Source: Acidimicrobiia bacterium UBA5794
GTDB lineage: Bacteria; Actinomycetota; Acidimicrobiia; Spongiisociales; UBA5794
Assembly: GCA_002418265.1 (NCBI GenBank)
Contig: DIDS01000009.1
Span: forward strand, 58,764 to 122,763
Length of the DNA: 64,000 bases
Reading direction: 5' to 3'
Positions within the stretch are counted from its first letter, which is position 1, and each line of letters starts with the position of its first letter. The translations under genes and the position numbers were made by a program. Under the pieces are notes generated by a model. The model was not told where the DNA came from, made no database searches, and saw only the letters and a program-made list of their open reading frames with translations. Shown piece by piece: positions 1-64,000 of this stretch.

Positions 1-2
1 AG

Positions 3-216
3 TCGGCGCTGTTTCTCGTTGGAGGTGTCAAGTCTCTTCGGGCAGCAACAGGTTTGGGGATCAACACCGCCATTGACAACACTCTACGGGAGTTCACGCC
101 TGCCACAGATGTCGCCGCACTCCCCGACCGCCTGGTTGCCGTCCACGACCGGGGCTTCGCCGCTGACCTCGACGAGGTGACATCGGTAGCGTTGGCGTGG
201 GAGCCGCCGATCGGGT
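3..216 (+). CDS. 3' end of an upstream gene (partial, function unknown)
   Basis: Frame 3 is open from the window edge to TAA at 214-216 with high-GC codon usage. It is not in the ORF track because it lacks a start codon in the window. Convergent with recQ. Confidence 0.3.
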
Positions 217-252
217 AAAAGGCTTGCGAGACCTTCACACCGACACCAAACG

Positions 253-1896
253 TCACCGATCCACCGAATTGGTGGCGACTGCAATCGCATTGAGAAACAC
301 TTCACCGTACGTCGCGAGCTTGACTGCGCCAACACCCGAAATTGCAAGAAATTCAGATGCCGATGTTGGACGGGTTTCAGCCATCTCTCGAAGAGTGGCG
401 TCATTGAAGACCTGGTATGCCGGCGCATTCTTCGCGTCGGCAATTCGTTTCCGGAGCCCGCGAAGTTCTTCGAACAGATCAACAGCAGCGGGATCAAGAT
501 CGACTGTTGGTGCAACAGTGCGCCGAGCGCTTGGTGCTGTCACGGAACGGAGGTCGATACCGAAATCGGTGCAGTTGTCACAGCTCGACTCGCACTCGTC
601 CATCCGTTCGCCAAAGTACCACGCAAGGCCCATGTGGCGGCATCGATGCCCTTCGGCGAACCGGTACATCAGGCGGACGTGCTGCTGCTGGGACCGCTTG
701 TCGTCGCTTCCCGACACCATCCGTTCGAGTTGGATCACATCGGCCCATGAGTAGAACAGGTAGCAGTCCGCGTCGAGTCCGTCGCGGCCCGCGCGTCCGA
801 TCTCCTGGTAGTAGCCCTCGATCGATTTGGGCATGTCTCGATGGATGACGAACCGAACGTTTGATTTGTCGATACCCATTCCGAAGGCGATCGTTGCACA
901 CACGACGTCGATGTCGTCTCGGATGAATTCGTCCTGGATCCGAGTCCTGTCATCGGATTCCATACCGGCGTGATACGAACCAGCCTTGATCCCGAGAGAG
1001 CGGAGGTATGCAGCCGTCGAGTCGGCGCTCTTGCGCGACAGTGTGTAGATGATCCCCGACTCGCCTTTGCGATCAAGACAGATTTTTCCGATCGAGTCCT
1101 TCACCTTGATTCGCTCGGCTCCGTCACCGCCCTTCTTGAAAACGTGAATCCTCAGGTTGGGACGAAAGAACGACGTGTTCACCATGCGTGGATCCTCAAG
1201 GTGAAGCTGTTCGACGATGTCTCGTTGGACCCGTTCGGTCGCGGTCGCCGTCAGCGCAAGAACCGGCGTCCTCCAACGTGTCTTGATGTCAGCAAACTGA
1301 CGGTACGCAGGTCGGAAATCGTGACCCCATTGTGAGATGCAATGTGCCTCATCGACAGCAACGAGACGGAGATCGGTCTGATCCAACACCGGTCCGAGTG
1401 AGGCGACAAGGCCCTCGGGAGCTGCATATACGAGTTGGTATTCGCCTCGCTTGAGCCGCTCGATGCGATCACTCCGCACATCAAGGTCGATGCTGGAGTT
1501 GAGGAAGGTTGCAGCAATACCGACCTCATGTGCAGCGTCAACCTGGTCCTTCATGAGTGCGATGAGTGGGGAGACCACCAGCGTCGTGCCACCGATCAGC
1601 CTCGATGCGAGTTGGTAGGTCAGCGACTTGCCCGATCCCGTTGGCATGACTGCCAGGCAGTCCTTCGACGCCAGTGCTGCTTCGATCACATCACGTTGGC
1701 CGGCGCGAAATTCGTCGTATCCAAACGTGTCCTTGAGCTCTCGCAAGAGCGTCGCGTCGTCCACCACGACGGGATCACGGTCCGGAATCAGCCTCGCTTG
1801 TTGCCCAACGGGTGATGTCTGTGCCTGAGCGTCATCGCCAATCTCAGTTGCAAGACCGGCCCAATAGGCATCATCGAATTCGTCGCCAGAAGTCAT
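253..1896 (-). CDS. recQ: ATP-dependent DNA helicase RecQ
   Basis: 547 aa. Carries a DEAH-box helicase core ([33 protein letters not shown]), a C-terminal RQC zinc module ([12 protein letters not shown]...CESSCDNC) and an HRDC-like tail. Confidence 0.9.
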
Positions 1897-1949
1897 CGAG
1901 CGAGCATACGTCAGGCGAGGCGTCTCCCACGCGGAAACGTTTCTGGTCG

Positions 1950-2495
1950 TCAGTGATCGTCAATCGAGATCTGGAGTTCGCCGTACTCAAATTGGGCCTT
2001 GAACTCGATCTCATCGTCACCGTGGTCGTTCTGCTTGAACTTGACCTTGACCTCTTCGGGACCGCTGTGTTCGATCTCCACCTTCCACCCGGGGTTCGGC
2101 ACGGCACCCGAAAACGTCACGGATTGGTCACTGATCGCGATCCGTACCGTGCCGCCGTCGGTGCTGTAGGTCTTGGTGGAAGTCGTCGGCTGGGTCGTCA
2201 CAGGCGAGGGGGGAGGTACCGGAGCCATGGTCGATCCGATCGTCTCAGAAATCGGTGGTATGACGGTCTCCGAGGATGTTGCCGGCACGGTTGTGGAAAC
2301 CGTCGACGACGCCGTTGCTGATTGGATCGTTGTTGATACCGTGTCGACGGCAAGGGCGGCAGCGGTCGGCGAACCAAGAGCCGTTGGCTTCTCCGTGACC
2401 TGTGAACGCACACTACTGACAGCGGCGCCGGCGATCACGACCGAGACGATGGTCGCACCGATCCAGGCGATCGAAAGTCCAAGTCCTCGTCTCAT
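1950..2495 (-). CDS. secreted Ser/Thr/Pro-rich hypothetical protein
   Basis: An internal start ([23 protein letters not shown]) gives a signal/anchor sequence. It is followed by a long S/T/P-rich linker and a roughly 80-aa C-terminal domain. No recognisable family. Confidence 0.45.
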
Positions 2496-2606
2496 GCCCA
2501 CAGTCTCCCCCGAGATCACCACTATTGAGCTAACTGCTGGTTAACGGTGCACCATGTGTTGGGTAACCAAGAGTCCGGAGGCAATCTGGCTCGGTAACGT
2601 GGTGTC

Positions 2607-3290
2607 ATGGCAGCGATCCTGATCATCGAGGACGAGCAACGAATCCGCGAATCTCTTGCGAAACGTCTCGCCGAGCGTGGACACGACGTCGAGACCGTCA
2701 CCAATGCCATGGACGGGATCCAACGCGGTATCTCCGGCGATTTTGACGTGGTGATCCTCGACCTGGGACTTCCTGATCTTGATGGCACCGAAGCGCTTCG
2801 AATGATCCGGGCCGTCAGCGACGTGCCCGTCGTTGTCGCAACCGCCCGAGACGACGAAACGGACATCATCGCGGTTCTTGATGCCGGGGCAGACGACTAT
2901 GTTGTCAAGCCCTACTCCGCTGACCATTTGGCAGCGAGGATCCGTGCCGTCATGCGACGCACGTCCGATGCACCGGAAGACCACGTTGTTGTGGTCGGTG
3001 GTCTCCGACTGGATCGGGACAGCCATGAAGTGACACTCGACGGTGTCCCCCTCGAATTGACCGCCCGAGCCTTCGACCTGCTTGCGTACCTGGCGTCGAA
3101 CCCCAACAAGTTGGTGAGCAAGCGCGAACTGATGGCGGAGGTCTGGCATCAACCGTATGGGGGTGCGGACAAGACTGTCGATGTGCACGTCTCCTGGCTG
3201 CGCAAGGCACTCGGCGAAACCGCAACCGAGCCGGTCTACCTCCACACAAAACGCGGTGTCGGTGTCCGACTCGTGGACCCGACGCGGTGA
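2607..3290 (+). CDS. OmpR-family response regulator
   Basis: Receiver domain (IIEDE...VVILDLGLPDLDG, KPY) plus a winged-helix DNA-binding C-terminus (LTARAFDLLAYLASNPNKLVSKRELMAEVW). Overlaps the downstream kinase by 4 bp. Confidence 0.9.
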   Translation: MAAILIIEDEQRIRESLAKRLAERGHDVETVTNAMDGIQRGISGDFDVVILDLGLPDLDGTEALRMIRAVSDVPVVVATARDDETDIIAVLDAGADDYVVKPYSADHLAARIRAVMRRTSDAPEDHVVVVGGLRLDRDSHEVTLDGVPLELTARAFDLLAYLASNPNKLVSKRELMAEVWHQPYGGADKTVDVHVSWLRKALGETATEPVYLHTKRGVGVRLVDPTR

Positions 3291-4591
3291 GACGACGCCT
3301 GATCCTTCTCTCGATTGCCGTCACCGGCATGGTCGTTCTTGCGTTCCTCGTCCCCCTGTTCATCCTTGTCTCGGATCTTGCACGCGACTCGGCCATCTCG
3401 GCTGGTGAGCGCGACGCAGAAAGTCTGGCGCGAGCACTCTCCGTCCTGACCGTAAATGAAGATCTGACGACGGCCCTCGACGTCATCGGTGAGGACCGCA
3501 TTTCCGATGTGAACGGATCCGTCATCCTGCCAAACGGCGACGTCGTCGGAGTACCGCTGTCGGAGGACAACGACGCAGACGAGCAGGACTTGACCCTGGC
3601 CGAGGAAGGAAACTCATTCGTCGCTTCCGTACCGGGAGGTGCGGCCGTCTATGTACCAGTTGTCACGTCGGCCGGCACGGCTGTCGTGCGGGTTCTTGTG
3701 ACCGATGAAAAAATCCATGCCGGCGTAGCTCGGAGTTGGGTGATCCTCGGAACACTCGGGCTCGGGCTTGTCGCTCTTGCGGCCTGGGTGGCGGATCGGC
3801 TCGGACGGTCGATGGTCATCCCTGTCAAGGAGCTGTCAGAGACAGCAGAGCGTCTCGGGGAGGGCGACCTGACCGCCCGTGTCAGTCCAGGGGGACCTCC
3901 AGAGATCGAAGAGGTTGGCCTTGAATTCAATCGTCTCGCGGATCAGATCGGGCGACTGCTCCAAGAAGAACGAGAAACAGCTGCCGATCTGGCACATCGC
4001 CTTCGAACACCGCTCACCGCGGCGCGCCTCACCGTGGATGGTCTCGAGGATTCCTCATACAAGGACCGCCTCGTCTCTGATCTCGACGAGCTCCAGCGAA
4101 CAACGGACTACATCATCCGTGAGGCGAGACGACCGGTCCGCCAGGAAGAGCATGCCTGGTGCGACCTCGGCACGGTTGTTGCAGACCGCGTCCGGTTCTG
4201 GGAACCGCTCGCAACCGAGCAGGAACGCGACATCTCGGTCACCGTCACCGACCTGCCGACACCGGTGTCGGCACCAGCAGTTGATATTGAAACGGCGATC
4301 GATGCACTCATCGAGAACGCGATCTCACACACGCAGCCTGGTATTCCGTTTGGAATCACCGTTTCACGCGTCGGGTCATTCGCACGCTTCGTAATCGAAG
4401 ATGGTGGGCCGGGGCTGCCTGCAGAATTTGAGCTCAAGCGTGGAATGTCTCACGGTGACTCGACCGGACTCGGACTCGACATCGTCAGAAGAACCGTCGA
4501 GTCCGTCGAAGGTGCTCTCTCCATCGGGCGTTCTGAGTTGCTCGGCGGAGTGAGGATCCAACTCGACCTGCCGCTGTCAACGCCGTCCTAA
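3287..4591 (+). CDS. sensor histidine kinase (HAMP/HisKA/HATPase)
   Basis: N-terminal TM segment, H-box HRLRTPLTAARL, and G-boxes GLGLDIVRRTVE in the C-terminus. Translationally coupled to the regulator. Confidence 0.85.
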   Translation: MRRRLILLSIAVTGMVVLAFLVPLFILVSDLARDSAISAGERDAESLARALSVLTVNEDLTTALDVIGEDRISDVNGSVILPNGDVVGVPLSEDNDADEQDLTLAEEGNSFVASVPGGAAVYVPVVTSAGTAVVRVLVTDEKIHAGVARSWVILGTLGLGLVALAAWVADRLGRSMVIPVKELSETAERLGEGDLTARVSPGGPPEIEEVGLEFNRLADQIGRLLQEERETAADLAHRLRTPLTAARLTVDGLEDSSYKDRLVSDLDELQRTTDYIIREARRPVRQEEHAWCDLGTVVADRVRFWEPLATEQERDISVTVTDLPTPVSAPAVDIETAIDALIENAISHTQPGIPFGITVSRVGSFARFVIEDGGPGLPAEFELKRGMSHGDSTGLGLDIVRRTVESVEGALSIGRSELLGGVRIQLDLPLSTPS

Positions 4592-4690
4592 AGACTTTTT
4601 CCGTTCGTTTGCGGTCGATTAGCGCAGCGTTATCTCGCATTGACGCATGGTGTACCAGGAATCAGTACGAGTCGATCAAAGGAGATACAC

Positions 4691-5290
4691 GTGGCCACAA
4701 AGCGAAGCCCCAAGAAGATCACAGGATCACTGATCGCCGGAGCACTCCTTGTGCCGCTGACCGCCGTCGCCGCTGCGGCGCTGGTCGGGTCCATCACCAA
4801 CGCACAGGGTGCCGAGGCAGCGTCCCCGACACCGGTCACCATGACTGTCGAACGGCCAGCCACGACACCATCAGCAACACCGGAATCGGACACGGAAGCC
4901 ACCATCGCCGCCTGCACATCGGGCGTCGAGACACTCCTTGCTGCTGAACGCGACGGGACAATCGATCCACTCCAGACTGCCGCACTCGATGCTCTGCGCC
5001 AGATCTGTGAGCAAGAAGGAATGGCAATCGACGGTCCCCCGCTTCCCGAGCCCGTGGTCAAGGTCGTGACCGTGAACCAGGCCGCGCCGGCCGGTGGGCA
5101 GGGCGAGAATCTGGCATGTTCCGACGACGACGATGCCTATGACGACGACGATGCATACGACGACGACGATGCATACGACGACGAGTGCGATGACGTCGAT
5201 GATCACCATGACGACGACCATGACCATGGTGATCACCATGACGATGATCACCATGATGACGGCGGCCACGATGACGAGGACGACGACTGA
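4691..5290 (+). CDS. secreted protein with acidic His/Asp-rich C-terminal tail (putative metal-binding)
   Basis: GTG at 4691 is preceded by aaaggag. Has a signal peptide (KKITGSLIAGALLVPLTAVAAAALVG) and four Cys. The tail reads DDDDAYDDDDAYDDDDAYDDECDDVDDHHDDDHDHGDHHDDDHHDDGGHDDEDDD. The ORF track places the start at 4640. Confidence 0.55.
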   Translation: MATKRSPKKITGSLIAGALLVPLTAVAAAALVGSITNAQGAEAASPTPVTMTVERPATTPSATPESDTEATIAACTSGVETLLAAERDGTIDPLQTAALDALRQICEQEGMAIDGPPLPEPVVKVVTVNQAAPAGGQGENLACSDDDDAYDDDDAYDDDDAYDDECDDVDDHHDDDHDHGDHHDDDHHDDGGHDDEDDD

Positions 5291-5640
5291 TGCGATGGCT
5301 CAGTGCCCTCGCAGGACTCCTCGCCGCAGTATCCGCCATCGTGGTGCTGCAGGTGATCAACACCGCACCGATCGATACGGGAGCAGACACCCAACCACTC
5401 CCACGTCCCACGGCGGTCTTCGCACCAGCAACGGTCGAGTCCAGTCCAGCCGGTCTGGTCCCCGACCTTCCCGGTGTGCCACCCGAGGTGGCTGCCGTCC
5501 TCGGTGAGTCCGGCTATTCGGTATTCGCTCAACCGGCCGAGGTTGACACACTATTGACGCCCGCAGTGGTCCAGACACTGGTGAGCCATGGGGCGATCCT
5601 GGTGGTTCCCGAACCAGACACCACAGATGGGAGCCGATGA
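5290..5640 (+). CDS. small membrane/exported Pro-rich hypothetical protein
   Basis: ATGA overlap with the upstream gene. N-terminal hydrophobic segment LSALAGLLAAVSAIVVL. No family recognised. Confidence 0.4.
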   Translation: MRWLSALAGLLAAVSAIVVLQVINTAPIDTGADTQPLPRPTAVFAPATVESSPAGLVPDLPGVPPEVAAVLGESGYSVFAQPAEVDTLLTPAVVQTLVSHGAILVVPEPDTTDGSR

Positions 5641-5975
5641 TGGCGAAGCGTATGACAGCGAGCCGAGTCGCCGGCATCACAGCATGGTCAGCAGCTGCCG
5701 TGGCATGGGGCACCGCAGCCGTCGCCTTCGTCACACCGGGATCGTCAACGGGAGCACCGGCGGTGGTGATGGAACCCCCGCCACCGCTTGCTCCGATCCA
5801 GAGCTCCGTTACGGCACCGCAGGCTTCCCTGCCCGCGATGCCAGAGACCGGACTCGTCGTTGTTCGCTATACCCCTGTCGATCGTCCCGAGGCAGAGGTC
5901 GTCGTTGAGCGCCGGATCGTTGCGGCGACGACACCAAGTGCTCGTGCTCCACGCGTGAAGAGCTCCGGATCGTGA
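5637..5975 (+). CDS. small exported hypothetical protein
   Basis: ATGA overlap. Signal-like N-terminus (RVAGITAWSAAAVAWGTAAVAFVTPG). Pro/Ala-rich. Confidence 0.4.
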   Translation: MMAKRMTASRVAGITAWSAAAVAWGTAAVAFVTPGSSTGAPAVVMEPPPPLAPIQSSVTAPQASLPAMPETGLVVVRYTPVDRPEAEVVVERRIVAATTPSARAPRVKSSGS

Positions 5976-6814
5976 TCGTCGACAAGCTCTCTGCGATGGG
6001 GACCACGTTCGAGACGCACACCGCATCCGGTGGGGAAGCCGTTGCGGTCCGACACCGCATCGCACGGCTCGAAGAACGGTTCAGCCGCTTCCTGCCCACC
6101 AGTGAGCTGACGCACATCAACACATCGGAAGGAGGCTGGCACGCCGTTTCCAAGCCGATGAGCCGTGTGCTTGAGGCAGCAGCAATGGTCAAGGATCGAA
6201 CGGATGGACTCGTTGATGTCGGTGTTGGGGCAGCGGTCGTGGCATGGGGATATTCAAAATCGTTCGACGATCTGTCGTCCCGTATCCAACGCAGCAGCCA
6301 CGGGTCACAAACTGGGTGGAAGTTGCGCGATGGAGCCGTGCGGTTGGAGGTTGGAACCAAGCTTGATCTCGGTGGCATCGCAAAGGGCTGGACATGCGAC
6401 GAGATCGTCGAATCGGGTATGGCACGCATGGTGTCCGCCGGCGGCGACCTCCGATCATCCGATCCCGACGTTGTCGTCGAAGTCGTGGACCACCTCAATG
6501 CCCCGGTTGCAGATATCCACGTCGGCCGGGGTGCCTTGGCGACGAGCTCCAGAATGAGACGTACGTGGATGACCGATGCAGGTCCAGCGAATCATCTGAT
6601 CGATCCACGGACGATGCGACCGGTGACATCGCCGATCACCCAAGCAACGGTGGTGGCCGAAACAGCTGTGGAGGCCGAGGCTGGCGCCAAGGCTGTCCTC
6701 CTTCATGGTGTGGACGGTCTGGCATGGGCAGATCAGCAGCCCTGGATCCGCCAGGCGGTTGCCGTCTGGCATGACGGATCGGTCTTTGCCACCAAGGATC
6801 GGCGTGCGGCATGA
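5972..6814 (+). CDS. apbE: FAD:protein FMN transferase (ApbE family)
   Basis: ApbE signature LDLGGIAKGW plus conserved N- and C-terminal blocks. GTG start overlaps the previous stop. Confidence 0.8.
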   Translation: MIVDKLSAMGTTFETHTASGGEAVAVRHRIARLEERFSRFLPTSELTHINTSEGGWHAVSKPMSRVLEAAAMVKDRTDGLVDVGVGAAVVAWGYSKSFDDLSSRIQRSSHGSQTGWKLRDGAVRLEVGTKLDLGGIAKGWTCDEIVESGMARMVSAGGDLRSSDPDVVVEVVDHLNAPVADIHVGRGALATSSRMRRTWMTDAGPANHLIDPRTMRPVTSPITQATVVAETAVEAEAGAKAVLLHGVDGLAWADQQPWIRQAVAVWHDGSVFATKDRRAA

Positions 6815-7416
6815 ACGTCACGTGGATCATCGTTCGAGGATCGGGGATCGCTGCCTTCGTGTTGCTGAGTGCGTCGATGGTCTGGGGATTGTGGATCTCG
6901 ACGAAGACCTTTGGTCGGGCAGTGAACGCAAAAGGACTCCAGTGGCTCCATGAGTCCCTCGGTCTTGCGGCAGTCGCCGCCACCGTCATTCACATGGTGT
7001 CGCTGTCCATGGACGAATTCATCGATTTTGGCTGGTGGGACATCATGATCCCCGGTGTCGCAACGTGGAAGCCGTTGGCGGTGTCCCTCGGTGTTGTCTC
7101 GTTCTGGTCAATACTCCTTGTCTCAGCAAGCTTTTATGCGAAGCGGTGGATCAGCCAGAGCGCATGGAGATCGATTCACTATCTGTCATTCGGGGCGTTC
7201 CTCGCCGCCCTGGCGCACGGGGTGATGGCGGGCACAGACTCGGGAACACCATGGATGACAGCCCTGTATGTGGGAGCGGGAGTGGCCGTCGCCGCCCTCA
7301 CTGCCATCCGTCTGGTGGCATCGTCGCGAAGTCAGGCGTCAGAAGTCACACGACCGACGACCGATGACCGACGAGCGATGACCGATGACCGAAAGCAGAA
7401 CTCGGAAGTCGGGTAG
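6811..7416 (+). CDS. ferric-reductase-like transmembrane heme b protein (YedZ/MsrQ-like FRD domain)
   Basis: About 200 aa with 6 TM segments. Two bis-His pairs with 12-13-residue spacing (HESLGLAAVAATVIH and HYLSFGAFLAALAH) are typical of the FRD family. The last 28 aa are encoded by heptamer repeats. Confidence 0.65.
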   Translation: MNVTWIIVRGSGIAAFVLLSASMVWGLWISTKTFGRAVNAKGLQWLHESLGLAAVAATVIHMVSLSMDEFIDFGWWDIMIPGVATWKPLAVSLGVVSFWSILLVSASFYAKRWISQSAWRSIHYLSFGAFLAALAHGVMAGTDSGTPWMTALYVGAGVAVAALTAIRLVASSRSQASEVTRPTTDDRRAMTDDRKQNSEVG

Positions 7417-7436
7417 CCAAAGTCTGAAGACCGATA
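7331..7436. repeat. heptamer microsatellite locus A (CAGAAGT/GACCGAT variants)
   Basis: Sequence gtcaggcgtcagaagtcacacgaccgacgaccgatgaccgacgagcgatgaccgatgaccg...cggaagtc. Overlaps the 3' end of the FRD gene. Confidence 0.8.
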
Positions 7437-7492
7437 TCGATCGCCTACCATTGTCGAGCGAGTACCGTGCCAACCGGCGAACAAGGGGTGCC

Positions 7493-7831
7493 ATGTCGGA
7501 AAGAGATGCAGTGAACATGCCCGACGGCAAGGACCTGCTGCGTGGAATGGGTTGGGAATCGCTTCCATTTTCGTGCCTTGGTCTCACTCGTCGGACGGGC
7601 GAGACCAAGGGCAACAGCATCTGGTCGTGGATAATCCTCATTCCGTGGTCCTCGAACGGGAAACCGTGGATCGACGGGACAGAGATCCTTCCTGCCACGA
7701 CCAAGACCGAGGCTGAAGAGCGCCAACAAATCATCGCCAAGATGCGGGGACTCCTCGACGATCGTTACGGGGAGACCGTTGCACACCGTGCGGTAGACGA
7801 CTTCATCGCCGAGATCCTCGGCGAAACATGA
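7493..7831 (+). CDS. hypothetical protein
   Basis: ATG at 7493 follows aagggg. About 112 aa with no recognisable motif. Translationally coupled to the downstream lipoprotein. Confidence 0.35.
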   Translation: MSERDAVNMPDGKDLLRGMGWESLPFSCLGLTRRTGETKGNSIWSWIILIPWSSNGKPWIDGTEILPATTKTEAEERQQIIAKMRGLLDDRYGETVAHRAVDDFIAEILGET

Positions 7832-8262
7832 TCCGTACCTTTGGCGTCCTCATCGTTTTGGCCCTGGCAACCAGCGTTGCCTCTTGCTCGAGCGTCCTCG
7901 AATTGAGCGTCGGTGACTGCTTCCAGGATTGGGAAGGCGCAACACAACTCGCCACGCAGCAGGTGAAAGGTGTCGAGACGGTGAGCTGCGACGTCCCGCA
8001 CGACAACGAGGTCTACGCCCTGGTTGAGATGACGAAAGAATCGTTCCCCGGCGCCGCTGACGTTGAAACGGAGGCATACGAGTCCTGTCTTGAACACTTT
8101 GACGCGTTCGTCGGAACACCGTATGCCGATTCACGGCTCGACTTTGGCGCCTTGTTCCCCACCGCAGAGTCGTGGGAGACGGGTGATCGAACGATCATCT
8201 GCTTCGTCTACGACGTCGAATTCCTTCGGCTGACCGGCTCCATGGAGGGTTCGGGCATCTAG
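7828..8262 (+). CDS. putative lipoprotein
   Basis: Signal peptide plus lipobox (LALATSVASC). About 125-aa mature domain with 4 Cys. Confidence 0.5.
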   Translation: MIRTFGVLIVLALATSVASCSSVLELSVGDCFQDWEGATQLATQQVKGVETVSCDVPHDNEVYALVEMTKESFPGAADVETEAYESCLEHFDAFVGTPYADSRLDFGALFPTAESWETGDRTIICFVYDVEFLRLTGSMEGSGI

Positions 8263-8266
8263 ACCT

Positions 8267-9469
8267 TCAGGACACTGGCTCCGAGCGTGTTACGAATCGT
8301 GAGACCGACAGTTCGTTGAAGACCGCCGCAAGCGCTACGGCGACCGCCAGTACCACGAGTGGCCAAAAATACGAGCCGAATGCATCCCTCCCGACACCGA
8401 TCAAGGTGGGAGCAACCCCACCCGCGACTGCTGCCGCGGACCATTGCTTCCCCATGACGGACCCGAAGTCATCACCTGCGAACCAGTCATTCATGATGAC
8501 CGGCCGCAGCGGAAGCGTGAACCCGAAGAAGATGCCGAAGAATGCAAAGTGCGCCACCATCACGACCTCGGGCGTTCCGATGATCGCAAGGATCATGGCA
8601 CCGACCAGCCCAACAACGCTCCAGGTGAGAATCGTTGTCGCTGCTACATGATGTGCCAAGCGGGGCGCCAGATACCTCCCCGGAAATGTCAGAACTCCTG
8701 AAACACCGGCCAGAATCGCGATCAACGCCACGTCAAAGCCCTGCTCCTCGAACACAGCCACGCGGTGAAACAGCATGCTGTTCATCGATGCGAACAACAG
8801 CACGACGGCGAGGGTCTGAAAGCCGAGGCGTCGATCCTCGACGAATCGTCTCCATCTGACCGGTGGCGGTGGTTTGGGACGATGGGTGGAAGGCTTGTCC
8901 TTGGGAAGGAACACGATCGATACGATGAGACCAGCGACAAGGATCGCAGTCCCGTAGGCAAATGTGGTCTGCCTCCAACCGAATTGGTCGACGGCATACC
9001 CCGTCAGTGGAAGGAACACGGGGCCTGCAAGACCCCCGATGACCACCAAGAGTGCAATGGCGTGGTTGCGCTTGTTCGCTCCGACCCACAATCCGACGGC
9101 AACGAATGCAGGTTCATACAACGTCATCGCTTGTGCTGGCCCAAGCAAAAGCCAAAACGCAAGGACGACAATCCAACCGCTGTCGGTCAGTGAAACGGTC
9201 GCAAGCGCCAGGAAGGCAAGCACGGCACCGAGGATCATCAGACCCCGCACGGCATGATGGTCCGCCCATCGACCCACCCGTGGAGCGACCAGCCCAGCGA
9301 TCACCACGGAACCACCGAACGCGAGGGACAGCAGGGAAATGGAGAACTCTCCTCCAGCTGCGTTCTCGGTGAGCAGCACCGACATCGCATACAGCTCGAC
9401 GCCGAAGGCGATGAACACGAAGGCGGCGATGGCCACAACGGTGGCACGGGGATATCGGTCAGGCATCAT
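8267..9469 (-). CDS. MFS transporter
   Basis: 400 aa, about 12 TM segments, MFS-like GRWADHH loop motif. Confidence 0.8.
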   Translation of the reverse strand: MMPDRYPRATVVAIAAFVFIAFGVELYAMSVLLTENAAGGEFSISLLSLAFGGSVVIAGLVAPRVGRWADHHAVRGLMILGAVLAFLALATVSLTDSGWIVVLAFWLLLGPAQAMTLYEPAFVAVGLWVGANKRNHAIALLVVIGGLAGPVFLPLTGYAVDQFGWRQTTFAYGTAILVAGLIVSIVFLPKDKPSTHRPKPPPPVRWRRFVEDRRLGFQTLAVVLLFASMNSMLFHRVAVFEEQGFDVALIAILAGVSGVLTFPGRYLAPRLAHHVAATTILTWSVVGLVGAMILAIIGTPEVVMVAHFAFFGIFFGFTLPLRPVIMNDWFAGDDFGSVMGKQWSAAAVAGGVAPTLIGVGRDAFGSYFWPLVVLAVAVALAAVFNELSVSRFVTRSEPVS

Positions 9470-9481
9470 GCGAGCCTAGGT

Positions 9482-9537
9482 CGGAAGTCAGAAGTCAGAA
9501 GTCAGATGACCGATGACCGATGACCGAAGTCAAGAGT
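9482..9537. repeat. heptamer microsatellite locus B
   Basis: cggaagt cagaagt cagaagt cagatga ccgatga ccgatga ccgaagt, between two minus-strand genes. Confidence 0.85.
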
Positions 9538-9559
9538 TCAGCTGTTGACCTCCACGAAG

Positions 9560-10591
9560 TCAGGAGTCTTTCAGGTACGCGGCGATGACATCCGTGGTTG
9601 CTTGATAGCCGAGGACCGAGTTGCGTGGTTCGAACCCAATCTGCATGTTGATGCCGAGCATGGCATCGTTGGATTTGGCATTCTCGGTCTTGATCCGAAC
9701 CGCTCCTGGCCAGCGTTCAACACCCCGAAGAATCGCTGTGGCCTTGATCCACTTGCCAAGGGCGTGCCCTCGGTGATCTCGGTGAACCATGGTCAGGGTT
9801 GTTTGCATCGTATCGGGATCCGAGAACCGGTACAGCAATTCGGTGAAGCCAACAAGCTCACCGGATTCGAGATGGCGTACGACAACGGTGATGAACTCCA
9901 TCACGTTCTTCGCCTTGGCGATCCAGTCACGGACATCATCCGCCGATGTTGCGAATGGCTCCATGTCGAGGTCCTCCATCGGCATGTCCTCGTCAGCCAT
10001 GACGTTCAGTTCGGCAATCGCGCCGTAGTGCTCTTCGGGGTAGTCGTCCTCCCAGATGAGGACCTCGTATCCCGGAGCGCGACCCCGTCCCTCGGAACGC
10101 CATCGCTCAAGCATGTCGATATCGAGAGCGTCAACATCAACAATGTTGATGTGCTCGCGAATTCCGATCTCGGCATGGACAGCTTCAGAGAACGCCACCC
10201 CAGCTGGCATCGACTCGAACGTGTCAACGGTCACCACGGTCCGCCCATGAGCGACCGCCATCTCGAGGGCTTTGGCAAGAAGAGCCTTGCCGACACCTGA
10301 GCGTCGATGCCCAGGATCCACGAGGAGCTGCAGCCATTGCAGATGGGCATTGGAGCCATCGGTGAAGTGGGCAGGAATGACCAGACCGATGACTGCCCCG
10401 TCTGAATCAGTCGCCACGAAATGCCACACCGTCATCGTTGGTCGATCTGCTCGCGATCGATAGTCCGCAACCGTCATGGGGCGATGATGTGGATTCAGTT
10501 CCTCCCACACCGTGTTGTACAGCGGCATCATCACCTCGGCGTCTTCATCGCTGGTCAGTGGAAAGATCTCGTGCAGGACGTGTTCGGTCAT
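9560..10591 (-). CDS. tandem-GNAT N-acetyltransferase (MshD/mycothiol synthase-like architecture)
   Basis: Two GNAT cores (HRRSGVGKALL and HRDHRGHALGKWI) in one roughly 340-aa protein. Start chosen at MTEHV; the track gives 10648. Confidence 0.7.
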   Translation of the reverse strand: MTEHVLHEIFPLTSDEDAEVMMPLYNTVWEELNPHHRPMTVADYRSRADRPTMTVWHFVATDSDGAVIGLVIPAHFTDGSNAHLQWLQLLVDPGHRRSGVGKALLAKALEMAVAHGRTVVTVDTFESMPAGVAFSEAVHAEIGIREHINIVDVDALDIDMLERWRSEGRGRAPGYEVLIWEDDYPEEHYGAIAELNVMADEDMPMEDLDMEPFATSADDVRDWIAKAKNVMEFITVVVRHLESGELVGFTELLYRFSDPDTMQTTLTMVHRDHRGHALGKWIKATAILRGVERWPGAVRIKTENAKSNDAMLGINMQIGFEPRNSVLGYQATTDVIAAYLKDS

Positions 10592-10642
10592 GGCGTACCT
10601 CGACGGGAAGGCGCCACACGATAGCGTGCCCATACTTGGGGT

Positions 10643-12391
10643 ATGCACCAGATTTCGCTTGAAGCCATCGACAAGGCATATCCCGAGACCGTTGTCCTCG
10701 AAGGCGCTTCACTCTCGATTTTGGCTGGTCAAAGAATTGGGCTGATCGGCCAGAACGGGTCTGGCAAGTCAACGCTCCTTGGGATCATCGGTGGATCTGT
10801 GGAACCAGATGGGGGCGAAATCGTCCGAGCATCTGGCCTGCGGGTCGCATCCCTGGCCCAGGATCCGACCTTTCCGACCGGGTCCACCGTCGAAGATGCG
10901 GTGTCCTTCAGCCGCGAAGCCATCTCGCTCGCGGACAGGCTTGGCCTCAAGGAGCCAACGAAGCTCGTCGCCGAGTTGAGCGGCGGTCAACGCAAGCGTC
11001 TCGCCCTCGCCGTCGCCCTCGCCACCGACTGTGATCTGCTCATTCTTGATGAGCCGACCAACCATCTCGATGTTGACACGATCGATTGGCTTGAGGACTA
11101 CATCGAGGGACTCACATCGACACTGCTCCTCATTACCCACGACCGATATCTGCTGGACCGAGTTGTTGACACCATCGTTGAGGTGTACGACCACAAGCTC
11201 TATCCACACCGTGGCACGTACGGGCAGTATCTCGAGGCGCGAGCGGCAAGGGAAGCCATCGAGAATGCGAATACGAAGCGGCTCAAACAGCGAATCAAGA
11301 CCGAGCTTGCTTGGCTCAGAAAGAGCCCAAAAGCACGAACGTCGAAATCTCGCCAACGAACCACACGGGCGACCGAGATTGTGGACGCTGGCCTGCCACG
11401 ACAGCGCCCGGAACTGGTCATGACGTTCCCCCCTCGACGAATCGGCTCAAAGGTCGTCAACCTCCACAACGTGGGCAAGACATACGGTGACCATGTTGTG
11501 CTGCAGGGAATCACCCATCTACTCCCTCCCGACGCACGGATCGGCATCGTCGGGCCGAATGGGGCAGGCAAGACCACATTGCTTGCCCTCATGGCGCAGA
11601 GGATTGAGCCGGATACCGGAAAGGTCGTGGTGGGTTCAACAATCGTGCCAGGTTGGTACGGACAGGACCCAACGCCGATTCCTCCCGAGACGAGGCTGAT
11701 CGATGCAGTCCGGGATCACGCCGATGAGGTTCAGATCACGGACCGCAAGACAGCGACGGCAGCGAAGCTCCTTGAAATGTTCCAATTCACACACGAGCAG
11801 CAGCAGTCAACCGTTGGCGATCTTTCCGGCGGAGAGCGAAGACGGCTCGAACTTCTGTTCGTGTTGATGGGGACACCGAATCTCCTGCTCCTCGACGAAC
11901 CGACCAACGATCTGGATCTCGATACGCTGCACGCCCTTGAGGATTACCTCGATGGATGGCAAGGAGCCATGGTCGTGGCAAGTCACGACCGCTACTTCCT
12001 TGACCGTGTCTGCCGCGACATCTTCTCGATCCAGCCAGACGGCAGCGTCCAGCACCATCCCGGCGGCTGGTCGGCATACTGGACCGATCGGCAGAATCTC
12101 AACGATGCGCCGACCGATCGAACGACCGCGACAAAAACCCGACCGAAGGCGCCGCGAACCAAGCTGACGTTCAACGATCAAAGGGAGTTGAAGCAGCTGA
12201 CCGCACAGATCCCACGACTCGAGGCCGAGCGTTCAAGGCTTGAACACGATCTCGCCGGGGCAGGAACCGACATCGACGAGGTCAGCCGACTCGGCGCCGA
12301 GCTCGCCACCACCATCACCACCCTCGACGCCGCAGAAACCCGCTGGCTCGAGTTGACCGAACTCGCAGAGAAACTTTCCGATGACCGATGA
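10643..12391 (+). CDS. ABC-F family ATPase (Uup/EttA-like, two ABC domains plus C-terminal coiled coil)
   Basis: Two Walker A motifs (GQNGSGKST, GPNGAGKTT) and two signature motifs (LSGGQRKRL, LSGGERRRL). No TM domain. The stop codon lies inside a GACCGAT repeat. Confidence 0.85.
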   Translation: MHQISLEAIDKAYPETVVLEGASLSILAGQRIGLIGQNGSGKSTLLGIIGGSVEPDGGEIVRASGLRVASLAQDPTFPTGSTVEDAVSFSREAISLADRLGLKEPTKLVAELSGGQRKRLALAVALATDCDLLILDEPTNHLDVDTIDWLEDYIEGLTSTLLLITHDRYLLDRVVDTIVEVYDHKLYPHRGTYGQYLEARAAREAIENANTKRLKQRIKTELAWLRKSPKARTSKSRQRTTRATEIVDAGLPRQRPELVMTFPPRRIGSKVVNLHNVGKTYGDHVVLQGITHLLPPDARIGIVGPNGAGKTTLLALMAQRIEPDTGKVVVGSTIVPGWYGQDPTPIPPETRLIDAVRDHADEVQITDRKTATAAKLLEMFQFTHEQQQSTVGDLSGGERRRLELLFVLMGTPNLLLLDEPTNDLDLDTLHALEDYLDGWQGAMVVASHDRYFLDRVCRDIFSIQPDGSVQHHPGGWSAYWTDRQNLNDAPTDRTTATKTRPKAPRTKLTFNDQRELKQLTAQIPRLEAERSRLEHDLAGAGTDIDEVSRLGAELATTITTLDAAETRWLELTELAEKLSDDR

Positions 12392-12445
12392 CCGATCTCA
12401 GAAGTCAGAAGTCCGGAATCCAATGACCGGCACCTCTCGGTCATC
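12380..12445. repeat. heptamer microsatellite locus C plus inverted GACCG hairpin
   Basis: gatgaccgatgaccgatctcagaagtcagaagtccgg, followed by aatgaccggcacctctcggtcatcgg (inverted tgaccg/cggtca). Confidence 0.8.
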
Positions 12446-12508
12446 GGTCTTCGGTCGTCATGGCCTTGGCGGCGGTAGGGTTTCGTTCACACGGGAAGGC
12501 AGGTACAC

Positions 12509-14497
12509 ATGGATGATCCGATAGTTCCGATCGTGTCGCCGGACGACACAGTATTCGATCCCGAGGACATGGACCCTGACGCATCGCCAGCAACCGACTT
12601 TTGGCGATGGGCAAACGGTGGTTGGTTGGACCGCAACCCTGTACCTCCGGAGTATCCAATGTGGGGTGCATTCCTCGAACTCCATACCCGCAACGAAGAG
12701 ATCGTTCACACACTGCTCAAACAGGCAGCGGACGCCGGCGCCGCCGTCGGCACGGTCGATCAGAAGATCGGTGATTTCTATGCGTCTGGTATGGACACCG
12801 ATGCGATCGAAGCGACCGGGATCGAACCGATCCAACCATGGCTCGACCTCATCGAGGGAATCGACACGGTTGATGACCTCCGAACCGCGTTCACCGAGCT
12901 CAACAGGATCGGTGCATCCGTCGGCTGGAACTGGCACGTCGAACCGGATCGCTCCGACTCAACCCAGAACCTTCTCTACATCGCACAGGGCGGACTCGGC
13001 CTGCCAGACCGCGACTACTACTTTCGTGACGATGACCGCTCACAAGCGCTCGCCTCGGCGTATCGCGACCATGCGACAGCGATGTTCGAACTCCTCGGCT
13101 GGCCCTCTGAGGAAGCCAGCACTGCAGCCGAAACCATTTGGAAGATCGAATCGCGACTTGCTGAGGCTTCCAACACTGCTGTCCAACAGCGTGATGTCCA
13201 AGACACGACCAACAAACTGACCACAGCCGAGGTCGCCGACCTCACGCCGACTGTGATGCTCAACGATTGGCTGGAGGCAATCGGTGCAGGTCAGGAAGCG
13301 GCCGTCAACATCGACAATCTCCGGTTCTTCTCCGAGCTTGACACGATGTTCAACGAGGTCCCCATCGACGACTGGAAAACCTACTGCACATGGCACCTCC
13401 TGGTGTCGACAGCGAGTGGCCTTCCAAGCCGATTCGAGGACGAGGCCTTCAGCTTCTGGGGTGTCAAGGTTTCCGGTCAGAAAGAGCAGAAGCCGCGCTG
13501 GAAGCGTGTCGTATCAGCGGCCGGGGGCAGCATCGGTCATTTGGTGGCTCAACTCTATGTACGCGAGCACTTTCCACCGTCTGCCAAAGAACGGGTTGAG
13601 GATCTCGTTGAAAGGATCCTGGTTGAGATGCGCAAGAGCATCGAGACCGTCGATTGGATGGGTCCTGACACCAAGAAGCAGGCACTTGAGAAGCTTGAAG
13701 GATTCGGCTACAAGATCGGGTATCCGGACAAGTGGCGTGACTATTCATCCCTTTCCATCTCAAGGGACGCCTGGCTTGCCAACCGCCTGGCGGCCCGAGT
13801 GTTCGAGTTCGAGCGCAACATCAACACGCTTGGCAAACCCATCGATGAACACGAATGGTTGATGCCTCCCCACATCGTCAACGCCTATTACTGGCCCGAG
13901 CGAAACGAAATCGTGTTTCCCGCTGGCATCCTCCAACCACCCTTCTTCGTTGCCGAGGCTGACGATGCCGTGAATCTCGGTGGGATCGGTGCAGTGATCG
14001 GCCACGAGATCACACACGGCTTCGACGACAAGGGGTCGTTGTTCGATGCCACCGGCCATCTTCGCAATTGGTGGACCGACGATGACCGGGCCGAGTTCGA
14101 GGCGCGGGCCAAGGTCATCGCGGAGCAGTTCAGTGCCTATGAGATCGAGGACGGCTTGAACATCAATGGCGATCTCACCCTCGGTGAGAACATTGCCGAT
14201 CTCGCTGGTCTCACCCTCGCGTTCGGCGCACTGCGCCAGATCCTCGACGAGAACGGCGCCGATCTCATCGGCGGGCTGACACCCGAGCAGCGGTTCTTCC
14301 TGTCCTATGCACGCATCTGGCGCATGAACGCAACACCGGAATACACACGCCTCATCGTCAACTCGGATCCCCATTCGCCAGCCGAGTTCCGGGTCCGAGG
14401 ACCGCTGTCGAACATGACCGAGTTTGCCGATGCTTTCAACCTCCCCGATGACTCCCCCACGATGCGACCGGTGGATGAACGGGCCAAGGTTTGGTGA
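12509..14497 (+). CDS. pepO: M13 family zinc metalloendopeptidase (PepO/neprilysin-like)
   Basis: HEITHGFD zinc motif, ENIADLAGL motif, 662 aa. Confidence 0.9.
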   Translation: MDDPIVPIVSPDDTVFDPEDMDPDASPATDFWRWANGGWLDRNPVPPEYPMWGAFLELHTRNEEIVHTLLKQAADAGAAVGTVDQKIGDFYASGMDTDAIEATGIEPIQPWLDLIEGIDTVDDLRTAFTELNRIGASVGWNWHVEPDRSDSTQNLLYIAQGGLGLPDRDYYFRDDDRSQALASAYRDHATAMFELLGWPSEEASTAAETIWKIESRLAEASNTAVQQRDVQDTTNKLTTAEVADLTPTVMLNDWLEAIGAGQEAAVNIDNLRFFSELDTMFNEVPIDDWKTYCTWHLLVSTASGLPSRFEDEAFSFWGVKVSGQKEQKPRWKRVVSAAGGSIGHLVAQLYVREHFPPSAKERVEDLVERILVEMRKSIETVDWMGPDTKKQALEKLEGFGYKIGYPDKWRDYSSLSISRDAWLANRLAARVFEFERNINTLGKPIDEHEWLMPPHIVNAYYWPERNEIVFPAGILQPPFFVAEADDAVNLGGIGAVIGHEITHGFDDKGSLFDATGHLRNWWTDDDRAEFEARAKVIAEQFSAYEIEDGLNINGDLTLGENIADLAGLTLAFGALRQILDENGADLIGGLTPEQRFFLSYARIWRMNATPEYTRLIVNSDPHSPAEFRVRGPLSNMTEFADAFNLPDDSPTMRPVDERAKVW

Positions 14498-14533
14498 GTC
14501 TGACGTCAGACGTCAGAAAGAGAGCTGAAAGCT
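14498..14533. repeat. palindromic CAGACGT repeat plus GCTGAAAGCT motif (locus D)
   Basis: gtctgacgtcagacgtcagaaagagagctgaaagctg. GTCTGACGTCAGAC is a perfect 14-bp palindrome. Lies between convergent pepO and the nfu-like gene. Confidence 0.8.
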
Positions 14534-14551
14534 GTGAGCCAAAGTGCGTCG

Positions 14552-15187
14552 TTACTTCTTCGCCTGCTCGTAGTACGGGTTCTCGCCTTGGGCGTGGTCG
14601 GTCACGTCGACCACCTTTTCGATCTCAGGTACCAGGTTGACGATCGTGGACTCGATGCCCTGGGACAACGTAACACTCGCCATCCCGCATCCAACGCAAC
14701 CGCCACCGAGGCGAACATACGCCGTTGACTCCTCGACAGCCACCAGCTCGGCACGACCTCCATGTGATGCGATTGAGGGGTTGATCGCTTCATTGATGAC
14801 CTTGATGACGTTCTCGGCAACGGTTCCCGTCAGATCACCCTGCACCATGCCCGCCTTGATCGCGGGACTCGGTGTGTTCGGATTCTGGATTGCCAGGCCG
14901 GGCTTGAGAAGGTTCTGTGACTTCGCCAGTCGGGCCCCCTGAAGATTGGCGACGTCCGCCTCCGAAACGATCACCGGAAGTGAACCGTTGTCGTAGATCA
15001 GATCGGTATCGAGAGCCGAATCCACGCGCATGAATGCCGTACCGTACGTGAAAACGCCATCGCCGACCCCACTGATCGATATGACAAGACCCAGATCATC
15101 TCCATCATCCTCCCGCGCCCGGATATCGAGCAGCATCGGAAGAACGTCTTCGTCGATGGAAACAATCGGATCGGGTACCTTGGGCAT
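14552..15187 (-). CDS. NifU-like Fe-S cluster assembly protein (Nfu N-terminal domain plus C-terminal CxxC domain)
   Basis: C-terminal Nfu domain with GGGCVGCGMASVTL, N-terminal Nfu_N-like domain. Start taken at MPKVPDP. The longer track ORF to 15619 overlaps the divergent ATP-grasp gene. Confidence 0.6.
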   Translation of the reverse strand: MPKVPDPIVSIDEDVLPMLLDIRAREDDGDDLGLVISISGVGDGVFTYGTAFMRVDSALDTDLIYDNGSLPVIVSEADVANLQGARLAKSQNLLKPGLAIQNPNTPSPAIKAGMVQGDLTGTVAENVIKVINEAINPSIASHGGRAELVAVEESTAYVRLGGGCVGCGMASVTLSQGIESTIVNLVPEIEKVVDVTDHAQGENPYYEQAKK

Positions 15188-15241
15188 CTCCCCATGGTAC
15201 GCATCGGAAAGCTCATACCGTGACGAGTGCATCATGGCGTC

Positions 15242-16498
15242 ATGGAAACCGTCGTCATCGTTGCCAGCTGCGAAAGCTACCGAACGGGTGATTTCATTGC
15301 TGCCGCCCGTGCACAGCGTCTTGCCGTTGTGGTTGCGACCGATGCGGACTCGCCCTTTGACACCCACGTCGACCAAGTCGTCGAGATAGATCTCGACGAT
15401 GTGGCTGGCGGCGCGGCAGCGATCGCCACGGCTGTACCCGATGCTGTTGCCGTCGTTGCGATCGACGATCAGGGTGTCAGGGTCGCCGGTGCGGCAAACG
15501 CAGCACTCGGTCTCAAGAGCAACCCACCATCGAGTATCGACGCCACCCGTGACAAACTCGTCATGCGGGGTCTGCTCGCAGCGGCTGGAGTCTCGCAGCC
15601 GGGTTTCACATCCGTGCAACCGGGAGATCTGCGTCGATGTCTTGAAGAGGTGGGCTTACCGGCAGTCGTCAAGCCGACGACTCTTGCCGCATCACGCGGG
15701 GTGATCCGTATTGACGACATCGCGCGGGCCGATGAGATCGAGCGCCGCGTCCGAAACATCGCGTACCAGGGCGGGATTCCTCCGACCGAGTCCCTCATCG
15801 TTGAGCAGTACATCGCGGGTGACGAGATGGTTGTCGAGGGGATGATCGTCGATGGCTCACTTGAGGTGCTCGCTTTGATCGACAAACCGGTGCCACTGGT
15901 CGGACCGTTCTTCGAAGAGACGATGTTCGTTTCACCCTCACGCCAATCCGACGCGGTCCAGGAGGCGGTCATCCAGGTGGTCGCGGAAGCCGTTGAGGCG
16001 ATCGGCATCGTCACCGGACCGATCCACGCCGAGATCAGAATCGATGAAACTGGAACACCGTTTGTCATTGAGGTTGCCGCCCGATCAATCGGCGGCCTCT
16101 GCGGGCGGGCGCTGACGTTTGGGCTCCTCGCTGAACCACTTGAAAGTGTTGTGATCCGCAGCGCAACGGGGCGAACAGCAATCGAGCAACCCACCAGGCC
16201 CGCAACCGGTGTGTTGATGCTGCCCATCCCGGGGGCGGGGCGCCTTACCGACATCGAGGGAGTCGACGCGGCCCTTGCTATCGAGGGCATCGACGCCGTC
16301 GACATCACGATTCCGATCGGGCGCTCGGTCACACCGCTCCCCGAGGGTGACCGCTATCTCGGGTTTGTGTTTGCAACCGGGTTGACACCCGATGACGTTC
16401 AGCACGCCCTCGCTCGCGCCGCGGCGGTCATCGAGCCCGTGATCGACGGAGAGTACGTCGAAAGCGACGGACAGTCAGAGGCAGGAAAGTTGGGCTAG
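15242..16498 (+). CDS. ATP-grasp domain protein (carboxylate-amine ligase-like, function unknown)
   Basis: Pre-ATP-grasp plus ATP-grasp fold blocks (LPAVVKPTTLAASRGV, EQYIAGDEMVVEGMI, IHAEIRIDETGTPFVIEVAARS). Start at METVVIVAS. Confidence 0.65.
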   Translation: METVVIVASCESYRTGDFIAAARAQRLAVVVATDADSPFDTHVDQVVEIDLDDVAGGAAAIATAVPDAVAVVAIDDQGVRVAGAANAALGLKSNPPSSIDATRDKLVMRGLLAAAGVSQPGFTSVQPGDLRRCLEEVGLPAVVKPTTLAASRGVIRIDDIARADEIERRVRNIAYQGGIPPTESLIVEQYIAGDEMVVEGMIVDGSLEVLALIDKPVPLVGPFFEETMFVSPSRQSDAVQEAVIQVVAEAVEAIGIVTGPIHAEIRIDETGTPFVIEVAARSIGGLCGRALTFGLLAEPLESVVIRSATGRTAIEQPTRPATGVLMLPIPGAGRLTDIEGVDAALAIEGIDAVDITIPIGRSVTPLPEGDRYLGFVFATGLTPDDVQHALARAAAVIEPVIDGEYVESDGQSEAGKLG

Positions 16499-16506
16499 AA
16501 CCGGGG

Positions 16507-17040
16507 TCAGAAGTCAGAAGTCAGACGTCAGAGTCGGTTCAAACCCGTCCCCCCGGTCTTGCGGGGGGACGCGGAGCAACGCATGCACAGCAGGCGCTGC
16601 GTAGCAGGGGGGCGTCCCAGCCTGTCGCAATACCAGAGCCCCCCTGCCCCTCGCTACGCTCGGCGCGTCCCCCCGCAAGCGGGAGGACGGGAGAAGTCAG
16701 AGTCGGTTCTAAACCCGTCCCCCCGGTCTTGCGGGGGGACGCGGAGCAACGCATGCACAGCAGGCGCTGCGTAGCAGGGGGGCGTCCCAGCCTGTCGCAA
16801 TACCAGAGCCCCCCTGCCCCTCGCTACGCTCGGCGCGTCCCCCCGCAAGCGGGAGGACGGGAGAAGTCAGAGTCGGTTCTAAACCCGTCCCCCCGGTCTT
16901 CCGGGGGGACGCGGAGCAACGCATGCACAGCAGGGGTTGCATAGCAGGGGGCGTCCCAGCCTGTCGCAATACCAGAGCCCCCCTGCCCCTCGCTACGCTG
17001 TACTACCCAAACCGTCCGCCTGAAGGGGGGACGGGGGTTG
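16507..17040. repeat. heptamers plus 3 tandem copies of a 170-bp GC-rich hairpin-rich REP/MITE-like element (locus E)
   Basis: tcagaagtcagaagtcagacgtcagagtc, then units starting at 16528, 16697 and 16867 (period 169-170). Contains hairpins gtccccccggtcttgcggggggac and cgtccccccgcaagcgggaggacg. Copy 3 is diverged and supplies the CFA synthase C-terminus. Confidence 0.9.
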
Positions 17041-18255
17041 GGGCCTCTCGAACAGGATCTGATAGCCGTCGATGCGCCCCGTTCGGAACCCCGCCTCGCA
17101 ATACTCGAGGTAGTAGCGCCAGATGCGGTGGAAGGCCTCATCGAACACCGGGTCTTGTGCCACAATGTCGGGCCACGCTGCCTCAAAACGTCTCGCCCAT
17201 TCGTTGAGGGTCGCGGCATAGTCGTGACCGTGGCTCGCGGCCGACACCCACGACAGACCGGCCGCAGACGAAAGCTCCTTGAGCACCGAAAGCGACGGCA
17301 GTGCACCACCCGGAAAAATATAGGTTTTGATGAAATCTCGATACTTGAGCAGTGACTCGTAGAACCGTTCGTCGATTGTGATCACCTGCATCGCTGCCTT
17401 CCCTCCCGGAGGAAGGGCACGCGAAATCGCATGGAACAGCGGTGGCCAATTCGTCTCATCCACCGATTCGATCATCTCGATCGACACGACCTTGTCGTAC
17501 ATGGCCTGTTCGTGTCGGAAGTCCTGCAGCTTGATCTCCGTGCGATCGTCGAGTCCCGCTGCAGCAAGCCGTGCACGGGCATACCTGGCGTGTTCGGTTG
17601 ACAGGGTCAGCCCGGTCACGTGCACGCCGTATCGGCTCGCGGCATGCTCGGCGAAGCCGCCCCATCCGCACCCGATTTCGAGGACGCGGTCGCCCTCGGT
17701 CAGCTCGAGTAGCTGGCACAAGCGGTCGTATTTGCGTTCCTGGGCAGTCTCGAGGGAATCGTCAGGAGATTCGTACAACGCGGATGAATACGTCATTGAC
17801 GGGTCGAGCCACATCGCATAGAACTCGTTGCCGAGGTTGTAGTGGTCGGCCATTTCGTGGATTGCATCGCTTCGTAACTGCTGCGGGCGCTTGTCCCAGA
17901 TGTCGCGCAGGCGGTGCACCCACGCCCGGGACAGCAGAGCGTCGGACCGGGCGTCAAGATTGGCCGCTCCGACCTCGAGAAGTGTCGCCAGATCATCCGT
18001 TGTCCAGAAGCCATCGAAATAGGACTCCGCAAGACCGACCGAACCTTTCTTGATGAGCGATCTCAACATGCCCATCTCGTCGGCCACCGATATCGATGCC
18101 TGCGGCCCTTCACCGAATCCGACGAACTTGTCCGTGGTTGAGTCGGACCACCTGACGGTCAAGGTCCCGATGGTTAATCGATTGAAGATGCGGCGAAGGA
18201 CGTTTCTCGCCACCGACTGCGTCGTGTTTCCCACGGTGCAACCTCCCCTGTGCAC
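16993..18255 (-). CDS. cfa: cyclopropane-fatty-acyl-phospholipid synthase family SAM-dependent methyltransferase
   Basis: SAM motif VLEIGCGWGGFAEHAA. 420 aa with CFA/CMAS-type N- and C-terminal blocks. Confidence 0.85.
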   Translation of the reverse strand: MHRGGCTVGNTTQSVARNVLRRIFNRLTIGTLTVRWSDSTTDKFVGFGEGPQASISVADEMGMLRSLIKKGSVGLAESYFDGFWTTDDLATLLEVGAANLDARSDALLSRAWVHRLRDIWDKRPQQLRSDAIHEMADHYNLGNEFYAMWLDPSMTYSSALYESPDDSLETAQERKYDRLCQLLELTEGDRVLEIGCGWGGFAEHAASRYGVHVTGLTLSTEHARYARARLAAAGLDDRTEIKLQDFRHEQAMYDKVVSIEMIESVDETNWPPLFHAISRALPPGGKAAMQVITIDERFYESLLKYRDFIKTYIFPGGALPSLSVLKELSSAAGLSWVSAASHGHDYAATLNEWARRFEAAWPDIVAQDPVFDEAFHRIWRYYLEYCEAGFRTGRIDGYQILFERPQPPSPLQADGLGSTA

Positions 18256-18290
18256 GGGTACCGCTCCATCCGAAGATACTTGTTTGCCTG

Positions 18291-18418
18291 AAGACCGAGT
18301 ACCGATTACCGATTACCGACTTCCGACTTCCGACTTCCGACTGATGATCGCCGAAGTCCAACATCCCGCGTTGCCTCTTCTTTCCGGTCGGTCATCGGTC
18401 GTCGGACTTCGGACCTAG
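18291..18418. repeat. heptamer microsatellite locus F (ACCGATT/GACTTCC variants, contains an inverted copy)
   Basis: accgattaccgattaccgacttccgacttccgacttccgact...ttccggtcggtcatcggtcgtcggacttcggacc. ggtcatcggtc is the reverse complement of gaccgatgacc. Confidence 0.75.
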
Positions 18419-18427
18419 GCTCAATGC

Positions 18428-18850
18428 ATGCGTGACTCGACCGTCAAGTGGCTTTCTCGACTCCATTCCGGCATCTATCGGTTCACCGGTGGCCGTATCG
18501 GAACCCGGCTGGTCGACAACGACATGTTGCTGCTCACGACAACCGGGAGGACAACCGGGTCCCCGCACACCGTTCCACTCCTCTATTTGATGGATGGCTC
18601 CGATGTCATCGTGATCGCCTCATACGGCGGGCGACCAAGCGATCCGGACTGGTATCGGAACCTCCTCGTCGACACGACTGGAGAAGTACGCATCGGTGCG
18701 GTCTCTCACACCGTCCATGCGACCACCATGGACGACAACGAGCGAGACGAGTGGTGGCCTCGCATCGTGCATGCGTATTCGGAATATGAGACGTATCAGG
18801 CACGAACCGATCGTCAGATTCCGGTCGTCAGACTCGCCGCGACCGGCTGA
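18428..18850 (+). CDS. nitroreductase-family deazaflavin(F420)-dependent oxidoreductase (DDN-like)
   Basis: 140 aa with the typical blocks HSGIYRFTGGRIG, LLLTTTGRTTGSPHTVPLLY, VVIASYGGRPSDPDWYRNL. Confidence 0.8.
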   Translation: MRDSTVKWLSRLHSGIYRFTGGRIGTRLVDNDMLLLTTTGRTTGSPHTVPLLYLMDGSDVIVIASYGGRPSDPDWYRNLLVDTTGEVRIGAVSHTVHATTMDDNERDEWWPRIVHAYSEYETYQARTDRQIPVVRLAATG

Positions 18851-18860
18851 GAACACGAAC

Positions 18861-18885
18861 GGGGGTGACCGGAATGGCCACCCCC
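18861..18885. terminator. candidate intrinsic terminator hairpin
   Basis: gggggtg-accggaatggc-caccccc, followed by gtaatgagtt. Sits immediately after the DDN-like stop. Confidence 0.4.
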
Positions 18886-18925
18886 GTAATGAGTTCCCGT
18901 CTCTGTCCTTGCTGTGTCCTCGACC

Positions 18926-19510
18926 TCAGCCGTCTGACAACGCACTCTCGTCAGGCCGTGCGATCAGTGACAACACACCGCCTATGGCTGCCAACGCGCC
19001 GCCGACGATCAACAGCGTCCAACCGAGGGTGATCGACACCGTCGGGGCTGCGGGCAATCCAAATGCCTGTGCGGCTTGCGCATAGGCACCCTCGATCGCA
19101 TCCGCATCGTCCATGGCCGACAGTGTGGCTACGCCACCGATCACCATCACGACGACACCGAGAACCGTCAGGATCAGACCATTCATCCGTGACAGAGCAT
19201 CCCTGACAACCGGGATGAAACAAATCCCCACGATTGCCACGAGTGCAATCACCAAGATGATCGATGCCCATGCTTTGTCATTCCAAATGCCGGTCCACAC
19301 CGTTGGAAACTCAGCTGGTACTGCTCCATTGGTCTGGGCGCTGACTCCAGCCATGAAATCGGGAATATCTTCAGCCGCGGAGCTCAGCGATTTCATGAAC
19401 AAACCCACGGCGGTCACGACGACCCCGATAAGCGCAACAATTCTCCCGTAATGCACACTCTTCCTTCCATTGCGTCCTTGCAGCGTAGGGATGTGCACCC
19501 AAAGGTTCAA
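18926..19510 (-). CDS. hypothetical membrane protein
   Basis: 4-5 hydrophobic helices. No family recognised. Start uncertain. Confidence 0.4.
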   Translation of the reverse strand: MNLWVHIPTLQGRNGRKSVHYGRIVALIGVVVTAVGLFMKSLSSAAEDIPDFMAGVSAQTNGAVPAEFPTVWTGIWNDKAWASIILVIALVAIVGICFIPVVRDALSRMNGLILTVLGVVVMVIGGVATLSAMDDADAIEGAYAQAAQAFGLPAAPTVSITLGWTLLIVGGALAAIGGVLSLIARPDESALSDG

Positions 19511-19544
19511 TTCCCACGCAACTCACACGCCGTCAGAGATGCGG

Positions 19545-19576
19545 GCTGAAAGCAGAAGGCTGAAAGCTGAAAGCTC
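19545..19576. repeat. GCTGAAAGC motif cluster (locus G)
   Basis: gctgaaagcagaaggctgaaagctgaaagctc. The same motif recurs at 14523, 33551 and 59781. Confidence 0.7.
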
Positions 19577-19653
19577 TCTTGCCGTTTGTGGACTGATCGA
19601 GGGAGTGGGTATTGTCGATAGAACCACATTCGGATCACCAAGAGAGGACCTTC

Positions 19654-20760
19654 ATGACATCCAAGAGATGGCGACTGTTCGCAGTCGTACTCGTCGTCTT
19701 CGCGATGGTCGCTGCTGCATGTAGCAGCGACGACGCAGCAGACGACACAACAACGACAACGGCAGGCGAGGCACCCGCAGAGGTGCTCAAGGTTGCATTT
19801 GTGTACATCGGCCCCGTTTCTGACAAGGGCTGGTCGTGGTCACATGATCAAGGTGCCAAGGCACTCAAGGCTGCCCTTGGTGATGCGGTCGAGATCACGA
19901 CACTTGAAAACATTCCAGAAGGTGCTGATTCCGAGCGCGTCTTCAATGACCTTGCTGAGGAGGGCAACAAGCTGATCTTCGGGACGTCGTTCGGATACAT
20001 GGATCCAATGCTTGCCGCCGCGGAAAGCCACCCCGACACCGTCTTCATGCATGCAACCGGCTACAAGCAGTCTGACAACATGGGGAACTACTTCGGTGCC
20101 GCTGAAGAAGGCCGGTATCTCTCCGGCATGGCAGCAGGTGCCGCAACCGTCACGAACAAGATCGGTTATGTCGCTGCGTTCCCCATCCCTGAGGTTCTCC
20201 GGGGAATCAACGCGTTCACACTCGGTGTACGGGAAGTGAATCCTGATGCTGAGGTGCAGGTTGTTTGGACATCAACGTGGTTTGATCCACCAAAGGAGAA
20301 AACGGCAGCTGAATCGCTTCTCGATGCTGGAGCAGACGTCATTGCAATGCATCAGGACTCGGCAGCACCCGGCCAGGCCGCAGAGGCTGCGGGCGCCAAA
20401 TGGGTTGGATACAACACGGACATGACCGAATTTGCGCCCACCGCGTGGCTGACCGCTGCAATCTGGGATTGGGGTCCGTTCTACATCAAGACGGCGCAGC
20501 AGGTCATCGATGGAACGTGGGTGACGGAGGCCTACTACGGAAACATGGCTGACGGAATGGTTGCACTTGCACCATTCGGCGAGTCTGTCGATGGGGCAAC
20601 GCGGACGCTGATTGGAGAGAGAGAGGCCGAGATCATCGATGGAACTTTCTCTGTGCTTCCCGATCCGATCGTCGACCAGGACGGCGCCGAACGACCGCTC
20701 GGAAACATCTTTGAGATGGACTACTTCGTCGAGGGAGTCGTTGGAAGCCCAACCGGTTGA
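19654..20760 (+). CDS. BMP-family ABC transporter substrate-binding lipoprotein (nucleoside-binding, PnrA/Med-like)
   Basis: Signal peptide plus lipobox (FAMVAAACSS). BMP blocks VAFVYIGPVSDKGWSWSHDQG. Start at MTSKRWRLF after agagagga. Confidence 0.8.
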   Translation: MTSKRWRLFAVVLVVFAMVAAACSSDDAADDTTTTTAGEAPAEVLKVAFVYIGPVSDKGWSWSHDQGAKALKAALGDAVEITTLENIPEGADSERVFNDLAEEGNKLIFGTSFGYMDPMLAAAESHPDTVFMHATGYKQSDNMGNYFGAAEEGRYLSGMAAGAATVTNKIGYVAAFPIPEVLRGINAFTLGVREVNPDAEVQVVWTSTWFDPPKEKTAAESLLDAGADVIAMHQDSAAPGQAAEAAGAKWVGYNTDMTEFAPTAWLTAAIWDWGPFYIKTAQQVIDGTWVTEAYYGNMADGMVALAPFGESVDGATRTLIGEREAEIIDGTFSVLPDPIVDQDGAERPLGNIFEMDYFVEGVVGSPTG

Positions 20761-20777
20761 TTGGGACCGAATGAAGG

Positions 20778-22394
20778 GTGCGTCCGGCCAACCCGCCGGA
20801 CGCACCCACATCCACTGGCGCCACGCCACCTCCAGCTTGGAACGACGTGACAACTGACGCCCCAACTGACGCAGAAACGGACCTTGCCGTCGAACTCAGA
20901 AACGTCGACAAGGCGTTTTACGGCGTCAAGGCAAACGACAATGTCAACTTCCGCCTCGCCCGCGGCGAGGTGCACGCTCTCCTTGGTGAGAACGGTGCCG
21001 GCAAGTCGACCCTCTGTTCCATCCTTGCTGGGCTGTATCGACCCGACGCAGGCGAGATGTTCCTCAATGGCGCACCGACCGTGTTCAAGAGCCCCAAAGA
21101 TGCGCTCGCTTCGGGTGTGGGAATGATCTACCAGCACTTCCGCCTGGTGCCAAACCTGACCGTTGCGGAGAATTTCGCCCTTGGCCATCCCAGTACCGGA
21201 ATTCGTCTGGATCAGAAGAAACTTCAGGAGGAGGCGGCAGAACTCGGGGACAGATATGGGCTCCCGATCGACCCGTCGGCACGAATCTGGCAGCTGTCCG
21301 TCGGCGAACAACAACGTGTCGAGATCCTCAAACTGCTCTACCGCAACGTGGATGTACTCATCCTCGATGAGCCGACCGCTGTGCTCACCCCCCAAGAGAG
21401 CAAGCAGCTGTTCAAGACCATGCGGCAGATGGCAGACGAGGGTCGGTCTGTGATCTTTGTGTCGCACAAGCTCCGAGAGGTCAAGGAGGTCTCAGATTCG
21501 GTGACCGTGCTTCGCCACGGACGCAACGTCGGAGGAGTCGCGACGGCCGACGCCGAAGCCGAAGACCTTGCTCGCATGATGGTCGGCCGTGACCTGGTTC
21601 TTCCGGCCCGAACCGACACTACGCAACCCGGTTCCGTCGTTTTGGCGGTTACCGATCTTCGGGTCGAAGGTGACCGCGGCCTTGAGGTGGTCAGCGGCGT
21701 TTCGTTCGAAGTAAGGGCAGGCGAGATCGTCGGGATAGCCGGTGTCTCTGGAAACGGGCAGCGGGAACTCGCCCTCGGACTCAACGGTCTGAGGACCCCA
21801 ACCGCTGGACGCGTTTTCATCACCAATTTCGATGTCACCAAAGCCAGCGTGCTCGCCCACATTTATGCGGGCATGTCATATGTTCCACAGAATCGCCTCG
21901 GGGTGGGTCTTGCCCCGGGTCTGACCACCGAAGAGAACCTTGCTCTCAAGGCATTTCGGCAACCACCCTATTCGCGAGGTCGCCGACTTGTCCCGAGCGC
22001 GTTCCGAAGCGAAGGTGCACGCCAGATCGAGCAGTACGATGTTCGCGGCGTACGACCCGGTCTCCCCATCAGGCTCCTGTCTGGCGGAAACCTCCAAAAA
22101 GCGCTCATCGCCAGAGAGATCGAGATGGGGCCGAAAGTCCTCATTCTCCACTCCCCGACTCGTGGGCTCGATGTTGGTGCAACACAGACGGTTCGGCAAC
22201 TGGCACTTGCTGAGCGTGCGCGCGGCGTCGGTGTCCTGCTGATCTCGGAGGACCTCGACGAACTCCTGGCCCTGTCGGACCGGCTCCTTGTGATGTATGA
22301 GGGCGAAATCGTCGGTCAGATGAACACCGAAGATGCAACTGCCGAACGACTCGGACTGCTCATGGCTGGCAAGCGACAGGGTGAGCAAACATGA
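20778..22394 (+). CDS. ABC transporter ATP-binding protein, duplicated ABC domains (nucleoside/sugar type)
   Basis: Two ABC cassettes (GENGAGKST...LSVGEQQRVEI...LDEPT and LSGGNLQKALIARE). Exact start uncertain; GTG at 20778 is from the track. Confidence 0.8.
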   Translation: MRPANPPDAPTSTGATPPPAWNDVTTDAPTDAETDLAVELRNVDKAFYGVKANDNVNFRLARGEVHALLGENGAGKSTLCSILAGLYRPDAGEMFLNGAPTVFKSPKDALASGVGMIYQHFRLVPNLTVAENFALGHPSTGIRLDQKKLQEEAAELGDRYGLPIDPSARIWQLSVGEQQRVEILKLLYRNVDVLILDEPTAVLTPQESKQLFKTMRQMADEGRSVIFVSHKLREVKEVSDSVTVLRHGRNVGGVATADAEAEDLARMMVGRDLVLPARTDTTQPGSVVLAVTDLRVEGDRGLEVVSGVSFEVRAGEIVGIAGVSGNGQRELALGLNGLRTPTAGRVFITNFDVTKASVLAHIYAGMSYVPQNRLGVGLAPGLTTEENLALKAFRQPPYSRGRRLVPSAFRSEGARQIEQYDVRGVRPGLPIRLLSGGNLQKALIAREIEMGPKVLILHSPTRGLDVGATQTVRQLALAERARGVGVLLISEDLDELLALSDRLLVMYEGEIVGQMNTEDATAERLGLLMAGKRQGEQT

Positions 22395-23506
22395 CACGTC
22401 ATGTCGTCGTTGAACCACGAGGACTTGCCTCGGTGAAGCTGAGGATCCTCGTACCGGTGCTATCCGTTCTCGCAGCGTTGGTCGTCGGAGGCCTCTTCCT
22501 CGCAATCACTGGCGAGAACCCACTCGACGTATATCGAAAGATGGCCGACGTTGCGTTTGGGTCTGCCAATGGCGTGAGCAATACCCTCATCTCGGCAACA
22601 CCTCTGATCCTCACCGGGGTTGCAGCTGCGCTTGCGTTCAAAATGCTTGTGTGGAACATCGGCGGGGAAGGGCAACTCATCATGGGGGCGGTGTTCGCCT
22701 CCGGTATCGCGATCTGGCTCGGGCCTGCTGCCCCATCGTGGATCGCGATACCCGCAGTCATCGTCGCGGGCGGAGTTGGTGGCGCCGTTTGGGCATCGGT
22801 CGCTGCCATTCCGAGGGTCTACCTCAAAACGAACGAGATCATCACGACCCTCATGTTGAACTTCATTGCGCTCAGCTTCATGAACTTTCTCGTTTTCGGT
22901 TCGTCGAGTCCATGGCGCGATTCAGCAGTCAGCACGTTTCCAACCGGTCAGCCGATCCCTACCAACGCCAGGCTCCCCACGTTCTTCCAGAGGTTGGATA
23001 TCAGCATCTTCATCGCCTTCGGCCTTGCGATCGCAGCATGGTGGCTTGTTGGCAAGACACGATGGGGGTTTGCTGTGCAAGTTGTCGGTGATTCACCCGA
23101 GACAGCTAAATACGCAGGAATCAGCGTTCCCAACAAGATTCTGGTCGTCTTCCTGCTTTCGGGTGCTGCCGCAGGGTTCGCAGGAGCCCTCTACGTTGCG
23201 GGCCCAATTGGTGCCCTCGAGCCACGGTCCCTCGACCTCGGACTCGGGTTCACCGGAATCATCGTTGCAGCGTTGGCGGGATTACACCTCTTGGCGGTCA
23301 TCCCAATTGCCATCCTGATGGGTGCTCTGAACAACTCCGGGCCAGCCCTTCAGTCGATTGGTGTGCCCACCTCCACCATCACGATGCTGCAAGGTGCGAT
23401 CCTCATCTTTGCAGTCGGCGGGGAGTTCTTCATCAGGCACCGGATCAGGTTGCCACGCAAGGAATCCACTCCCCAAGAGATACCTGACGGGGTTGAGGTG
23501 GCATGA
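22391..23506 (+). CDS. ABC transporter permease (BMP-associated)
   Basis: 371 aa, multi-TM. ATGA overlap with the ATPase gene. Confidence 0.85.
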   Translation: MTRHVVVEPRGLASVKLRILVPVLSVLAALVVGGLFLAITGENPLDVYRKMADVAFGSANGVSNTLISATPLILTGVAAALAFKMLVWNIGGEGQLIMGAVFASGIAIWLGPAAPSWIAIPAVIVAGGVGGAVWASVAAIPRVYLKTNEIITTLMLNFIALSFMNFLVFGSSSPWRDSAVSTFPTGQPIPTNARLPTFFQRLDISIFIAFGLAIAAWWLVGKTRWGFAVQVVGDSPETAKYAGISVPNKILVVFLLSGAAAGFAGALYVAGPIGALEPRSLDLGLGFTGIIVAALAGLHLLAVIPIAILMGALNNSGPALQSIGVPTSTITMLQGAILIFAVGGEFFIRHRIRLPRKESTPQEIPDGVEVA

Positions 23507-24456
23507 ACGACACGCAACTGATCCTCACGATGTTCGCTGCGGTCGGGCTTGGAACACCGCTGATCTTTGCCACAGTCGGAGAGATCATCACCGAACGAGC
23601 GGGGATTCTGAATCTCGGCGTACAAGGGATGATGCTCATCGGTGCTGTTACGGGATTCTGGGGAACATTCCAAACCGGGAATCTCGTATTCGGGGTCGTC
23701 ATTGCAATGGTGTGCGGAGCAGCCCTTTCGGCCGTACACGCTTTCACGTCGATCACGTTGCGCGTCAACCAGATCGTCTCAGGACTCGCCCTTGCCCTGT
23801 TCGGATCCGGCCTCGCAAGCTTCCTCGGAAGGGCAGGGTCGGAGCCGTTGGTCGGCCACCCGTCACGTGCGCAGTTCGAGCCGATCTTCACCGGCGGGAT
23901 TGCAGACATCCCGATTGTTGGCCCACTCCTGTTCGGACATGATCCTCTGGTGTATCTGTCGTGGCTCGTCGCAGGGGCTGCGAGCTACTACTTGTTCAGA
24001 ACCAGGATGGGGCTTTCACTTCGTGCTGTTGGGGAGGATCCAGCATCCGCTGAGGCCGCCGGTGTCCATGTGTCGAAAGTGAGGTATGTGCACGTGCTGA
24101 TCGGTGGTGCTCTCGCAGGACTCGGTGGCGCCTACTTCTCGCTGGCCCTGACACCGACGTGGCAGGACGATCCGATCGGTGCTGCCGGATGGATCGCGAT
24201 CGCACTTGTCATCCTTGCGAGCTGGCGACCCTGGCGAGCAGTATTCGCCGCGTACCTTTTCGGGGCCGCTGAACGGGTCCAGTTCACACTCCAGACACTC
24301 GGCGAACCGTGGAGTGACATCCCTTCCACGCTCTTGGCGATGCTGCCGTTCATTCTTGCCATCATCGCGATGATCGTGCTCACGAGTGGTAAACGGGCTC
24401 GTTTGTTGGGAGCTCCCTCGGCGTTGGGAGTCCCCTACTTCAGGGAACAACGCTGA
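23503..24456 (+). CDS. ABC transporter permease (BMP-associated)
   Basis: 317 aa, multi-TM. ATGA overlap. Confidence 0.85.
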   Translation: MNDTQLILTMFAAVGLGTPLIFATVGEIITERAGILNLGVQGMMLIGAVTGFWGTFQTGNLVFGVVIAMVCGAALSAVHAFTSITLRVNQIVSGLALALFGSGLASFLGRAGSEPLVGHPSRAQFEPIFTGGIADIPIVGPLLFGHDPLVYLSWLVAGAASYYLFRTRMGLSLRAVGEDPASAEAAGVHVSKVRYVHVLIGGALAGLGGAYFSLALTPTWQDDPIGAAGWIAIALVILASWRPWRAVFAAYLFGAAERVQFTLQTLGEPWSDIPSTLLAMLPFILAIIAMIVLTSGKRARLLGAPSALGVPYFREQR

Positions 24457-24470
24457 ACGACGACCGGATT

Positions 24471-24617
24471 CAGAAGTCAGAAGTCAGAAGTCAGAAGTCA
24501 GAAGTCAGAAGTCAGAAGTCAGAAGTCAGAAGTCAGAAGTCAGAAGTCAGAAGTCAGAAGTCAGAAGTCAGACGTCAGAGGACCGATGACCGATGACCGA
24601 TGACCGATGACCGAATT
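24471..24617. repeat. microsatellite locus H: (CAGAAGT)x14 perfect, then CAGACGT, CAGAGGA, then (CCGATGA)x4
   Basis: Read directly: 14 consecutive perfect CAGAAGT copies at 24471-24568, followed by gaccgatgaccgatgaccgatgaccgatgaccg. Confidence 0.95.
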
Positions 24618-24654
24618 TAGGAGTCATGGAATCCGGCATACCTGGGTTTCCAAG

Positions 24655-24674
24655 GAACCCGGCTTGTCGGGTTC
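24655..24674. terminator. hairpin gaacccg-gcttgt-cgggttc (shared with locus I)
   Basis: 7-bp GC stem. Overlaps the stop of the minus-strand gene at 24673. A near-identical hairpin is at 29624-29642. Confidence 0.45.
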
Positions 24675-25188
24675 ATATGGCCTCGGCAACCAGGAAGCCT
24701 GACTGGTCGAAGCGGAGGACCCAGAGACGGCCGTGGGCCGGCGTGTTCGGCGGGTCAAGGTGGAAAACGGCATGATGTGCAAGCTCGTGGGCGAGCGTCA
24801 TCGCCGTGGTCGATCGACTGAGACGAATCGCCCCGTTCACCGGCAGGGCACCCCAGCCGTTGGCCTCGTTCGATGTCACCTTCGATTCTCCGAGAAGCGC
24901 CACCCACGAAGACCGTGGCCGCTCACAGGCACCGGTGTATGGCGAACGCCTGGCGTGAAACTTGAAGGCTGGCATTGGGATCCCGAAATCGGTGCACACC
25001 GAGGCGGCGATCGTCCGGACACCACCCGCATCGAGCGCAACACGATCGAGCGAGAGAAGGAAACCCGGATCCTTCGAGAATTGGGCTACGCGCGCGGCGT
25101 GTCGTCGCTTGGGTCCCGGGTCGATCGACGTCGAAGCAACACGCTGACGAGTTGTGTCTGATTGATACATGACGTGACCGTATCGCAC
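24673..25188 (-). CDS. putative zinc metallopeptidase-like protein (HExxH; SprT/DUF45-like)
   Basis: Motif TAMTLAHELAHHAVFHLDPPNTPAHGRLW. About 165 aa; start may be at MYQSDT. Confidence 0.4.
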   Translation of the reverse strand: MRYGHVMYQSDTTRQRVASTSIDPGPKRRHAARVAQFSKDPGFLLSLDRVALDAGGVRTIAASVCTDFGIPMPAFKFHARRSPYTGACERPRSSWVALLGESKVTSNEANGWGALPVNGAIRLSRSTTAMTLAHELAHHAVFHLDPPNTPAHGRLWVLRFDQSGFLVAEAI

Positions 25189-25216
25189 AACTGTGACAAA
25201 ACCGTGTTGCGTTGCT

Positions 25217-26125
25217 CTACGACGCTACCTGTGCAATGCCGTGTTCGAGGGCCGTCCGGATTCCATCTGTATCGAGACCGTGGACGGCACGCAACTCTCG
25301 GGGAGTTCCATAGTGGGAAAGCTCCGGATCGGTCACTCCGATCGCCTTGATCCGCATGGGACGATCAGAGAGAGCGGCCGCAACCTGCGCCACCGAGGTG
25401 CCAACGAGATAGGGCTCGACAACAACGATTTCGGAACCCACGACCTCTGCCCGGAGACCGTCAGCGTCGATGGGTCGTGGCACGTTCGTGTAGAGCACAG
25501 TCGCGTCGGTCCTCTCAACGGCCTCGAGGACCGCGTCGGAGATGGGGCCAACAGCGAGCACCGTCGGACCGTGGTCCGATCCGCGCCGCAGGATCGATAT
25601 CGCCCCGGGCCGAACGTCAACCGAAGCCGCGTTTTGGTCACCGGACAGGCGGATGTAGTGGGACGTCGACGATTCGTGGGCCAAACGGAGCGCTTGTTCA
25701 GCTTCGTCAGAGGTTCCTGGGACATGGATCGTCCAACCAGGGAGGGTGCTCATCACGGCCACATCCTCAGGAGCCTGATGGGTTCGTCCCTCGGTCGATG
25801 CGTCCCAGCTTCCTCCGATGGAAACGAGTGTGGCATGAACCCCTTGATGCGTGAGGCTCAGCTTGATTTGTTCGAACGGCCGCTCGACGAGGAATGGGGT
25901 GTAGCTCATCACGATCGGTCGGAATCCTTCGAGGGCCAGCCCTCCCGCAACTCCGATCATTGCCTGCTCGCGGATGCCGACGTCGATGATTCGGTTCCGA
26001 ACGGTCTTTGGTGCATCGGTGAACGATGATGCTCCGATCGCCGCGAGCACGACCACCGCCTTCTTGTCCCTCAACAACAGATCGGTGGCAACGCTGCTAA
26101 ATCGGTCTCGCATCGTCTCGCTCAT
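25217..26125 (-). CDS. transketolase family protein, C-terminal (pyrimidine-binding) subunit
   Basis: Blocks FIDVGIREQAMIGVAGGLALEGFRPIV and the transketolase C-terminal domain. 302 aa. Confidence 0.85.
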   Translation of the reverse strand: MSETMRDRFSSVATDLLLRDKKAVVVLAAIGASSFTDAPKTVRNRIIDVGIREQAMIGVAGGLALEGFRPIVMSYTPFLVERPFEQIKLSLTHQGVHATLVSIGGSWDASTEGRTHQAPEDVAVMSTLPGWTIHVPGTSDEAEQALRLAHESSTSHYIRLSGDQNAASVDVRPGAISILRRGSDHGPTVLAVGPISDAVLEAVERTDATVLYTNVPRPIDADGLRAEVVGSEIVVVEPYLVGTSVAQVAAALSDRPMRIKAIGVTDPELSHYGTPRELRAVHGLDTDGIRTALEHGIAQVAS

Positions 26126-26874
26126 GGCTTCCTCCCAACCTCTGCGACCACCGCGAGCGGAACGTCAACGTGGGTGGCGGTGAGGGCTCCTTCGATTGCA
26201 TCGTGGTTCCGGCCATCGACGACTCGGGTTGTCCAACCCTCAACGGCAAATCGACTCGCGATACCACCTGGCCAGCCGAGGGTCGAAGACTGGTTGTCGA
26301 TCACGACTGTTGTCAATCGACCAATGCCAAGGCGACCGGCTACCGCGATTGCCTCGTGACTTGATCCCTCGTCGAGTTCACCATCCCCCATCAACACAAA
26401 CACACGTCCGGCAGAGCACGAAAGGCCGAGCGCTATCGCCGACCCAATGCCGAGGGCGAGCCCCTGTCCGAGGGAGCCAGATGAGATCTCAACCCCGGGA
26501 ATCCTCCGGCGATCCGGATGATGACCGAGCGGAGATTCTGCCGTTGAGAAACCTGCCAACACGGCTGGATCGATGAACCCCTTCGTTGCAAGGACCGCGT
26601 AGTAGGCCATCGGCCCGTGCCCCTTGGACAGAAAAAACCGGTCCCGATCCGGGTCGTCCAGGCGATCGGGATCGACTCGGAGTACGCGGTCGTAGAGGGT
26701 CCAAAGAACATCAAGCGTTGACGTCGACGCCTCTGAGTGCTTCTCATCTCCCGTCATCACGGACATGAGAGCGCGCAGGTCGCCATAGCCGAGTTCCGGG
26801 TCCTGGTTCGGGTTGCTGAGCTGTGTGTGCGTGACATGATCCCACCGTACAACTTCAAGTATGCTTGAAGTCAA
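26122..26874 (-). CDS. transketolase family protein, N-terminal (thiamine diphosphate-binding) subunit
   Basis: Blocks RDRFFLSKGHGPMAYYAVL and GHHPDRRRIPGVEISSGSLGQGLALGIG, GDGELDEGSSHEA. The only in-frame start is TTG at 26874, inside the SoxR box, so the start is uncertain. Confidence 0.75.
   Translation of the reverse strand: MTSSILEVVRWDHVTHTQLSNPNQDPELGYGDLRALMSVMTGDEKHSEASTSTLDVLWTLYDRVLRVDPDRLDDPDRDRFFLSKGHGPMAYYAVLATKGFIDPAVLAGFSTAESPLGHHPDRRRIPGVEISSGSLGQGLALGIGSAIALGLSCSAGRVFVLMGDGELDEGSSHEAIAVAGRLGIGRLTTVVIDNQSSTLGWPGGIASRFAVEGWTTRVVDGRNHDAIEGALTATHVDVPLAVVAEVGRKP
26852..26871. promoter_or_regulatory. SoxR-box-like operator ACTTCAAG-TATG-CTTGAAGT
   Basis: Perfect 8-bp inverted repeat with a 4-bp centre. 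Resembles the soxS-type SoxR box CCTCAAG-N-CTTGAGG. Ends 24 bp upstream of the soxR GTG start. Confidence 0.6.
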
Positions 26875-26894
26875 GTATTTTTGTTGGAGAAAAT

Positions 26895-27350
26895 GTGGAA
26901 GACCAACTGACCATCGGAGAAGTCAGTAGACGGACGGGTGTCGCAGCTTCAGCGCTTCGGTTCTATGAGGAGATGGGCCTCATCGACAGCCACCGAACGG
27001 TGGGAAACCAGCGCCGCTACGATCGATCTTCGATACGGCTGATATCAGTGATAAAGGCAGCGCAAGAGGTTGGCTTGTCGCTTCAGCAGGTCGCCGACGC
27101 TCTGTCGGTACTTCCTCATCACCGCACGCCGACCAAGCGCGACTGGTCGAGATTGACGACACGGTGGCGGTCCGATCTCGACAAGCGAATCGATGAGTTG
27201 GTTGCACTGCGCGACGATTTGACCAACTGCATCGGCTGTGGGTGTCTGTCACTCCGGTCGTGTGCATTGTTCAACTCGGGCGACCGTGCAGCAGCAAAGG
27301 GATCTGGAGCTCGGTACCTCGTTGGTGATGAGCGACCGCAGACACCGTGA
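26895..27350 (+). CDS. soxR: redox-sensitive MerR-family regulator SoxR ([2Fe-2S])
   Basis: MerR HTH (LTIGEVSRRTGVAASALRFYE) and the diagnostic C-terminal cluster CIGCGCLSLRSCALFN. GTG at 26895 is preceded by ggagaaaa; the track extends to a TTG at 26865. Confidence 0.8.
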   Translation: MEDQLTIGEVSRRTGVAASALRFYEEMGLIDSHRTVGNQRRYDRSSIRLISVIKAAQEVGLSLQQVADALSVLPHHRTPTKRDWSRLTTRWRSDLDKRIDELVALRDDLTNCIGCGCLSLRSCALFNSGDRAAAKGSGARYLVGDERPQTP

Positions 27351-27373
27351 GCGTGTCAGACTTCTGAGTCCAC

Positions 27374-28291
27374 GTGAAAGGGACGGTGGTGGAGATACGC
27401 AGAGGGTTCTGGTACGGCTTCTTTGCGTATGTGGTATGGGGCCTTACGCCACTGTATTGGAACATGTTCGACGACATCGACTCGATGGTGCTTCTCGGCC
27501 ATCGGATCGTTTGGAGTGTTCCTCTCCTCATCGCAGTGATTGCCGTGCAGCGTCGATTTGCCGAATTCCGTGAGGCATTCCGATCGCTGCGGGTCGTTGC
27601 AATCACTGCGATCGCCGCCGCGCTGCTGTCCATCAACTGGGGTGTGTGGCTCTGGTCCGTAACCAACGCACACCTCGTCGAGGCTTCCCTCGGGTACTTC
27701 ATCACCCCCTTGGTGTCGATCGGCCTTGGCGTCATCGTCCTCCGAGAGTCGCTGACGCGATTGCAGTGGATCTCCATCACCATCGCAACCATCGGAGTCG
27801 TTGGCCTCGGGATCACCATCGGGAAGCCACCGTGGATCGCCCTCCTCCTCGCAGGCTCCTTCGGAACGTATGGGCTCGTAAAGAAGCGAGAGGAGGTTGC
27901 GGCTCCGCTCATCTCCCTTGGAGGCGAACTCGCGATCATGGGGATTCCGGGATTCGTCCTCATGGTCTTCGTCGTTGATCCGGCTGGCGGAGGATTCGGC
28001 ACGAGCTCCGGACTCACGCTGTTCTTCTTGGGATCATCGATCGTCACCGTGGTACCTCTCTTGATGTTCGGGGCGGCCGCCAAGCGCATTCCCCTCACCA
28101 TGTTGGGGCTCCTCCAATACATTGCGCCCACGCTTCAGCTACTACTTGGGGTCTGGGTATACGGTGAGGATCTGCCACCGGAGCGGCTTGTGTGGTTCGT
28201 CGTCGTTTGGATCGCGCTTGTCGTGTACACCTACGACAGCATCGCGACGGTGCGGCGCGGACGGATCCAAGCGGTCGTCAGCCCGATCTAA
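27374..28291 (+). CDS. rarD: EamA/RarD-family (DMT) transporter
   Basis: 305 aa, 10 TM segments, RarD-like N-terminus (GFWYGFFAYVVWGLTPLYW). Lies 24 bp downstream of soxR. Confidence 0.75.
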   Translation: MKGTVVEIRRGFWYGFFAYVVWGLTPLYWNMFDDIDSMVLLGHRIVWSVPLLIAVIAVQRRFAEFREAFRSLRVVAITAIAAALLSINWGVWLWSVTNAHLVEASLGYFITPLVSIGLGVIVLRESLTRLQWISITIATIGVVGLGITIGKPPWIALLLAGSFGTYGLVKKREEVAAPLISLGGELAIMGIPGFVLMVFVVDPAGGGFGTSSGLTLFFLGSSIVTVVPLLMFGAAAKRIPLTMLGLLQYIAPTLQLLLGVWVYGEDLPPERLVWFVVVWIALVVYTYDSIATVRRGRIQAVVSPI

Positions 28292-28335
28292 CGATCGGAC
28301 GCTGGCCCCCCGTGTTTCCGAGGGGGACGAGGTTG

Positions 28336-28569
28336 CTATGCAGCGGCCGTGTCTGACTTTCTACCCTTGCGGATGCCGGCAACGGTTGCTTCCTGAATGG
28401 TCGCCAGCTGCTCTTGGCCAACACGGCCCTCAAGCTTGGACGCGAGATATGCCCGAATCTCCTCATCGCTCATGGCTTCGAGACGCTTCTTGGCCATGAA
28501 CGAGGCAACGGCCCCCGCGACAGCGCCAACAACCAGCATGAACATCAACATCTTGAACAGCTTCTTCAT
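28336..28569 (-). CDS. small membrane protein
   Basis: MKKLFKMLMFMLVVGAVAGAVASFMAKKR: a single TM segment followed by a charged tail. Confidence 0.35.
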   Translation of the reverse strand: MKKLFKMLMFMLVVGAVAGAVASFMAKKRLEAMSDEEIRAYLASKLEGRVGQEQLATIQEATVAGIRKGRKSDTAAA

Positions 28570-28613
28570 GGTTTCTCCAATGGTCGTGCGGTTGGCGGCG
28601 GTTCCGCCATCGA

Positions 28614-29483
28614 TCAGCTGGCCGACAGCCAACTGATGAACTCTGAAAGTGTACGAAGGCTGTCGGGATCATCGACGGTCTCAGCGAATCGCAACGCCGC
28701 GGCGTCAAGGTCTGCGCGGGACCAGGGGCCAAAGGATGCCCCTGGCTCACCCTTGGCGAGAAATGCAACGAGCTCCTCGACGGTGAAGCGACCTGCGGTT
28801 ACCTCGCGCCCTACGACAAGGCCGGCGAGTCTCTTACCGCTCGCGCCGATTGCCATCAACCGTGCAACGTCATCGAGATCTCGCACCCCTCCGGCTGCAA
28901 TCACGGGTTCGTCCACAAGCCTCACTGCCATCTCAAGTACATCGAAGTACGGTGGTTCTTGGAGGGCATCGCGGCCAACCTCGGTGATCATGAACCCGGC
29001 AGCACCACCGCTCGACATGTTGATGAGGGCTTCTTCGAGATACTCACCCGTTTCCTCGGTCCATCCACGGATGAGGATCTCGGTATCTGGCTTGACGTCA
29101 AGCGACACCACGATGCGATGCGGATGCTTTCGATTCAGTTCCCAGAACGCCACCTGATCAATGATCGCAAGGGTTCCGATCACGACCCGCCACGCACCCA
29201 TGCCGAGGAGACGCTGAACCTCCCGTTCGGATCTGATGCCCCCACCGACTTGGACCGGTACATCCACAGCTTTGATGATGTCTGCAATCAAGTCTCGGTT
29301 CTTGTAGTCACCGTGGGCCGCTGCGTTGAGATCCGTGATGTGGAGCCGATCCGCCCCCTTGGATACCCAGCCCTTGGCACGATTGACCGGATCGTCGTCG
29401 AGGGGGATGACCTCGGCAATGTCACCATGCGGAAGCCGAACGGCCATGCCATCGAGAATGTTGACGCGTGCGTAGAGATCCAT
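28614..29483 (-). CDS. HisA/HisF-family (beta/alpha)8-barrel, PriA-like phosphoribosyl isomerase with C-terminal extension
   Basis: N-terminal LDGMAVRLPHGD, phosphate-binding VGGGIRS and AAGGVRDLDDV blocks. 289 aa. Confidence 0.7.
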   Translation of the reverse strand: MDLYARVNILDGMAVRLPHGDIAEVIPLDDDPVNRAKGWVSKGADRLHITDLNAAAHGDYKNRDLIADIIKAVDVPVQVGGGIRSEREVQRLLGMGAWRVVIGTLAIIDQVAFWELNRKHPHRIVVSLDVKPDTEILIRGWTEETGEYLEEALINMSSGGAAGFMITEVGRDALQEPPYFDVLEMAVRLVDEPVIAAGGVRDLDDVARLMAIGASGKRLAGLVVGREVTAGRFTVEELVAFLAKGEPGASFGPWSRADLDAAALRFAETVDDPDSLRTLSEFISWLSAS

Positions 29484-29526
29484 GTCTGGAGCTTACTGCC
29501 TGTGCACACGAGCGTTTCGCCGGGCA

Positions 29527-29623
29527 GTCAGACGTCAGACGTCAAGTGACCGATGACCGATGACCGATGACCGATGACCCAAGACCGAAGACCGAAGTCA
29601 AGGGTTCAGTCGCTGGACTCCAA
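29527..29623. repeat. heptamer microsatellite locus I
   Basis: cagacgtcagacgtcaagt, then (gaccgat)x5, then gacccaagaccgaagaccgaagtcaag. Confidence 0.85.
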
Positions 29624-29642
29624 GGAACCCGCTTCGGGTTCC
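29624..29642. terminator. hairpin ggaacccg-ctt-cgggttcc
   Basis: 8-bp stem. Paralogous to the hairpin at 24655. Confidence 0.45.
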
Positions 29643-29669
29643 CGAAGTCAGAAGCTGTGAGGTGAAAGC

Positions 29670-29683
29670 AGCCGCTTGCGGCT
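29670..29683. terminator. hairpin agccgc-tt-gcggct abutting the infA stop
   Basis: 6-bp GC stem immediately 3' of the IF-1 gene on the minus strand. Confidence 0.35.
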
Positions 29684-29919
29684 CAGCGGTATCTCCACAC
29701 GATGCGTCCCATCGACGGGTCGTAGGCCGACACATCCACTTCGACGGCGTCGCCGGGAATGATGCGGATCATGCGACCTTTTCGCATCTTCCCTGAGGCG
29801 CGGGCGGTGACTTCATGGCCCGTTTCGAGCTTGACGCGGAAGGTCGCGTTGGGAAGCGTCTCCACCACAACACCTTTCGCCCTGAAGTAGTCGTCCTTGC
29901 CTGCGATGAGGTTCTCCAA
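29683..29919 (-). CDS. infA: translation initiation factor IF-1
   Basis: S1-fold sequence AGKDDYFRAKGVVVETLPNATFRVKLETGHEVTARASGKMRKGRMIRIIPGDAVEVDVSAYDPSMGRIVWRYR aligns to IF-1. Start uncertain: TTG at 29919, GTG at 29940, or a non-canonical ATC at 29907 preceded by GGAGAA. Confidence 0.7.
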   Translation of the reverse strand: MENLIAGKDDYFRAKGVVVETLPNATFRVKLETGHEVTARASGKMRKGRMIRIIPGDAVEVDVSAYDPSMGRIVWRYR

Positions 29920-30042
29920 TCGTTCGGTCGGCTCACACACGATGAGTGCGCATGAACCCGTGACCGTATCTGCACGCAAGAGTACCGCTTCGAAACGGCT
30001 TCTGGCACCCTCCCATCCCGCAGTCCGACATGATCGTTACCG

Positions 30043-31062
30043 ATGCTTCAACAGCGACGAACGACCGGTACCGTGAGGCAGATGCACAGCCGGTTCATGA
30101 ACCTCTCCAAGCTGAGTCCCCGAGTGCGCATCACCAACACGACTGTCGGGCTCTTCACACACACCGACTACCCCCTTGCCCATTCGCTCGATCATCTCGG
30201 GGATCCCGGGCTCTTCGGACCTGGATCCTCGACATGGAGAGTCATTGGGGATGTGAGCGCGATGATCGGTGGCATTCGGGCGCTCCTCATCCAATCGGCC
30301 CATCCCGAAGTGGTGGCCGGAGTCGCCGACCACTCTGATTATCGACAAGATCCACTGGGCCGCCTTTCCCGAACGACGGCATATGTGACCGCGACGGCCT
30401 ACGGTGCAATGCCAGAAGTCGAAGAAGCACTGACCGTTGTCCGTCTGGCCCATCGCCCGGTCGAGGGCGTTTCCGAACGCGGGATCTCGTATTCGGCTGG
30501 TAACACTGACCACGCATCGTGGGTCCACAACGTTCTTGTGGACTCTTTCCTTACGGCCTACCAGGTCTTTTCCCGATCACCCATCAACGATGAGGCTGCC
30601 GACCGTTTCGTGTCCGAACAAACCCGACTCGGTCGCAAACTCAGCGCAACGGACACACCCACGACGCGCGCCGCCCTCTCGTCGTGGATCATCGAACATG
30701 ACGCGATAGGGCCATCAGATGCGATGCATGACACCGTCTCGTTCCTGTCGAATCCCCCTCTTCCGACGGCTGCACTCCTCGGGTACCGCAGGCTGTTTGC
30801 AGCCGCCGTTGCGACAATCCCAGGTTCCATCGTCAGGATCCTTGGGGTATCGCCGGGTCCGGGAGCCCTACCAATGGGACGAAAGGCGGCTTCGCTCCTC
30901 CGCTGGTCGCTTGGTGCATCACCATCTTGGCTGCTCGCCCTTGATCGGATGAACACCGCAGCGCCCCCAGATGTGATCTTCCGACGTCCGCCACCGATTG
31001 AAGGTGGCGATCAGGTGTTCGCACGCTGGAGAATGCGGCAAACCAGCGGTCAGTCCACTTAG
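30043..31062 (+). CDS. DUF2236-domain oxygenase (MpaB/LcpA-RoxA catalytic-domain family)
   Basis: WRVIGDVSAMIGGIRALLIQSAHPEVVAGVADHSDYRQDPLGRLSRTTAY matches the DUF2236 consensus. Start could be the internal M at 30082. Confidence 0.6.
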   Translation: MLQQRRTTGTVRQMHSRFMNLSKLSPRVRITNTTVGLFTHTDYPLAHSLDHLGDPGLFGPGSSTWRVIGDVSAMIGGIRALLIQSAHPEVVAGVADHSDYRQDPLGRLSRTTAYVTATAYGAMPEVEEALTVVRLAHRPVEGVSERGISYSAGNTDHASWVHNVLVDSFLTAYQVFSRSPINDEAADRFVSEQTRLGRKLSATDTPTTRAALSSWIIEHDAIGPSDAMHDTVSFLSNPPLPTAALLGYRRLFAAAVATIPGSIVRILGVSPGPGALPMGRKAASLLRWSLGASPSWLLALDRMNTAAPPDVIFRRPPPIEGGDQVFARWRMRQTSGQST

Positions 31063-32252
31063 CCTGGCGTCCCCCAGAGAGCTTCCCTCAGCTTGACCCT
31101 GCCACCCGTTTGCAAGGCAGCACCGCGATAGATGCGTGCCGACACACGGACCACGAGCCACAAGAACACAAGGATGAGAGCGATCGAGAGTGCAACCTCC
31201 CACCATGCCGCATCGCCCTGGGCAATCCGTACGGGCATGACGATTGGCGCCCACAGCGGAACAAACGACGCAACACGCGTCCATACGTTGACCTCACCCA
31301 CTGACAGGGACACGACGAGGTATGCGGGCATCAGCAACATGACAGGCACAAACGCGACACTTTGGAGGTCTTCGAGTCTGGACACCGTCGCACCCGTTGC
31401 CGCATAAATGAAGCTGAACATGAGGTACCCGAGCACGAACCAAAAAACGAGCGACACGATCCCAGCAATCCCTATCGCCGAGAGGTCAATTCCCTCAAGA
31501 GCGTCGTTCCCTATATAGAACAGGGCACCGGCAGCAGAGGCGACGATCACCCCAACTTGCAGGAGACCGAGTGTTCCGATTCCGAGCACCTTGCCAACGA
31601 GAAGCGAGGTGGAATCAATTCTCGAAAGCAGAACCTCTATGACACGGTTCTGCTTCTCCTCAACAACCCCATATGCCACAAACTGTCCGAACACCATGAT
31701 CGCGACAAAGAGCAGGATCGCACCCATGAAGGCGACAATCGCCCGGACCTCGTCTGCGTCGCCCGAATCGTCGGTCTCCACGTAACTGAGGGTGATCGGT
31801 TGAACAATCGCGGAGATCTCACTCTCTGAAAGGCCAAGCTCCTGCCCTGCGACACGTCTTCCTGCAACATTGACGGCCGTTGAAAGGATGACGGTCTCGT
31901 CAAGGGAGGCACCCGAGGATGTGACCACCGTCGAGCTATCCACGAGCAACACGTCCACATCCCCGTCTTCAAGGGCGGTGTCCGCTGCCTGTGTGGACGG
32001 GTATGTCGTGATCGTGACCTGCTGTTCGACGGTTTCAGCAACGGTCTCAATGTCCCCTTCAAGGCCGGGGATGACATCTCCTGCCAAACCGATGTGGATG
32101 GGCCGGGAGGAAGGATTGATGAACGACAGGGCGATGATCCCGCCACCAACGAGAAGCGCCATTGCAACGAGCATGACTCGGAATACGGTGGATCGCGACC
32201 GTTCGACGATCTCGCGCTTGGCAACGATTGTGATCTGGTCGATTCGTCTCAT
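31059..32252 (-). CDS. ABC-2 type transporter permease
   Basis: 397 aa. N-terminal TM segment, a large extracytoplasmic loop and C-terminal 5-TM ABC-2 topology. ATGA-coupled to the upstream ATPase gene. Confidence 0.7.
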   Translation of the reverse strand: MRRIDQITIVAKREIVERSRSTVFRVMLVAMALLVGGGIIALSFINPSSRPIHIGLAGDVIPGLEGDIETVAETVEQQVTITTYPSTQAADTALEDGDVDVLLVDSSTVVTSSGASLDETVILSTAVNVAGRRVAGQELGLSESEISAIVQPITLSYVETDDSGDADEVRAIVAFMGAILLFVAIMVFGQFVAYGVVEEKQNRVIEVLLSRIDSTSLLVGKVLGIGTLGLLQVGVIVASAAGALFYIGNDALEGIDLSAIGIAGIVSLVFWFVLGYLMFSFIYAATGATVSRLEDLQSVAFVPVMLLMPAYLVVSLSVGEVNVWTRVASFVPLWAPIVMPVRIAQGDAAWWEVALSIALILVFLWLVVRVSARIYRGAALQTGGRVKLREALWGTPG

Positions 32253-33130
32253 TCGGACACCGCATCCCGGAACAGATCCTGGAGACCGGGCGCCCGGTAC
32301 GAAAACCGCGTGATGTTGCCCTCCGCCCTGGCTGCGGACAGCAGCCGATCAACGGAAATCGAAGCATCAACGATGTCATGGCTGTCACCGCCGCTCACCA
32401 CCGTGGAAACGCCCTCGATCGACGGGGTCCATGGTGTCCCGTCGATTCGGATTTCCAGTCTTCGATATGACGCCTGCTCGCGGAGATCGTCAAGCGATCC
32501 TGACGCAACAACTGATCCGCCCTCGATGATCGCAACGTCTTGACAGACATCCTCGACAAGGTCCAGCTGGTGGCTTGAGAACAGGATGGCAGCACCCCGA
32601 TCGGCAAAGTCGTGAAGCACCTTTGACAGTGATGCGACGCCGATGGGATCGAGTCCTGCGAAAGGTTCATCGAGAACAAGCACCTCTGGATCGTGCAGAA
32701 TCGCCGTAGCGAGCTGGACACGCTGTTGGTTTCCGTGTGAGAGTTCTTGAAGCTTCGCGTCGCGGCGTTCCGAAAGACCGAGCTCATCAAGCCAATGGTC
32801 TGCAGCGTCGGATGCATCATCTTTGGCCATGCCGGAGAGCTTTCCGAAGTAGACAAGCTGCTCGTGCACCTTCATGCGCAGATACAGGCCGCGTTCTTCT
32901 GGCATGTACCCGAACCGCAGCCGAGCCGAGTCGGTGACGGGAGATCCATCGATCGTGATTGACCCTGCGTCTGGTTCAACAAGCCCGAAGACGCACCGCA
33001 TGGTGGTTGTCTTGCCAGCGCCATTGCGACCGAGAAACCCGAGAATGCGCCCTGGTCGCACATCAAACGATGTGTCCTTGAGCGCGACGACATCCCCGTA
33101 ACGTTTGGAAATGTTGGAGACCGACAACAT
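32249..33130 (-). CDS. ABC transporter ATP-binding protein
   Basis: GRNGAGKTT, LSHGNQQRVQLA, VLVLDEPFAGLD. 293 aa with a C-terminal extension. Confidence 0.85.
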   Translation of the reverse strand: MLSVSNISKRYGDVVALKDTSFDVRPGRILGFLGRNGAGKTTTMRCVFGLVEPDAGSITIDGSPVTDSARLRFGYMPEERGLYLRMKVHEQLVYFGKLSGMAKDDASDAADHWLDELGLSERRDAKLQELSHGNQQRVQLATAILHDPEVLVLDEPFAGLDPIGVASLSKVLHDFADRGAAILFSSHQLDLVEDVCQDVAIIEGGSVVASGSLDDLREQASYRRLEIRIDGTPWTPSIEGVSTVVSGGDSHDIVDASISVDRLLSAARAEGNITRFSYRAPGLQDLFRDAVSE

Positions 33131-33339
33131 GGATCCGCGAGTCTACGTTGCACGACGGTCGAAGGCCGATCTTGCGGCACGTCGCACTCAGCGGTCGGTC
33201 ACGGCCATCGCACAATGAGTCGAGCGGCCCACGAACAATGCCTTTAGCAACGTGGCGATGTGTTCGATACTGATAGGTAGGTGGGAGGCCGGCGAGGCAA
33301 ATTGTTCTCAGAACAAGGTGATCCAAACCAACCAAGCCA

Positions 33340-33565
33340 GTCACCCACCCCTTTCAGACGGAGCCCCTGCCCGCCCGGGGGCTTCGACGCGTGACAGATG
33401 CCGACGACCGACAACCGATAACCGACCTCAGAAGTCGGAGTCTGAATTCATTGGTCACCAGTCGGGCGACGGGCGGCCCCAACATAGCCGACAAGCTCAA
33501 CATCGTCCCACCCCCTTGCGGGAGGACGGGAAGAAGCGAGGTCAGACGCTGAGAGCTGAAAGCTC
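33340..33565. repeat. degenerate REP/MITE-like element plus heptamers (locus J)
   Basis: Contains gacgaccgacaaccgataaccgacctcagaagtc, cgtcccacccccttgcgggaggacgggaag and gctgagagctgaaagctc. Its 5' part is the reverse complement of the ttcgacgtcggaagcccccctgcccc core. Confidence 0.7.
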
Positions 33566-33718
33566 CTAGTGCTTTTCGCCCTTGGGAGTCACGATCCAGG
33601 TTGCAATCGCGGCAAACAACATCACGGCGCCGAGCATGGCGTACGCGACCGTTGCAAGGTCGTCTCCTGGAGGATCAAAATTGTGCGCCTCAGTGGCAAG
33701 AATGATTGCATTCATGAG
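33566..33718 (-). CDS. possible 50-aa small hydrophobic protein
   Basis: MNAIILATEAHNFDPPGDDLATVAYAMLGAVMLFAAIATWIVTPKGEKH. Below the track size cutoff and no clear RBS. The stop is followed by GAGCTTTCAGC exactly as in the gene at 59806. Confidence 0.25.
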   Translation of the reverse strand, partial: LMNAIILATEAHNFDPPGDDLATVAYAMLGAVMLFAAIATWIVTPKGEKH

Positions 33719-33740
33719 CCAGAGCGTACCAAGCCGATGA

Positions 33741-34856
33741 TCACGGTGTCACTATGACTCTCGTGCCGACGGTTGACCATTCAAACACTGCCTTGGCGTC
33801 GTCCCACAGTTGTCTGACGCATCCACCCGAGCGGTGGGTACCGAGCTGGGCGGGTGTCTGCATGGGCTTGTCACCGGGGCGGACAGGGATCGAATGGAAC
33901 CCGTACGGCCACTCGGCGCGCGCAAACCGAACCATGTATTCCATCGTGATCCCGTCGTGAGGAGCCCATGCATAGCGTGACATCGAGTAGACGCGGTAGC
34001 GGCCAACCGATGGAATACCGCGCCGACCAGAGACCTGATGGGTCTTGTACAGCTCTCCTGTGTCATCGATGAGCCACACTCGCTGACCGCCGTTGGTGTA
34101 GATGATGCGCCGGCCAGAACCCACGTCCGGGTATGGAAGAGGGGGCTTTTCAGGTGCCACCGTCCCCGTCTTCATGATGTATTCGCCAGATTCTGTCACC
34201 TGCACCACGGCATGACCACGGTGGATCTCGCCTGCTTCAATCCTCGACGAGACAGCTGCAATCGTGCCAGGTGCGGGGTCCCTGCCAAGTACATCGGAAT
34301 AGAGAACCGAAACCAACGCGTCGTCCGTGAGCACCCCGAAGCGGTCAACAAACTCGCGAGAATGCGTGAAAGCCTCTGCGATCGTGACCAGTGGCAGACC
34401 GTTCCAGTACCGGCCAGCCCAATACTCGAGTTCAAGGCTCGACGGCTTTCTATCGAACAAGCCACAGAAGAGGCGGACAATCGAGTCAGAAACCGGTCGA
34501 TCTGACCGCTCGGGTCCGTCGAACACCGTTTGGTCCGATTTGGCGCGAAGTGCGTCGGAACCCGGCACAATGGTGTCACCGGGTGATACCTGCGCCGTGA
34601 TCCACAATGCTGTTTCTCCCGGGAAACGGATCAGCGCAAGGGGATTGTCCTCTGCATCGGGGTCGTCGTCGTTGAAAGCGACATCCTCAGCAATTGCCCC
34701 CGTGGGTGTGAGGAAGGCCCGAACGGCGTTGGCTCGTCCCCCACTTGAGGTGCATGCCGAGCCCTCGGTCCCGGTGGCGTCGGCGGGTACCGCAAGCCCA
34801 GCAACTGCCACCGTGAGGGCAGCAACAACGAGACCGGCGCGTTTGAACAGCAACAT
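33741..34856 (-). CDS. secreted L,D-transpeptidase-domain protein with DUF4214-like middle domain
   Basis: Signal peptide. C-terminal YkuD-like catalytic motif HSIPVRPG...LGTHRSGGCVRQ. Central DDALVSVLYSDVLGRDPAPGTIA repeat-like domain. Confidence 0.65.
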   Translation of the reverse strand: MLLFKRAGLVVAALTVAVAGLAVPADATGTEGSACTSSGGRANAVRAFLTPTGAIAEDVAFNDDDPDAEDNPLALIRFPGETALWITAQVSPGDTIVPGSDALRAKSDQTVFDGPERSDRPVSDSIVRLFCGLFDRKPSSLELEYWAGRYWNGLPLVTIAEAFTHSREFVDRFGVLTDDALVSVLYSDVLGRDPAPGTIAAVSSRIEAGEIHRGHAVVQVTESGEYIMKTGTVAPEKPPLPYPDVGSGRRIIYTNGGQRVWLIDDTGELYKTHQVSGRRGIPSVGRYRVYSMSRYAWAPHDGITMEYMVRFARAEWPYGFHSIPVRPGDKPMQTPAQLGTHRSGGCVRQLWDDAKAVFEWSTVGTRVIVTP

Positions 34857-34882
34857 CGTGCGGGATGCTAGTGGACGTCGGG

Positions 34883-34934
34883 GATCGGATATCGGATTAC
34901 GAGAGCCAGACGTCAGACGTCAGACGTCCGATGT
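34883..34934. repeat. heptamer locus K (atcggat variants, then (CAGACGT)x3, then ccgatgt)
   Basis: gatcggatatcggattacgagagccagacgtcagacgtcagacgtccgatgtc. Contains the stop codon of the gene at 34913. Confidence 0.8.
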
Positions 34935-35362
34935 CGCCGTTTGACCTCTTCGGCGATTGCCTCATCGCTGTATTGGAGAAGGATCGGGTCCCAGGGTTTG
35001 CCGATGATCGGTGCCTCCTCAGCCTCGGCGAGGAGTTCGACAACATGATCCCGCAACGTGCGAGCCCACGCTCTGCCCTTCGCCGAAACGATTGGTGTGG
35101 TCGTTGCATCACTGTTGACACGGATGACCGAAGCTTCGATCTGAGGATTCGCTCGAGATCCACGCTCGCCATACAACAAGATGATGGAGCCAATCGGCAC
35201 ATCCTGGATCCCACCGGTGGCGATGAACTCGCCTTCGAAGGCCCATCCCGTGACAAGCGTCTCATCGACACCCGATACGATCTTCGCCCAATTCTTCCTT
35301 CGCTCATCCCCCACCAGGGGCACGTCAATCGGGACAAGAATTGGTTCATTCATGCAGGACAC
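34913..35362 (-). CDS. hypothetical protein (beta-rich, possible MOSC/PK-barrel-like)
   Basis: 149 aa with no confident family. The C-terminus and stop are encoded by CAGACGT repeats. Confidence 0.35.
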   Translation of the reverse strand: MSCMNEPILVPIDVPLVGDERRKNWAKIVSGVDETLVTGWAFEGEFIATGGIQDVPIGSIILLYGERGSRANPQIEASVIRVNSDATTTPIVSAKGRAWARTLRDHVVELLAEAEEAPIIGKPWDPILLQYSDEAIAEEVKRRHRTSDV

Positions 35363-35494
35363 ATTACCGGCGGGTCGTCGGGCGTTTGATGACGAGTGCT
35401 GGCTGACACAGCACTAGTCAATTCTCGTCGTCAACAACCATTCTCTTCCTCGATGTCATCGGTGTCGATAGCCCTATCAGAGGTATTCACCATT

Positions 35495-36529
35495 ATGAAC
35501 GAACGATCGCAGACGCTCTATACCGCTGCAGCCATTGGCTGTGGCTTGTTGTTCATTCTTGGGGCGTTTGTATCGGCAAACGGGATGGCTACCCGTGGGA
35601 TGTTTCTCACGCTCTTTGTTGCCCTTGCATTCTGTGGAACATACGTCATCTTCCTTGCGAGACGCAGCACCGACGCAGCACGACGAACGATGGAATTGAC
35701 TCGTGTGAGTGCAGACGCAACACGGCGTGAAGCGAACCTCCGAATCCAGATGCGATACACACTCCGTGATCCGATTGCGGCAATCGTCGGAGATGCCGAT
35801 CGCTTGATCTCCTCCCCCAAAATGTCCGTTGAGGAGCGGATGTGCATGCTTGAGGCGATTCGGGCCAATGCACGAGAAGTTGAGCAAGCACTCGATCGAC
35901 TTGCCCGAACCCCAATCGGACGAGCGGTCACAACACCACCAATCGCTTCCGTTGTTCTCCTCGACCAAGAGCTTGCGTCCATTGCCGAAGCGAGTCTGTC
36001 TGCTGCCAATTTCGATCTGGACATCGTCGAAGCACGAGCGTGGGGAGATCCGTCAAAGGTTCGCCAGATCCTGCGAACCCTCGTCAACATATCGACCCTT
36101 GACGAGGGTGAGCGGCTCACACTTCAGACAGCGCAGCGAGGGGCGTCAGCGACCGTAACGGTCTCTGGCAAAGGTGCGATCCTGCCATCGGCAGCCCACG
36201 CTGTGCTGTCTGAAGATGTGGACGAGCCCAATGCAACCGACGGAATCCGCACGGCCATACAGACCGCAATCGAGCTTGCCGAATCGATGGATGGAACGAT
36301 CTCGGTTGTCCACGCCTTCGGTGTTTCACATGTCGTGCTGACCCTTCCCGCACCTGACCAGAGCAGATATCTGACGCCGATAGCCCAGCGCGCTGGACTC
36401 CAAGAAACTCAAAAGAGCCAAGTCTCCGACGCCCGACAATCGACCTCGGACGCTGGGCAGAGCAAGTCTCCGACGCTGCGATCGTTGCCCACCGTGCCTG
36501 CTTCTGCGTCGCGCTCAATCAACCGCTAG
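35495..36529 (+). CDS. membrane histidine-kinase-like protein lacking the phospho-acceptor His (pseudo-HK)
   Basis: Two TM segments. DHp-like helix with RYTLRDPIAAI in place of an H-box (His replaced by Tyr). Degenerate HATPase region. S/T/Q-rich tail. Confidence 0.45.
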   Translation: MNERSQTLYTAAAIGCGLLFILGAFVSANGMATRGMFLTLFVALAFCGTYVIFLARRSTDAARRTMELTRVSADATRREANLRIQMRYTLRDPIAAIVGDADRLISSPKMSVEERMCMLEAIRANAREVEQALDRLARTPIGRAVTTPPIASVVLLDQELASIAEASLSAANFDLDIVEARAWGDPSKVRQILRTLVNISTLDEGERLTLQTAQRGASATVTVSGKGAILPSAAHAVLSEDVDEPNATDGIRTAIQTAIELAESMDGTISVVHAFGVSHVVLTLPAPDQSRYLTPIAQRAGLQETQKSQVSDARQSTSDAGQSKSPTLRSLPTVPASASRSINR

Positions 36530-36559
36530 TTTTGGTCCCCCGCACAACGGAGTAGACCT

Positions 36560-37315
36560 ATGTGTTTCGATCTCGACTCGTCTCCACCCATCGCGCCGAT
36601 CCATGGCGGAGCGGTTGAACACAGCAATCTGGTCCTGACGGCCGTGGACGGAAACCGATTCGCCGCCTTTCATGCGCGTGGAGGAGGTGGATCTGGCATC
36701 GTGATTCTCCCTGATGTGCGTGGCCTGTTCCGCTTCTATGAGGAGCTCGCTCTCCGTTTTGCCGAGCTTGGTCACGATGCCGTCGCGATCGACTACTTCG
36801 GGCGTACCGCGGGTGTGGCCAAGCGGGACTCCGATTGGGACTTCTGGCCAGAGGTCGAAGCAATGACGATCGAAGGATTGACCGCCGATGTTCACGCAGC
36901 AGTCGAGCTTCTGCGAGCCGACAATCCGGACCGCTCGGTCTTCATCGTTGGCTTCTGCTTCGGCGGTTCGAATGCGTGGCACATGGCAGCCTCGGACATC
37001 CCCCTGTCGGGTGTCATCGGCTTTTATGGAAACCCGACCCGTGTCGATTGGCCGGTCGGAGCACCTGCTGTGATCGATCGGGTCACCGATTTCTCTTGTC
37101 CGGTTCTTGCGTTGCAAGCCGGCGACGACCCATCGATACCGGTGGCGGATGACGATGCCTTCTCGAACGCGATCGCCAGGGCGGGCAAGACGGGTGAAGT
37201 CGTGATCTACGAAGGTGCGCCACATTCATTCTTTGATCGCAAGCAGGACGAGTTCGGCGAGGCATCGGCAGATGCGTGGGGCCGCATTCAGGCGTTTGTC
37301 GCGCAGCAGGTGTAA
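36560..37315 (+). CDS. dienelactone hydrolase family alpha/beta hydrolase
   Basis: GIVILPDVRGL, nucleophile elbow GFCFGG, C-terminal His (GAPHSF). Confidence 0.75.
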   Translation: MCFDLDSSPPIAPIHGGAVEHSNLVLTAVDGNRFAAFHARGGGGSGIVILPDVRGLFRFYEELALRFAELGHDAVAIDYFGRTAGVAKRDSDWDFWPEVEAMTIEGLTADVHAAVELLRADNPDRSVFIVGFCFGGSNAWHMAASDIPLSGVIGFYGNPTRVDWPVGAPAVIDRVTDFSCPVLALQAGDDPSIPVADDDAFSNAIARAGKTGEVVIYEGAPHSFFDRKQDEFGEASADAWGRIQAFVAQQV

Positions 37316-37338
37316 CCAACCGACGGTACGCTCGCCAG

Positions 37339-38670
37339 ATGCATGACGACATCAAGGCGGCTGTCGCCGCCGATTTTCCCCGTACCCGTACCGAGCTTGA
37401 GGCGATGGTTCGTATCCCTTCGGTCAGCGCCCCCGACTTCGATGCAAGCGAGGTGAGAAGATCCGCCGAGTTCGTGGCCGGACTGCTCACCGACTCTGGG
37501 CTCGACAACGTTCAACTTCTTGAACTTGAGGGTGCACATCCCGCCGTGTATGGCACCAAGCAGGGCCCCGAAGGAGCGCCAACAGTCCTGTTGTACGCCC
37601 ACCACGATGTTCAGCCACCCGGTCCGGCCGGTATCTGGGACACCGATCCGTTTGAACCGACCGAACTGGGCGGGAGGCTGTACGGGCGAGGAACTGCCGA
37701 CGACAAATGCGGTATTGCGATTCACCTGTCGACAATCCGGGTACTCGCAGACTCGCTCCCCGTCACCATCAAGGTCTTCATCGAAGGTGAGGAGGAGATC
37801 GGCTCTGAGCATCTCACCGACTTCCTTGATGCCTATGCCGACCTTCTGGCTTCGGATGCGATCGTCATTGCCGATGCAGGCAATTGGCGTGTTGGTGTCC
37901 CTGCGCTCGCCACCTCGCTTCGAGGCCTCGTCGATTGTGTCGTAACGGTGCGCACTCTCAAGCACGGCGTTCATTCGGGCTCGTTCGGAGGCATCTACCC
38001 GGATGCGATCACGGCGCTTGTCCACACCCTTGCAAAGCTCCACACTGCCGATGGATCAGTCGCTGTCGAAGGTCTCGTGTCGCGAGATGCCGATCCGCTC
38101 GACTTCACCATTGAAGAGGCCAACGAACAGATGCTGCCCGTCGATGGGCTTGAACAGATCGGATCCGGTTCACTCACATCACGAACATGGATGCAGCCTT
38201 CCATCTCGATCCTCGCCATCGATGCAGTGCCGATCGCGGAGGCGATCAACCAGCTCGTACCCGAAGCGAGCGCAAAGGTGAGCATGCGTATTCCTCCGGG
38301 ACAGGATGCAGACGCCGCGTTCGAGGCTTTGACGGCCCATCTCATGGCAAGTGCACCGTGGGGTGCAGAGATCACGGTGAGCGCCGGATCGACTGGTAGC
38401 GCATTTGAACTCGATACTTCGGGTAAGGCGTACGACGCATACCGAACGGGAATGCGCGTCGGTTACGGAACCGATCCCCTCGAGATCGGCGTTGGCGGGT
38501 CAATCCCGTTCGTCGCCGCATTCGCTGAACGCTTTCCCGAAGCTTCGATTCTACTCGTGGGTGCTTCCGATCCAATGAGCCGCTACCACGGGCCAAATGA
38601 AAGTGTGGAGCTGGCAGACCTCCAGAACGCCATCGTGGCGCAGGCAGTGGCACTGACAGAGTTGACTTAG
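37339..38670 (+). CDS. M20/M25/M40 family metallopeptidase (dipeptidase)
   Basis: LLYAHHDVQPP, GRGTADDKCG, IEGEEEIGS metal ligands, dimerisation domain. Start at MHDDIKAAV. Confidence 0.8.
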   Translation: MHDDIKAAVAADFPRTRTELEAMVRIPSVSAPDFDASEVRRSAEFVAGLLTDSGLDNVQLLELEGAHPAVYGTKQGPEGAPTVLLYAHHDVQPPGPAGIWDTDPFEPTELGGRLYGRGTADDKCGIAIHLSTIRVLADSLPVTIKVFIEGEEEIGSEHLTDFLDAYADLLASDAIVIADAGNWRVGVPALATSLRGLVDCVVTVRTLKHGVHSGSFGGIYPDAITALVHTLAKLHTADGSVAVEGLVSRDADPLDFTIEEANEQMLPVDGLEQIGSGSLTSRTWMQPSISILAIDAVPIAEAINQLVPEASAKVSMRIPPGQDADAAFEALTAHLMASAPWGAEITVSAGSTGSAFELDTSGKAYDAYRTGMRVGYGTDPLEIGVGGSIPFVAAFAERFPEASILLVGASDPMSRYHGPNESVELADLQNAIVAQAVALTELT

Positions 38671-38743
38671 TCGGCGGAATGCCCACCCCAGCAGTACCCA
38701 CCTGCCAAGGCCACTGAACGGGTCCGAGCGATACCCTGCCGCG

Positions 38744-39772
38744 ATGCGTCGCTCCACCTTCGCGTTGATCCTCGTTGCCGTCGTTGCCGTCGTTGCCGTC
38801 GTCGTTGTGCGCCTGAGCGATGACACTCCCGGATTCGCTCGGGCAACAACATCGGTCCCAACGATCACTTCCATTGAAAGCACGTCCATTGGTGGGACGG
38901 CCACATCGCCAACCGATGGTGCAACGACCACGACCTCGGTCGTTCCTGGCCTCGTCGTACCCAGCGGCTCGACGGTGTGCGACCTCTACGGCGAATGGAC
39001 GGCGACCGGCACGATCACCAACAGCGAGTTGGTGGAGGCATCAGGTCTGGCTGTGAGCAGAACAACCGATGATGTGTTGTGGTCGCACAACGATTCGGGG
39101 GACGGACCCCGCCTCTATGCCTTCCGCCGGGACGGTACCGACCTCGGCGTGTTCGAGGTGCCGGGAGGGTTCGCCTTCGATTGGGAGGACATGTCTGCGG
39201 GACCGGATGAAAACGGTGATGGTCACTATCTCTACGTTGGGGACATTGGAGACAACTTCGACATTCGCGGGGGTGTGATCGCACTCCACCGCGTCGAAGA
39301 TCTCGATCCAGCAACGATGACGAGCCGGTTTCCACGCTCGGACCCCCTCGCTTTCGAGTACCCCGACGGCACCCACAATTCAGAGGCTTTCTTCATCGAC
39401 CCGATCGACCCGGCCGTGTACCTGGTCACCAAGGCAAAGGACGAGGCCCTCGTGTTTCGCGGATCACTCGTCGTGGACGGTGAACGCTCCCGACTTGAGC
39501 TCGTCGCGACGCTTTCCCTTGGTGGCGAAGTGTCTGGCGCTGACATGAGCTTCGATGGATCAGTGATCGCCTTTCGCGGCTACCGAACCGTGTGGATGTG
39601 GACTCGAACAGCGGGCCAGTCCGTTGCCGAAGCCTTGACCGCAGAGCCCTGTGAGGCTCCGAGCCCGGAGGAACGTCAGGGTGAATCGATCGCCTTTGAT
39701 GCGACGTATTCGTACTGGACACTCAGCGAGGGAACGGCGAAAGATATCCACACCGTCCCGTTCGACGACTGA
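38744..39772 (+). CDS. secreted hypothetical protein (beta-propeller-like; ASGLA...LWSHNDSGD motif)
   Basis: Signal/anchor with VAVVAVVAVVVV encoded by a 9-bp tandem repeat. Thr-rich linker. Roughly 250-aa globular domain. Confidence 0.45.
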   Translation: MRRSTFALILVAVVAVVAVVVVRLSDDTPGFARATTSVPTITSIESTSIGGTATSPTDGATTTTSVVPGLVVPSGSTVCDLYGEWTATGTITNSELVEASGLAVSRTTDDVLWSHNDSGDGPRLYAFRRDGTDLGVFEVPGGFAFDWEDMSAGPDENGDGHYLYVGDIGDNFDIRGGVIALHRVEDLDPATMTSRFPRSDPLAFEYPDGTHNSEAFFIDPIDPAVYLVTKAKDEALVFRGSLVVDGERSRLELVATLSLGGEVSGADMSFDGSVIAFRGYRTVWMWTRTAGQSVAEALTAEPCEAPSPEERQGESIAFDATYSYWTLSEGTAKDIHTVPFDD

Positions 39773-39843
39773 TCCTTCCCAGTACGCATCGACGTCCGAT
39801 TGCTGACTCCGGTGATCGGTCATCGGATGACGGTCATCGGCTA

Positions 39844-40431
39844 CTACTGGTCGACGCGGGTCCGTTTGAACTCGTTCACGTTCGTCCATGACAGCATGCC
39901 GAGGACTCGATCGAGATCAGCGCGCTGATGACGCTCCATGAACCGCACGAACACCGCCTCGCCGTCAGCAATGAAGGTCGGGACTCCGAACACGGCGTGG
40001 GTCTCGACAAGGTCGGTGTGTTCGGCGGCAAGTGTCTTGGCTGGAATGCCGGACGACACCTGTCCGGCGATCTCGCCGGCGTCAAGGCCTACAGACTCCG
40101 CAATCTGCGACAAGACGGAAGCGTCTCCGATCTCGAGCAGGTCATCGTGCTTGGCGTTGTAGACCGCGACATGGAATGCTCGGAATGAATCGGGAAAGCC
40201 ATCGCGAACGGCAAGGGACCACAACAGAGCTCGTACGCCTCGCGGAAGATCTCCAGCAGGATCGTGTTCCCACACCGGCTGGTCCCCGACTTCCAGGTGG
40301 TTCTGAGAAAGCGAGAACGGGCGAAACGTCACGTCGTAGTCGGCCCCATCGTCAAGAGCCTCAACGACTGCCTCGTTTCCGATCCGAGAAAAGGGGCAGA
40401 GGTAGTCGTATGTGATTGCAAACCTGGTCAT
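39844..40431 (-). CDS. DsbA-like thioredoxin-fold protein (HCCA isomerase/DSBA family)
   Basis: N-terminal FAITYDYLCPFSRIG and C-terminal FGVPTFIADGEAVF blocks. Confidence 0.65.
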   Translation of the reverse strand: MTRFAITYDYLCPFSRIGNEAVVEALDDGADYDVTFRPFSLSQNHLEVGDQPVWEHDPAGDLPRGVRALLWSLAVRDGFPDSFRAFHVAVYNAKHDDLLEIGDASVLSQIAESVGLDAGEIAGQVSSGIPAKTLAAEHTDLVETHAVFGVPTFIADGEAVFVRFMERHQRADLDRVLGMLSWTNVNEFKRTRVDQ

Positions 40432-40485
40432 GAATCCTCCATCGCTGCTCGAACGATAGGGCTCCCGGACATCACCGAAACGGTC

Positions 40486-41202
40486 TCAGACAGCGTCTGT
40501 CACCAACGCGTCAAGTGCGACGAGCACCATGTCATCAAAGGACCGTTCACGCTCTTCGGATGTGGTTTCCTCAGCAGTGATGAGATGATCCGAGACCGTA
40601 AGGACCGAAAGTGCTCGCACACCTTCCTCGGCTGCGATGCCGTAGAGGCCAGCCGTCTCCATCTCGACTGCGAGGACATTCATCCTCTGCCATGTTGCAA
40701 GCGCATCGGCTACGGGGTTGTAGAAGCTGTCCGAGGTGTGGACGTTCCCGACGTGTGCGACGAGACCTCTTGCTGCTGCTGCATCAACGGCTGCCGCAAG
40801 AAGCCCGAAGTCTGCAGTCGCCGCGTAGTCCCACCCCGAGTATCGGGCACGGTTGACACCGGAATCGGTTCCTGCCCCGATCGCGAGAATGATCTCGCGC
40901 ATTCCGACATCGCTCGAGATCCCGCCACAGGATCCAACCCGAACGAGACGCTTTGCGTCATATGTGCGGATGAGTTCGGTGATGTAGATCGAGGCAGATG
41001 GCACGCCCATGCCCGTTCCCATGACCGACACGGACATACCGCCATACGTTCCCGTGAACCCGAGCATGTTGCGCACGGCCGTCACCTCAACGGCGTCGTC
41101 GAGGAATGATTCTGCGATGTATTTGGCCCTGAGCGGGTCACCCGGAAGGAGCACTGCCTCTGCAAAGGCACCGTCTCCGGCCGAGATGTGTGGCGTTGGC
41201 AT
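40486..41202 (-). CDS. deoD: purine nucleoside phosphorylase, DeoD type
   Basis: [37 protein letters not shown]. Start at MPTPHISAG. Confidence 0.85.
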
Positions 41203-41243
41203 GTGGCTTCTCCTGAGGTCCAGGAACCGCACACTACAGATAT

Positions 41244-41345
41244 CAGACGTCAGAAGTCAGAAGTCAGACGGTCCCCCTGCGGAGTAGGGCCTGCTGCGCA
41301 GGCATTGCTCCGCGTCCCCCCGGAAACCGGGGAGACGGGATAACC
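41244..41345. repeat. heptamers plus single REP-like unit (locus L)
   Basis: cagacgtcagaagtcagaagtcagacg, then gtccccctgcggagtagggcctgctgcgcaggcattgctccgcgtccccccggaaaccggggagacggga. This is the reverse-complement orientation of the locus E hairpin region. Confidence 0.85.
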
Positions 41346-41378
41346 AGGCACCATCGCATCGACACTGCCCACCGGCTT

Positions 41379-42200
41379 TCAGCCAGTTGTGTTCATCGGC
41401 TCGACCATCTCAATGTCTTGGACAACGATTCCGATTGCATCGATCGCTGTTTCTCGGTCTCCGCGGGCGCTGACCGTGTAGTACACGCCATCTTCGTTCC
41501 ATGTGAAAGCGACGGAATCGTGGTGAATTCCACCCCCACATTCGACCAGTGAGCCCTCGTACTTGCCAAATCTGATGACCGTGGGATCGTCACACACAGG
41601 GTCAAACCGCGACGCCTCGATCACGAAATGGGAAAGCACCTTTTGTGCATCCAGTGAACGGGACCCGGACAGCTCCACCATGAAGGTTCCGGATGAAACA
41701 CATGGGGTGTCTTGATCGTCGTTCGACGGGCGGCAGTACTGGCTTCCGGTTTGAAACGGGATGGTGTGTGGACAAGGCACGGCGAATCCCAGAAGATCTG
41801 CCGCAGCAACACAGGTGTCACGGAAATCGGACCCCATGATGGTCAACACTATTGGAGACTCTGCCATGGTGAACGTTGTCCGGGGCTCAGGCACGTCTCC
41901 TGTGGTCGACGGCGCTGCTGGCGGGGCATCGGTGCTCCGCAAGGACGCCACGGCGACAGCGCCAAAGACCGTGATGACGGCAACGGCAGCGAGCGCGAAG
42001 ATCAACCCTGTGTTCTTCCATGGTTTCGGACTCGTCAGGGATGGAATCCCCCTCGTTGCTCGGCGTTCGACGTTCTTGGACATCGCCACACTTTTCTCCT
42101 CAATGGCAAGGAGGAGGGTTGCATCTTCAATCGTGAGTCCGTGCTCGGACACCGGATTGGCGGCGGCGAGTCGATGCAGGATGTCTGAATCATTCATCAC
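41379..42200 (-). CDS. membrane anti-sigma factor (cognate to the upstream ECF sigma)
   Basis: ATGA-coupled to the sigma gene. Cytoplasmic N-terminal domain, one TM segment, Cys-rich extracytoplasmic domain (6 Cys). Confidence 0.55.
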   Translation of the reverse strand: MMNDSDILHRLAAANPVSEHGLTIEDATLLLAIEEKSVAMSKNVERRATRGIPSLTSPKPWKNTGLIFALAAVAVITVFGAVAVASLRSTDAPPAAPSTTGDVPEPRTTFTMAESPIVLTIMGSDFRDTCVAAADLLGFAVPCPHTIPFQTGSQYCRPSNDDQDTPCVSSGTFMVELSGSRSLDAQKVLSHFVIEASRFDPVCDDPTVIRFGKYEGSLVECGGGIHHDSVAFTWNEDGVYYTVSARGDRETAIDAIGIVVQDIEMVEPMNTTG

Positions 42201-42748
42201 ACTTCTCCTTCAGCAGCCTTGGAGGAAGACTGCACGCTGTCTGTTGGGTCGTAGGCCTTTCGAAGCCGGCCGATCGCCCTGTGGATTCGCTGGTCAAGTG
42301 TGCTACGAGATATCCCGAACATCGCGGCCACCTGATCTCGAGGGTGTTCCTCCCATGCGATGAGGCGAAGGATTTCCTGGTCCTGCTTCCTGAGCGAAGC
42401 AACGGCATCGATGAGGCGTTGATCGTTTTCATTGCGAACCACCTGAATGGCGGGGTCGCGCGAGACTTGCTCCGCAGTGCCAGCAAGCTTTGCCTTCAAG
42501 GCTCCGAAGCGATTCGTCGACCTCCGCTGGTTGGACAGAACCCGGAAAGCAACCGCGTAGAGCCAACTGCGTTCGGCTTCGCCGGTTGGCACCTCGTCAA
42601 TTCGTCTCCATGCCACAGCAAACGTGTCTTGGACCGCATCCATGGCGTCGTCCCGTCCGGTCCGGCGCATGCAGTACGACACGATCGCGTCCAGATGGAC
42701 GGCGTACATCGTCCGGAAACGCACATCAGCAATCGACGATCGATCCAC
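42197..42748 (-). CDS. ECF-family RNA polymerase sigma factor
   Basis: Sigma-70 region 2 (AVQDTFAVAWRR...SWLYAVAFRVLSN) and region 4 (ILRLIAWEEHPRDQVAAMFGISRSTLDQRIHRA). Confidence 0.85.
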   Translation of the reverse strand: MDRSSIADVRFRTMYAVHLDAIVSYCMRRTGRDDAMDAVQDTFAVAWRRIDEVPTGEAERSWLYAVAFRVLSNQRRSTNRFGALKAKLAGTAEQVSRDPAIQVVRNENDQRLIDAVASLRKQDQEILRLIAWEEHPRDQVAAMFGISRSTLDQRIHRAIGRLRKAYDPTDSVQSSSKAAEGEV

Positions 42749-42863
42749 GTTGTTTCTCCATGCTCACCGTATAACTGTCCGGACGACGCGTTCCATGACA
42801 GGTTCATTTTCGCTGTCATGAACTTCGAATGCCGGACATGCGGTCTCCACCAAGGTTGCAACA

Positions 42864-42899
42864 GATACCACCTTGTGAATAATTTCACAAGGTGGTATC
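42864..42899. promoter_or_regulatory. perfect 16-4-16 palindrome GATACCACCTTGTGAA-TAAT-TTCACAAGGTGGTATC
   Basis: Lies in the divergent region between the ECF sigma and sqr, about 32 bp upstream of the sqr ATG. Either an operator or a 5'-UTR hairpin. Confidence 0.5.
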
Positions 42900-42930
42900 C
42901 TGTGTGTGTAAGTCATTCGGGAAAGGATCC

Positions 42931-44169
42931 ATGATGCAACGCATTCTGATACTCGGGGCGGGTACGGCAGGCACCATGGCTGCAAATCACCTCCGCAAGG
43001 AACTCGGGTCGGAGTACGAGATCACCATCGTCGATCAGGACGAAACCCACTACTACCAGCCCGGATTCCTCTTCATTCCCTTCGGCACCTATCAGCCTTC
43101 AGACGTGATGAAGCCAACGGCGGACTTCCTTCGCAAGGGAATCTCGCACGTCAACGGTGAGGTGGCATCGCTCGAACCAGCTGCGAACAGGGTCCTGCTC
43201 ACGGATGGACGAACATTTGGCTATGACCACCTGATCATCGCAACCGGCACGCATCCGACGCTGGGAGAAACACCGGGTCTCGACTCGGACGAATACGGCA
43301 AGACGGTGCACGACTTCTTCAGCCTCGAAAGTGCCGTAGCGCTCCAGGAGGCACTCAAGGAATTCAAAGAAGGACGCCTGGTGGTGAGCCTGATCGAAAT
43401 GCCGATCAAGTGCCCGGTCGCACCTCTTGAGTTCGCATTTCTCGCTGATGCGCACTTCACCGATCTCGGGATCCGCGACAAGGTTGAGATCGTCTACGTG
43501 ACTCCCATGAGCAGTGTTTTCACCAAGCCAGTCGCGTCCGAGCAGCTCGGCGACATGTTCGAACAGCGAGGCATTCACCTCGAACCCGACTTCTACCTCG
43601 AGCGAGTCGATGCTGAAGCGAAGATGCTCGTGTCCTACGACGAACGGGAGGTCCCCTACGACCTACTCGTGACAGTGCCCATCAACATGGGAGCCTCGTT
43701 CGTCGGTGCCGCGGGGATCGGTGACGAACTCAACCACGTACGAGTCGATCCTGGGAACTTCCAGTCTCCGGACTATCCGAACATCTTTGCACTTGGCGAT
43801 GCGGCGAGCCTGCCGACATCGAAGGCGGGATCGGTTGCGCACTTTGCAATGGACACGTTCGTCCCGAACTTCGTCGACTACCTGCTTGGGCTTCCCATGA
43901 AGCACGAGTTCGACGGGCACGCAAACTGCTACATCGAGACCGGGCACGACAAGGCAATGCTGATCGACTTCAACTACAAGACCCAGCCACTTCCGGGAAA
44001 GTACCCGGTGCCGGGAATCGGACCCTTCTCTCTCCTTGAGGAGTCGAAGGTCAATCACCGAGGCAAGCTCGCATTCCGATGGATGTACTGGAACCTGCTC
44101 CTTCCCGGTCGGCATCTCCCCGTATCGAGCGAGATGTCAATGGCAGGCAAGGACACCGATCTCGCATGA
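42931..44169 (+). CDS. sqr: sulfide:quinone oxidoreductase (SQR, FAD-dependent)
   Basis: GAGTAGT FAD fold. SQR cysteine blocks IKCPVAPLEFAF and GHANCYIETG, FALGDAAS. Start MMQRILILG after gaaagga. Confidence 0.8.
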   Translation: MMQRILILGAGTAGTMAANHLRKELGSEYEITIVDQDETHYYQPGFLFIPFGTYQPSDVMKPTADFLRKGISHVNGEVASLEPAANRVLLTDGRTFGYDHLIIATGTHPTLGETPGLDSDEYGKTVHDFFSLESAVALQEALKEFKEGRLVVSLIEMPIKCPVAPLEFAFLADAHFTDLGIRDKVEIVYVTPMSSVFTKPVASEQLGDMFEQRGIHLEPDFYLERVDAEAKMLVSYDEREVPYDLLVTVPINMGASFVGAAGIGDELNHVRVDPGNFQSPDYPNIFALGDAASLPTSKAGSVAHFAMDTFVPNFVDYLLGLPMKHEFDGHANCYIETGHDKAMLIDFNYKTQPLPGKYPVPGIGPFSLLEESKVNHRGKLAFRWMYWNLLLPGRHLPVSSEMSMAGKDTDLA

Positions 44170-44211
44170 CCACACGGTGCGTGCGACAAGAACTGAATCA
44201 ATGGAGGAACC

Positions 44212-44529
44212 ATGCCGACCACAGCAATCGCTGATAAAGAAATCCATGTCGACGCAGAAGGATTCATGACCGAATACGACGAGTGGGACGAAGATCTCGC
44301 TCGCATCCTGGCATCCAACATCGGCATCGACGAACTCACCGAAGCCCACTGGTCGGTGCTCAACTTCCTGCGAGCCGACTACGCCGAGCGGGGCGAGACC
44401 CCGACTCTGCGTCGGGTGTCGGCCACCGGAGGCGTTCCGACCAAGGAACTGTTCGTGCTATTCCCGAAGAAGCCAGCACGCAAGATGGCGTATGTGGCCG
44501 GTCTGCCAAAGCCCGTCGGCTGCATCTGA
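44212..44529 (+). CDS. TusE/DsrC-family sulfur-relay protein
   Basis: 105 aa with the characteristic C-terminal arm ...AGLPKPVGCI and the LNFLRADYAERGETPTLRRV helix region. Confidence 0.6.
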   Translation: MPTTAIADKEIHVDAEGFMTEYDEWDEDLARILASNIGIDELTEAHWSVLNFLRADYAERGETPTLRRVSATGGVPTKELFVLFPKKPARKMAYVAGLPKPVGCI

Positions 44530-44547
44530 CAATCGAAAGGAGACACC

Positions 44548-45060
44548 ATGACAGCCACCGAGACCGCCCCGATGGTCGTTCCGGATTTTGGAGACGAGAA
44601 CGAGAGTCGCAAGATTGCGTTCGTGTGCTCAAAGGGCACCCTCGACATGGCCTACCCCGCGCTGATCATGGCGTCTGGTGCTCTGGAACAGGGCATCGAG
44701 ACACACATCTTCTTCACGTTCTGGGGCATGGACATGATCAACAAAAAGACGATGAATGATCTCAAGTTCACGCCTGTCGGGAACACCGCGACACACATGC
44801 CGATGGCTCTCACACCCTTGCCGGGTATGACTGCGATGGCAACGAGTCGGATGCGCAAGCAGTTACAGGAACTCGACATCCCCGATGTCCCTGCATTCCT
44901 TACGCATCTCTCCGACATGGGGTGCCATCTGTGGGCATGCAAGATGTCCGTCGACATGTTCGACCTTGAACGAGATGACATGATGGACGAACTCGACGGG
45001 ATCCTCAACGTGAGCGACTTCATCGAGCTCATCGAGGGCGCCCAGACGATGTTCATCTAG
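44548..45060 (+). CDS. DsrE/DsrF-like family protein
   Basis: KIAFVCSKGTLDMAYPALIMA N-terminal active-site Cys context. 170 aa. Confidence 0.6.
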   Translation: MTATETAPMVVPDFGDENESRKIAFVCSKGTLDMAYPALIMASGALEQGIETHIFFTFWGMDMINKKTMNDLKFTPVGNTATHMPMALTPLPGMTAMATSRMRKQLQELDIPDVPAFLTHLSDMGCHLWACKMSVDMFDLERDDMMDELDGILNVSDFIELIEGAQTMFI

Positions 45061-45087
45061 GTATTCGATTGGTCTCTGCGAATCGAG

Positions 45088-45705
45088 CTACGAGCCTGTG
45101 GCTGCGTATTCGATCTGGCAGAAGCCGTGGTTGCAGTAGCCGCCAGGATTCTTTGCAAGGTACTGCTGGTGATATTCCTCGGCATAGTAAAAAGGTCCAG
45201 CTTCGGCGATCTCCGTGGTGATGGTGCCATAGCCTGACTCCGTCAGCCCTGCTTGGTACGCCCCCATCGAGGCGACAGCGACATCTCGTTGCGCAGGATC
45301 GGTCCAGTAGATCGCTGATCGATACTGCGTTCCACGGTCGTTTCCCTGTTGGTTCAGCGTTGTCGGGTCGTGTTGTTCCCAAAAGTGCTTCAGCAAGATT
45401 TCGAACTCGATCTGGGTCGGGTCGTAGACCACAAGGGCCACCTCGGCGTGACCTGTCGCGCCGGAGCAGACCTCTTCGTAGGTCGGGTTCGGTGTGATGC
45501 CGCCCTGATATCCGACGGCCGTCGTGATGACACCAGGCAGTGACCAAAAGATGCGTTCGGCACCCCAAAAGCAACCCATACCGAAGGACACAACCTGAGA
45601 TCCTTCTGGGAACGGTGGGGTCATCGAGGACTCGTTCACAAAGTGGATGCCGCTGATGGAGAGCGGCTCATCCCGTCCCGGCAGGGCTGTGTCGCGCGTT
45701 GGCAT
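45088..45705 (-). CDS. msrA: peptide methionine sulfoxide reductase MsrA
   Basis: GMGCFWGAE active site and an E. coli-type N-terminal extension (ALPGR...HFVNESSMT). Start codon uncertain (45705 or 45729). Confidence 0.85.
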
Positions 45706-45727
45706 CTGTGTGGTCTTTCGTCTGAAC

Positions 45728-47836
45728 ATGCTCATACAACACAATAGGGACCGGCAAAGTTCCCAGGATTGTGCCGTCAAGCCGCCGAGTTATTACCGTG
45801 GCGAGGTGAACGGCATACTCGAACGACTGCAAGCATTCTCACAGAGACGCGGTGCTGCTTCATTTCTGCTTGCGGCTGTCGTCTTGGGCATCCTCGTTGG
45901 CATTGCGACCGCACTCCTTGCGTGGGGAATTGACGGTGTGGAGACCCTCACCCGAGAGCTCTCGAAGTGGACGACGTGGGAGCGGGGCCTGTTCTTTGTC
46001 GTCATTCCCGTTGGTCTCCTCATCTCATGGATTCTCAATCGCATTTGGGGACCGGGAGTGTCGGGTGGTGGTGTGACCGAGACCATGATTGGTTTGAGCC
46101 TCCATGGGGGATACCTCCCAACGCGCGTCGTTCCGACAAAACTCCTTGCGACTGCGGCAGTGCTCGGTACCGGTGGATCAGGTGGTCGTGAGGGACCCAT
46201 TGTTCTGATCGGTGCGACCATTGGCTCATCGCTTGCGCGATACACCGGGTTCGACCACGATCGGATACGCAGCCTTGTCGCTGCAGGGGCGGGTGCTGGT
46301 ATCGGTGCAAGCTTCAACGCACCGATCGCCGGGATGCTATTTGCCATGGAGGTGATCCTCGGCTCGTTCGCCATTCGGCATCTCAACGCTGTCGTCATTG
46401 CATCCGTGGGTGCTGCTGTGACCAGCCATCTCCTTCTCGGGAAGGATCTCTTCCTGACGTCCCCACCCCACGGTCTCGGATCCCTCGCAGAACTCTTCCT
46501 CTATGTGCTCTTGGCGGTCGTGGCGGTCGCCTTCGGTCTCTTGTATCTGCGAGTCCTTGATGGAACAGAGAAGATCACGTTCCCAAAGCAGCTTCCACGC
46601 TGGACATCACCGGTCATCGCCGGGCTCATCATTGCATCCATCGGCGTCTTCTGGCCGGAATCCCTCGGCACGAGCCGGGAGTTCCTTTCGGGAATACTTG
46701 CCCTCGACACGGTGGACCAAGTGTCGCTCGGGGCAGTCACGCTGCTCGTCATCGCAGTCGCCAAGATCGTCACGTCTGCGCTCACCCGATCGAGTGGTGG
46801 CTCGGCAGGATCATTCATGCCGAGCCTCGTCATCGGCGGCTCCGTTGGGGCAGGTTTTGCCCTCCTTGTCGCACCCTTGTGGAGTATGAGTGATCTGAGT
46901 CCTGGAGCCTTCGCCAGCGTTGGCATGGCATGTACCGTTGCAACGATCGCTCGTGCACCCATGACTGCAGTGATCATTGTCTTTGAAATCACAGGCAATT
47001 ATGAGCTCGTACTCCCCTTGATGCTCGGTGCAGCTCTCGCGACCTATGCAAGTGACCGATTCCACCCTGACTCTGCGTATACGTTGTCGTTGAGACGCCG
47101 CGGTATCTCCCTTCCCCAGAACGAGGACATTGACCTCCTCGACACGGTTGAGGTCCGATCGGTGATGCAGGAAACCGGCGAGGTGTTGCGACCTTGGAAC
47201 ACACTTGCCGAGGCAGCTGAGTATTTCGACATGTCATCCCACCATGGGGCTCCGGTGCTCAACGATCAAGAGCAGCTGGTAGGCATGCTGACCCTTTCCG
47301 ACATCGCCGAGGCCGGTGGGCCCAGCCAGAGCCAGACGGTCGCTACGGCGATGTCCCCCGAAGTGATCACCGTCATCCCCGATGCAACCGTATCCGAAGC
47401 CCTTTCCCGGATGGCTTCATTGGGGGTTGGCAGACTGCCGGTGGTTTCGGCCACCGATCATCGTGACGTCGTTGGTATGTTCAGGAGAGAGTCGGTCGTC
47501 AAGGCATACGACTCCGCCCTGTCGATGTCGACAGGCCGAGAGTTGTACCGGGAACGCAATCGGATACGGACCCAACCGGGAGCCGAATTCTTCGAAGTTG
47601 TGGTGCCAAACAAGTCGGTGGTTGCCAACAGTCGGGTCGCTGACGTCGACTGGCCACCCGATAGCGTCCTGGTGTCGATCCGTCGTGGATCATCGGTCAT
47701 GGTGCCTCACGGACAGACGACGATCCGAACGGGAGACACCATCACCGCATTCGGAAGTCCCACGGCATACGAGCACCTCACGACGCTCGTTGACACCAAA
47801 CAACAGCCGTCCAACATCGACGACACGATCACTTGA
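45728..47836 (+). CDS. ClC-family voltage-gated chloride channel with tandem CBS and TrkA-C domains
   Basis: GSGGREGP selectivity motif, GxFxP-type blocks, two CBS domains, and a C-terminal RCK-C ([30 protein letters not shown]). Start somewhere in 45728-45806. Confidence 0.8.
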
Positions 47837-47876
47837 TGCTTCCTCGCACCACAAATCACCGGTACCGTCTCAACTG

Positions 47877-48977
47877 ATGAATTCCACGACACCCCCCGTT
47901 GTGCCTGTCATCCTCTCGGGTGGAATCGGATCACGCCTATGGCCAGCGTCACGCCGAACCATTCCCAAACAACTCCTGCCGCTCGTTGAGGAGCGCTCGA
48001 TGATCCGTGCAACATTCGAAAGGGCACAACGAATCGACGGTGCCACATCTCCGATCATTGTGACCAATGAGGACCATGTCGATGCCATCGATGCTGATCT
48101 CGACCGACGGCATGACGTGACGCTCATCATCGAACCGGTCGGCCGTAATACCGCACCAGCTGTCGCGGTGGCCGCGTACGAGGCAATGCGAGGAGGATCC
48201 GATCCTCTCCTCCTCGTACTCCCGTCTGATCATGTGATCACCGATGAGCTGGCATTCTCCGCAGCCGTGTCGGCGGCGGCAGCACAAGCAGCCGAGGGCT
48301 ACCTCGCCACATTCGGGATCAACCCCGACAAGGCCGAGACGGGATATGGATACATCTCGGTTGGAGATGCGATCGCTCCGTCAGTCCACAGGGTCGTCGA
48401 GTTCAGGGAGAAACCTGACGCGCAAACAGCAGCGCAGTACCTGGCGTCGGGGACCTATTTGTGGAACTCGGGCATGTTTCTATTCAAAGCTTCCACCTTC
48501 CTCAACGAACTTCATGAATTTGCATCCGACATCGCCGACGGCGCCGAACATGCCTGGAACAAAGCGTCCCGCGAACGAAACCGGGTCGTCCTCAACCATA
48601 GAATTTTTTCAACGGTTCGAGGGGAGTCGATCGACTACGCCGTGATGGAAAAGACCGCCAATGCTGCGGTGGTTCCAACCGATCCTGGCTGGAGCGACGT
48701 CGGATCATGGGCATCGCTGTGGGAGATAGCTGACAAGGATGAGCATGGGAACATTCTCGTTGGAGACGTCATCGACGTTGATGTCAGCGGCTCGTACATC
48801 GCCGCTGGGGACCGACTCATCGCCATCGTCGGAGTCGAAGACATCATCGTGGTCGATACCCCGGATGCCCTTCTGGTCATATCCAGGGATCGAGCTCAAG
48901 ATGTCAAGCAGATTGTCGACCGGCTCGATGCGGACAATCGACCGGAGCTCGAAGCCCGTCCATCTGAGCATGGGTAG
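47877..48977 (+). CDS. manC: mannose-1-phosphate guanylyltransferase (GDP-mannose pyrophosphorylase)
   Basis: VILSGGIGSRLWPASRRTIPKQ, LPSDHVI, GYGYI, VEKP-like blocks. Start at MNSTTPP; the track ORF begins at 47382. Confidence 0.8.
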   Translation: MNSTTPPVVPVILSGGIGSRLWPASRRTIPKQLLPLVEERSMIRATFERAQRIDGATSPIIVTNEDHVDAIDADLDRRHDVTLIIEPVGRNTAPAVAVAAYEAMRGGSDPLLLVLPSDHVITDELAFSAAVSAAAAQAAEGYLATFGINPDKAETGYGYISVGDAIAPSVHRVVEFREKPDAQTAAQYLASGTYLWNSGMFLFKASTFLNELHEFASDIADGAEHAWNKASRERNRVVLNHRIFSTVRGESIDYAVMEKTANAAVVPTDPGWSDVGSWASLWEIADKDEHGNILVGDVIDVDVSGSYIAAGDRLIAIVGVEDIIVVDTPDALLVISRDRAQDVKQIVDRLDADNRPELEARPSEHG

Positions 48978-49091
48978 AGCAATGGCGAGCCACGCTGCGG
49001 ACACGTAGGGTGACATAGCGGTTAGGTGATGACGAAAATGCGACGATATCAAGCATCCAACGCAGATTCTCGGGAAAGTTGAGTCGGAGAC

Positions 49092-49556
49092 ATGGCCCCG
49101 GTAGTGATCAGCGCATTGATTGTCGGGTTCATCGCCTGGGCAATCATGCTGTCTCGTCAACAATCGCAACGCAAGAAAGAGGCCATTGCCTCATTGCAAG
49201 AGGAGAAGGAGAGCCTTTCTGCATTCAGCATCCACGCTCTCGTGGAGGCAGAAGTTGCAGACCTGGGGCTCGCTGAGATTGACGGTGCCAAGGACATACC
49301 TGCGGAAATTCTCCTCAAGACTTGGAATACCAGCCAGCACATTGTCGCCAAGTGTCGGTCACGAGAAAGCCTCCGATTCACAACCGCCGAAGGGGTGCAA
49401 CCCGGCAACGCAACCGAGCGCGACGTTGACCTGGTCTGCGACGATCCGGAAGGTGCGTTGTCACCCGAATCGACCGGCGGCACCGCAGAACGACCTATCG
49501 AAGCCGACCGCAAACCTGGCGATGAACCCAGTCCGAACGATTCGTCAAATCCGTAG
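49092..49556 (+). CDS. small membrane-anchored hypothetical protein
   Basis: N-terminal TM segment (VVISALIVGFIAWAIML), a coiled KKEAIASLQEEKE stretch and an acidic tail. RBS ggagac. Confidence 0.45.
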   Translation: MAPVVISALIVGFIAWAIMLSRQQSQRKKEAIASLQEEKESLSAFSIHALVEAEVADLGLAEIDGAKDIPAEILLKTWNTSQHIVAKCRSRESLRFTTAEGVQPGNATERDVDLVCDDPEGALSPESTGGTAERPIEADRKPGDEPSPNDSSNP

Positions 49557-49591
49557 CCACTGAATCGGTAGCCACCGACACATCCTTCGAT

Positions 49592-49605
49592 ATCGGACGT
49601 CCGAT
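49592..49605. promoter_or_regulatory. palindrome ATCGGACGTCCGAT upstream of the HerA-like gene
   Basis: Perfect 14-bp palindrome 33 bp upstream of the ATG at 49638. Shares GACGTCCGATGTC with locus K. Confidence 0.35.
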
Positions 49606-49637
49606 GTCCATCCTCAGCCCTCAGTAGGCTGCCGCCC

Positions 49638-51956
49638 ATGAGTTTCTATCTCGGTGGACCCATAGACGACGCTGGCGAACGTGTCAATGGGAACACCTTC
49701 CAATACGACCCATCAGATTTGACGACGCACGGCGTGATCGTGGGAATGACGGGTTCGGGAAAAACGGGACTCGGCATCATCTTTCTCGAAGAGGCGCTAC
49801 GAGCCGGAATCCCAACCCTCGTCATCGACCCGAAGGGGGACATGACGAACCTTCTCCTCACGTTCCCGGATCTGTCTCCGACCGACTTCGAACCGTGGGT
49901 TGATGCCGCCGCTGCTGAAAAGGACGGTCGAACCTCACATGAGGAAGCCACCGCGGAAGCAGCGAAGTGGAAAACGGGTCTTGGCTGGTGGGACCTCAAT
50001 GCCGACGCCATCGCCAGCTTGCGCGAGCGAGCCGGAATGACGATCTACACGCCGGGATCGAATGCCGCAAATCCATTGAACATCGTGGGCAATCTCAACC
50101 CTCCGGTTCTTTCTTGGGACACGGATTCCGAGACCATCCGTGATGAGATCGAAGGCTTCACATCTGGACTTCTCGGTTTGATCGGCATAGACGCAGATCC
50201 GATTTCGTCACGTGAACACATACTGATCGCCAACCTTGTGGAACGAGCCTGGCGTGAAGGAACCACCCTCGACATCGGAACGATCATCACCCAGATCGCC
50301 AACCCGCCGATGCGCAAGCTTGGGGTGTTTGAGGTCGACCAGTTCTTTCCCGAGAAGGACCGCATGAAGCTGGCCATGCAACTCAATGGTCTTCTTGCGT
50401 CGCCATCGTTCGCCGCTTGGATGGCTGGTAACGACCTCGATATCGAGTCGCTCCTGTGGAAGAACGGAAAGCCGCAAGCGGCAATCATGTATCTCGCCCA
50501 CCTATCGGACATGGAACGCCAGTTCGTCGTCACCATGATCTACACAAGGCTCATCACGTGGATGCGATCACAGCCAGGAAGCAGCGACCTGCGAGTACTC
50601 GCCTACATGGATGAGGTCTTCGGATTCGTTCCTCCCACCGCGCAGCCGCCAGCCAAGAAGCCGATCCTCACATTGCTCAAGCAGGCGAGGGCCTTTGGTG
50701 TGGGCATGCTCTTGTCAACCCAGAATCCTGTCGATCTCGACTACAAGGCAATGTCGAATGCAGGAACTTGGTGTATCGGCCGACTCCAAACTGAGCGTGA
50801 CAAGGCACGGATCATCGAAGCTCTCACAACCTCGTCCGGAGCGATAGACACCGCCGAGATGGACACAACGATTTCCAAGCTTCCCAAACGTGGTTTCGTG
50901 ATCCACAACACAAGGGAAAAGGTGCCGACCACGATCACCACCCGATGGGCGATGTCGTATCTCAGAGGACCGATGACACGGGAAGAGGTGTCGCGCTTCA
51001 AGGACACTGCAACGGTGAAGGCGGCGAAGCCTCCATCACCGGCCGCCGACCCGACCCCGGATCCCACGAGCATTTCGGGACCTACGAGGACCCCCGAGGT
51101 CGCAGAAGGAGTTGCGTCCGTTGCGATCCATCCGGCCGCCCCATGGCGTGCGATCGTGGGCGACTCCGACGCCGGAACCGCGTACCGCGCGGCCTTCGCT
51201 GTCGATGTTGAGATGCGGTTCGACGAATCAAGGATCGGTGTCGACCACGTAGAGAGCTGGGAAGCCATCGTGATTGACCCAACGATCGATGATCTGTCAG
51301 ACCTCATCGAGATCGACTATGACACGCGAGACTTCATCGAGCCAGACAGCGCCATTCCCTTTCTGCCGACCGATGTGCCGATATCTCAACCGGGATTCTT
51401 CAACGACCTCAAGGCACGCGTCAAGAAGCATCTGGACACAAACGAGACGCTTGAGCTCTCACGAAATGCCGACCTCAAACTGGTTTCTCGTCCTGGTGAA
51501 CCCGAGAGCGACTTTCTTGTTCGCTGCCAGGACGCCGCCAACAATGCAGCCGATGCCGAAAAGGCCAAAGCTATTTCCAAGTACGAGACTCGCCTGAGGC
51601 GTGTTCGGCGCGCCTATGACGATGCTGTTGCTGACGCAAGCCTGGCTGAGCAGGCTGCTGCCGACGAGCAGCGCTCCGCCCTTCTCGGCTTCGGTCTCGA
51701 TCTCCTTACGGGCCGCAAGGCGCGACTTCCAGGCTCGCGATCTCGAACGACGCAGGATCGTGCCAGGCGCGCACAGTCCAAGATCGACTCCAAACGTGCA
51801 GAGTACGAAGACCTCACCGCTGAAATGGAGGACGCGTGTGTCGCAATCGACGACAAGTGGGATACCAAGGTCTCCAACATCGAACCGGTGACAATCGGCC
51901 TTGAGGCCGACGACATCCGCGTCACCGATGTCAAAGTGGTCTGGATACGGACCTAA
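49638..51956 (+). CDS. HerA/FtsK-superfamily P-loop ATPase (DUF853/YjgR-like) with roughly 290-aa C-terminal coiled-coil extension
   Basis: Walker A VIVGMTGSGKTGLG, Walker B LAYMDEVFGF, and the conserved LLSTQNPVDLDYKAMSNAGTWCIGRLQTERDK block. 772 aa. Confidence 0.7.
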   Translation: MSFYLGGPIDDAGERVNGNTFQYDPSDLTTHGVIVGMTGSGKTGLGIIFLEEALRAGIPTLVIDPKGDMTNLLLTFPDLSPTDFEPWVDAAAAEKDGRTSHEEATAEAAKWKTGLGWWDLNADAIASLRERAGMTIYTPGSNAANPLNIVGNLNPPVLSWDTDSETIRDEIEGFTSGLLGLIGIDADPISSREHILIANLVERAWREGTTLDIGTIITQIANPPMRKLGVFEVDQFFPEKDRMKLAMQLNGLLASPSFAAWMAGNDLDIESLLWKNGKPQAAIMYLAHLSDMERQFVVTMIYTRLITWMRSQPGSSDLRVLAYMDEVFGFVPPTAQPPAKKPILTLLKQARAFGVGMLLSTQNPVDLDYKAMSNAGTWCIGRLQTERDKARIIEALTTSSGAIDTAEMDTTISKLPKRGFVIHNTREKVPTTITTRWAMSYLRGPMTREEVSRFKDTATVKAAKPPSPAADPTPDPTSISGPTRTPEVAEGVASVAIHPAAPWRAIVGDSDAGTAYRAAFAVDVEMRFDESRIGVDHVESWEAIVIDPTIDDLSDLIEIDYDTRDFIEPDSAIPFLPTDVPISQPGFFNDLKARVKKHLDTNETLELSRNADLKLVSRPGEPESDFLVRCQDAANNAADAEKAKAISKYETRLRRVRRAYDDAVADASLAEQAAADEQRSALLGFGLDLLTGRKARLPGSRSRTTQDRARRAQSKIDSKRAEYEDLTAEMEDACVAIDDKWDTKVSNIEPVTIGLEADDIRVTDVKVVWIRT

Positions 51957-52229
51957 CGGTCAGACATCAGACATCAGACGGCCCCCCTGCGGAGCAGCGC
52001 CTGCTGCGCAGGCGTTGCTCCGCGTCCCCCCGGTAGCCGGGGGGACGGGAAAAAGTCCAACACCGTCCTCCCGCTTGCGGGGGGACGCGCCGAGCGCAGC
52101 GAGGAGCAGGGGGGCTTCCGACGTCTGACCTCTGGAAGACGGGGCTCGCAGGCTCGCACGCCCCCCTGATTCGACTACGTAGGATTAGTCCCTCCTGAAG
52201 GGGGGACGGGAGATCGGAAGATCTCGAAG
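51957..52229. repeat. heptamers plus composite REP/MITE-like element (locus M)
   Basis: cagacatcagacatcagacg, then a copy related to locus L, then a reverse-complement copy of the 114-bp unit of locus N (tcctcccgcttgcggggggacgcgccgagcgcagcgaggagcaggggggcttccgacgtc; ggaagacggggctcgcaggctcgcacgccc). Confidence 0.9.
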
Positions 52230-53279
52230 CTATATGAGATCCTGTTCGCGGATTCCGAAGCTTGGATGTCGCAGCCGACACAAAGCCAGCTTTTCAAGTT
52301 GTCGAATGCGCTCGCGTGTCAGGTTGAATTCCTCGCCGATCTCTTCAAGGGTGCGCGGTATCCCGTCATAGAACCCGTAGCGAAGGGCAAGGATGCGACC
52401 TTCCCTTGTGGGAAGACGGTCAATCGACTTGCGAAGCGAATTTGCAATGTCCATCTCTTCGGTGACCTTGACGGGGTCAACGGCATCCTCATCTTCGATG
52501 AAATCACCAAGTTGTGCCCCGTCTTCACCGATCGGCTGCTCGAGAGAGACGGTGTCGGCAACGGCAAGGGCAAGTTCAACCTTGGATACCTCAACGCCGG
52601 CCTCTTCCGCGATCTCGTCGGGTTTGGGATCACGTCCAAGCTCAGCCTTGAGCGATGCCTGCGCTGCGCGCACGGCAGCGAGGGTGTCATGGAGATGAAC
52701 CGGAATTCTGACAGTACGCGATTTGTCGGCAATGGCACGGGTGATCGCCTGCCGGATCCACCACGTTGCATATGTCGAGAACTTGAACCCCTTGCGCCAG
52801 TCGAACTTCTCAACCGCCCGGATCAGGCCAAGATTGCCTTCCTGGATCAGGTCAAGGAAATCGATCCCGGAGGTGTTCGCATACCGACGGGCGTTCGCCA
52901 CCACAAGACGCAGGTTTGCGGTCAGAAAGGCATCCTTGGCCTCACTCCCGCGCCGTACCTGGCGCTTCAAGAGAATGTGTTCAGCCTTGGTCTTGTAATC
53001 GCCAGCCTCAAGGCGTTGGATCGCTGCCTGTCCTGCCTCGATCTTCTGGGCATAGTCAACTTCATTCTCGGCCGTGAGAAGCTCGAACTCGCCGATTGAA
53101 GTCAGATACTGAGAAACGAGGTCAGTTGTCAGCCTGCCACGGTCATCGGTCAGCTTGGATCGTTCGCGATCCTTGAGTGATCGAGACAGCGTGTCACGAT
53201 CCATCCGCTCTTTGGCTTCCTCGCGTTCGCGGGCAGCCTTGTCGACGATCGCTTTTCGCGGCTTTGAATCTGTCGTCAT
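52230..53279 (-). CDS. RNA polymerase sigma-70 family factor, group 2 (SigB/HrdB-like)
   Basis: Regions 1.2, 2 ([31 protein letters not shown]), 3 and 4 ([20 protein letters not shown]). Confidence 0.85.
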
Positions 53280-53509
53280 CCAACATCCTCCATGGCGATC
53301 GACGGTTGACGTCTGTGAAACGTTGCCCGGCCGTGTATGCCCTAGTCCACCAACTCAGGATTCCTACCCAATATCACACACGCTGTCCCGTTTGTGAACC
53401 CATTTCTCTCCAACCAGAAGGTAGGAACACCGATGTCGTACCCACAGACCGAAAGCACTCGCTGCTGGCACGGAGCTCCCAAGTTGGCCGCCGAGCGTAT
53501 CCTCACACG

Positions 53510-54145
53510 ATGCCCGACACCTCGACAATTCTGCTCTTTGCACTCGCATCGCTGATACTCGTGGTCATTCCCGGACCCGCAGTCGTCTACATCCTGACCC
53601 GTAGTGTCAGCCAAGGACGAACTGCTGGTCTCGTCTCTGCCGTCGGAGTCAACGTCGGGTCCACCGTTCACGTACTCGCCGCGGTGCTCGGCCTGTCCAT
53701 CATCCTGGCGCGGTCCGCAGTGGCGTTTGCAACGATCAAGTGGGTCGGTGTCATCTATCTCGCGTGGATCGGAATCCGAACCCTCCGGTCAGATGACACG
53801 ATCTTTGAGCAGGTGGCTACGGAACAACAGGAACTGCGAGCCGTCTTCCTCCAAGCAGTCCTCGTGAACATCCTGAACCCGAAGGTAGCAATCTTCTTCC
53901 TCGCATTCCTGCCTCAGTTCGTCGATACAAGTGCCGCGAACCCGGCGCTCCAAACGTTCGTCTTGGGGATGACGCTCATCCTGATCGGTCTCATGTCCGA
54001 TTCGGCGTATGCCATCATCGGAGGATCCGTCGGAGACCTGTTTCGATCCAAGCCGAGAGCCGCGCGCAACACCAGAATCGGTGCCGGCGTGACATATCTC
54101 GCATTGGCTGGTGTCGCCGCGGCAACAGGCACCCGTTCCTCCTAG
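53510..54145 (+). CDS. LysE/RhtB-family amino-acid exporter
   Basis: 211 aa, 6 TM segments, typical LysE N-terminus (LLFALASLILVVIPGPAVVYIL). The track ORF is extended upstream to 53177. Confidence 0.8.
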   Translation: MPDTSTILLFALASLILVVIPGPAVVYILTRSVSQGRTAGLVSAVGVNVGSTVHVLAAVLGLSIILARSAVAFATIKWVGVIYLAWIGIRTLRSDDTIFEQVATEQQELRAVFLQAVLVNILNPKVAIFFLAFLPQFVDTSAANPALQTFVLGMTLILIGLMSDSAYAIIGGSVGDLFRSKPRAARNTRIGAGVTYLALAGVAAATGTRSS

Positions 54146-54192
54146 CGATACGCAGTTTGTCGAGAAAACAACTGCCGCCATACGCTCCCCGG

Positions 54193-54576
54193 ATGGCCAG
54201 ACCGACAACCTTCATCGCCGCGCTCGTCGTGGCCCTCGCCGTTGCCGCATGTGGGGGTGGCACCAGTGAGCCTGCGCCGACGGGACCGCTCGGCCCTGGT
54301 GACATCGAACGTGGACAGGCGGTGTACAAGAGCACCTGCCAATCGTGTCACGGTGGCGACGCGACAGGTATCAGCGGACTCGGGAAGGCGCTCAAAGGTA
54401 GCGAATTCGTTGCGAGCCTCACCGAGGTGGAGCTTGCCGAGTTCGTCAAGGCTGGAAGACCAACCAGTGATCCGGCCAACACGACGGGACTTGACATGCC
54501 AGCCAAGGGCGGCAACCCCAGTTTGAACGACCAGCAGCTCCGCGATGTCGCTGCCTATCTCAGATCCCTCAACTGA
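54193..54576 (+). CDS. class I c-type cytochrome lipoprotein
   Basis: Lipobox ALAVAACGGG, haem motif CQSCHG, and a distal Met region. Start at MARPTTF. Confidence 0.7.
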   Translation: MARPTTFIAALVVALAVAACGGGTSEPAPTGPLGPGDIERGQAVYKSTCQSCHGGDATGISGLGKALKGSEFVASLTEVELAEFVKAGRPTSDPANTTGLDMPAKGGNPSLNDQQLRDVAAYLRSLN

Positions 54577-54638
54577 TCAAGAAGGGCAGAAAGCCCGAAA
54601 GCCATACGGTTACGGGTGTTCGCCGTATCCTCAACGCC

Positions 54639-55676
54639 ATGCCAAAGACCACCTCGAACCTTCCCATCTGTATCCATTGTGGAACACCCCGCCCTGCTGA
54701 CGAAACACTCTGCCCACAATGCGGAGAACCATGGATTGATGTCCGCGTCGCTGAGCCATCGGCTGTCGCGGCATCAGACGATCCACCTGCTTCGGACGAT
54801 GATGCTCCAAAAGATTCTGCGGCAGATACCGCGGTTGTACCGGCCGCAGCGATACCGCCGCCTGCGGCTCCCCCGCCAATCATCCCCATCGAAGACACCG
54901 GCGAGTTCGGAATGGACGAGTGGACCCTGCCACCTGAGCCTCCCTCAAACAAAGCCATGTGGTTGCTTCCGGTGGCACTCGTTGTTGCAGTCATCGCGTT
55001 TTGGTCGTTCGTGTACTTCGGCGGCGACTCACCAACCACGACATCCGTCGCCGCCCAGCCCTCAACGACGACAACGCAGGCATCCACGACAACGGTGGCG
55101 GAGGTCGTCGAGGAGTCATCCACAACAACGTCGTCGACAACCACAACAACAACCGTCCCGTACCCTCCGGCATCCGACTGGGCCGCTTCGGGCGATCCAC
55201 TCTCGACAGCTGAACTTGCTTTGAAAGCTGCGGGAATCGGACCGATCGACTTCGGGTCACAGCTCGGTGACGTTGCCGGGCAACTTGTCGCAAGCCTTGG
55301 CGCTGCTGAGGCTGCCGGTGATTCCAACCTCTGCCCACCCTCAGAGACGTATTGGCTCCAGTGGGGACAACTGAAGGCAATCTTCGACGGGTGGGAACCG
55401 GATTCGAACTTCGTGTCCTACCGCTACGAGGAGACGGACGACGCAAGTACCGATGTGGAACTCGAAACGCTCTCAGGGCTCCAGCTCGGACAGACAGTGG
55501 CCCAGCTGAAGTCAACGTACGATTCGTTTACCGTGACGTTTGAGCTCATCGATGGACAGGACCACTTCAGATTGGTCGATGGCGGGGACCTGCTCTTGTG
55601 GGGACCCGTGTCAAGCACGGAGGATGACGGCATCGTGCAGGGCATCTACTCACCGTCGCCCTGCCCTCAGCCTTGA
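54639..55676 (+). CDS. zinc-ribbon membrane protein with Thr-rich linker and conserved extracytoplasmic C-terminal domain
   Basis: CIHCG...CPQCG zinc ribbon, one TM segment, T-rich linker. C-terminal domain is paralogous to the 58030 gene (LLLWGPV...GIYSPSPC). Confidence 0.5.
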   Translation: MPKTTSNLPICIHCGTPRPADETLCPQCGEPWIDVRVAEPSAVAASDDPPASDDDAPKDSAADTAVVPAAAIPPPAAPPPIIPIEDTGEFGMDEWTLPPEPPSNKAMWLLPVALVVAVIAFWSFVYFGGDSPTTTSVAAQPSTTTTQASTTTVAEVVEESSTTTSSTTTTTTVPYPPASDWAASGDPLSTAELALKAAGIGPIDFGSQLGDVAGQLVASLGAAEAAGDSNLCPPSETYWLQWGQLKAIFDGWEPDSNFVSYRYEETDDASTDVELETLSGLQLGQTVAQLKSTYDSFTVTFELIDGQDHFRLVDGGDLLLWGPVSSTEDDGIVQGIYSPSPCPQP

Positions 55677-55714
55677 TCCCAGCGTCCGTCGGCACCAATC
55701 GAAAGCGAAAGCCC

Positions 55715-56707
55715 ATGAATGGCAGCGACAGCCAGCTGAAGCTCGATACCGGTGATACCGGGAAGCTCGATCGAACCGCTCGACCGTCCGAGCTGGCCAA
55801 AGGAGTGGCAATCGTTGGTGCCCTTGGCGTGTTTGGACTTCTCGCCTACTCGACCCAATCAACATCCGGCTTGATTCTGGCAGTCGTCCTCGGGGGGTTG
55901 AGTGGAGTTGTTCTGTGGTGGGCGTTGAGCACAGCCATACCAAAGCAACACCTTGATGGGGCCCTTGAAACCCTCACCGAGCTCGGAAGCATTCCGCTCC
56001 ACGACCTACCGGCCCCAGCCCTGTCGAACTCAAACAGCACTGGGGCATACATGGACGTTGTGCGTACGATTCAAGACCAGACCACGGGACGCGTTCTCCT
56101 CTTCACGTCCCCGTCACCAGGTCAGGGATCAACAACAGTCGCTCTGAACGTGGCGATCGCTGCGGCAAGGCTCGGACGACGCGTCATGCTGATCGATGCC
56201 GACACAACACACCACGGAATTGCACGGTTCCTCTCAACCGGCTCGACCCCAGGGTTGACCGAGCTCGCCGCCGGTGAACGCTCGCTGTTGGAGGTAGCTC
56301 GCATGCTGGCAATCGACGAGACCTTGCGGCTTCCCGTCATCCCTGCAGGTGCTCCCAACGGCGACGACTCTCTTCTTGGGGGCCTCGAGATCGGTGAGGC
56401 AATCGACCGAGTATCCGAGCGTGCAGATCTCGTCATCATTGATGCTCCACCCATCGGATGGTCCGATGCAACCCCCCACCTTGCCGTCCACGCTGATGGC
56501 TCGATCCTGGTCGTGACACCAAACTCCGACCCGAAGAAGGCCTCACAAACAGCGTCGAAGCTCACCGATGTTGGAGCGCCACCGCTCGGCTTCATCGTCA
56601 ATCGATCGGGAGGCCAAGCACCGCTTGCCCCGTCTCTGAGACGGGGGAACCCCTCGCAGGCTCCGACTTCTGATGCTACGCCCGCCGACACCGAGAACGA
56701 CCGATGA
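55715..56707 (+). CDS. BY-kinase-like / chain-length-determinant protein with degenerate Walker A
   Basis: Two N-terminal TM segments. P-loop-like TSPSPGQGSTTVALNVA where the Lys is replaced by Ser. VMLIDADTTHHG and LVIIDAPP blocks resemble CapB/Wzc. Confidence 0.5.
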   Translation: MNGSDSQLKLDTGDTGKLDRTARPSELAKGVAIVGALGVFGLLAYSTQSTSGLILAVVLGGLSGVVLWWALSTAIPKQHLDGALETLTELGSIPLHDLPAPALSNSNSTGAYMDVVRTIQDQTTGRVLLFTSPSPGQGSTTVALNVAIAAARLGRRVMLIDADTTHHGIARFLSTGSTPGLTELAAGERSLLEVARMLAIDETLRLPVIPAGAPNGDDSLLGGLEIGEAIDRVSERADLVIIDAPPIGWSDATPHLAVHADGSILVVTPNSDPKKASQTASKLTDVGAPPLGFIVNRSGGQAPLAPSLRRGNPSQAPTSDATPADTENDR

Positions 56708-57960
56708 CCAGCGGATCTGAATCAACGTCCATGACGCGCAGGGTCTTCACCGTGGAGAACGGTATTTTCGCAGGGTCGACGTTTGCAGCTTTCGTACTCC
56801 TCATGACCATGGCGGACACCCATGCCCTGGTCGTTGCAGCCGCCGTGTCATCAACAGCGATTGGTCTCGCGATCTGGTGGTTCTTCGTCGCTCATGCCGA
56901 ATCATCCCATGCACCCAGACCTGGCCCCGTCGCCATCCGCGTTGTTGTCGGCGCTGTCGCCCTCCTCGTCGGCTACGGAGTGTTTACCGGTGCACAGCTG
57001 TTGGGTTCGTGGAACAGCATCGACCGCAAGGCCTTTGCGTTGGCTGATGCACGCGCAGCACTTCTTGAACCCATAGGTGTGCCCACGACCCTGCCAACCG
57101 TACCGGTGACGGAACCGCTCGGGGATCAGCCACCTCCCGACGAACCGACGCAGCCGAGCGAGTCCTTTGTCACCATGCTCCTCATCGGTGGCGATTCCAA
57201 CTCCGGAAACGGCGACGTGATCCTTTACCTAGTTCGCCCGACAAACGGTGCTGAGCCGTTCATGATGTCGTTTCCGAGAGACCTCTACGTAACGAACCCC
57301 TGTACCGGTGGAAAAACTCGCATCAATACGCTGTCAAAGGGATGCGCAGCCAAGGACATCAACGGGGGAACCTTGCTCTCGGTCCAGGTATCGGAGATGA
57401 CCGGGATCGATGTGGACCACTTCGCCGAGTTTGACTTTGACGGATTCATCGACGTCATCGACGCGGTGGGCGGTATCGAGATCTGTCTCGACCATGCCGT
57501 GAGAGATTTCAAGGCAAAACTCGATCTACCTGAAGGCTGCACCAATGCCAGCGGTGAGCAGGCACTGGCATGGGTTCGCACGCGTCACACCGAGGAGTTC
57601 CGCGACGGTGCCTGGCGTTCGGTTCCTGGAAGAGGCGACCTCCAACGTAACCAGCACCAGCAAGAACTCATTCTTCAACTTGCCAAGAAACTGAAGTCAT
57701 TCAGTTCGCCCCAGCAGCTCACCGAGGTGGTCAACGCAATTGCAGACACCTTCGTCTTGAGCAACACGTTGACCCTCACCGACGCGATCAGCCTCGCGTG
57801 GTCGGCCCGCGACATCGACATCGCTGAGATCAACCGTCTGGAAATCCCTGTTCGTTTGTCACGGTCTCCATCGAACCAGTCAATCCTCGTCGAGACAACA
57901 AGCCCGAAGGACGTGATCGCGAACCAGTACGGCGACGAACTTCCGAGGGAGAACTCGTAG
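56704..57960 (+). CDS. LytR-CpsA-Psr (LCP) family protein
   Basis: N-terminal TM segments. LCP core MLLIGGDSNSG...FMMSFPRDLYV...RINTLSKG. ATGA overlap with the upstream gene. Confidence 0.8.
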   Translation: MTSGSESTSMTRRVFTVENGIFAGSTFAAFVLLMTMADTHALVVAAAVSSTAIGLAIWWFFVAHAESSHAPRPGPVAIRVVVGAVALLVGYGVFTGAQLLGSWNSIDRKAFALADARAALLEPIGVPTTLPTVPVTEPLGDQPPPDEPTQPSESFVTMLLIGGDSNSGNGDVILYLVRPTNGAEPFMMSFPRDLYVTNPCTGGKTRINTLSKGCAAKDINGGTLLSVQVSEMTGIDVDHFAEFDFDGFIDVIDAVGGIEICLDHAVRDFKAKLDLPEGCTNASGEQALAWVRTRHTEEFRDGAWRSVPGRGDLQRNQHQQELILQLAKKLKSFSSPQQLTEVVNAIADTFVLSNTLTLTDAISLAWSARDIDIAEINRLEIPVRLSRSPSNQSILVETTSPKDVIANQYGDELPRENS

Positions 57961-58029
57961 TGTGCGTGATACCAGCGCACTTTCAACAAAGGGACATACA
58001 ATGCGGGTGACCCAACGAGGATCGGTGCT

Positions 58030-58932
58030 GTGAGCGACCCAAAGGACCCGTATAGCAGGGATCCGTTCGAGAACCCACCGGGGTGGACGGATCCGTATGC
58101 GGACATACCACCGCTGCCACCCCCGTCAGGTTTCCCCCCACTGGAGCCTCAACAACCCCCGCCGGGTCAACCGCCCGGTTCACCATTGCTCACCGGATTG
58201 ATCCTGGGGCTCTTGCTCGTGGCGCTCTCCGTTGCCGTGTTCCAGCTCTTCGGATCCGACGACACCGCCACGGCTGTGGCAACAACAACCACGACTGTTG
58301 GTGACGACACCACAACCACCGTGCCGGAAACCGACACCGACACCACCACGACAACGCCGACGACGGTTCCTTCGACCGATCCCTACCCGCCCGTGGAGCC
58401 ACCGATCCCTTCAGCCGACCTCAAGATGAGGACCGACGGACTTGGGGTGATGGACAACGACATCAAAGACATCGTCTTTGGAACGGAAGCTGACGTCGCG
58501 ATCGGTAGGCTGGTCGCCTCGTTTGGAGAACCCACCGACACGGGTTGGCAGACATCAACCGACCAATGGGGCGTGTGTGCAGGGGACCTTGAGAGGATCC
58601 TGACGTTCGAGACCTTCGCTGCAATTGTCACCAAGTCCGGTGGACAGGAAGTCTTCAACGGATACCGGAACGACATCAACTTCGGTGACATCAACGCAGC
58701 GCCTGCCGCCATCGAGACCTTGAGTGGGCTCAAGATCGGGGATTCGGTTGCTGATCTCAACAAGATTTATGAGAGCCAGGTTGTCACCTTCGGATCGGAT
58801 GCCAAACTCGGCTCGACGTACACCGTATCAAGCGCGGCAAACGGAACGGTCCTGCTGTGGGGTCCCGTCCAAGGAGAGGACGACTCGGATCGTATCATCG
58901 GTATCTATGCCCCGAACGTGTGCTCACGTTGA
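58030..58932 (+). CDS. Pro-rich membrane protein, paralog of the 54639 C-terminal domain
   Basis: Pro-rich N-terminus, one TM segment, Thr-rich linker. C-terminal domain LSGLKIGDSVADL...VLLWGPVQGEDDSDRIIGIYAPNVC. Confidence 0.5.
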   Translation: MSDPKDPYSRDPFENPPGWTDPYADIPPLPPPSGFPPLEPQQPPPGQPPGSPLLTGLILGLLLVALSVAVFQLFGSDDTATAVATTTTTVGDDTTTTVPETDTDTTTTTPTTVPSTDPYPPVEPPIPSADLKMRTDGLGVMDNDIKDIVFGTEADVAIGRLVASFGEPTDTGWQTSTDQWGVCAGDLERILTFETFAAIVTKSGGQEVFNGYRNDINFGDINAAPAAIETLSGLKIGDSVADLNKIYESQVVTFGSDAKLGSTYTVSSAANGTVLLWGPVQGEDDSDRIIGIYAPNVCSR

Positions 58933-58972
58933 CGAAGCATTCGCTTTCCCGAACCGGTTTACAATCCAAGCC

Positions 58973-59482
58973 ATGAAGCCGAACTACACCGCAGCACTCG
59001 TCATCGGTGGCGTGTCAGGTCTCGTTGTTTCTCTTGCCCTCTTCACGTTCTTTGCCGCGTCCGGGGCGGTTCCGTCCCTCACCGTCGAGGTTGATGGATC
59101 CGACATCGTTCCAACCTTCTCGGCGGCAGCCTCGGCTACCTGGATCATTGTCATCCTCTCAAGCATCGTCGGCGGGACCATCATCGCGATCTTGACCCGA
59201 GCTGTAGCACGGGTGATTGAGCCTGACGGGAGGTCGATGTCTCTTGGCGTGATCGCGTCTGTCGGAGCTGTTGTTGCGCCGTTGGTCGCGATGGTCATAT
59301 TCCCACTCGGTATCACCGTGCTGGGATCCATCAGCGACGGCCACGCCATCATTGGTGTTGCCGATCTTGTCATGCTCGCCGCCGTCGTGGGTTTGCTCGC
59401 AGGAGCGTCCGTTGCGTGGCTCTCCTACATCCTCGCCAGACCATCAACTCCTGCCGAGGATCCTGAGCTGCTTGCCGCGTAG
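58973..59482 (+). CDS. hypothetical 4-TM membrane protein
   Basis: 169 aa, four hydrophobic helices, no family recognised. Confidence 0.4.
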   Translation: MKPNYTAALVIGGVSGLVVSLALFTFFAASGAVPSLTVEVDGSDIVPTFSAAASATWIIVILSSIVGGTIIAILTRAVARVIEPDGRSMSLGVIASVGAVVAPLVAMVIFPLGITVLGSISDGHAIIGVADLVMLAAVVGLLAGASVAWLSYILARPSTPAEDPELLAA

Positions 59483-59810
59483 ATCTGACGTCAGACAACC
59501 CTGATCTGTCCCCCCGCAAGCGGGAGGACGGGAAGAGGGCGTGCGAGCCTGCGAGCCCCGTCTTCCAGCGGGGGACAGATTCGACGTCGGAAGCCCCCCT
59601 GCCCCTCGCTGCGCTCCTCGCGTCCCCCCGCAAGCGGGAGGACGGGAAGAGGGCGTGCGAGCCTGCGAGCCCCGTCTTCCAGCGGGGGACAGATTCGACG
59701 TCGGAAGCCCCCCTGCCCCTCGCTGCGCTCGGCGCGTCCCCCCGCAAGCGGGGGGACGGGAAGAAAAGGCGACGTCAGAAGCTGAAAGCCGGAAGCTGAA
59801 AGCTCCTAAG
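59483..59810. repeat. heptamer plus 2.3 tandem copies of a 114-bp REP/MITE-like unit plus GCTGAAAGC motifs (locus N)
   Basis: Units start at 59508, 59622 and 59736 (period 114). The core ttcgacgtcggaagcccccctgcccctcgctgcgctc-gcgtccccccgcaagcgggaggacgggaag is shared with locus E. The element ends with gacgtcagaagctgaaagccggaagctgaaagctc. Confidence 0.9.
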
Positions 59811-60138
59811 AGGCTTCGTGTTCGATCAGTACCGCCGTCATCTCACCGGATGCTGACGACTCGAAGGTGACCGTGACCCGCTGACCCGTCGTCACGTGAT
59901 CCCGAAGGTGAATGAGGGGGCCACCGTAAAAGAGCAAACCGGGTGCAGGCCGTAGCAGGTGACTGTTGCCATCGTTGTCCAAGATGACGAACGATTCGAC
60001 ACCAGTCAGGTCTCCGGTGACCTCAGTGACAATTCCCGATACCTGGTTATCCGCGAGTTCGTTTCCTGACGCACAACCGGTAGCGGCGACACCCCACAAA
60101 GCGATTGCCACCACTGTCCACGATGTGATTCTGACCAT
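59806..60138 (-). CDS. putative lipoprotein
   Basis: Signal plus lipobox (VAATGCAS). 110 aa. Confidence 0.45.
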   Translation of the reverse strand: MVRITSWTVVAIALWGVAATGCASGNELADNQVSGIVTEVTGDLTGVESFVILDNDGNSHLLRPAPGLLFYGGPLIHLRDHVTTGQRVTVTFESSASGEMTAVLIEHEAS

Positions 60139-60146
60139 CGCCCTTT

Positions 60147-60974
60147 TTACTCCAAGCCCAAGATTCCTTCGAGCTCTCCGTCCACGAGGACGCCTTCAAG
60201 CCGCGCTGTCACGATTCCCGAGTCGTCCATCACGAACATCCACGGTTCGCTGAGAAGGCCAAACTCGTTGACTGCAGGAGCCAAATGGTCTCCATCTGGC
60301 ACGAAACCCGGCTCGTTGAAGCCCTCGTACACCTCGATGTGGACAAAGTTGACATCGGGAGCCCGCGGCATCAGATCCTTCATTTGATTGAGCATTGGAC
60401 CACAGGTTGCCGATACGCAAAAGGCAGGTGTTGCAAACAGCACGACCGTCTGATGGCCGTTTTGGAGCACATCATCGAGTGAGGATTCATAGAGGGACAA
60501 GACCGGATCGTCGTCGGTCGTGAGATCCTCAATCGGTGTATCAGCAAGTGTGCGAGTGGCGACGAGGGGTGCTGGCTCACCGATGGCGACGGAAGATGGT
60601 GACTCTTGGATGTCGACCAGGAACGGCTCAGTCGGCTCTCCCGTCGAGATGGAGAAGTCGATTTGCCACAGACCGGCAGAATCGAAGGGCACCGTTGCTC
60701 GGTACACCCCAATCGAGTCCTCGACGATCCAGGTGAAGTCGGCCACCGATTCGTAGGAACGGTTGGGCTCGTTGAGGGGAGACGCTACAACCGTGACAAC
60801 CTCGTCGGGTGAGCCCCTGCGCGTTCCGTCAACCTCATTGACAGCAAAGAGCAAACGTGAGTCTCCAACCGCCGAATCCGATGAGACCCGTAGGCCAATG
60901 AGCGGCTCAGTGTCAGACGAGCAAGCCCCTGCAACAACCGCAACGACAGCAACAACGAGGAGGAGACGTTTCAT
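60147..60974 (-). CDS. putative lipoprotein with C-terminal thioredoxin/Sco-like CxxxC domain
   Basis: MKRLLLVVAVVAVVAGACSS lipobox. C-terminal FATPAFCVSATCGP resembles Sco/TlpA-type motifs. The family call is tentative. Confidence 0.45.
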   Translation of the reverse strand: MKRLLLVVAVVAVVAGACSSDTEPLIGLRVSSDSAVGDSRLLFAVNEVDGTRRGSPDEVVTVVASPLNEPNRSYESVADFTWIVEDSIGVYRATVPFDSAGLWQIDFSISTGEPTEPFLVDIQESPSSVAIGEPAPLVATRTLADTPIEDLTTDDDPVLSLYESSLDDVLQNGHQTVVLFATPAFCVSATCGPMLNQMKDLMPRAPDVNFVHIEVYEGFNEPGFVPDGDHLAPAVNEFGLLSEPWMFVMDDSGIVTARLEGVLVDGELEGILGLE

Positions 60975-61017
60975 GTTTGGAACGCTACTGGTCTGTCGCG
61001 TAACTGATGCCAGACGC

Positions 61018-61578
61018 CTATGGTGTGGCGCTTCCCGTGCCAAAGGAATGCCAGACCTCGAGGAGTCCATCCCACAGTTCCCCGAGTGCCCACCACAAGA
61101 TCACCAACATCACCAATAGTGCGACGGTTGTTGCAATACCTCGAGCCCAGCCGATCCACGAATCCTTGGTGGCGAACAGCGCGTTCCACATGTCTCCGAA
61201 GAGCCCAGCTGATGTCTTGCTTTGTGACTGTGTATCGGGCCCGGACTCCGCCACCGGGACAACAACGGGTTGCTCGAGGGTTGGAGGTCGCTCGTCGCCT
61301 CCAGCAGTGTGTGGACCGGTGTCGTCGAATTCGGCAAGGGAAGGTCGCTTTGCCTCAAGCACGCCAATTTCAACTCCGAGGACGTCTGCAAGTGCGGGCA
61401 TGACGGTGATTGCTGGGGCAACCTCATCCCTCTCCCAACGTCTCACAGACGAGGATGAACGGCCGATGGACGCGGCGAGCTGGCCAAGCGACATGCCCTT
61501 TTTCAGCCGTGATTCTCGAATGAAGCGCCCAAGAGACGCGGAATCGTCCATGGTCGACATGGTATCGGCATTCTCCAT
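61018..61578 (-). CDS. XRE-family HTH protein with C-terminal TM anchor
   Basis: HTH_XRE (LKKGMSLGQLAASIGRSSSSVRRWERDE), a linker, then TM segment IATTVALLVMLVILWW. Confidence 0.55.
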   Translation of the reverse strand: MENADTMSTMDDSASLGRFIRESRLKKGMSLGQLAASIGRSSSSVRRWERDEVAPAITVMPALADVLGVEIGVLEAKRPSLAEFDDTGPHTAGGDERPPTLEQPVVVPVAESGPDTQSQSKTSAGLFGDMWNALFATKDSWIGWARGIATTVALLVMLVILWWALGELWDGLLEVWHSFGTGSATP

Positions 61579-61633
61579 TTCGGGATGGACCGGCGTCAGG
61601 TAGTGTTGGGCTCACAACCACGAAAGGATCCCG

Positions 61634-63457
61634 ATGCCACCCGATGTCGCCACACTTGCTGAGCTGTACGCACAGAGCGTCGCAGCGTTCCCTGACAACC
61701 CGTTGTTCGGGCAGCGAACGCCAGACGGATCGTGGGAGTGGATCACCTACCGGGAATTCGGTGAGGCAATCGACAAGGCCCGCGGCGGTCTGGCATCTCT
61801 GGGTGTTTCGAGCGGTGACAAGGTCGCGATCATCTCTGACAACCGACCCGAGTGGGCTGTTGGTGCCTACGCCACCTACAGCCTCGGGGCAGCATGGGTG
61901 CCGATGTACGAGGCGCAGACCCAGAAGGACTGGAAGTTCATCCTGAACGACTCAGGAGCAAAGGTTGTGTTTGTGGCGACCGACGGCATTCGTGCCCAGG
62001 TTGAGGAGATTCAAGACGAGATCGACACGCTTGAGACCATCGTCGTCATCGATGACCCCGCCGGTGGCAACGCATTGGACTACCTTGAACTCCTTGCACG
62101 GGGTAGCGAAAACCCAGCAACTGCAGCTGTCGTTCGGCCAGAAGATCTTGCCGGGCTCATCTACACATCCGGTACCACCGGAAATCCGAAGGGCGTGATG
62201 CTCTCGCACTCGAACATCACATCGAACCTGAACGCCGTCGCTGAAATCTTTCCGCTTGAGGAAGAAGATCGTTCCGCTTCGTTCCTACCGTGGGCACACT
62301 CGTTCGGGCAAACCGTTGAACTTCATGCATTGATCTTCTTCGGTTCATCAACAGGGTTGACCAGCGCAAAGACCCTGATTCGTGACATGCCCGAAATCAA
62401 GCCGACACTGCTGGTTGCGGTCCCTACCGTGTTCAACAAGGTCTACGACGGCTTGAACAAGCTCATGGCGTCCGAAGGTGGCATCAAGCAGAAGATGTTT
62501 GAGGCTGCGATGGCGAATGCTCAAAAGCGCAGCGAGATGGCCAAGCGTGGTGCAACGAGCCGGATGGTCGAGATCAAACATGGGCTCTTCGACAAGCTCG
62601 TGTTCTCCAAGGTGAGGGATCGATTCGGCGGAAAGCTCAGGTATGCATTCTCTGGCGGTGCCGCCATCTCAACGGAGGTGGCCGAGTTCATTTCCGCTGT
62701 CGGCATCGTGGTGTATGAGGGCTACGGGCTGACGGAGACCAGCCCGATCGCCACCTGCAACGTGAAGGGTGCACGGAAGGTCGGTTCCGTCGGGCGGGCA
62801 ATTCCGAAGGTGACCATCACGATCGATACCGATATCACCGGTGACAAGGAGATCGGCGAGATCATTGTTCACGGCCCGAACGTGATGATGGGCTACTACA
62901 ACCTCCCTGAAGCAAACGATGAGGTCTTCACCGGAGACGGCGGGTTTCGAACCGGTGACCTTGGACGCTTGGACTCTGAAGGTTATCTCTACATCCGGGG
63001 ACGTATCAAAGAGCAATACAAGCTTGAGAATGGCAAGTACGTAGTTCCCTCGCCGATCGAGGAAGCCCTGACGCTGTCGGGCTACATCTCGCAGGCGATG
63101 GTGTATGGAGAGCAACGTCCGTTCAATGTCGCAGTTGTCATTCCTGACTTTGAATACCTCGACAAGTGGGCGGCGGAGAATGGGCTGGGCGGATCCTCCC
63201 ATGCTGATCTCGTCAAGAACGAACGAGTGATCGAACTGTTCAAGACCGAGATCAACCGCGCACAGAGCGACATCAAGCACTACGAGCGTGTGCGGGACTT
63301 CATCCTCGGAACCGAGGAATGGACACCCGAAGGTGGCATGTTGACGCCGTCGCTCAAGATCAAGCGTCGAACGATCATGACCGAGTTTGGGAACCAGATC
63401 AATGACCTGTACGAAGGCGACGACCCCCTCCTCGGCCGGGACACACAAACGCGGTAG
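61634..63457 (+). CDS. fadD: long-chain-fatty-acid--CoA ligase (AMP-dependent synthetase)
   Basis: AMP-binding motif LIYTSGTTGNPKGVMLSH, YGLTETSP, and C-terminal PSLKIKRR. Confidence 0.85.
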   Translation: MPPDVATLAELYAQSVAAFPDNPLFGQRTPDGSWEWITYREFGEAIDKARGGLASLGVSSGDKVAIISDNRPEWAVGAYATYSLGAAWVPMYEAQTQKDWKFILNDSGAKVVFVATDGIRAQVEEIQDEIDTLETIVVIDDPAGGNALDYLELLARGSENPATAAVVRPEDLAGLIYTSGTTGNPKGVMLSHSNITSNLNAVAEIFPLEEEDRSASFLPWAHSFGQTVELHALIFFGSSTGLTSAKTLIRDMPEIKPTLLVAVPTVFNKVYDGLNKLMASEGGIKQKMFEAAMANAQKRSEMAKRGATSRMVEIKHGLFDKLVFSKVRDRFGGKLRYAFSGGAAISTEVAEFISAVGIVVYEGYGLTETSPIATCNVKGARKVGSVGRAIPKVTITIDTDITGDKEIGEIIVHGPNVMMGYYNLPEANDEVFTGDGGFRTGDLGRLDSEGYLYIRGRIKEQYKLENGKYVVPSPIEEALTLSGYISQAMVYGEQRPFNVAVVIPDFEYLDKWAAENGLGGSSHADLVKNERVIELFKTEINRAQSDIKHYERVRDFILGTEEWTPEGGMLTPSLKIKRRTIMTEFGNQINDLYEGDDPLLGRDTQTR

Positions 63458-63482
63458 TCGAGCCACGCTCGACCACTGCTCG

Positions 63483-63574
63483 CGGAGGCGGACGGGAATC
63501 GAACCCGCCAGGGAACTTTCGCCCCCTCGTCGGTTTTGAAGACCGCGACGTCCACCAGGCACGCAGTCGCCTCC
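63483..63574 (-). tRNA. selC: candidate tRNA-Sec (selC), anticodon UCA
   Basis: The reverse complement reads GGAGGCG-AC-...GGTCTTCAAAACCG...GGCGGGTTCGATTCCCGTCCGCCTCC-G. It has a 7-bp acceptor stem, a T-loop GGTTCGATTCC, a 7-nt anticodon loop CUUCAAA identical to E. coli tRNA-Sec, a long variable arm and is 92 nt in total. CCA is not encoded. Hand-folded only. Confidence 0.55.
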
Positions 63575-63623
63575 ATCCGGCAATGGTAGGGAACCATCAG
63601 GGGCCCAGGCACGGCGTCCTTGC

Positions 63624-64000
63624 CTAATTGTCGTCCCCGTCTGGTTTGGAATCGAAGCTCGGCAGGGAAAGGACCAGCAACTCAATCTTCCCGGTCTTGC
63701 AGTTGACTCTTCCCGTTCCAGAGACAACATCACCGTCCTCATTGCGCGCCGTAAGACCGAAGCCGACGAGGCGGTCGCCGGTACCGCCGTGATATCTCTG
63801 TGTTTCGAAGGTCAGCCGCAGGCCGTCGGCGAACCGCGAGTCAAGGTAGCTCAACAGCGTGCCGCGGATGCGCGCTGCCTCGCGCACCCGAAATGGCGGC
63901 TCCGTGTATCCGACGAAACCGGCTGTCGCGAACAGTGCGTCGGCGGACGAGGCGTCACCGTCGGACGTCGCCGTGAGGAATGCCGTCACGAGGCCCTCAG
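63624..64000 (-). CDS. hypothetical protein, 5'-truncated by the window edge
   Basis: The frame stays open to the window end. The last 121 aa (…GTGRVNCKTGKIELLVLSLPSFDSKPDGDDN) match no recognised family. It lies immediately upstream of, and co-oriented with, the candidate selC. Confidence 0.35.
   Translation of the reverse strand, partial: EGLVTAFLTATSDGDASSADALFATAGFVGYTEPPFRVREAARIRGTLLSYLDSRFADGLRLTFETQRYHGGTGDRLVGFGLTARNEDGDVVSGTGRVNCKTGKIELLVLSLPSFDSKPDGDDN

Follow-up and report, generated by a model that had tools for sequence, protein, structure and literature searches.

The window, that is, the entire 64,000-nt stretch of Acidimicrobiia bacterium UBA5794 DNA that was analysed, contains on its plus strand the genes of a sulfide:quinone oxidoreductase (SQR), a small sulfur carrier and a DsrE-type sulfurtransferase, headed by a perfect palindrome; upstream of the palindrome, the genes of an ECF-type sigma factor and a membrane protein are situated on the minus strand. 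The first gene of the operon, sqr (42931..44169, plus strand), encodes a Pyr_redox_2 flavoprotein of 412 aa with LGAGTAG as FAD-binding GxGxxG motif (residues 8-14) and sulfide-dependent quinone reduction as its predicted function. It scores 588.3 bits with the NCBIfam model NF049943 (cut-off 525; 406 of 406 model positions), which identifies it as a type III SQR. This model describes a selenoprotein subtype, and the SQR studied here possesses Cys at the position of U in the HxxU motif (H330-A-N-C333; for the motif see PMC13188914). Cys161 and Cys333 are the only cysteines of the protein, a third being absent; they are invariant among 14 homologues and align with the active-site pair of human SQOR, i.e., the Cys of KC(A/P)xAP and the C-terminal Cys. 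Human SQOR is also the best solved relative (160 bits), ahead of the type I and type V bacterial enzymes. An assignment to type I ("type-I-like" in the initial annotation) was rejected, as structures of the A. ferrooxidans/A. aeolicus group reach about 72 bits, compared with 160 bits for human SQOR, and two cysteines only are present.

The second gene (44212..44529, plus strand) encodes a TusE/DsrC-family sulfur carrier of 105 aa ending in GLPKPVGCI, which passes both PF04358 (E 1.6e-31, 109 bits) and TIGR03342 (82.3 bits, cut-off 53.5). Its single cysteine, the penultimate residue Cys104, is shared by all 130 syntenic homologues. Two narrower assignments were rejected: DsrC sensu stricto, because the second Cys site, 10 residues upstream, is occupied by Tyr in comparison with 2xsj_C and a second Cys occurs in none of the 130 homologues; and the E. 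coli-type TusE of the tRNA 2-thiouridine relay, because NF008562 gives 67 bits at a cut-off of 191 and the gene instead keeps strict synteny with sqr and dsrE2. The third gene (44548..45060, plus strand) encodes a DsrE2-type (DsrE2B-like) sulfurtransferase of 170 aa, which matches PF13686 (DrsE_2 domain) with an E-value of 1.1e-32 (113.5 bits). All 119 DsrE2 homologues share Cys131, and 96 of them have Cys27 as well. The nearest solved structure is 2QS7, the DsrE2B homotrimer of S. solfataricus (PMC11094781). With 102.9 bits, the protein stays below the cut-off (210) of the NCBIfam equivalog SulfCarrDsrE2 (NF047629), such that it is regarded as a DsrE2-like relative and not as the named equivalog.

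Of 108 informative loci (i.e., those with enough downstream sequence) from Actinomycetota and Chloroflexota, 106 have sqr, tusE, and dsrE2 in colinear order, and the trio is the norm in this SQR clade. A gene-sized insert, encoding a DUF1641 protein in the sampled cases, is found between sqr and tusE in 68 of 106 related loci; the window possesses no such gene. The initial annotation had correctly recognized a sulfur-trafficking operon of sqr with a tusE-like and a DsrE-family gene, but the pairing, which it considered unusual for an SQR, is the common arrangement here.

The arrangement resembles the DsrEFH-to-DsrC and TusBCD-to-TusE relays in that a DsrE-family protein with an invariant Cys is encoded beside a member of the DsrC/TusE family whose penultimate Cys is invariant; in both of these relays, the DsrE-type protein hands sulfur on to its DsrC/TusE-type partner (PMC3397948, PMC11094781). 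Despite this general similarity, there are several differences: A single DsrE2-type gene is present here (its closest solved relative being a homotrimer), whereas three DsrE-type subunits are encoded there; neither DsrAB nor MnmA is found as a partner in the neighbourhood; and the carrier lacks the second DsrC cysteine in all 130 homologues and scores too low for the TusE equivalog (67 vs 191 bits). By analogy to these relays, SQR would oxidize sulfide through Cys161/Cys333 and FAD with reduction of quinone, and the sulfane sulfur would probably be handed over to Cys131 of DsrE2 and from there to Cys104 of the TusE-like protein; the operon encodes no acceptor beyond TusE. A similar operon is described for Methylacidiphilum fumariolicum SolV (MFUM_v2_0219-21), in which type III SQR, TusA, and DsrE2 are up 1.7-fold in sulfide-adapted cells (PMC10205796). 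There, too, a small sulfur carrier and DsrE2 are encoded behind a type III SQR; however, the carrier is TusA in that species, which belongs to another phylum, and a TusE/DsrC protein (PF04358) in the operon studied here.

Concerning the region upstream of the palindrome, blastn comparison with locus L161, whose SQR is 98% identical, revealed that homology ends at 41241 and resumes at 42865. The 1.6-kb segment in between (41242..42864, 1623 bp) is a strain-specific insertion that stands in place of 102 bp of heptamer repeats in L161 and is absent from L001, L161-L166, and L081. It carries the gene of the ECF-type sigma factor (183 aa, 42197..42748, minus strand; Sigma70_r2 and r4_2; TIGR02937 81 bits, cut-off 42.9) and, overlapping it by 4 nt, that of a membrane protein of 273 aa (41379..42200, minus strand) with a single transmembrane segment and six cysteines after it. 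No Pfam/NCBIfam family matched the latter even at E up to 1, such that its designation as a putative anti-sigma factor follows from gene position alone. A homologue of the pair was found in none of the other related loci fetched, including relatives with 98% identical SQR; the pair is a recent insertion unrelated to the conserved sqr module. The sigma factor, its divergent orientation, and the six cysteines had thus been correctly described, whereas the anti-sigma role stays putative and the idea of a self-contained unit comprising this pair was not supported.

The palindrome itself, GATACCACCTTGTGAA-TAAT-TTCACAAGGTGGTATC (42864..42899), is indeed a perfect 16-4-16 inverted repeat as initially claimed; it exists in a single copy in the window, matches were found in 0 of 100 shuffles, and its 3' end is separated by 31 nt from the ATG of sqr (42931). 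Its 36 bp are made up of a Rex-type operator core and a symmetric extension of 9 bp on each side. The core, a 7-4-7 inverted repeat TTGTGAA-TAAT-TTCACAA (42873..42890), is invariant as TTGTGAA-N4-TTCACAA in six orthologous promoters (SQRs 76-100% identical), in which spacer and flanks vary (mean column identity 39%). The extensions are found in this strain only, the outer arms having diverged in the orthologous promoters, so that conservation in relatives applies to the 18-bp core and not to the full 36-bp perfection. The right extension coincides with the -10 region, and the left one is its symmetric counterpart, bordering directly on the junction with the insertion. Among the core sites with at most one mismatch in 1.45 Mb (window and loci), 20 of 21 are situated at the 5' end of sqr operons, where the chance expectation for those sites is about 0.2 according to our calculation. 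The operator also heads sqr operons in loci with SQRs of 59-66% identity. It is present in 28 of 135 sqr loci (about a fifth), such that Rex control would not be universal for this operon. The initial annotation was to be given up if the palindrome proved unique and non-conserved or if the 105-aa protein failed the DsrC/TusE models; neither is the case, as the core is conserved and the protein passes them.

Transcription of sqr-tusE-dsrE2 would start from a sigma-70-type promoter, at a position predicted from the sequence. The left operator half-site TTGTGA (42873..42878, plus strand) is the putative -35 hexamer and is followed, after a spacer of 17 nt that is kept in six orthologues, by a putative extended -10 element TGgTATCCT (42893..42901, plus strand), which lies within the right palindrome arm and just past it and was recognized in the orthologue alignment. 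Each of the six orthologues has TATCCT, TATTCT, or TATAAT at a constant distance from the operator, and only L081, whose hexamer is a perfect TATAAT, lacks the TG of the extended element. Across 23 operator-bearing promoters, A at position 2 and T at position 6 of the -10 hexamer are recurrent. In this strain, the candidate promoter (TTGTGA-17 nt-TGgTATCCT) matches 8 of 12 consensus positions; a consensus promoter scan gave another match (TTGCAA, 16 nt, AATAAT), which is not conserved. A Shine-Dalgarno-like sequence GGAAAGGA (42920..42927, plus strand) precedes the start codon. The operator consequently overlaps the presumed -35 hexamer and the 17-nt spacer.

Rex is a homodimeric repressor that senses NADH/NAD+, being DNA-bound when NAD+ predominates and released as NADH rises. 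Its consensus is TTGTGAAW4TTCACAA in S. aureus and TTGTGAANNNNTTCACAA in S. avermitilis (PMC2883068, PMC5355995), and the 18-bp inverted repeat at 42873-42890 agrees with the latter consensus of the Rex operator (ROP) at all 14 positions that it specifies. In Streptomyces, DNase footprints of Rex on the promoters of rex, nuoA1, and atpI fall between -35 and -10, with the -35 region included (PMC2883068, PMC5355995), which corresponds to the placement over the presumed -35 hexamer and spacer here. The targets are respiratory (nuo, cyd, atp, ndh2) and become derepressed upon a block of the respiratory chain (PMC2883068, PMC5355995). We therefore consider the core a textbook Rex site, probably bound by Rex, and assign a probability of roughly 0.7 to the reading that Rex represses sqr-tusE-dsrE2 until respiration is inhibited, upon which sulfide oxidation and sulfur relay would set in. 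The regulator, left without identity in the initial annotation, would accordingly be one of NADH/NAD+ redox control and, at least in this lineage, not the thiol- or sulfide-responsive (persulfide) sensor that had been supposed. A tblastn search of the 64-kb window and all fetched loci, with Rex-like queries that matched solved Rex structures at E 1e-49, revealed no rex gene.

Other proteins might bind the inverted repeat. Its core is a perfect TGTGA-N6-TCACA, the site of the CRP/FNR family, and in L003, L167, and L168 the gene of an adenylate-cyclase-domain protein is situated just 3' of the operon, as would suit a CRP-type regulator responding to cAMP or another ligand; however, the cyclase gene adjoins the operon in these 3 of about 168 loci only, and the invariant positions exceed the CRP core (T-TGTGA-A, T-TCACA-A) in a manner specific to Rex. 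CRP-type activator sites are centred at -41.5 or -61.5, whereas the centre lies here at about -26.5 from the presumed start, and CRP-like sites are not in excess in the window (1 observed vs 2.7 expected), all of which makes CRP control quite improbable. It is unlikely as well that the site serves a regulator specific for sulfide or persulfide whose gene lies elsewhere in the genome, be it of the HTH_17-PocR, ArsR/SqrR, or CsoR/CstR type. The gene of an HTH_17-PocR protein, a regulator with three conserved cysteines, is located in front of sqr in roughly half the related loci, and in 16 loci the operon starts with this gene and is preceded by the same inverted repeat; but the repeat is no commoner with an adjacent regulator gene (16/64) than without (12/71), whereas TGCA clusters track the regulator strictly (44/64 with, 0/71 without). 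Moreover, the DNA-binding domain of that protein is excisionase/BldC-like, and domains of this kind suit direct repeats. The box of SqrR, ATTC-N8-GAAT, does not fit the core. CsoR-type boxes (GATACCCTAGGGGGTA) do precede the same operon in related Acidimicrobiia loci, but they differ in sequence from the operator, and none with normal spacing is found in the window; concerning CstR, which the initial annotation had named among the regulators to be looked for, no CsoR-family gene was present among the 25 window ORFs tested.

The initial annotation had left open whether the palindrome acts as an operator or as a stable hairpin in the 5' UTR of sqr mRNA. RNA folding yields -34.8 kcal/mol (z-score -6.3), which none of 200 shuffles equalled; still, compensatory changes occur in 0 of 10 predicted stem pairs, relatives retain the exact sequence of the inner 7 bp but differ in the loop and do not preserve the outer pairing, and neither a T-run after the hairpin nor an Rfam family at threshold was detected. 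The conserved -10-like element within the right arm, furthermore, places the likely transcription start downstream of the hairpin. A role of such a hairpin, or of a DNA cruciform, in translation, stability, or termination is consequently very improbable, and the conserved core together with the lack of covariation supports the operator of a dimeric regulator. Binding of Rex gives no account of the perfect 9-bp outer arms. The chances are about even that the 36-bp symmetry is a by-product of the insertion (a scar left at the junction or by repair), or arose when template switching corrected a quasi-palindrome, with no function past the 18-bp operator: the homology to L161 resumes one base inside the palindrome, and the outer arms are only partly symmetric in relatives, although neither transposase nor integrase nor target duplication was found in the insertion. 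Such an origin concerns the outer 9 bp alone and is compatible with Rex at the core.

Under Rex control, the repressor would occupy the operator over -35 hexamer and spacer during free respiration and block RNA polymerase. Low oxygen or a terminal oxidase poisoned by sulfide would limit respiration, the probable trigger of derepression; NADH would build up, Rex would leave the operator, and sqr-tusE-dsrE2 would be expressed. A tentative extension, to which we give clearly less than even odds, is that Rex serves as an indirect sulfide sensor, in which the oxidase block frees the type III SQR operon via NADH, that the invariant DsrE2/TusE-like pair is a dedicated protein acceptor of the SQR product, and that across Actinomycetota and Chloroflexota control of the same operon alternates between Rex, CsoR/CstR-type boxes, and the three-Cys HTH_17-PocR regulator. 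In the cst type of Staphylococcus aureus, controlled by CstR/CsoR, an sqr operon likewise stands behind a repressor operator overlapping the promoter; however, the operon studied here contains neither persulfide dioxygenase nor rhodanese, and the sensed signal would be NADH/NAD+ instead of persulfide.

Compared to the Rex operators of Streptomyces coelicolor, S. avermitilis, and Staphylococcus aureus, the 18-bp TTGTGAA-N4-TTCACAA is identical, with an A/T-only spacer in the present case, and the regulated target is again a respiratory enzyme, whereas the site predicted here from sequence is nested in a 36-bp perfect palindrome. PMC2883068 and PMC5355995 do not list the type III sqr/tusE-like/dsrE2 operon as a Rex target, and no paper mentioning both Rex and "sulfide quinone" was found in the literature searched. 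As a respiratory quinone reductase, SQR is in line with the respiratory nature of the Rex targets.

The intergenic region ahead of the sulfide:quinone oxidoreductase (SQR) operon (sqr, tusE-like and dsrE2; 42931-45060, plus strand) contains, as the initial annotation had described together with the gene arrangement, the perfect 16-4-16 palindrome GATACCACCTTGTGAA-TAAT-TTCACAAGGTGGTATC (42864-42899), which is present as a single copy in the window, was matched in 0 of 100 shuffles and ends 31 nt before the sqr ATG. In an alignment of six orthologous promoters, all 14 half-site positions of its core TTGTGAA-N4-TTCACAA (42873-42890) are invariant, the 4-nt spacer is variable and the left outer arm is unconserved. 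To the right of the core, these six promoters have TG-n-TATCCT at a fixed distance, with TATTCT or, where the TG is missing, TATAAT as variants. The sqr promoter would thus comprise a -35 element TTGTGA (42873-42878), a 17-nt spacer and an extended -10 element TGgTATCCT (42893-42901), with transcription expected to start near 42908; a promoter consensus scan gave a different match, which is not conserved. Of the outer 9-bp arms of the palindrome, the right one is the -10 region, and its mirror image on the left borders the junction of an insertion described below. For these outer 9 bp, which make the palindrome perfect, an origin by repair or template switching is plausible. If this reading is true, an ordinary operator and a strain-specific symmetric extension can together form a strikingly perfect palindrome.

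By its sequence, the core is the published operator of Rex, the NADH/NAD+-sensing repressor. The consensus is TTGTGAAW4TTCACAA in S. aureus, where NAD+ enhances binding and NADH abolishes it (PMC2883068), and 5'-TTGTGAANNNNTTCACAA-3' in S. avermitilis (PMC5355995); the site in the window matches the Rex operators at 14 of 14 positions, with an A/T-only spacer and the same geometry. DNase footprinting places the protected regions of the rex, nuoA1 and atpI promoters between -35 and -10, with the -35 region included, and the Rex targets in that study are respiratory operons (PMC5355995). The S. aureus study also notes derepression of Rex upon a block of the respiratory chain (PMC2883068), and sulfide might derepress it likewise through oxidase inhibition. 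No paper in the searched library mentions both Rex and 'sulfide quinone'; the operator is canonical, whereas its target is apparently unreported. A rex gene was found neither in the window nor in the fetched loci by tblastn with approximate Rex-like queries, which did match solved Rex structures. If the assignment is true, the Rex regulon gains a sulfide-oxidising quinone reductase, and sulfide detoxification is tied to the respiratory redox state and not to a thiol-based sensor.

Other readings of the palindrome were also considered. The initial annotation had left open whether it is an operator or a very stable hairpin in the 5' leader. As RNA, the single palindrome sequence has a predicted fold of -34.8 kcal/mol; alignment folding revealed no compensatory changes in 10 predicted pairs, and an Rfam search gave no match above threshold, so that folding, alignment folding and Rfam leave an RNA element unsupported. 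Because the half-sites are invariant, the spacer is variable and covariation is absent, the data point to a protein operator as the likely nature of the core. A CRP site, as which the core was first read, was dropped once the flanking positions, which are invariant, had been compared with the Rex consensus, and a link to cAMP was set aside, since an adenylate-cyclase gene adjoins the operon in only three loci. There, the gene immediately after the operon encodes a large protein that combines adenylate/guanylate cyclase, AAA_16 and TPR domains, an arrangement confined to one small clade (L003 9489-12894, L167 14259-18090, L168 14334-18179; L numbers denote fetched loci encoding SQR relatives).

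Another reading assigns the repeat to a regulator with an excisionase/BldC-like HTH_17 and a PocR sensory domain; roughly half of the loci have its gene directly before sqr (L003 5144-6004, L136 3231-4004, L168 10001-10861 and about 80 others, all outside the window). Three Cys of the PocR sensory domain are kept in 92-100% of 120 homologues, and the regulator is a candidate sulfide or persulfide sensor. Of the 64 loci that have the regulator gene, 16 carry the repeat, as do 12 of the 71 that lack it; TGCA clusters occur in 44/64 and 0/71 of these loci, respectively, and in 0/165 coding controls. The regulator was therefore rejected as the owner of the repeat, which is independent of the regulator gene, whereas the TGCA clusters track it. 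The TGCA-containing repeat arrays are phased at roughly 10 nt (e.g., GATGCAGAAGATGCAGAAGA) and situated between the promoter and the regulator gene, in the leader of the latter (e.g., L003 about 5125-5160, L024, L125, L141 2490-2545).

Within 1.45 Mb (window and loci), 21 sites with at most one mismatch to the 18-bp pattern of the Rex-type operator were found, 20 of them at the 5' end of the sqr operon, directly upstream of sqr in some loci and upstream of the HTH_17-PocR regulator gene in others. The sole exception (L043 6249-6266, one mismatch) belongs to a Caldilineaceae genome and precedes a multihaem cytochrome c gene by about 25 nt, which fits a respiratory Rex regulon. Only about one fifth of the sqr loci carry the operator; other lineages possess CsoR-type boxes or the PocR-type regulator in its place. 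A weak Rex-like site in the window between msrA and a ClC channel gene (45624-45641), with three mismatches and a perfect right half-site TTCACAA, is no more than chance expects. Among 25 regulator-size ORFs of the window, a sample that is not exhaustive and includes several ORFs without any match, Pfam revealed no CRP, ArsR, CsoR or Rex domain.

Boxes of the CsoR/CstR type (e.g., GATACCCTAGGGGGTA, ATACCCGTAGGGGTAT) stand before the operon both in Acidimicrobiia relatives and elsewhere in the Actinomycetota, upstream of sqr in L082, L084, L085, L088, L089 and L104 and also in L017, L056, L065 and L068; in two of these loci, L017 and L065, a Rex-like repeat adjoins or overlaps them. None of the boxes has a CsoR gene beside it. 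Many regulator-bearing loci (e.g., L113, L120, L122, L127) exhibit after the operator position a second conserved element, GGGACTTnTGGCCCTA, a 7-4-7 near-palindrome TAGGGAC-N4-GGCCCTA covering the inferred -10 region and start. In the Chloroflexota-type loci L043 and L153, repeated GTGACA-N2-4-TGTCAC palindromes upstream of the regulator gene replace the Rex-like repeat.

On the strand opposite to the operon, the window contains an ECF sigma gene (42197-42748) and an ORF of 273 aa, which share 4 nt; the product of the ORF has a single membrane segment with six Cys beyond it and is a putative anti-sigma factor by position only. Upstream of sqr, three contigs with a 98% identical SQR and the relatives at 91%, 83%, 81% and 76% have a different neighbour: the 98%, 91% and 83% groups possess a purine nucleoside phosphorylase gene, and the 81% and 76% relatives a gene for a sulfite-oxidase-like molybdoenzyme (Oxidored_molyb and Mo-co_dimer domains), with a pirin gene beyond (L081 2618-3742 and 1493-2536; L165 3613-4656 and 2487-3521, divergent from sqr). 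A homologue of the ECF sigma factor or the membrane protein was not found in the other loci examined. In blastn against L161, one of the 98% contigs, homology is lost at 41241 and regained at 42865, and 1623 bp in the window take the place of 102 bp of heptamer repeats. Because the relatives lack a homologue and 1623 bp replace these 102 bp, the ECF pair is a strain-specific insertion and an incidental neighbour outside the conserved unit; initially, it had been counted in one unit with the operon. If this is true, regulators encoded next to an operon can have been inserted recently and be unrelated to it.

In L081 and L165, a Rex-type site is common to sqr and the divergent molybdoenzyme and pirin genes, and the sqr leader is about 200 nt long. 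Part of the spacer that separates the phosphorylase gene from sqr consists of heptamer tandem repeats (window 41243-41268, TCAGAAG x 3.7; L161 4824-4930, GACGTCG x 7.3 together with ACCGATG x 6.7; L001 about 5900-5935), and the ECF insertion is placed between the heptamer tract and the palindrome. The inserted segment contains an 8-11-8 inverted repeat, CATGACAG ... CTGTCATG (42794-42801 and 42813-42820), which lies 46-72 nt ahead of the start of the ECF sigma gene and could be a control element of the inserted cassette itself.

Concerning the operon, its parts all come from known families and none constitutes a new one. The 412-aa flavoprotein SQR (42931-44169) matches NCBIfam NF049943 over its full length with 588 bits (cut-off 525), and its best solved relative is human SQOR (160 bits; solved bacterial SQRs about 72 bits), such that it is of type III and not, as had been proposed, type-I-like. 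It has only two Cys, each aligned with a catalytic Cys of human SQOR, and neither varies among 14 homologues. NF049943 was built for a selenoprotein subtype whose motif is HxxU (PMC13188914); the SQR of the window is above its cut-off, yet has the Cys form H330-A-N-C333 (Cys333 codon 43927-43929), and therefore Sec and Cys forms of the enzyme coexist in nature. The 105-aa protein ending in GLPKPVGCI (44212-44529) passes PF04358 and TIGR03342, in agreement with its initial DsrC/TusE assignment, and fails the E. coli TusE equivalog; it possesses a Tyr at the position of the second DsrC cysteine. Its Cys104 is invariant (130/130 sequences), and the second Cys is found in none. The 170-aa DsrE-family protein (44548-45060; DrsE_2 domain), with Cys131 invariant in 119/119, has as nearest solved structure 2QS7, the DsrE2B homotrimer of S. 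solfataricus (PMC11094781).

The window derives from a metagenome-assembled genome of an acidimicrobiial bacterium with 59% G+C. For comparison, 80 genome and 80 metagenome loci encoding SQR relatives were fetched, and then more around individual homologues; only tblastn-anchored results are reported, and naive longest-ORF calls gave antisense artefacts in high-GC loci. The fetched loci represent Acidimicrobiia, many Actinomycetes (Nocardioides, Micromonospora, Kribbella, Catelliglobosispora) and Chloroflexota. Where at least 2.3 kb of sequence follows sqr (108 loci), the three genes are colinear in 106, and in a 107th the last two overlap. The operon is real and well conserved, and the pairing regarded as unusual by the initial annotation is the norm in this SQR clade, because of the colinearity and the invariant cysteines of TusE and DsrE2. 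If true, type III SQRs, the least understood SQR class, gain a fixed partner pair with invariant cysteines, and the fate of their product becomes directly testable. The nearest published parallel found is an operon of type III SQR, TusA and DsrE2 in Methylacidiphilum, which is upregulated in sulfide-adapted cells (PMC10205796). An extra ORF of 307 aa, without a Pfam match, is situated between dsrE2 and msrA in L161 (7219-8142), L162 and L163, and is absent from the window. Equally absent from the window is a gene-sized insert between sqr and tusE, which 68 loci possess and which codes, where sampled, for a DUF1641-domain protein.

Follow-up and report, generated by a model that had tools for sequence, protein, structure and literature searches.

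A HerA/FtsK-superfamily ATPase with a C-terminal coiled-coil hairpin module in an Acidimicrobiia bacterium: probably a chromosomal gene without a dedicated neighbouring partner

Does an ATPase gene that follows a small membrane-protein gene on the same strand form a dedicated unit with it, or do the two genes only lie side by side? This question is raised by a locus in the window analysed here, i.e., the whole stretch of 64,000 nucleotides from Acidimicrobiia bacterium UBA5794. The first-pass annotation had proposed an isolated two-gene, membrane-tethered nucleic-acid translocase and had hinted at a role in defence. Both open reading frames on which this proposal was built were found on the forward strand: the small gene (positions 49092-49556, 154 amino acids), which is conserved and a real gene, and the ATPase gene (49638-51956, 772 amino acids). 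The latter encodes a stand-alone HerA/FtsK-superfamily ATPase whose family, still without a name, comprises proteins of 750-860 aa; an Acidimicrobiia MAG has the identical protein, entered in GenBank as "DUF87 domain-containing protein".

The ATPase core and the C-terminal module

The placement of the protein in the HerA/FtsK superfamily proved right. Pfam DUF87 matched residues 27-130 (E 1.8e-7, 32 bits, cut-off 23.2), and the matches of a PDB sequence search were HerA proteins. When the AF2 model (mean pLDDT 86.7) was compared with the PDB by Foldseek, HerA-NurA, Sulfolobus HerA, Sir2-HerA and DndH-C were on top at E 6e-13 to 1e-11, and the probability was 1.00 (E 6e-13 to 1e-9) for HerA, Sir2-HerA, TdpA and DndH-C. 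The ATPase core (residues 1-457; 49638..51008, forward strand) is predicted to have a HerA-like fold with pLDDT mostly above 85. The model contains no N-terminal HAS-barrel, the P-loop being preceded by about 35 residues with two short strands, and the 772-aa protein has no transmembrane segment (maximum 19-aa hydropathy 1.54). The Walker A motif GMTGSGKTG (residues 36-44; 49743..49769, forward strand) does not vary among 62 sequences drawn from several phyla. In the Walker B motif (Y323-M-D325-E326; 50604..50615, forward strand), which is aligned with FFFDE in YjgR, Y323, D325 and E326 are invariant in the same number of sequences from several phyla and M324 is nearly so (at least 90%). Besides these intact motifs, the core contains further invariant polar residues. 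Every part of the protein is acidic (pI 4.3-5.6), so that DNA binding gains no positive support from its composition, the basic tip of the C-terminal hairpin excepted.

The region beyond the core had been described as a roughly 290-aa Ala/Arg/Glu-rich coiled-coil tail. The predicted structure retains the coiled coil in one part only and otherwise consists of a disordered linker and a beta-rich domain. The linker (residues 458-492; 51009..51113, forward strand) is variable, rich in Pro, Ala and Thr (P 23%, A 17%), predicted to be disordered and poorly aligned among homologues; the pLDDT of residues 458-479 is below 50 in the AF2 model. It is followed by the first part of a family-specific beta-rich domain (residues 493-622; 51114..51503, forward strand), modelled with a pLDDT of about 90-95 and ending with a conserved PGE..F..R motif. 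Next comes a single antiparallel coiled-coil hairpin (residues 623-745; 51504..51872, forward strand) built of helices 623-691 and 699-745, which is rich in Ala, Asp and Arg. According to the predicted model and the alignment, the protein ends with two beta-strands (residues 746-772; 51873..51953, forward strand) that contain the invariant W769 and would run back from the hairpin to the beta-domain. In the AF2 model the beta-domain is accordingly made of residues 493-622 and 746-772, with the antiparallel hairpin of about 120 aa inserted between them. From the lengths of its helices the hairpin is estimated to be about 100 Å long. Its apex loop carries a conserved basic motif, L-x-G-R-(K/R)...R..S, and the consensus of the tip, LGxLxGRRSxR, is first hydrophobic and then basic. 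The residues P486, E621, F626, R629 and W769 of the module are invariant in 62 sequences. The pTM of the model is 0.60, and the placement of the C-terminal module relative to the core is undefined in it.

The tail had also been called unusual for the family, which is not the case: within the protein's own family the module is standard, and it is collinear in thousands of homologues of 750-860 aa. No relative of the module was detected among Pfam families or solved (PDB) structures. When its profile was searched, the named matches among those listed were flagged partial proteins of the same ATPase family, and in two such cases on long contigs the ATPase part was encoded directly upstream, i.e., the gene calls were split. 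In the sequences compared, every full-length homologue thus carries the module, and the module was not encountered apart from the ATPase part.

Neighbours of the ATPase gene

The small gene is predicted to encode a single-pass membrane protein, as had been claimed: the N-terminus of its product contains a single, strongly hydrophobic stretch (residues 2-20, with a Kyte-Doolittle mean of 2.44), and the alignment of its homologues comprises a transmembrane helix and a conserved Cys-containing domain. No family match was obtained for it in Pfam, NCBIfam or PADLOC. The gene is separated from the ATPase gene on the same strand by a spacer of 81 bp with no predicted terminator, so co-transcription is possible in the source genome, and the closest relative (locus L004) keeps the same arrangement. 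These features, together with the clear N-terminal transmembrane segment, speak for the model in which the 154-aa protein and the ATPase form a dedicated unit, tethered to the membrane and translocating nucleic acid across or along it. However, a tblastn-based synteny analysis of 80 Acidimicrobiia loci pointed in another direction. A homologue of the small gene was detected at 14 loci, where it lies 20-400 bp past manC and 0.09-5.3 kb ahead of the ATPase gene, and manC precedes the small gene wherever the latter was detected. Apart from the arrangement seen here, there are 13 loci in which the small gene stands right behind manC while unrelated genes, frequently on the opposite strand, fill the 0.9-5.3 kb between it and the ATPase gene. 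At 66 of the 80 loci, for some of which the upstream sequence was short, no homologue was detected in the flanks retrieved, and no lookalike was present among the annotated neighbours at nine loci outside Acidimicrobiia. Judged from these gene orders, the small gene belongs with manC and not with the ATPase gene, and the adjacency of the two in the window is best explained by the loss of intervening genes. We therefore regard the dedicated membrane-tethered unit as highly improbable.

The other elements noted around the pair were a palindrome and repeats. The perfect 14-nt palindrome ATCGGACGTCCGAT (49592-49605) does exist and occurs once, but it lies inside the 81-bp intergenic spacer between the two genes and not ahead of the pair. 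The window contains nine perfect 14-nt palindromes compared with 2-9 in shuffled sequences, and this one has not been conserved at the orthologous locus that is 85% identical. The palindrome was consequently rejected as an operator, its frequency being at chance level and the site not being conserved in orthologous loci. Rfam revealed no RNA family within 48800-52400. Of the repeat loci said to bracket the genes, the downstream one was confirmed, whereas nothing repetitive was found upstream of the gene pair. The ATPase and sigma-70 genes converge on the downstream element (51957-52230), which is a copy of a dispersed G6/C6 nested-hairpin repeat. It aligns with copies at 16520-17040 and 59600-59780, and its predicted RNA fold has a dG of -168.6 kcal/mol (z -8.6); the sequence GGGGGGACG was counted 17 times against an expected 1.4. 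The spacer of L004 that is orthologous to the repeat site is about 48 bp long. The palindrome, the downstream repeat and the 154-aa membrane protein are unrelated neighbours of the ATPase gene.

The wider neighbourhood was sampled at 89 non-redundant loci. The genes near the ATPase gene encode a CLC channel, ManC, a sigma-70 factor, LysE and cytochrome c, and no defence, nuclease, methylase, effector or secretion-system genes were found close to it. The sole widely retained neighbour is the convergent gene of an RpoD/SigA-type sigma factor (54 of the 80 Acidimicrobiia loci, 79-99% identity), and this adjacency is lineage synteny. The position of the ATPase gene is stable across the class, as seen at the 80 Acidimicrobiia loci, and the nine loci outside Acidimicrobiia shared no common neighbour beyond lineage synteny. 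Moreover, tblastn searches with the ATPase gave no match in phages and, in a set of 72,556 plasmids, no more than two, both weak and partial. The orthologues are stand-alone chromosomal genes that carry the same extension and have no conserved partner, and for this reason the idea of a two-gene unit fails.

In sub-clades of Acidimicrobiia, a same-strand gene for a 127-aa unknown protein lies directly downstream of the ATPase gene (27 of 80 loci), and a same-strand gene for a SLOG/LOG protein lies upstream of it (about 35 of 80 loci). Both genes are absent from the window. They were rejected as general partners, as no credible match to either protein was obtained at six loci outside Acidimicrobiia (L084-L087, L089 and L090). 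A lineage-specific partner of the ATPase in the Acidimicrobiia sub-clades is possible.

Family spread and likely mechanism

We defined the family by collinearity over the full length, i.e., an ATPase core, a variable linker and a beta-domain with the hairpin insert (PGE..F..R motif, G-R tip and terminal W). The 772-aa protein fits into this unnamed family of "DUF87 domain-containing" or "ATP-binding" proteins of 750-860 aa with 99-100% coverage and 37-85% identity to hundreds of members among the matches listed. More than 8000 clusters (90% identity) scored as its relatives, and at least 1493 representatives of 50%-identity clusters did so at E ≤ 1e-30; the best 150 of these 1493 are mostly 750-860 aa long, and about half of them align with residues 2-770 in one stretch. 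Across phyla the members are 36-48% identical over the full length. The named ones come from Acidimicrobiia, from Caldilineae, Anaerolineae and Flexilinea (Chloroflexota), from Nitrospirales (Nitrospirota) and from the archaea Theionarchaea and Methanofastidiosa; partial proteins of the family were found in Pyrinomonadaceae (Acidobacteriota) and Planctomycetota. In species genomes, a relative is encoded at no fewer than 585 of the first 599 pattern matches listed. Our literature search, which included YjgR, DUF853 and FtsK-HerA in combination with coiled coil, retrieved no publication or experiment on this family. The function of such ATPases had been called unknown, and this description still holds, as we found no literature on the function of either the family or YjgR.

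On the evidence above, the ATPase gene is probably an ordinary chromosomal gene, inherited vertically, that encodes a member of a large family of soluble HerA/FtsK-superfamily ATPases and has no dedicated partner gene beside it. By analogy with its relatives, the protein would most likely form a ring and act as an ATP-driven translocase or remodeller whose coiled-coil arms are tethered to it. The protein may assemble as a ring, probably a hexamer, like its structural relatives, and ATP hydrolysis at the subunit interfaces could pull or remodel a polymer through the central pore, most likely DNA and otherwise RNA or protein. Six tethered coiled-coil arms might bring in the substrate, or a partner encoded away from the locus, or hold it in place. 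The ring assembly, the substrate and the role of the C-terminal module are inferred from relatives at 13-16% identity. More speculatively, and with a rather low probability in our estimation, the family could represent an unrecognised class of housekeeping ring motors distinct from HerA, FtsK, YjgR and coupling proteins, whose arms would dock the motor on the membrane, the nucleoid or a large complex. Such motors would serve a process that is shared by mostly uncultured bacteria and some archaea and is missing in model organisms.

A false lead has thereby been removed: neither a two-gene membrane translocase nor a defence unit is to be sought at this locus. What remains is a well-defined, very widespread and unstudied family that combines a HerA-type motor with a C-terminal module for which solved structures and curated domains offer no match, and uncultured lineages are the main source of its named members. 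With a curated family model and a single biochemical or structural study, thousands of genes now called "DUF87 domain-containing" or "ATP-binding protein" could be annotated.

Comparison with known systems

The first-pass annotation had assigned about 480 N-terminal residues to the YjgR/DUF853 architecture. A remote link to YjgR is real, but its extent is much smaller. In the HMMER search against Pfam, HerA_C (PF05872, the DUF853 model) passed the gathering threshold next to DUF87 (24.3 bits, gathering 22), yet it covered only residues 29-72 of the protein and positions 21-64 of the model, i.e., 44 of 502, and not its full length. Using hhalign, the ATPase and E. coli YjgR were aligned over about 180 columns in the Walker B half (90.7% probability, E 1.2e-6), BLASTP recovered two short blocks with E 8e-6 for the Walker A block, and PDB entry 11kk ("HerA like helicase YjgR") was matched at E 1.2e-3. 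Both proteins are soluble and stand-alone and lack a HAS-barrel; in each, the P-loop comes after some 30-40 residues, and the Walker A and Walker B/sensor blocks line up in the same order. These similarities could suggest that the ATPase is a divergent YjgR/DUF853 orthologue which has acquired a tail and performs the same role as YjgR. However, the identity between the two is about 25% and confined to short blocks, while the members of the ATPase family are far closer to each other over the full length than to YjgR. The 500-aa YjgR has no linker, beta-domain or coiled-coil hairpin module, and the profile of the C-terminal module revealed no similarity to its tail. In addition, our literature search yielded no function for YjgR itself. 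Orthology with a shared role is accordingly a reading that we hold to be unlikely, albeit worth keeping in mind.

Two further relationships are suggested by the structural neighbours. Canonical HerA of the HerA-NurA type has an N-terminal HAS-barrel and an adjacent nurA, often together with mre11 and rad50, and type IV coupling proteins (TraD/VirD4/TrwB) possess an N-terminal transmembrane anchor and are encoded near type IV secretion or relaxase genes, usually on mobile elements. The ATPase might be a DNA-end-resection HerA or else the remnant of an ATPase for conjugative coupling or DNA import (TraD/VirD4, CedB/CedD), given that HerA-NurA complexes were its best Foldseek matches, that NCBIfam models of CedD, CedB, TraD and helicase_HerA matched it weakly and that some homologues have a precomputed TrwB_AAD_bind match. 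But the NCBIfam scores were 14-28 bits against cut-offs of 366-970 and came from the P-loop or Walker B block only; the TraD models reached 16-22 bits (cut-offs 366-648) and helicase_HerA (NF040819) 16.7 bits (cut-off 970). The features of coupling proteins were not found, as there is no transmembrane segment and the family is essentially absent from plasmids, and no nurA, mre11, rad50 or type IV secretion genes occur near the ATPase gene. This reading is therefore very unlikely. A motor of an anti-phage or conflict system (Sir2-HerA, DUF4297-HerA, Dnd/TdpAB or MADS) is less probable still. Sir2-HerA (8wiv/8uae), DUF4297-HerA (8zit/9c1m), TdpA (8wfd) and DndH (7es4) do share the core fold with the ATPase and have weak sequence matches to it around Walker B, and PADLOC produced partial weak matches, with E 6.9e-10 for mad8 and about 1e-8 for HerA models. 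At the same time, HerA_antiphage (NF042943) scored 28.5 bits against a cut-off of 800, and the HAS-barrel, which docks effectors in anti-phage HerA systems, is absent. Unlike the defence ATPases, the protein has no effector partner gene and no nuclease or methylase gene nearby; it is not part of a defence island, keeps a stable chromosomal position throughout the class and is found on no phages and almost no plasmids. Its neighbours are housekeeping genes, which speaks against the suggested defence role.

The likeness of the hairpin to the arms of SMC, Rad50, MukB and prefoldin is that of generic coiled coils only. The ATPase has no hinge, zinc hook or ABC head and no sequence similarity to those proteins, and no match of any kind was found for its beta-domain. 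From canonical HerA (archaea and Deinococcus; PDB 4d2i, 9x1m and 7wrw) the ATPase differs in the absence of the HAS-barrel, in its sequence (13-16% identity) and in the extra C-terminal module, but the core fold (Foldseek E 6e-13 to 2.5e-11) and the catalytic motifs are the same, so that a ring which translocates a polymer is the mechanism to be expected by default.

The ATPase core and its C-terminal module

Both open reading frames proposed in the first-pass annotation were present, one for a small single-pass membrane protein (49092-49556, +, 154 aa) and the other for a HerA/FtsK-type ATPase (49638-51956, +, 772 aa). The assignment of the latter to the HerA/FtsK superfamily was correct, as judged by the Pfam match to DUF87 (HerA central domain; residues 27-130, E 1.8e-7), HerA-type structural matches and intact Walker motifs. 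The match to HerA_C (the former DUF853 model) was limited to residues 29-72 (E 1.5e-5), the NCBIfam models of antiphage HerA, CedB/CedD, TraD and repair HerA all scored 14-28 bits versus cut-offs of 366-970, and PADLOC returned only partial HerA and mad8 matches. The AlphaFold2 model of the ATPase, with 62 homologues as input, had a mean pLDDT of 86.7. When compared with the PDB by Foldseek, the ATPase matched HerA-NurA, Sulfolobus and Deinococcus HerA, Sir2-HerA, DUF4297-HerA, TdpA and DndH-C (E 6e-13 to 1e-9, identity 13-16%). The Walker A motif (G36-MTGSGKTG-44) and the Walker B residues Y323, D325 and E326 were invariant across phyla, as were polar residues including R351, Q362, N363, D366, D368, K370, R391 and R436. 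Since the P-loop is preceded by only ~35 residues in the model, the HAS-barrel of canonical HerA is absent. No hydrophobic segment was found in the ATPase.

We demonstrated that the intact HerA-type catalytic core of the ATPase is followed by a flexible linker and a conserved C-terminal module (C-module). This part had been described as a coiled-coil tail of ~290 aa, unusual for the family. However, in models of the whole protein and of residues 484-772 the coiled coil covers only ~120 residues. A disordered Pro/Ala/Thr linker starts at residue 458 (pLDDT <50 at 458-479) and leads into the beta-rich domain at 493-622. Then come a single long antiparallel hairpin, with helices at 623-691 and 699-745, and two terminal strands (746-772), which we infer to run from the hairpin back to the beta-domain. 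The separate model of residues 484-772 gave the same division with a pLDDT of 90. Moreover, every full-length homologue carried the C-module in collinear, conserved form, so the tail is not unusual. Query coverage was 99-100% in the Acidimicrobiia homologues (identity 53-79%) and similar both in the 50%-identity cluster representatives (identity 36-48%, mostly 750-860 aa) and in named members from Caldilineae, Anaerolineae, Nitrospirales, Theionarchaea and Methanofastidiosa (identity 37-42%). Invariant positions of the C-module include P486, E621, F626, R629 and W769, and the hairpin-tip residue G692 is at least nearly invariant.

The search for relatives of the C-module yielded nothing below E 0.02 with Foldseek and coiled-coil noise only in Pfam. 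Among the profile matches listed, those with a source name were flagged partial proteins of the same ATPase family, and in both long-contig cases examined the ATPase half was encoded immediately upstream. At L089, a locus outside Acidimicrobiia, the family gene (3619-6068) was predicted as a pair of ORFs (461 aa and 355 aa) with a 4-bp overlap, divided approximately at the disordered linker (first ORF 461 aa vs the 457-aa core in the window ATPase); the division may be natural or the result of a frameshift in long reads. The gene of L090, also outside the class, was split within the ATPase part, apparently through an assembly error.

Neighbouring genes

At the protein level, the window was 100% identical to a 2.73-Mb contig in GCA_027494075.1, a metagenome-assembled genome from Acidimicrobiia; in this contig the large gene is annotated as 'DUF87 domain-containing protein'. 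The surrounding genes are of the housekeeping type: a chloride channel of the CLC type that carries CBS and TrkA-C domains, manC (mannose-1-phosphate guanylyltransferase), a RpoD/SigA-type sigma-70 factor convergent to the ATPase gene, LysE and a cytochrome c. The GC content was flat throughout the region (0.57-0.59), and there is nothing unusual about the locus.

The 154-aa protein is the product of a real, conserved gene. Its N-terminus is a hydrophobic helix with a mean hydropathy of 2.44, and a conserved ~100-aa domain contains conserved cysteines. No family in Pfam, NCBIfam or PADLOC matched the protein. We compared 80 orthologous Acidimicrobiia loci from species genomes and detected a homologue in 14 of them (L004, L006, L008-L012, L015, L017, L018, L023, L031, L033 and L038), in every case 20-400 bp downstream of manC. 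The distance to the ATPase gene varied from 90 bp in L004, the closest relative, up to 5.3 kb, with unrelated genes, frequently on the other strand, separating the two. The constant linkage to manC and the variable distance to the ATPase gene imply that the 154-aa gene belongs with manC, and its adjacency to the ATPase gene in the window is a local accident. The 154-aa protein and its homologues form a small Acidimicrobiia family, and their position directly downstream of manC suggests a role tied to GDP-mannose or the cell envelope.

The convergent sigma factor recurred at 54 of the 80 loci (identity 79-99%), reflecting class-level synteny. Other recurrent neighbours, including a CBS-pair protein, occurred in Acidimicrobiia sub-clades. 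A SLOG/LOG-family protein (Pfam LDcluster4 / Lysine_decarbox) was encoded upstream on the same strand at ~35/80 loci, 12 bp to 3 kb from the ATPase gene (e.g., L039:6951-7538 and L060:4294-4848). A ~127-aa protein without a family match followed on the same strand 30-90 bp past the ATPase stop codon at 27/80 loci, in one sub-clade (L016, L017, L019, L023-L025, L028, L033, L041, L042, L044, L049, L080 and others), and could be a lineage-specific partner; it carries the motifs LVGEATLRAVE and LVGSALL. Both proteins were absent from the window. Nine loci outside Acidimicrobiia (Nitrospira salsa, one Theionarchaea genome and seven metagenome contigs) had unrelated neighbourhoods, except for a DUF2780-DUF2959-Transgly_assoc trio common to two of them, one being Nitrospira salsa. 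By tblastn, the ATPase had no phage matches and only two plasmid matches, both weak and partial. Thus, the orthologues stand alone with the same C-module and no conserved partner, contrary to the proposed two-gene unit, and a membrane-tethered or defence-type reading of the pair is unsupported, given that the 154-aa gene goes with manC and the neighbours are housekeeping genes. The first-pass annotation had itself given this result as its ground for refutation.

The palindrome and the downstream repeat

The palindrome ATCGGACGTCCGAT, reported as upstream, was present at 49592-49605, between the two genes. The window contained 9 perfect 14-nt palindromes, compared with 2-9 in ten shuffles. The corresponding spacer in L004 shared the 23 bases preceding the ATG but lacked ATCGGACGTCCGAT; nothing resembling it was found at more distant loci, and Rfam gave no family match in this region. 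A GACGTC core was common to three of the nine palindromes (GTCTGACGTCAGAC, GCTTGACGTCAAGC and ATCGGACGTCCGAT at 14498, 29090 and 49592, respectively), and strings similar to TCAGACGTCAGA are found at the borders of the dispersed repeat as well. These could be binding sites or derived from repeats.

Of the repeats said to bracket the unit, only the downstream one was found. The segment 51957-52230 corresponds to one copy of a ~170-bp dispersed element with nested C6/G6 hairpins, further copies of which lie at 16520-17040 (three in tandem), ~41313 (near 41.3 kb) and 59600-59780. GGGGGGACG occurred 17 times versus 1.4 expected, and runs of the heptad TCAGAC(A/G) frequently lie on either side of the element. 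The fold of the 51957-52230 copy had a dG of -168.6 kcal/mol (z -8.6), and it had no match in Rfam. The element looks like a REP/MITE-type intergenic repeat. As the ATPase-to-sigma spacer of L004 is ~48 bp, the 51957-52230 copy is an insertion between convergent genes, outside the ATPase unit.

Possible mode of action and relation to HerA and YjgR

By analogy with solved relatives, the ATPase would assemble into a ring, probably a hexamer, in which ATP hydrolysis at the subunit interfaces would drive a polymer through the pore. DNA would be the most likely substrate, on the indirect grounds that every close structural relative acts on it, although the ATPase is acidic throughout (pI 4.3-5.6). 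The hairpin is ~100 A long, as estimated from helix lengths, and its conserved tip reads LLTGRKARLPGSRSR in the window ATPase (consensus LGxLxGRRSxR). Speculatively, six tethered hairpins might capture the substrate or a partner.

The first-pass label 'DUF853-like' was evaluated by comparison with yjgR (b4263) of E. coli K-12. BLASTP aligned two short blocks (ATPase residues 25-89 with YjgR 19-93, E 8e-6; residues 267-377 with YjgR 204-317, E 2e-3), and the family profile matched YjgR over ~180 columns (90.7% probability, E 1.2e-6), whereas the C-module profile showed no similarity. Therefore, the label holds as a remote architectural resemblance and not as family membership. The hairpin-tip motif (aa 681-697) is similar to the C-terminal end of YjgR, GMLGSLLGGRRR (aa 488-500; L088:8562-10064, -), a likeness too short for statistics and one in which hhalign detects nothing.

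Overall, the superfamily assignment stood, and the two-gene, membrane-tethered or defence reading was unsupported. The ATPase is typical of its family, which is large, uncurated and unstudied and a reasonable target for curation and a first structural study. As a variation on the HerA/FtsK theme, this family lacks the HAS-barrel and carries a unique C-terminal module, and it shares with YjgR an N-terminal P-loop without a HAS-barrel in a soluble, stand-alone protein.

Follow-up and report, generated by a model that had tools for sequence, protein, structure and literature searches.

We find that a 92-nt gene on the minus strand at 63483-63574 of the 64-kb window (the whole stretch of DNA that was analysed) is very probably a functional selC gene, encoding a tRNA-Sec of the 7/6 type in an uncultured member of the Actinomycetota. 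The minus-strand sequence, GGAGGCGACUGCGUGCCUGGUGGACGUCGCGGUCUUCAAAACCGACGAGGGGGCGAAAGUUCCCUGGCGGGUUCGAUUCCCGUCCGCCUCCG, runs from G1 at 63574 to the discriminator G73 at 63483, and the CCA end is not encoded. Two independent detectors recognize the gene. ARAGORN calls a tRNA-SeC (tca) at 63482-63574(-), the sole tRNA across the 64-kb window, and the Rfam tRNA-Sec family RF01852, likewise the sole family detected within the window, matches 63484-63574(-) over model positions 1-91 of 91 with 69.6 bits (E 3.8e-12), the gathering score of the family being 47 bits. A first-pass annotation had proposed a tRNA-Sec with anticodon UCA and had named ARAGORN as a check; the SeC call with its tca anticodon bears out that proposal, as do the RF01852 match, the covariation, G73, the 13-layer domain and the 6-bp D-stem described below. 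Upon inspection of the sequence its coordinates, strand, length, T-arm, anticodon loop and 7-bp acceptor stem were all right, and the variable arm that it put at about 20 nt is present as an 18-nt stem-loop. This selC is an ordinary member of a well-known family, found by standard tools.

The acceptor stem comprises seven Watson-Crick pairs (tRNA positions 1-7 with 85-91, GGAGGCG/CGCCUCC). In layer 8, A8 lies opposite C84 and forms no standard pair with it. Following the reading of PMC13449736, C84 pairs with G66 rather than with A8, giving a T-stem of six pairs (66-71 with 79-84: G66-C84, G67-U83, C68-G82, G69-C81, G70-C80 and G71-C79) in a T-arm that includes GGTTCGATTCC. Stacked on each other, the acceptor and T stems add up to 7 + 6 = 13 layers, and a 13-bp acceptor/T domain, as opposed to the 12 bp of ordinary tRNAs, is a hallmark of tRNA-Sec (PMC5330540). 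The D-stem has 6 bp, formed by positions 11-14 and 16-17 with 22-27 with G15 bulged out, and closes a 4-nt loop, UGGU; a 6-bp D-stem with a 4-nt loop and G73 are both features of tRNA-Sec (PMC5330540), and G73 serves as an identity element for SerRS as well as for SelA (PMC5330540, PMC13449736). The anticodon stem (28-33 with 41-47, A45 bulged) carries the 7-nt loop CUUCAAA, in which the anticodon UCA (36-38) is preceded by U and followed by A. This loop is unchanged across 22 aligned relatives and, as the first-pass annotation had remarked, matches the loop of E. coli K-12 selC base for base. The long variable arm pairs 48-54 with 59-65 in a 7-bp stem capped by a GAAA tetraloop, 18 nt in total.

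A 7/6 tRNA-Sec with 13 stacked pairs and the 5' end GGAGGCG was recently reported for mycobacteria (PMC13449736), and because this variant still gives 13 stacked pairs, the 7-bp acceptor stem of the window tRNA is no defect. The likeness to the mycobacterial/actinobacterial type extends to the 7-bp GGAGGCG acceptor, the 6-bp T-stem GGCGGG/CCCGUC, the 13-bp domain, the 6-bp D-stem, the long variable arm and G73, and the acceptor and T-arm sequences of the Mycobacterium interjectum tRNA-Sec are identical to those of the window. On the other hand, the host comes from another, uncultured lineage of actinobacteria, the window tRNA has A at position 8 where U is commoner, and whereas mycobacterial selC sits with selA-selB (PMC13449736), the window selC is a single gene next to fadD and the surrounding ~82 kb hold no sel genes. 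With E. coli selC, which is of the 8/5 type, the window tRNA shares the CUUCAAA loop, G73, 13 stacked pairs, the 6-bp D-stem with its 4-nt loop and the long variable arm; E. coli selC is likewise solitary, away from selAB and selD. The two differ in that E. coli forms eight Watson-Crick acceptor pairs and five T pairs, whereas in the window A8 faces C84, which can pair with G66 to yield 7/6, and in that the window tRNA has the bulges G15 in the D-stem and A45 in the anticodon stem and lacks an encoded CCA. The 12-bp (7/5) bacterial tRNA-Sec variants known from Secmarker (PMC5330540) have 12 acceptor/T pairs compared to the 13 seen here.

How widespread is this design? Scanning one genome per species with the anticodon arm and T-arm as query returned at least 120 loci, and ARAGORN finds a tRNA-Sec in 116 of 120 among the matches listed. 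The closest tRNAs among these matches come from uncultured Actinomycetes (L010, 89%) and Acidimicrobiia (L026, 86%), followed by Nonomuraea, Streptomyces and Pseudonocardia. Taking the matches listed together with the window, only about 20 of 117 tRNAs have a standard 8:84 pair; the state of the window, A8/G66/C84, is found in 13 of the 117, and U8/G66/C84 in another 39 among the matches listed. The 19-nt length of linker plus D-arm, bulge included, is likewise the majority state among the matches listed, and G is the discriminator both of the window tRNA and of all 116 readable comparison tRNAs among them. Seven Watson-Crick acceptor pairs together with two bulges could be taken for the marks of a pseudogene. 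We rejected this reading, given that these apparent signs of decay are the majority state among the actinobacterial tRNA-Sec compared, seen also in PMC13449736 and PMC5330540, and are therefore the normal design of the clade. The comparison suggests that the 7/6 fold, so far known from mycobacteria, predominates among the tRNA-Sec of the Actinomycetota as a whole and is present in some Alphaproteobacteria as well.

The gene lies convergent to a fadD-like gene for an AMP-binding acyl-CoA synthetase (61634-63457, plus strand; Pfam PF00501 and PF23562). Searching metagenomes with the FadD protein yielded 80 related loci. In 30 of these, with FadD 60-85% identical, ARAGORN finds a tRNA-Sec (tca) that lies downstream of fadD and runs against it. 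At FadD identities of 70% or more, selC directly adjoins fadD in nearly all loci, the exception being L191 with the two genes ~1.6 kb apart; below 70% identity selC lies 1-6 kb from fadD. Thus fadD is a conserved neighbour of selC, which implies no functional link between the two. In one close relative, L135 (FadD at 82% identity), no tRNA-Sec comes after fadD; at 2928-4098 of this locus a hairpin leads directly into an oppositely oriented gene, showing that selC is open to loss or relocation. AMP-binding genes of only ~30% identity also adjoin selC in several Actinomycetes (L020, L123, L094, L011, L074 and L064), some of these loci having selD, selA or selB nearby.

The tRNAs of the relatives are 86-99% identical to that of the window, whereas the 70 nt upstream and the 60 nt downstream fail to align. 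Within the tRNA, covariation was assessed on 22 distinct related sequences over 32 pairs, with five measures and 500 shuffles. In this set 98.6% of cells are paired, compared to 44-54% when partners are slid by 1-3 columns, and no shuffle (0 of 500) matches the real alignment on any of the five measures. Double-sided compensatory changes occur in 11 of the 32 pairs, among them U33-A41 to A-U, G29-C46 to A-U, C6-G86 to U-A and A48-U65 to U-A or G-C; four pairs of the variable-arm stem and four of the D-stem change in this manner. The D-stem is 100% paired and its bulge at position 15 is present in 22 of 22 sequences. RNAalifold, applied to the 22 relatives, independently arrives at the same five helices, including the 7-bp acceptor stem and the 6-bp T-stem, and the seven acceptor and six T pairs are 100% paired in the 22 sequences. 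Sequence variation among these relatives spares the whole T-stem and the greater part of the acceptor stem, and because it is invariant, G66-C84 itself has no covariation support either way. High identity of the tRNA between diverged flanks, together with compensatory pair changes, indicates that selC is functional and under purifying selection.

Six more distant loci, with FadD ~62% identical, carry tRNA-Sec genes of a different build, with the T-arm CGGGG/CCCUG: L156 (4131-4227), L158 (14438-14534), L183 (17403-17496), L197 (2052-2147), L164 (5004-5096) and L165 (5928-6020). They lack G66-C84 and come to 7 + 5 pairs if one leaves aside the further pair in the ARAGORN drawing, between the nominal G73 and an extra 5' C. 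In this they resemble the 12-bp acceptor/T class (PMC5330540). In L164 and L165 the anticodon loop reads CUUCAAC instead of CUUCAAA.

Does the genome that holds this tRNA also decode UGA as selenocysteine? Gene calls with Pfam assignments span the window in full together with flanks of 10 kb on the left and ~8 kb on the right (~82 kb of a 2.73-Mb contig), and in these ~82 kb around selC we find no selA, selB, selD or formate dehydrogenase (molybdopterin) gene. Likewise, tblastn with E. coli SelA, SelB, SelD and FdhF gives no match in the window or in L001. Immediately upstream of selC lies an ORF of 236 aa, of which the window holds the 3' part (63624-64000, minus strand) and L002 and L003 the full length. 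The first-pass annotation had thought that this ORF, truncated at the edge, may belong to a Sec locus; that suggestion does not hold up, as the ORF has no Pfam family and no homologue in the 80 FadD-related loci or the at least 120 tRNA-Sec loci, that is, near selC in at least 200 other loci. Further to the right follow genes for a ferredoxin, a CBS-domain protein, an enoyl-CoA hydratase, a solute-binding protein, amidohydrolases and a urocanase. A scan for ORF pairs joined by one TGA showed no window gene convincingly split by an in-frame TGA; the joined pairs that it returned, such as PNP_UDP_1/DsbA and DsrC/DsrE-like, are chance coincidences of frame, each partner being a complete domain protein alone. 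Sulfur and redox genes cluster at ~42934-45591 of the window: they encode a Pyr_redox_2 flavoprotein, DsrC, a DsrE-like protein (PF13686) and, on the opposite strand, MsrA, all of them called as complete Cys-type proteins without in-frame TGA.

On these grounds one could argue that selC is an orphan or relic, its genome being devoid of SelA, SelB, SelD and selenoproteins and the tRNA idle or decaying. No sel or selenoprotein gene is seen within ~82 kb, L135 shows the fadD site without selC, and Sec use has been gained and lost often in bacteria (PMC1794560). We nevertheless consider such a state improbable, given that every identity element of the tRNA is intact and that a tRNA 86-99% identical between diverged flanks, with compensatory changes, speaks of continuing selection and not of decay. 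A selC apart from the sel genes is unremarkable, because in E. coli, too, the genes are spread over three loci, one each for selC, selAB and selD; among the matches listed, sel genes lie within a few kb at about one quarter of the other tRNA-Sec loci, which is not so here. Still less probable, in our estimate, is that this lineage keeps a conserved solitary selC beside fadD in genomes without SelA and SelB, for a role of the tRNA other than Sec insertion. Given that genomes with the Sec-decoding trait are recognized by their selC and selB (PMC1273633), a functional selC makes it reasonable to infer that the genome would hold a selA/selB/selD system and at least one selenoprotein.

A further alternative concerns the identity of the tRNA rather than its company. 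The gene might encode an allo-tRNA of the 8/4 or 9/3 type, a Cys-accepting selC-like tRNA, or an opal suppressor derived from tRNA-Ser and reading UGA without SelB; such tRNAs surface in searches for tRNA-Sec (PMC5389517), and the long variable arm resembles that of tRNA-Ser. Allo-tRNAs have a 12-bp acceptor/T branch with a lengthened acceptor and a shortened T-stem (PMC5389517), compared to which the window tRNA has 13 layers, an acceptor of 7 bp and a T-stem of 6 bp. Moreover, G73 and the 6-bp D-stem with its 4-nt loop are features of tRNA-Sec (PMC5330540), and the window tRNA groups with the tRNA-Sec genes that stand beside selA, selB and selD in Streptomyces, Pseudonocardia, Nonomuraea and Mycobacterium. 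A look-alike of this kind is therefore highly unlikely. Finally, although GC-rich DNA folds readily and the single-sequence fold of the tRNA reaches a z of only -2.7, the Rfam E value of 3.8e-12 and the conserved, covarying structure in 30 syntenic relatives leave almost no room for a chance cloverleaf in GC-rich intergenic DNA.

The flanks of selC hold probable signals for its expression. A candidate -10 hexamer of the TAnnnT type, TACCAT, lies at 63583-63588 on the minus strand, its last T 9 nt before the mature 5' end. In the window, as in 15 of 15 relatives with upstream sequence, a TAnnnT hexamer (TACGCT, TACCCT, TAGGTT, TAATCT, TAGCCT, TAGCGT or TACCAT) precedes the tRNA by 8-11 nt, the remaining upstream region being unalignable. 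The TAnnnT pattern fits the actinobacterial -10 consensus, and TACCAT is probably the -10 promoter element of selC. Beyond the gene, 6 nt past the 3' end of the tRNA, a GC-rich 10-bp hairpin at 63454-63476 on the minus strand (GUGGUCGAGC-GUG-GCUCGACUAC, then CGCGUUUGUGUGU) overlaps the fadD stop codon (63455-63457) and folds with -19.1 kcal/mol and a z of -2.7. Most relatives have analogous hairpins of different sequence after the tRNA, and the hairpin probably acts as a terminator between the convergent selC and fadD. An E. coli-type sigma-70 promoter scan found nothing for selC, and a strict terminator scan did not call the hairpin because its T-run is weak; the two assignments rest therefore on the comparison of relatives and on folding.

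Other copies of the locus are at hand. The window is base-for-base identical to the JGI metagenome contig Ga0119857_1000137 and to Logan contigs, and nearly identical to the 2.73-Mb contig JAOSJN010000001.1 of the MAG GCA_027494075.1. A difference of 1.7 kb between that MAG and the window was considered as an island targeted to selC and rejected, as it is a plain IS element. The element, 1700 bp in length (11995-13694 of L001, the NCBI MAG copy), is inserted between window positions 63627 and 63628, 53 nt upstream of selC; neither the window nor the JGI and Logan contigs carry it. Terminal inverted repeats of 15 bp (CCCCGATTCTTCACG / CGTGAATAATCGGGG) and a CTAA target duplication mark its ends, and its DDE_Tnp_1_4 transposase (PF13701) is split by a frameshift. 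As the element sits just upstream of the would-be -35 position, it could influence the transcription of selC in that strain or leave it unchanged. The region also contains a GC-rich intergenic repeat of ~100-147 nt, with copies 88-96% identical at 52064-52210, 59537-59644, 59651-59758, 16637-16689 and 16807-16859 of the window and at 16264-16410 of L001; two copies form a tandem whose period is 114 nt, and 170 nt separate two partial copies. The repeat could represent a small dispersed element or one akin to a MITE.

Taken as a functional tRNA-Sec gene, selC would be transcribed from its own TAnnnT promoter a few nt upstream, and transcription would end at the hairpin shared with fadD. The CCA end would be added post-transcriptionally, and SerRS would serylate the tRNA by way of G73 and the long arm. 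SelA, recognizing the D-arm, would then turn Ser into Sec with selenophosphate supplied by SelD, and SelB, recognizing the 13-bp acceptor/T helix, would bring Sec-tRNA to UGA codons that are followed by a SECIS hairpin (for the SerRS, SelA, SelD and SelB steps see PMC5330540, PMC13449736 and PMC1273633). On this model selA, selB, selD and one or more selenoprotein genes would have to sit elsewhere in the 2.7-Mb genome.

The selC gene thus marks this uncultured actinobacterium, and a lineage of relatives from sediment and wastewater, as probable users of selenocysteine. It adds non-mycobacterial examples of the 7/6 tRNA-Sec fold, and otherwise matters little beyond annotation.
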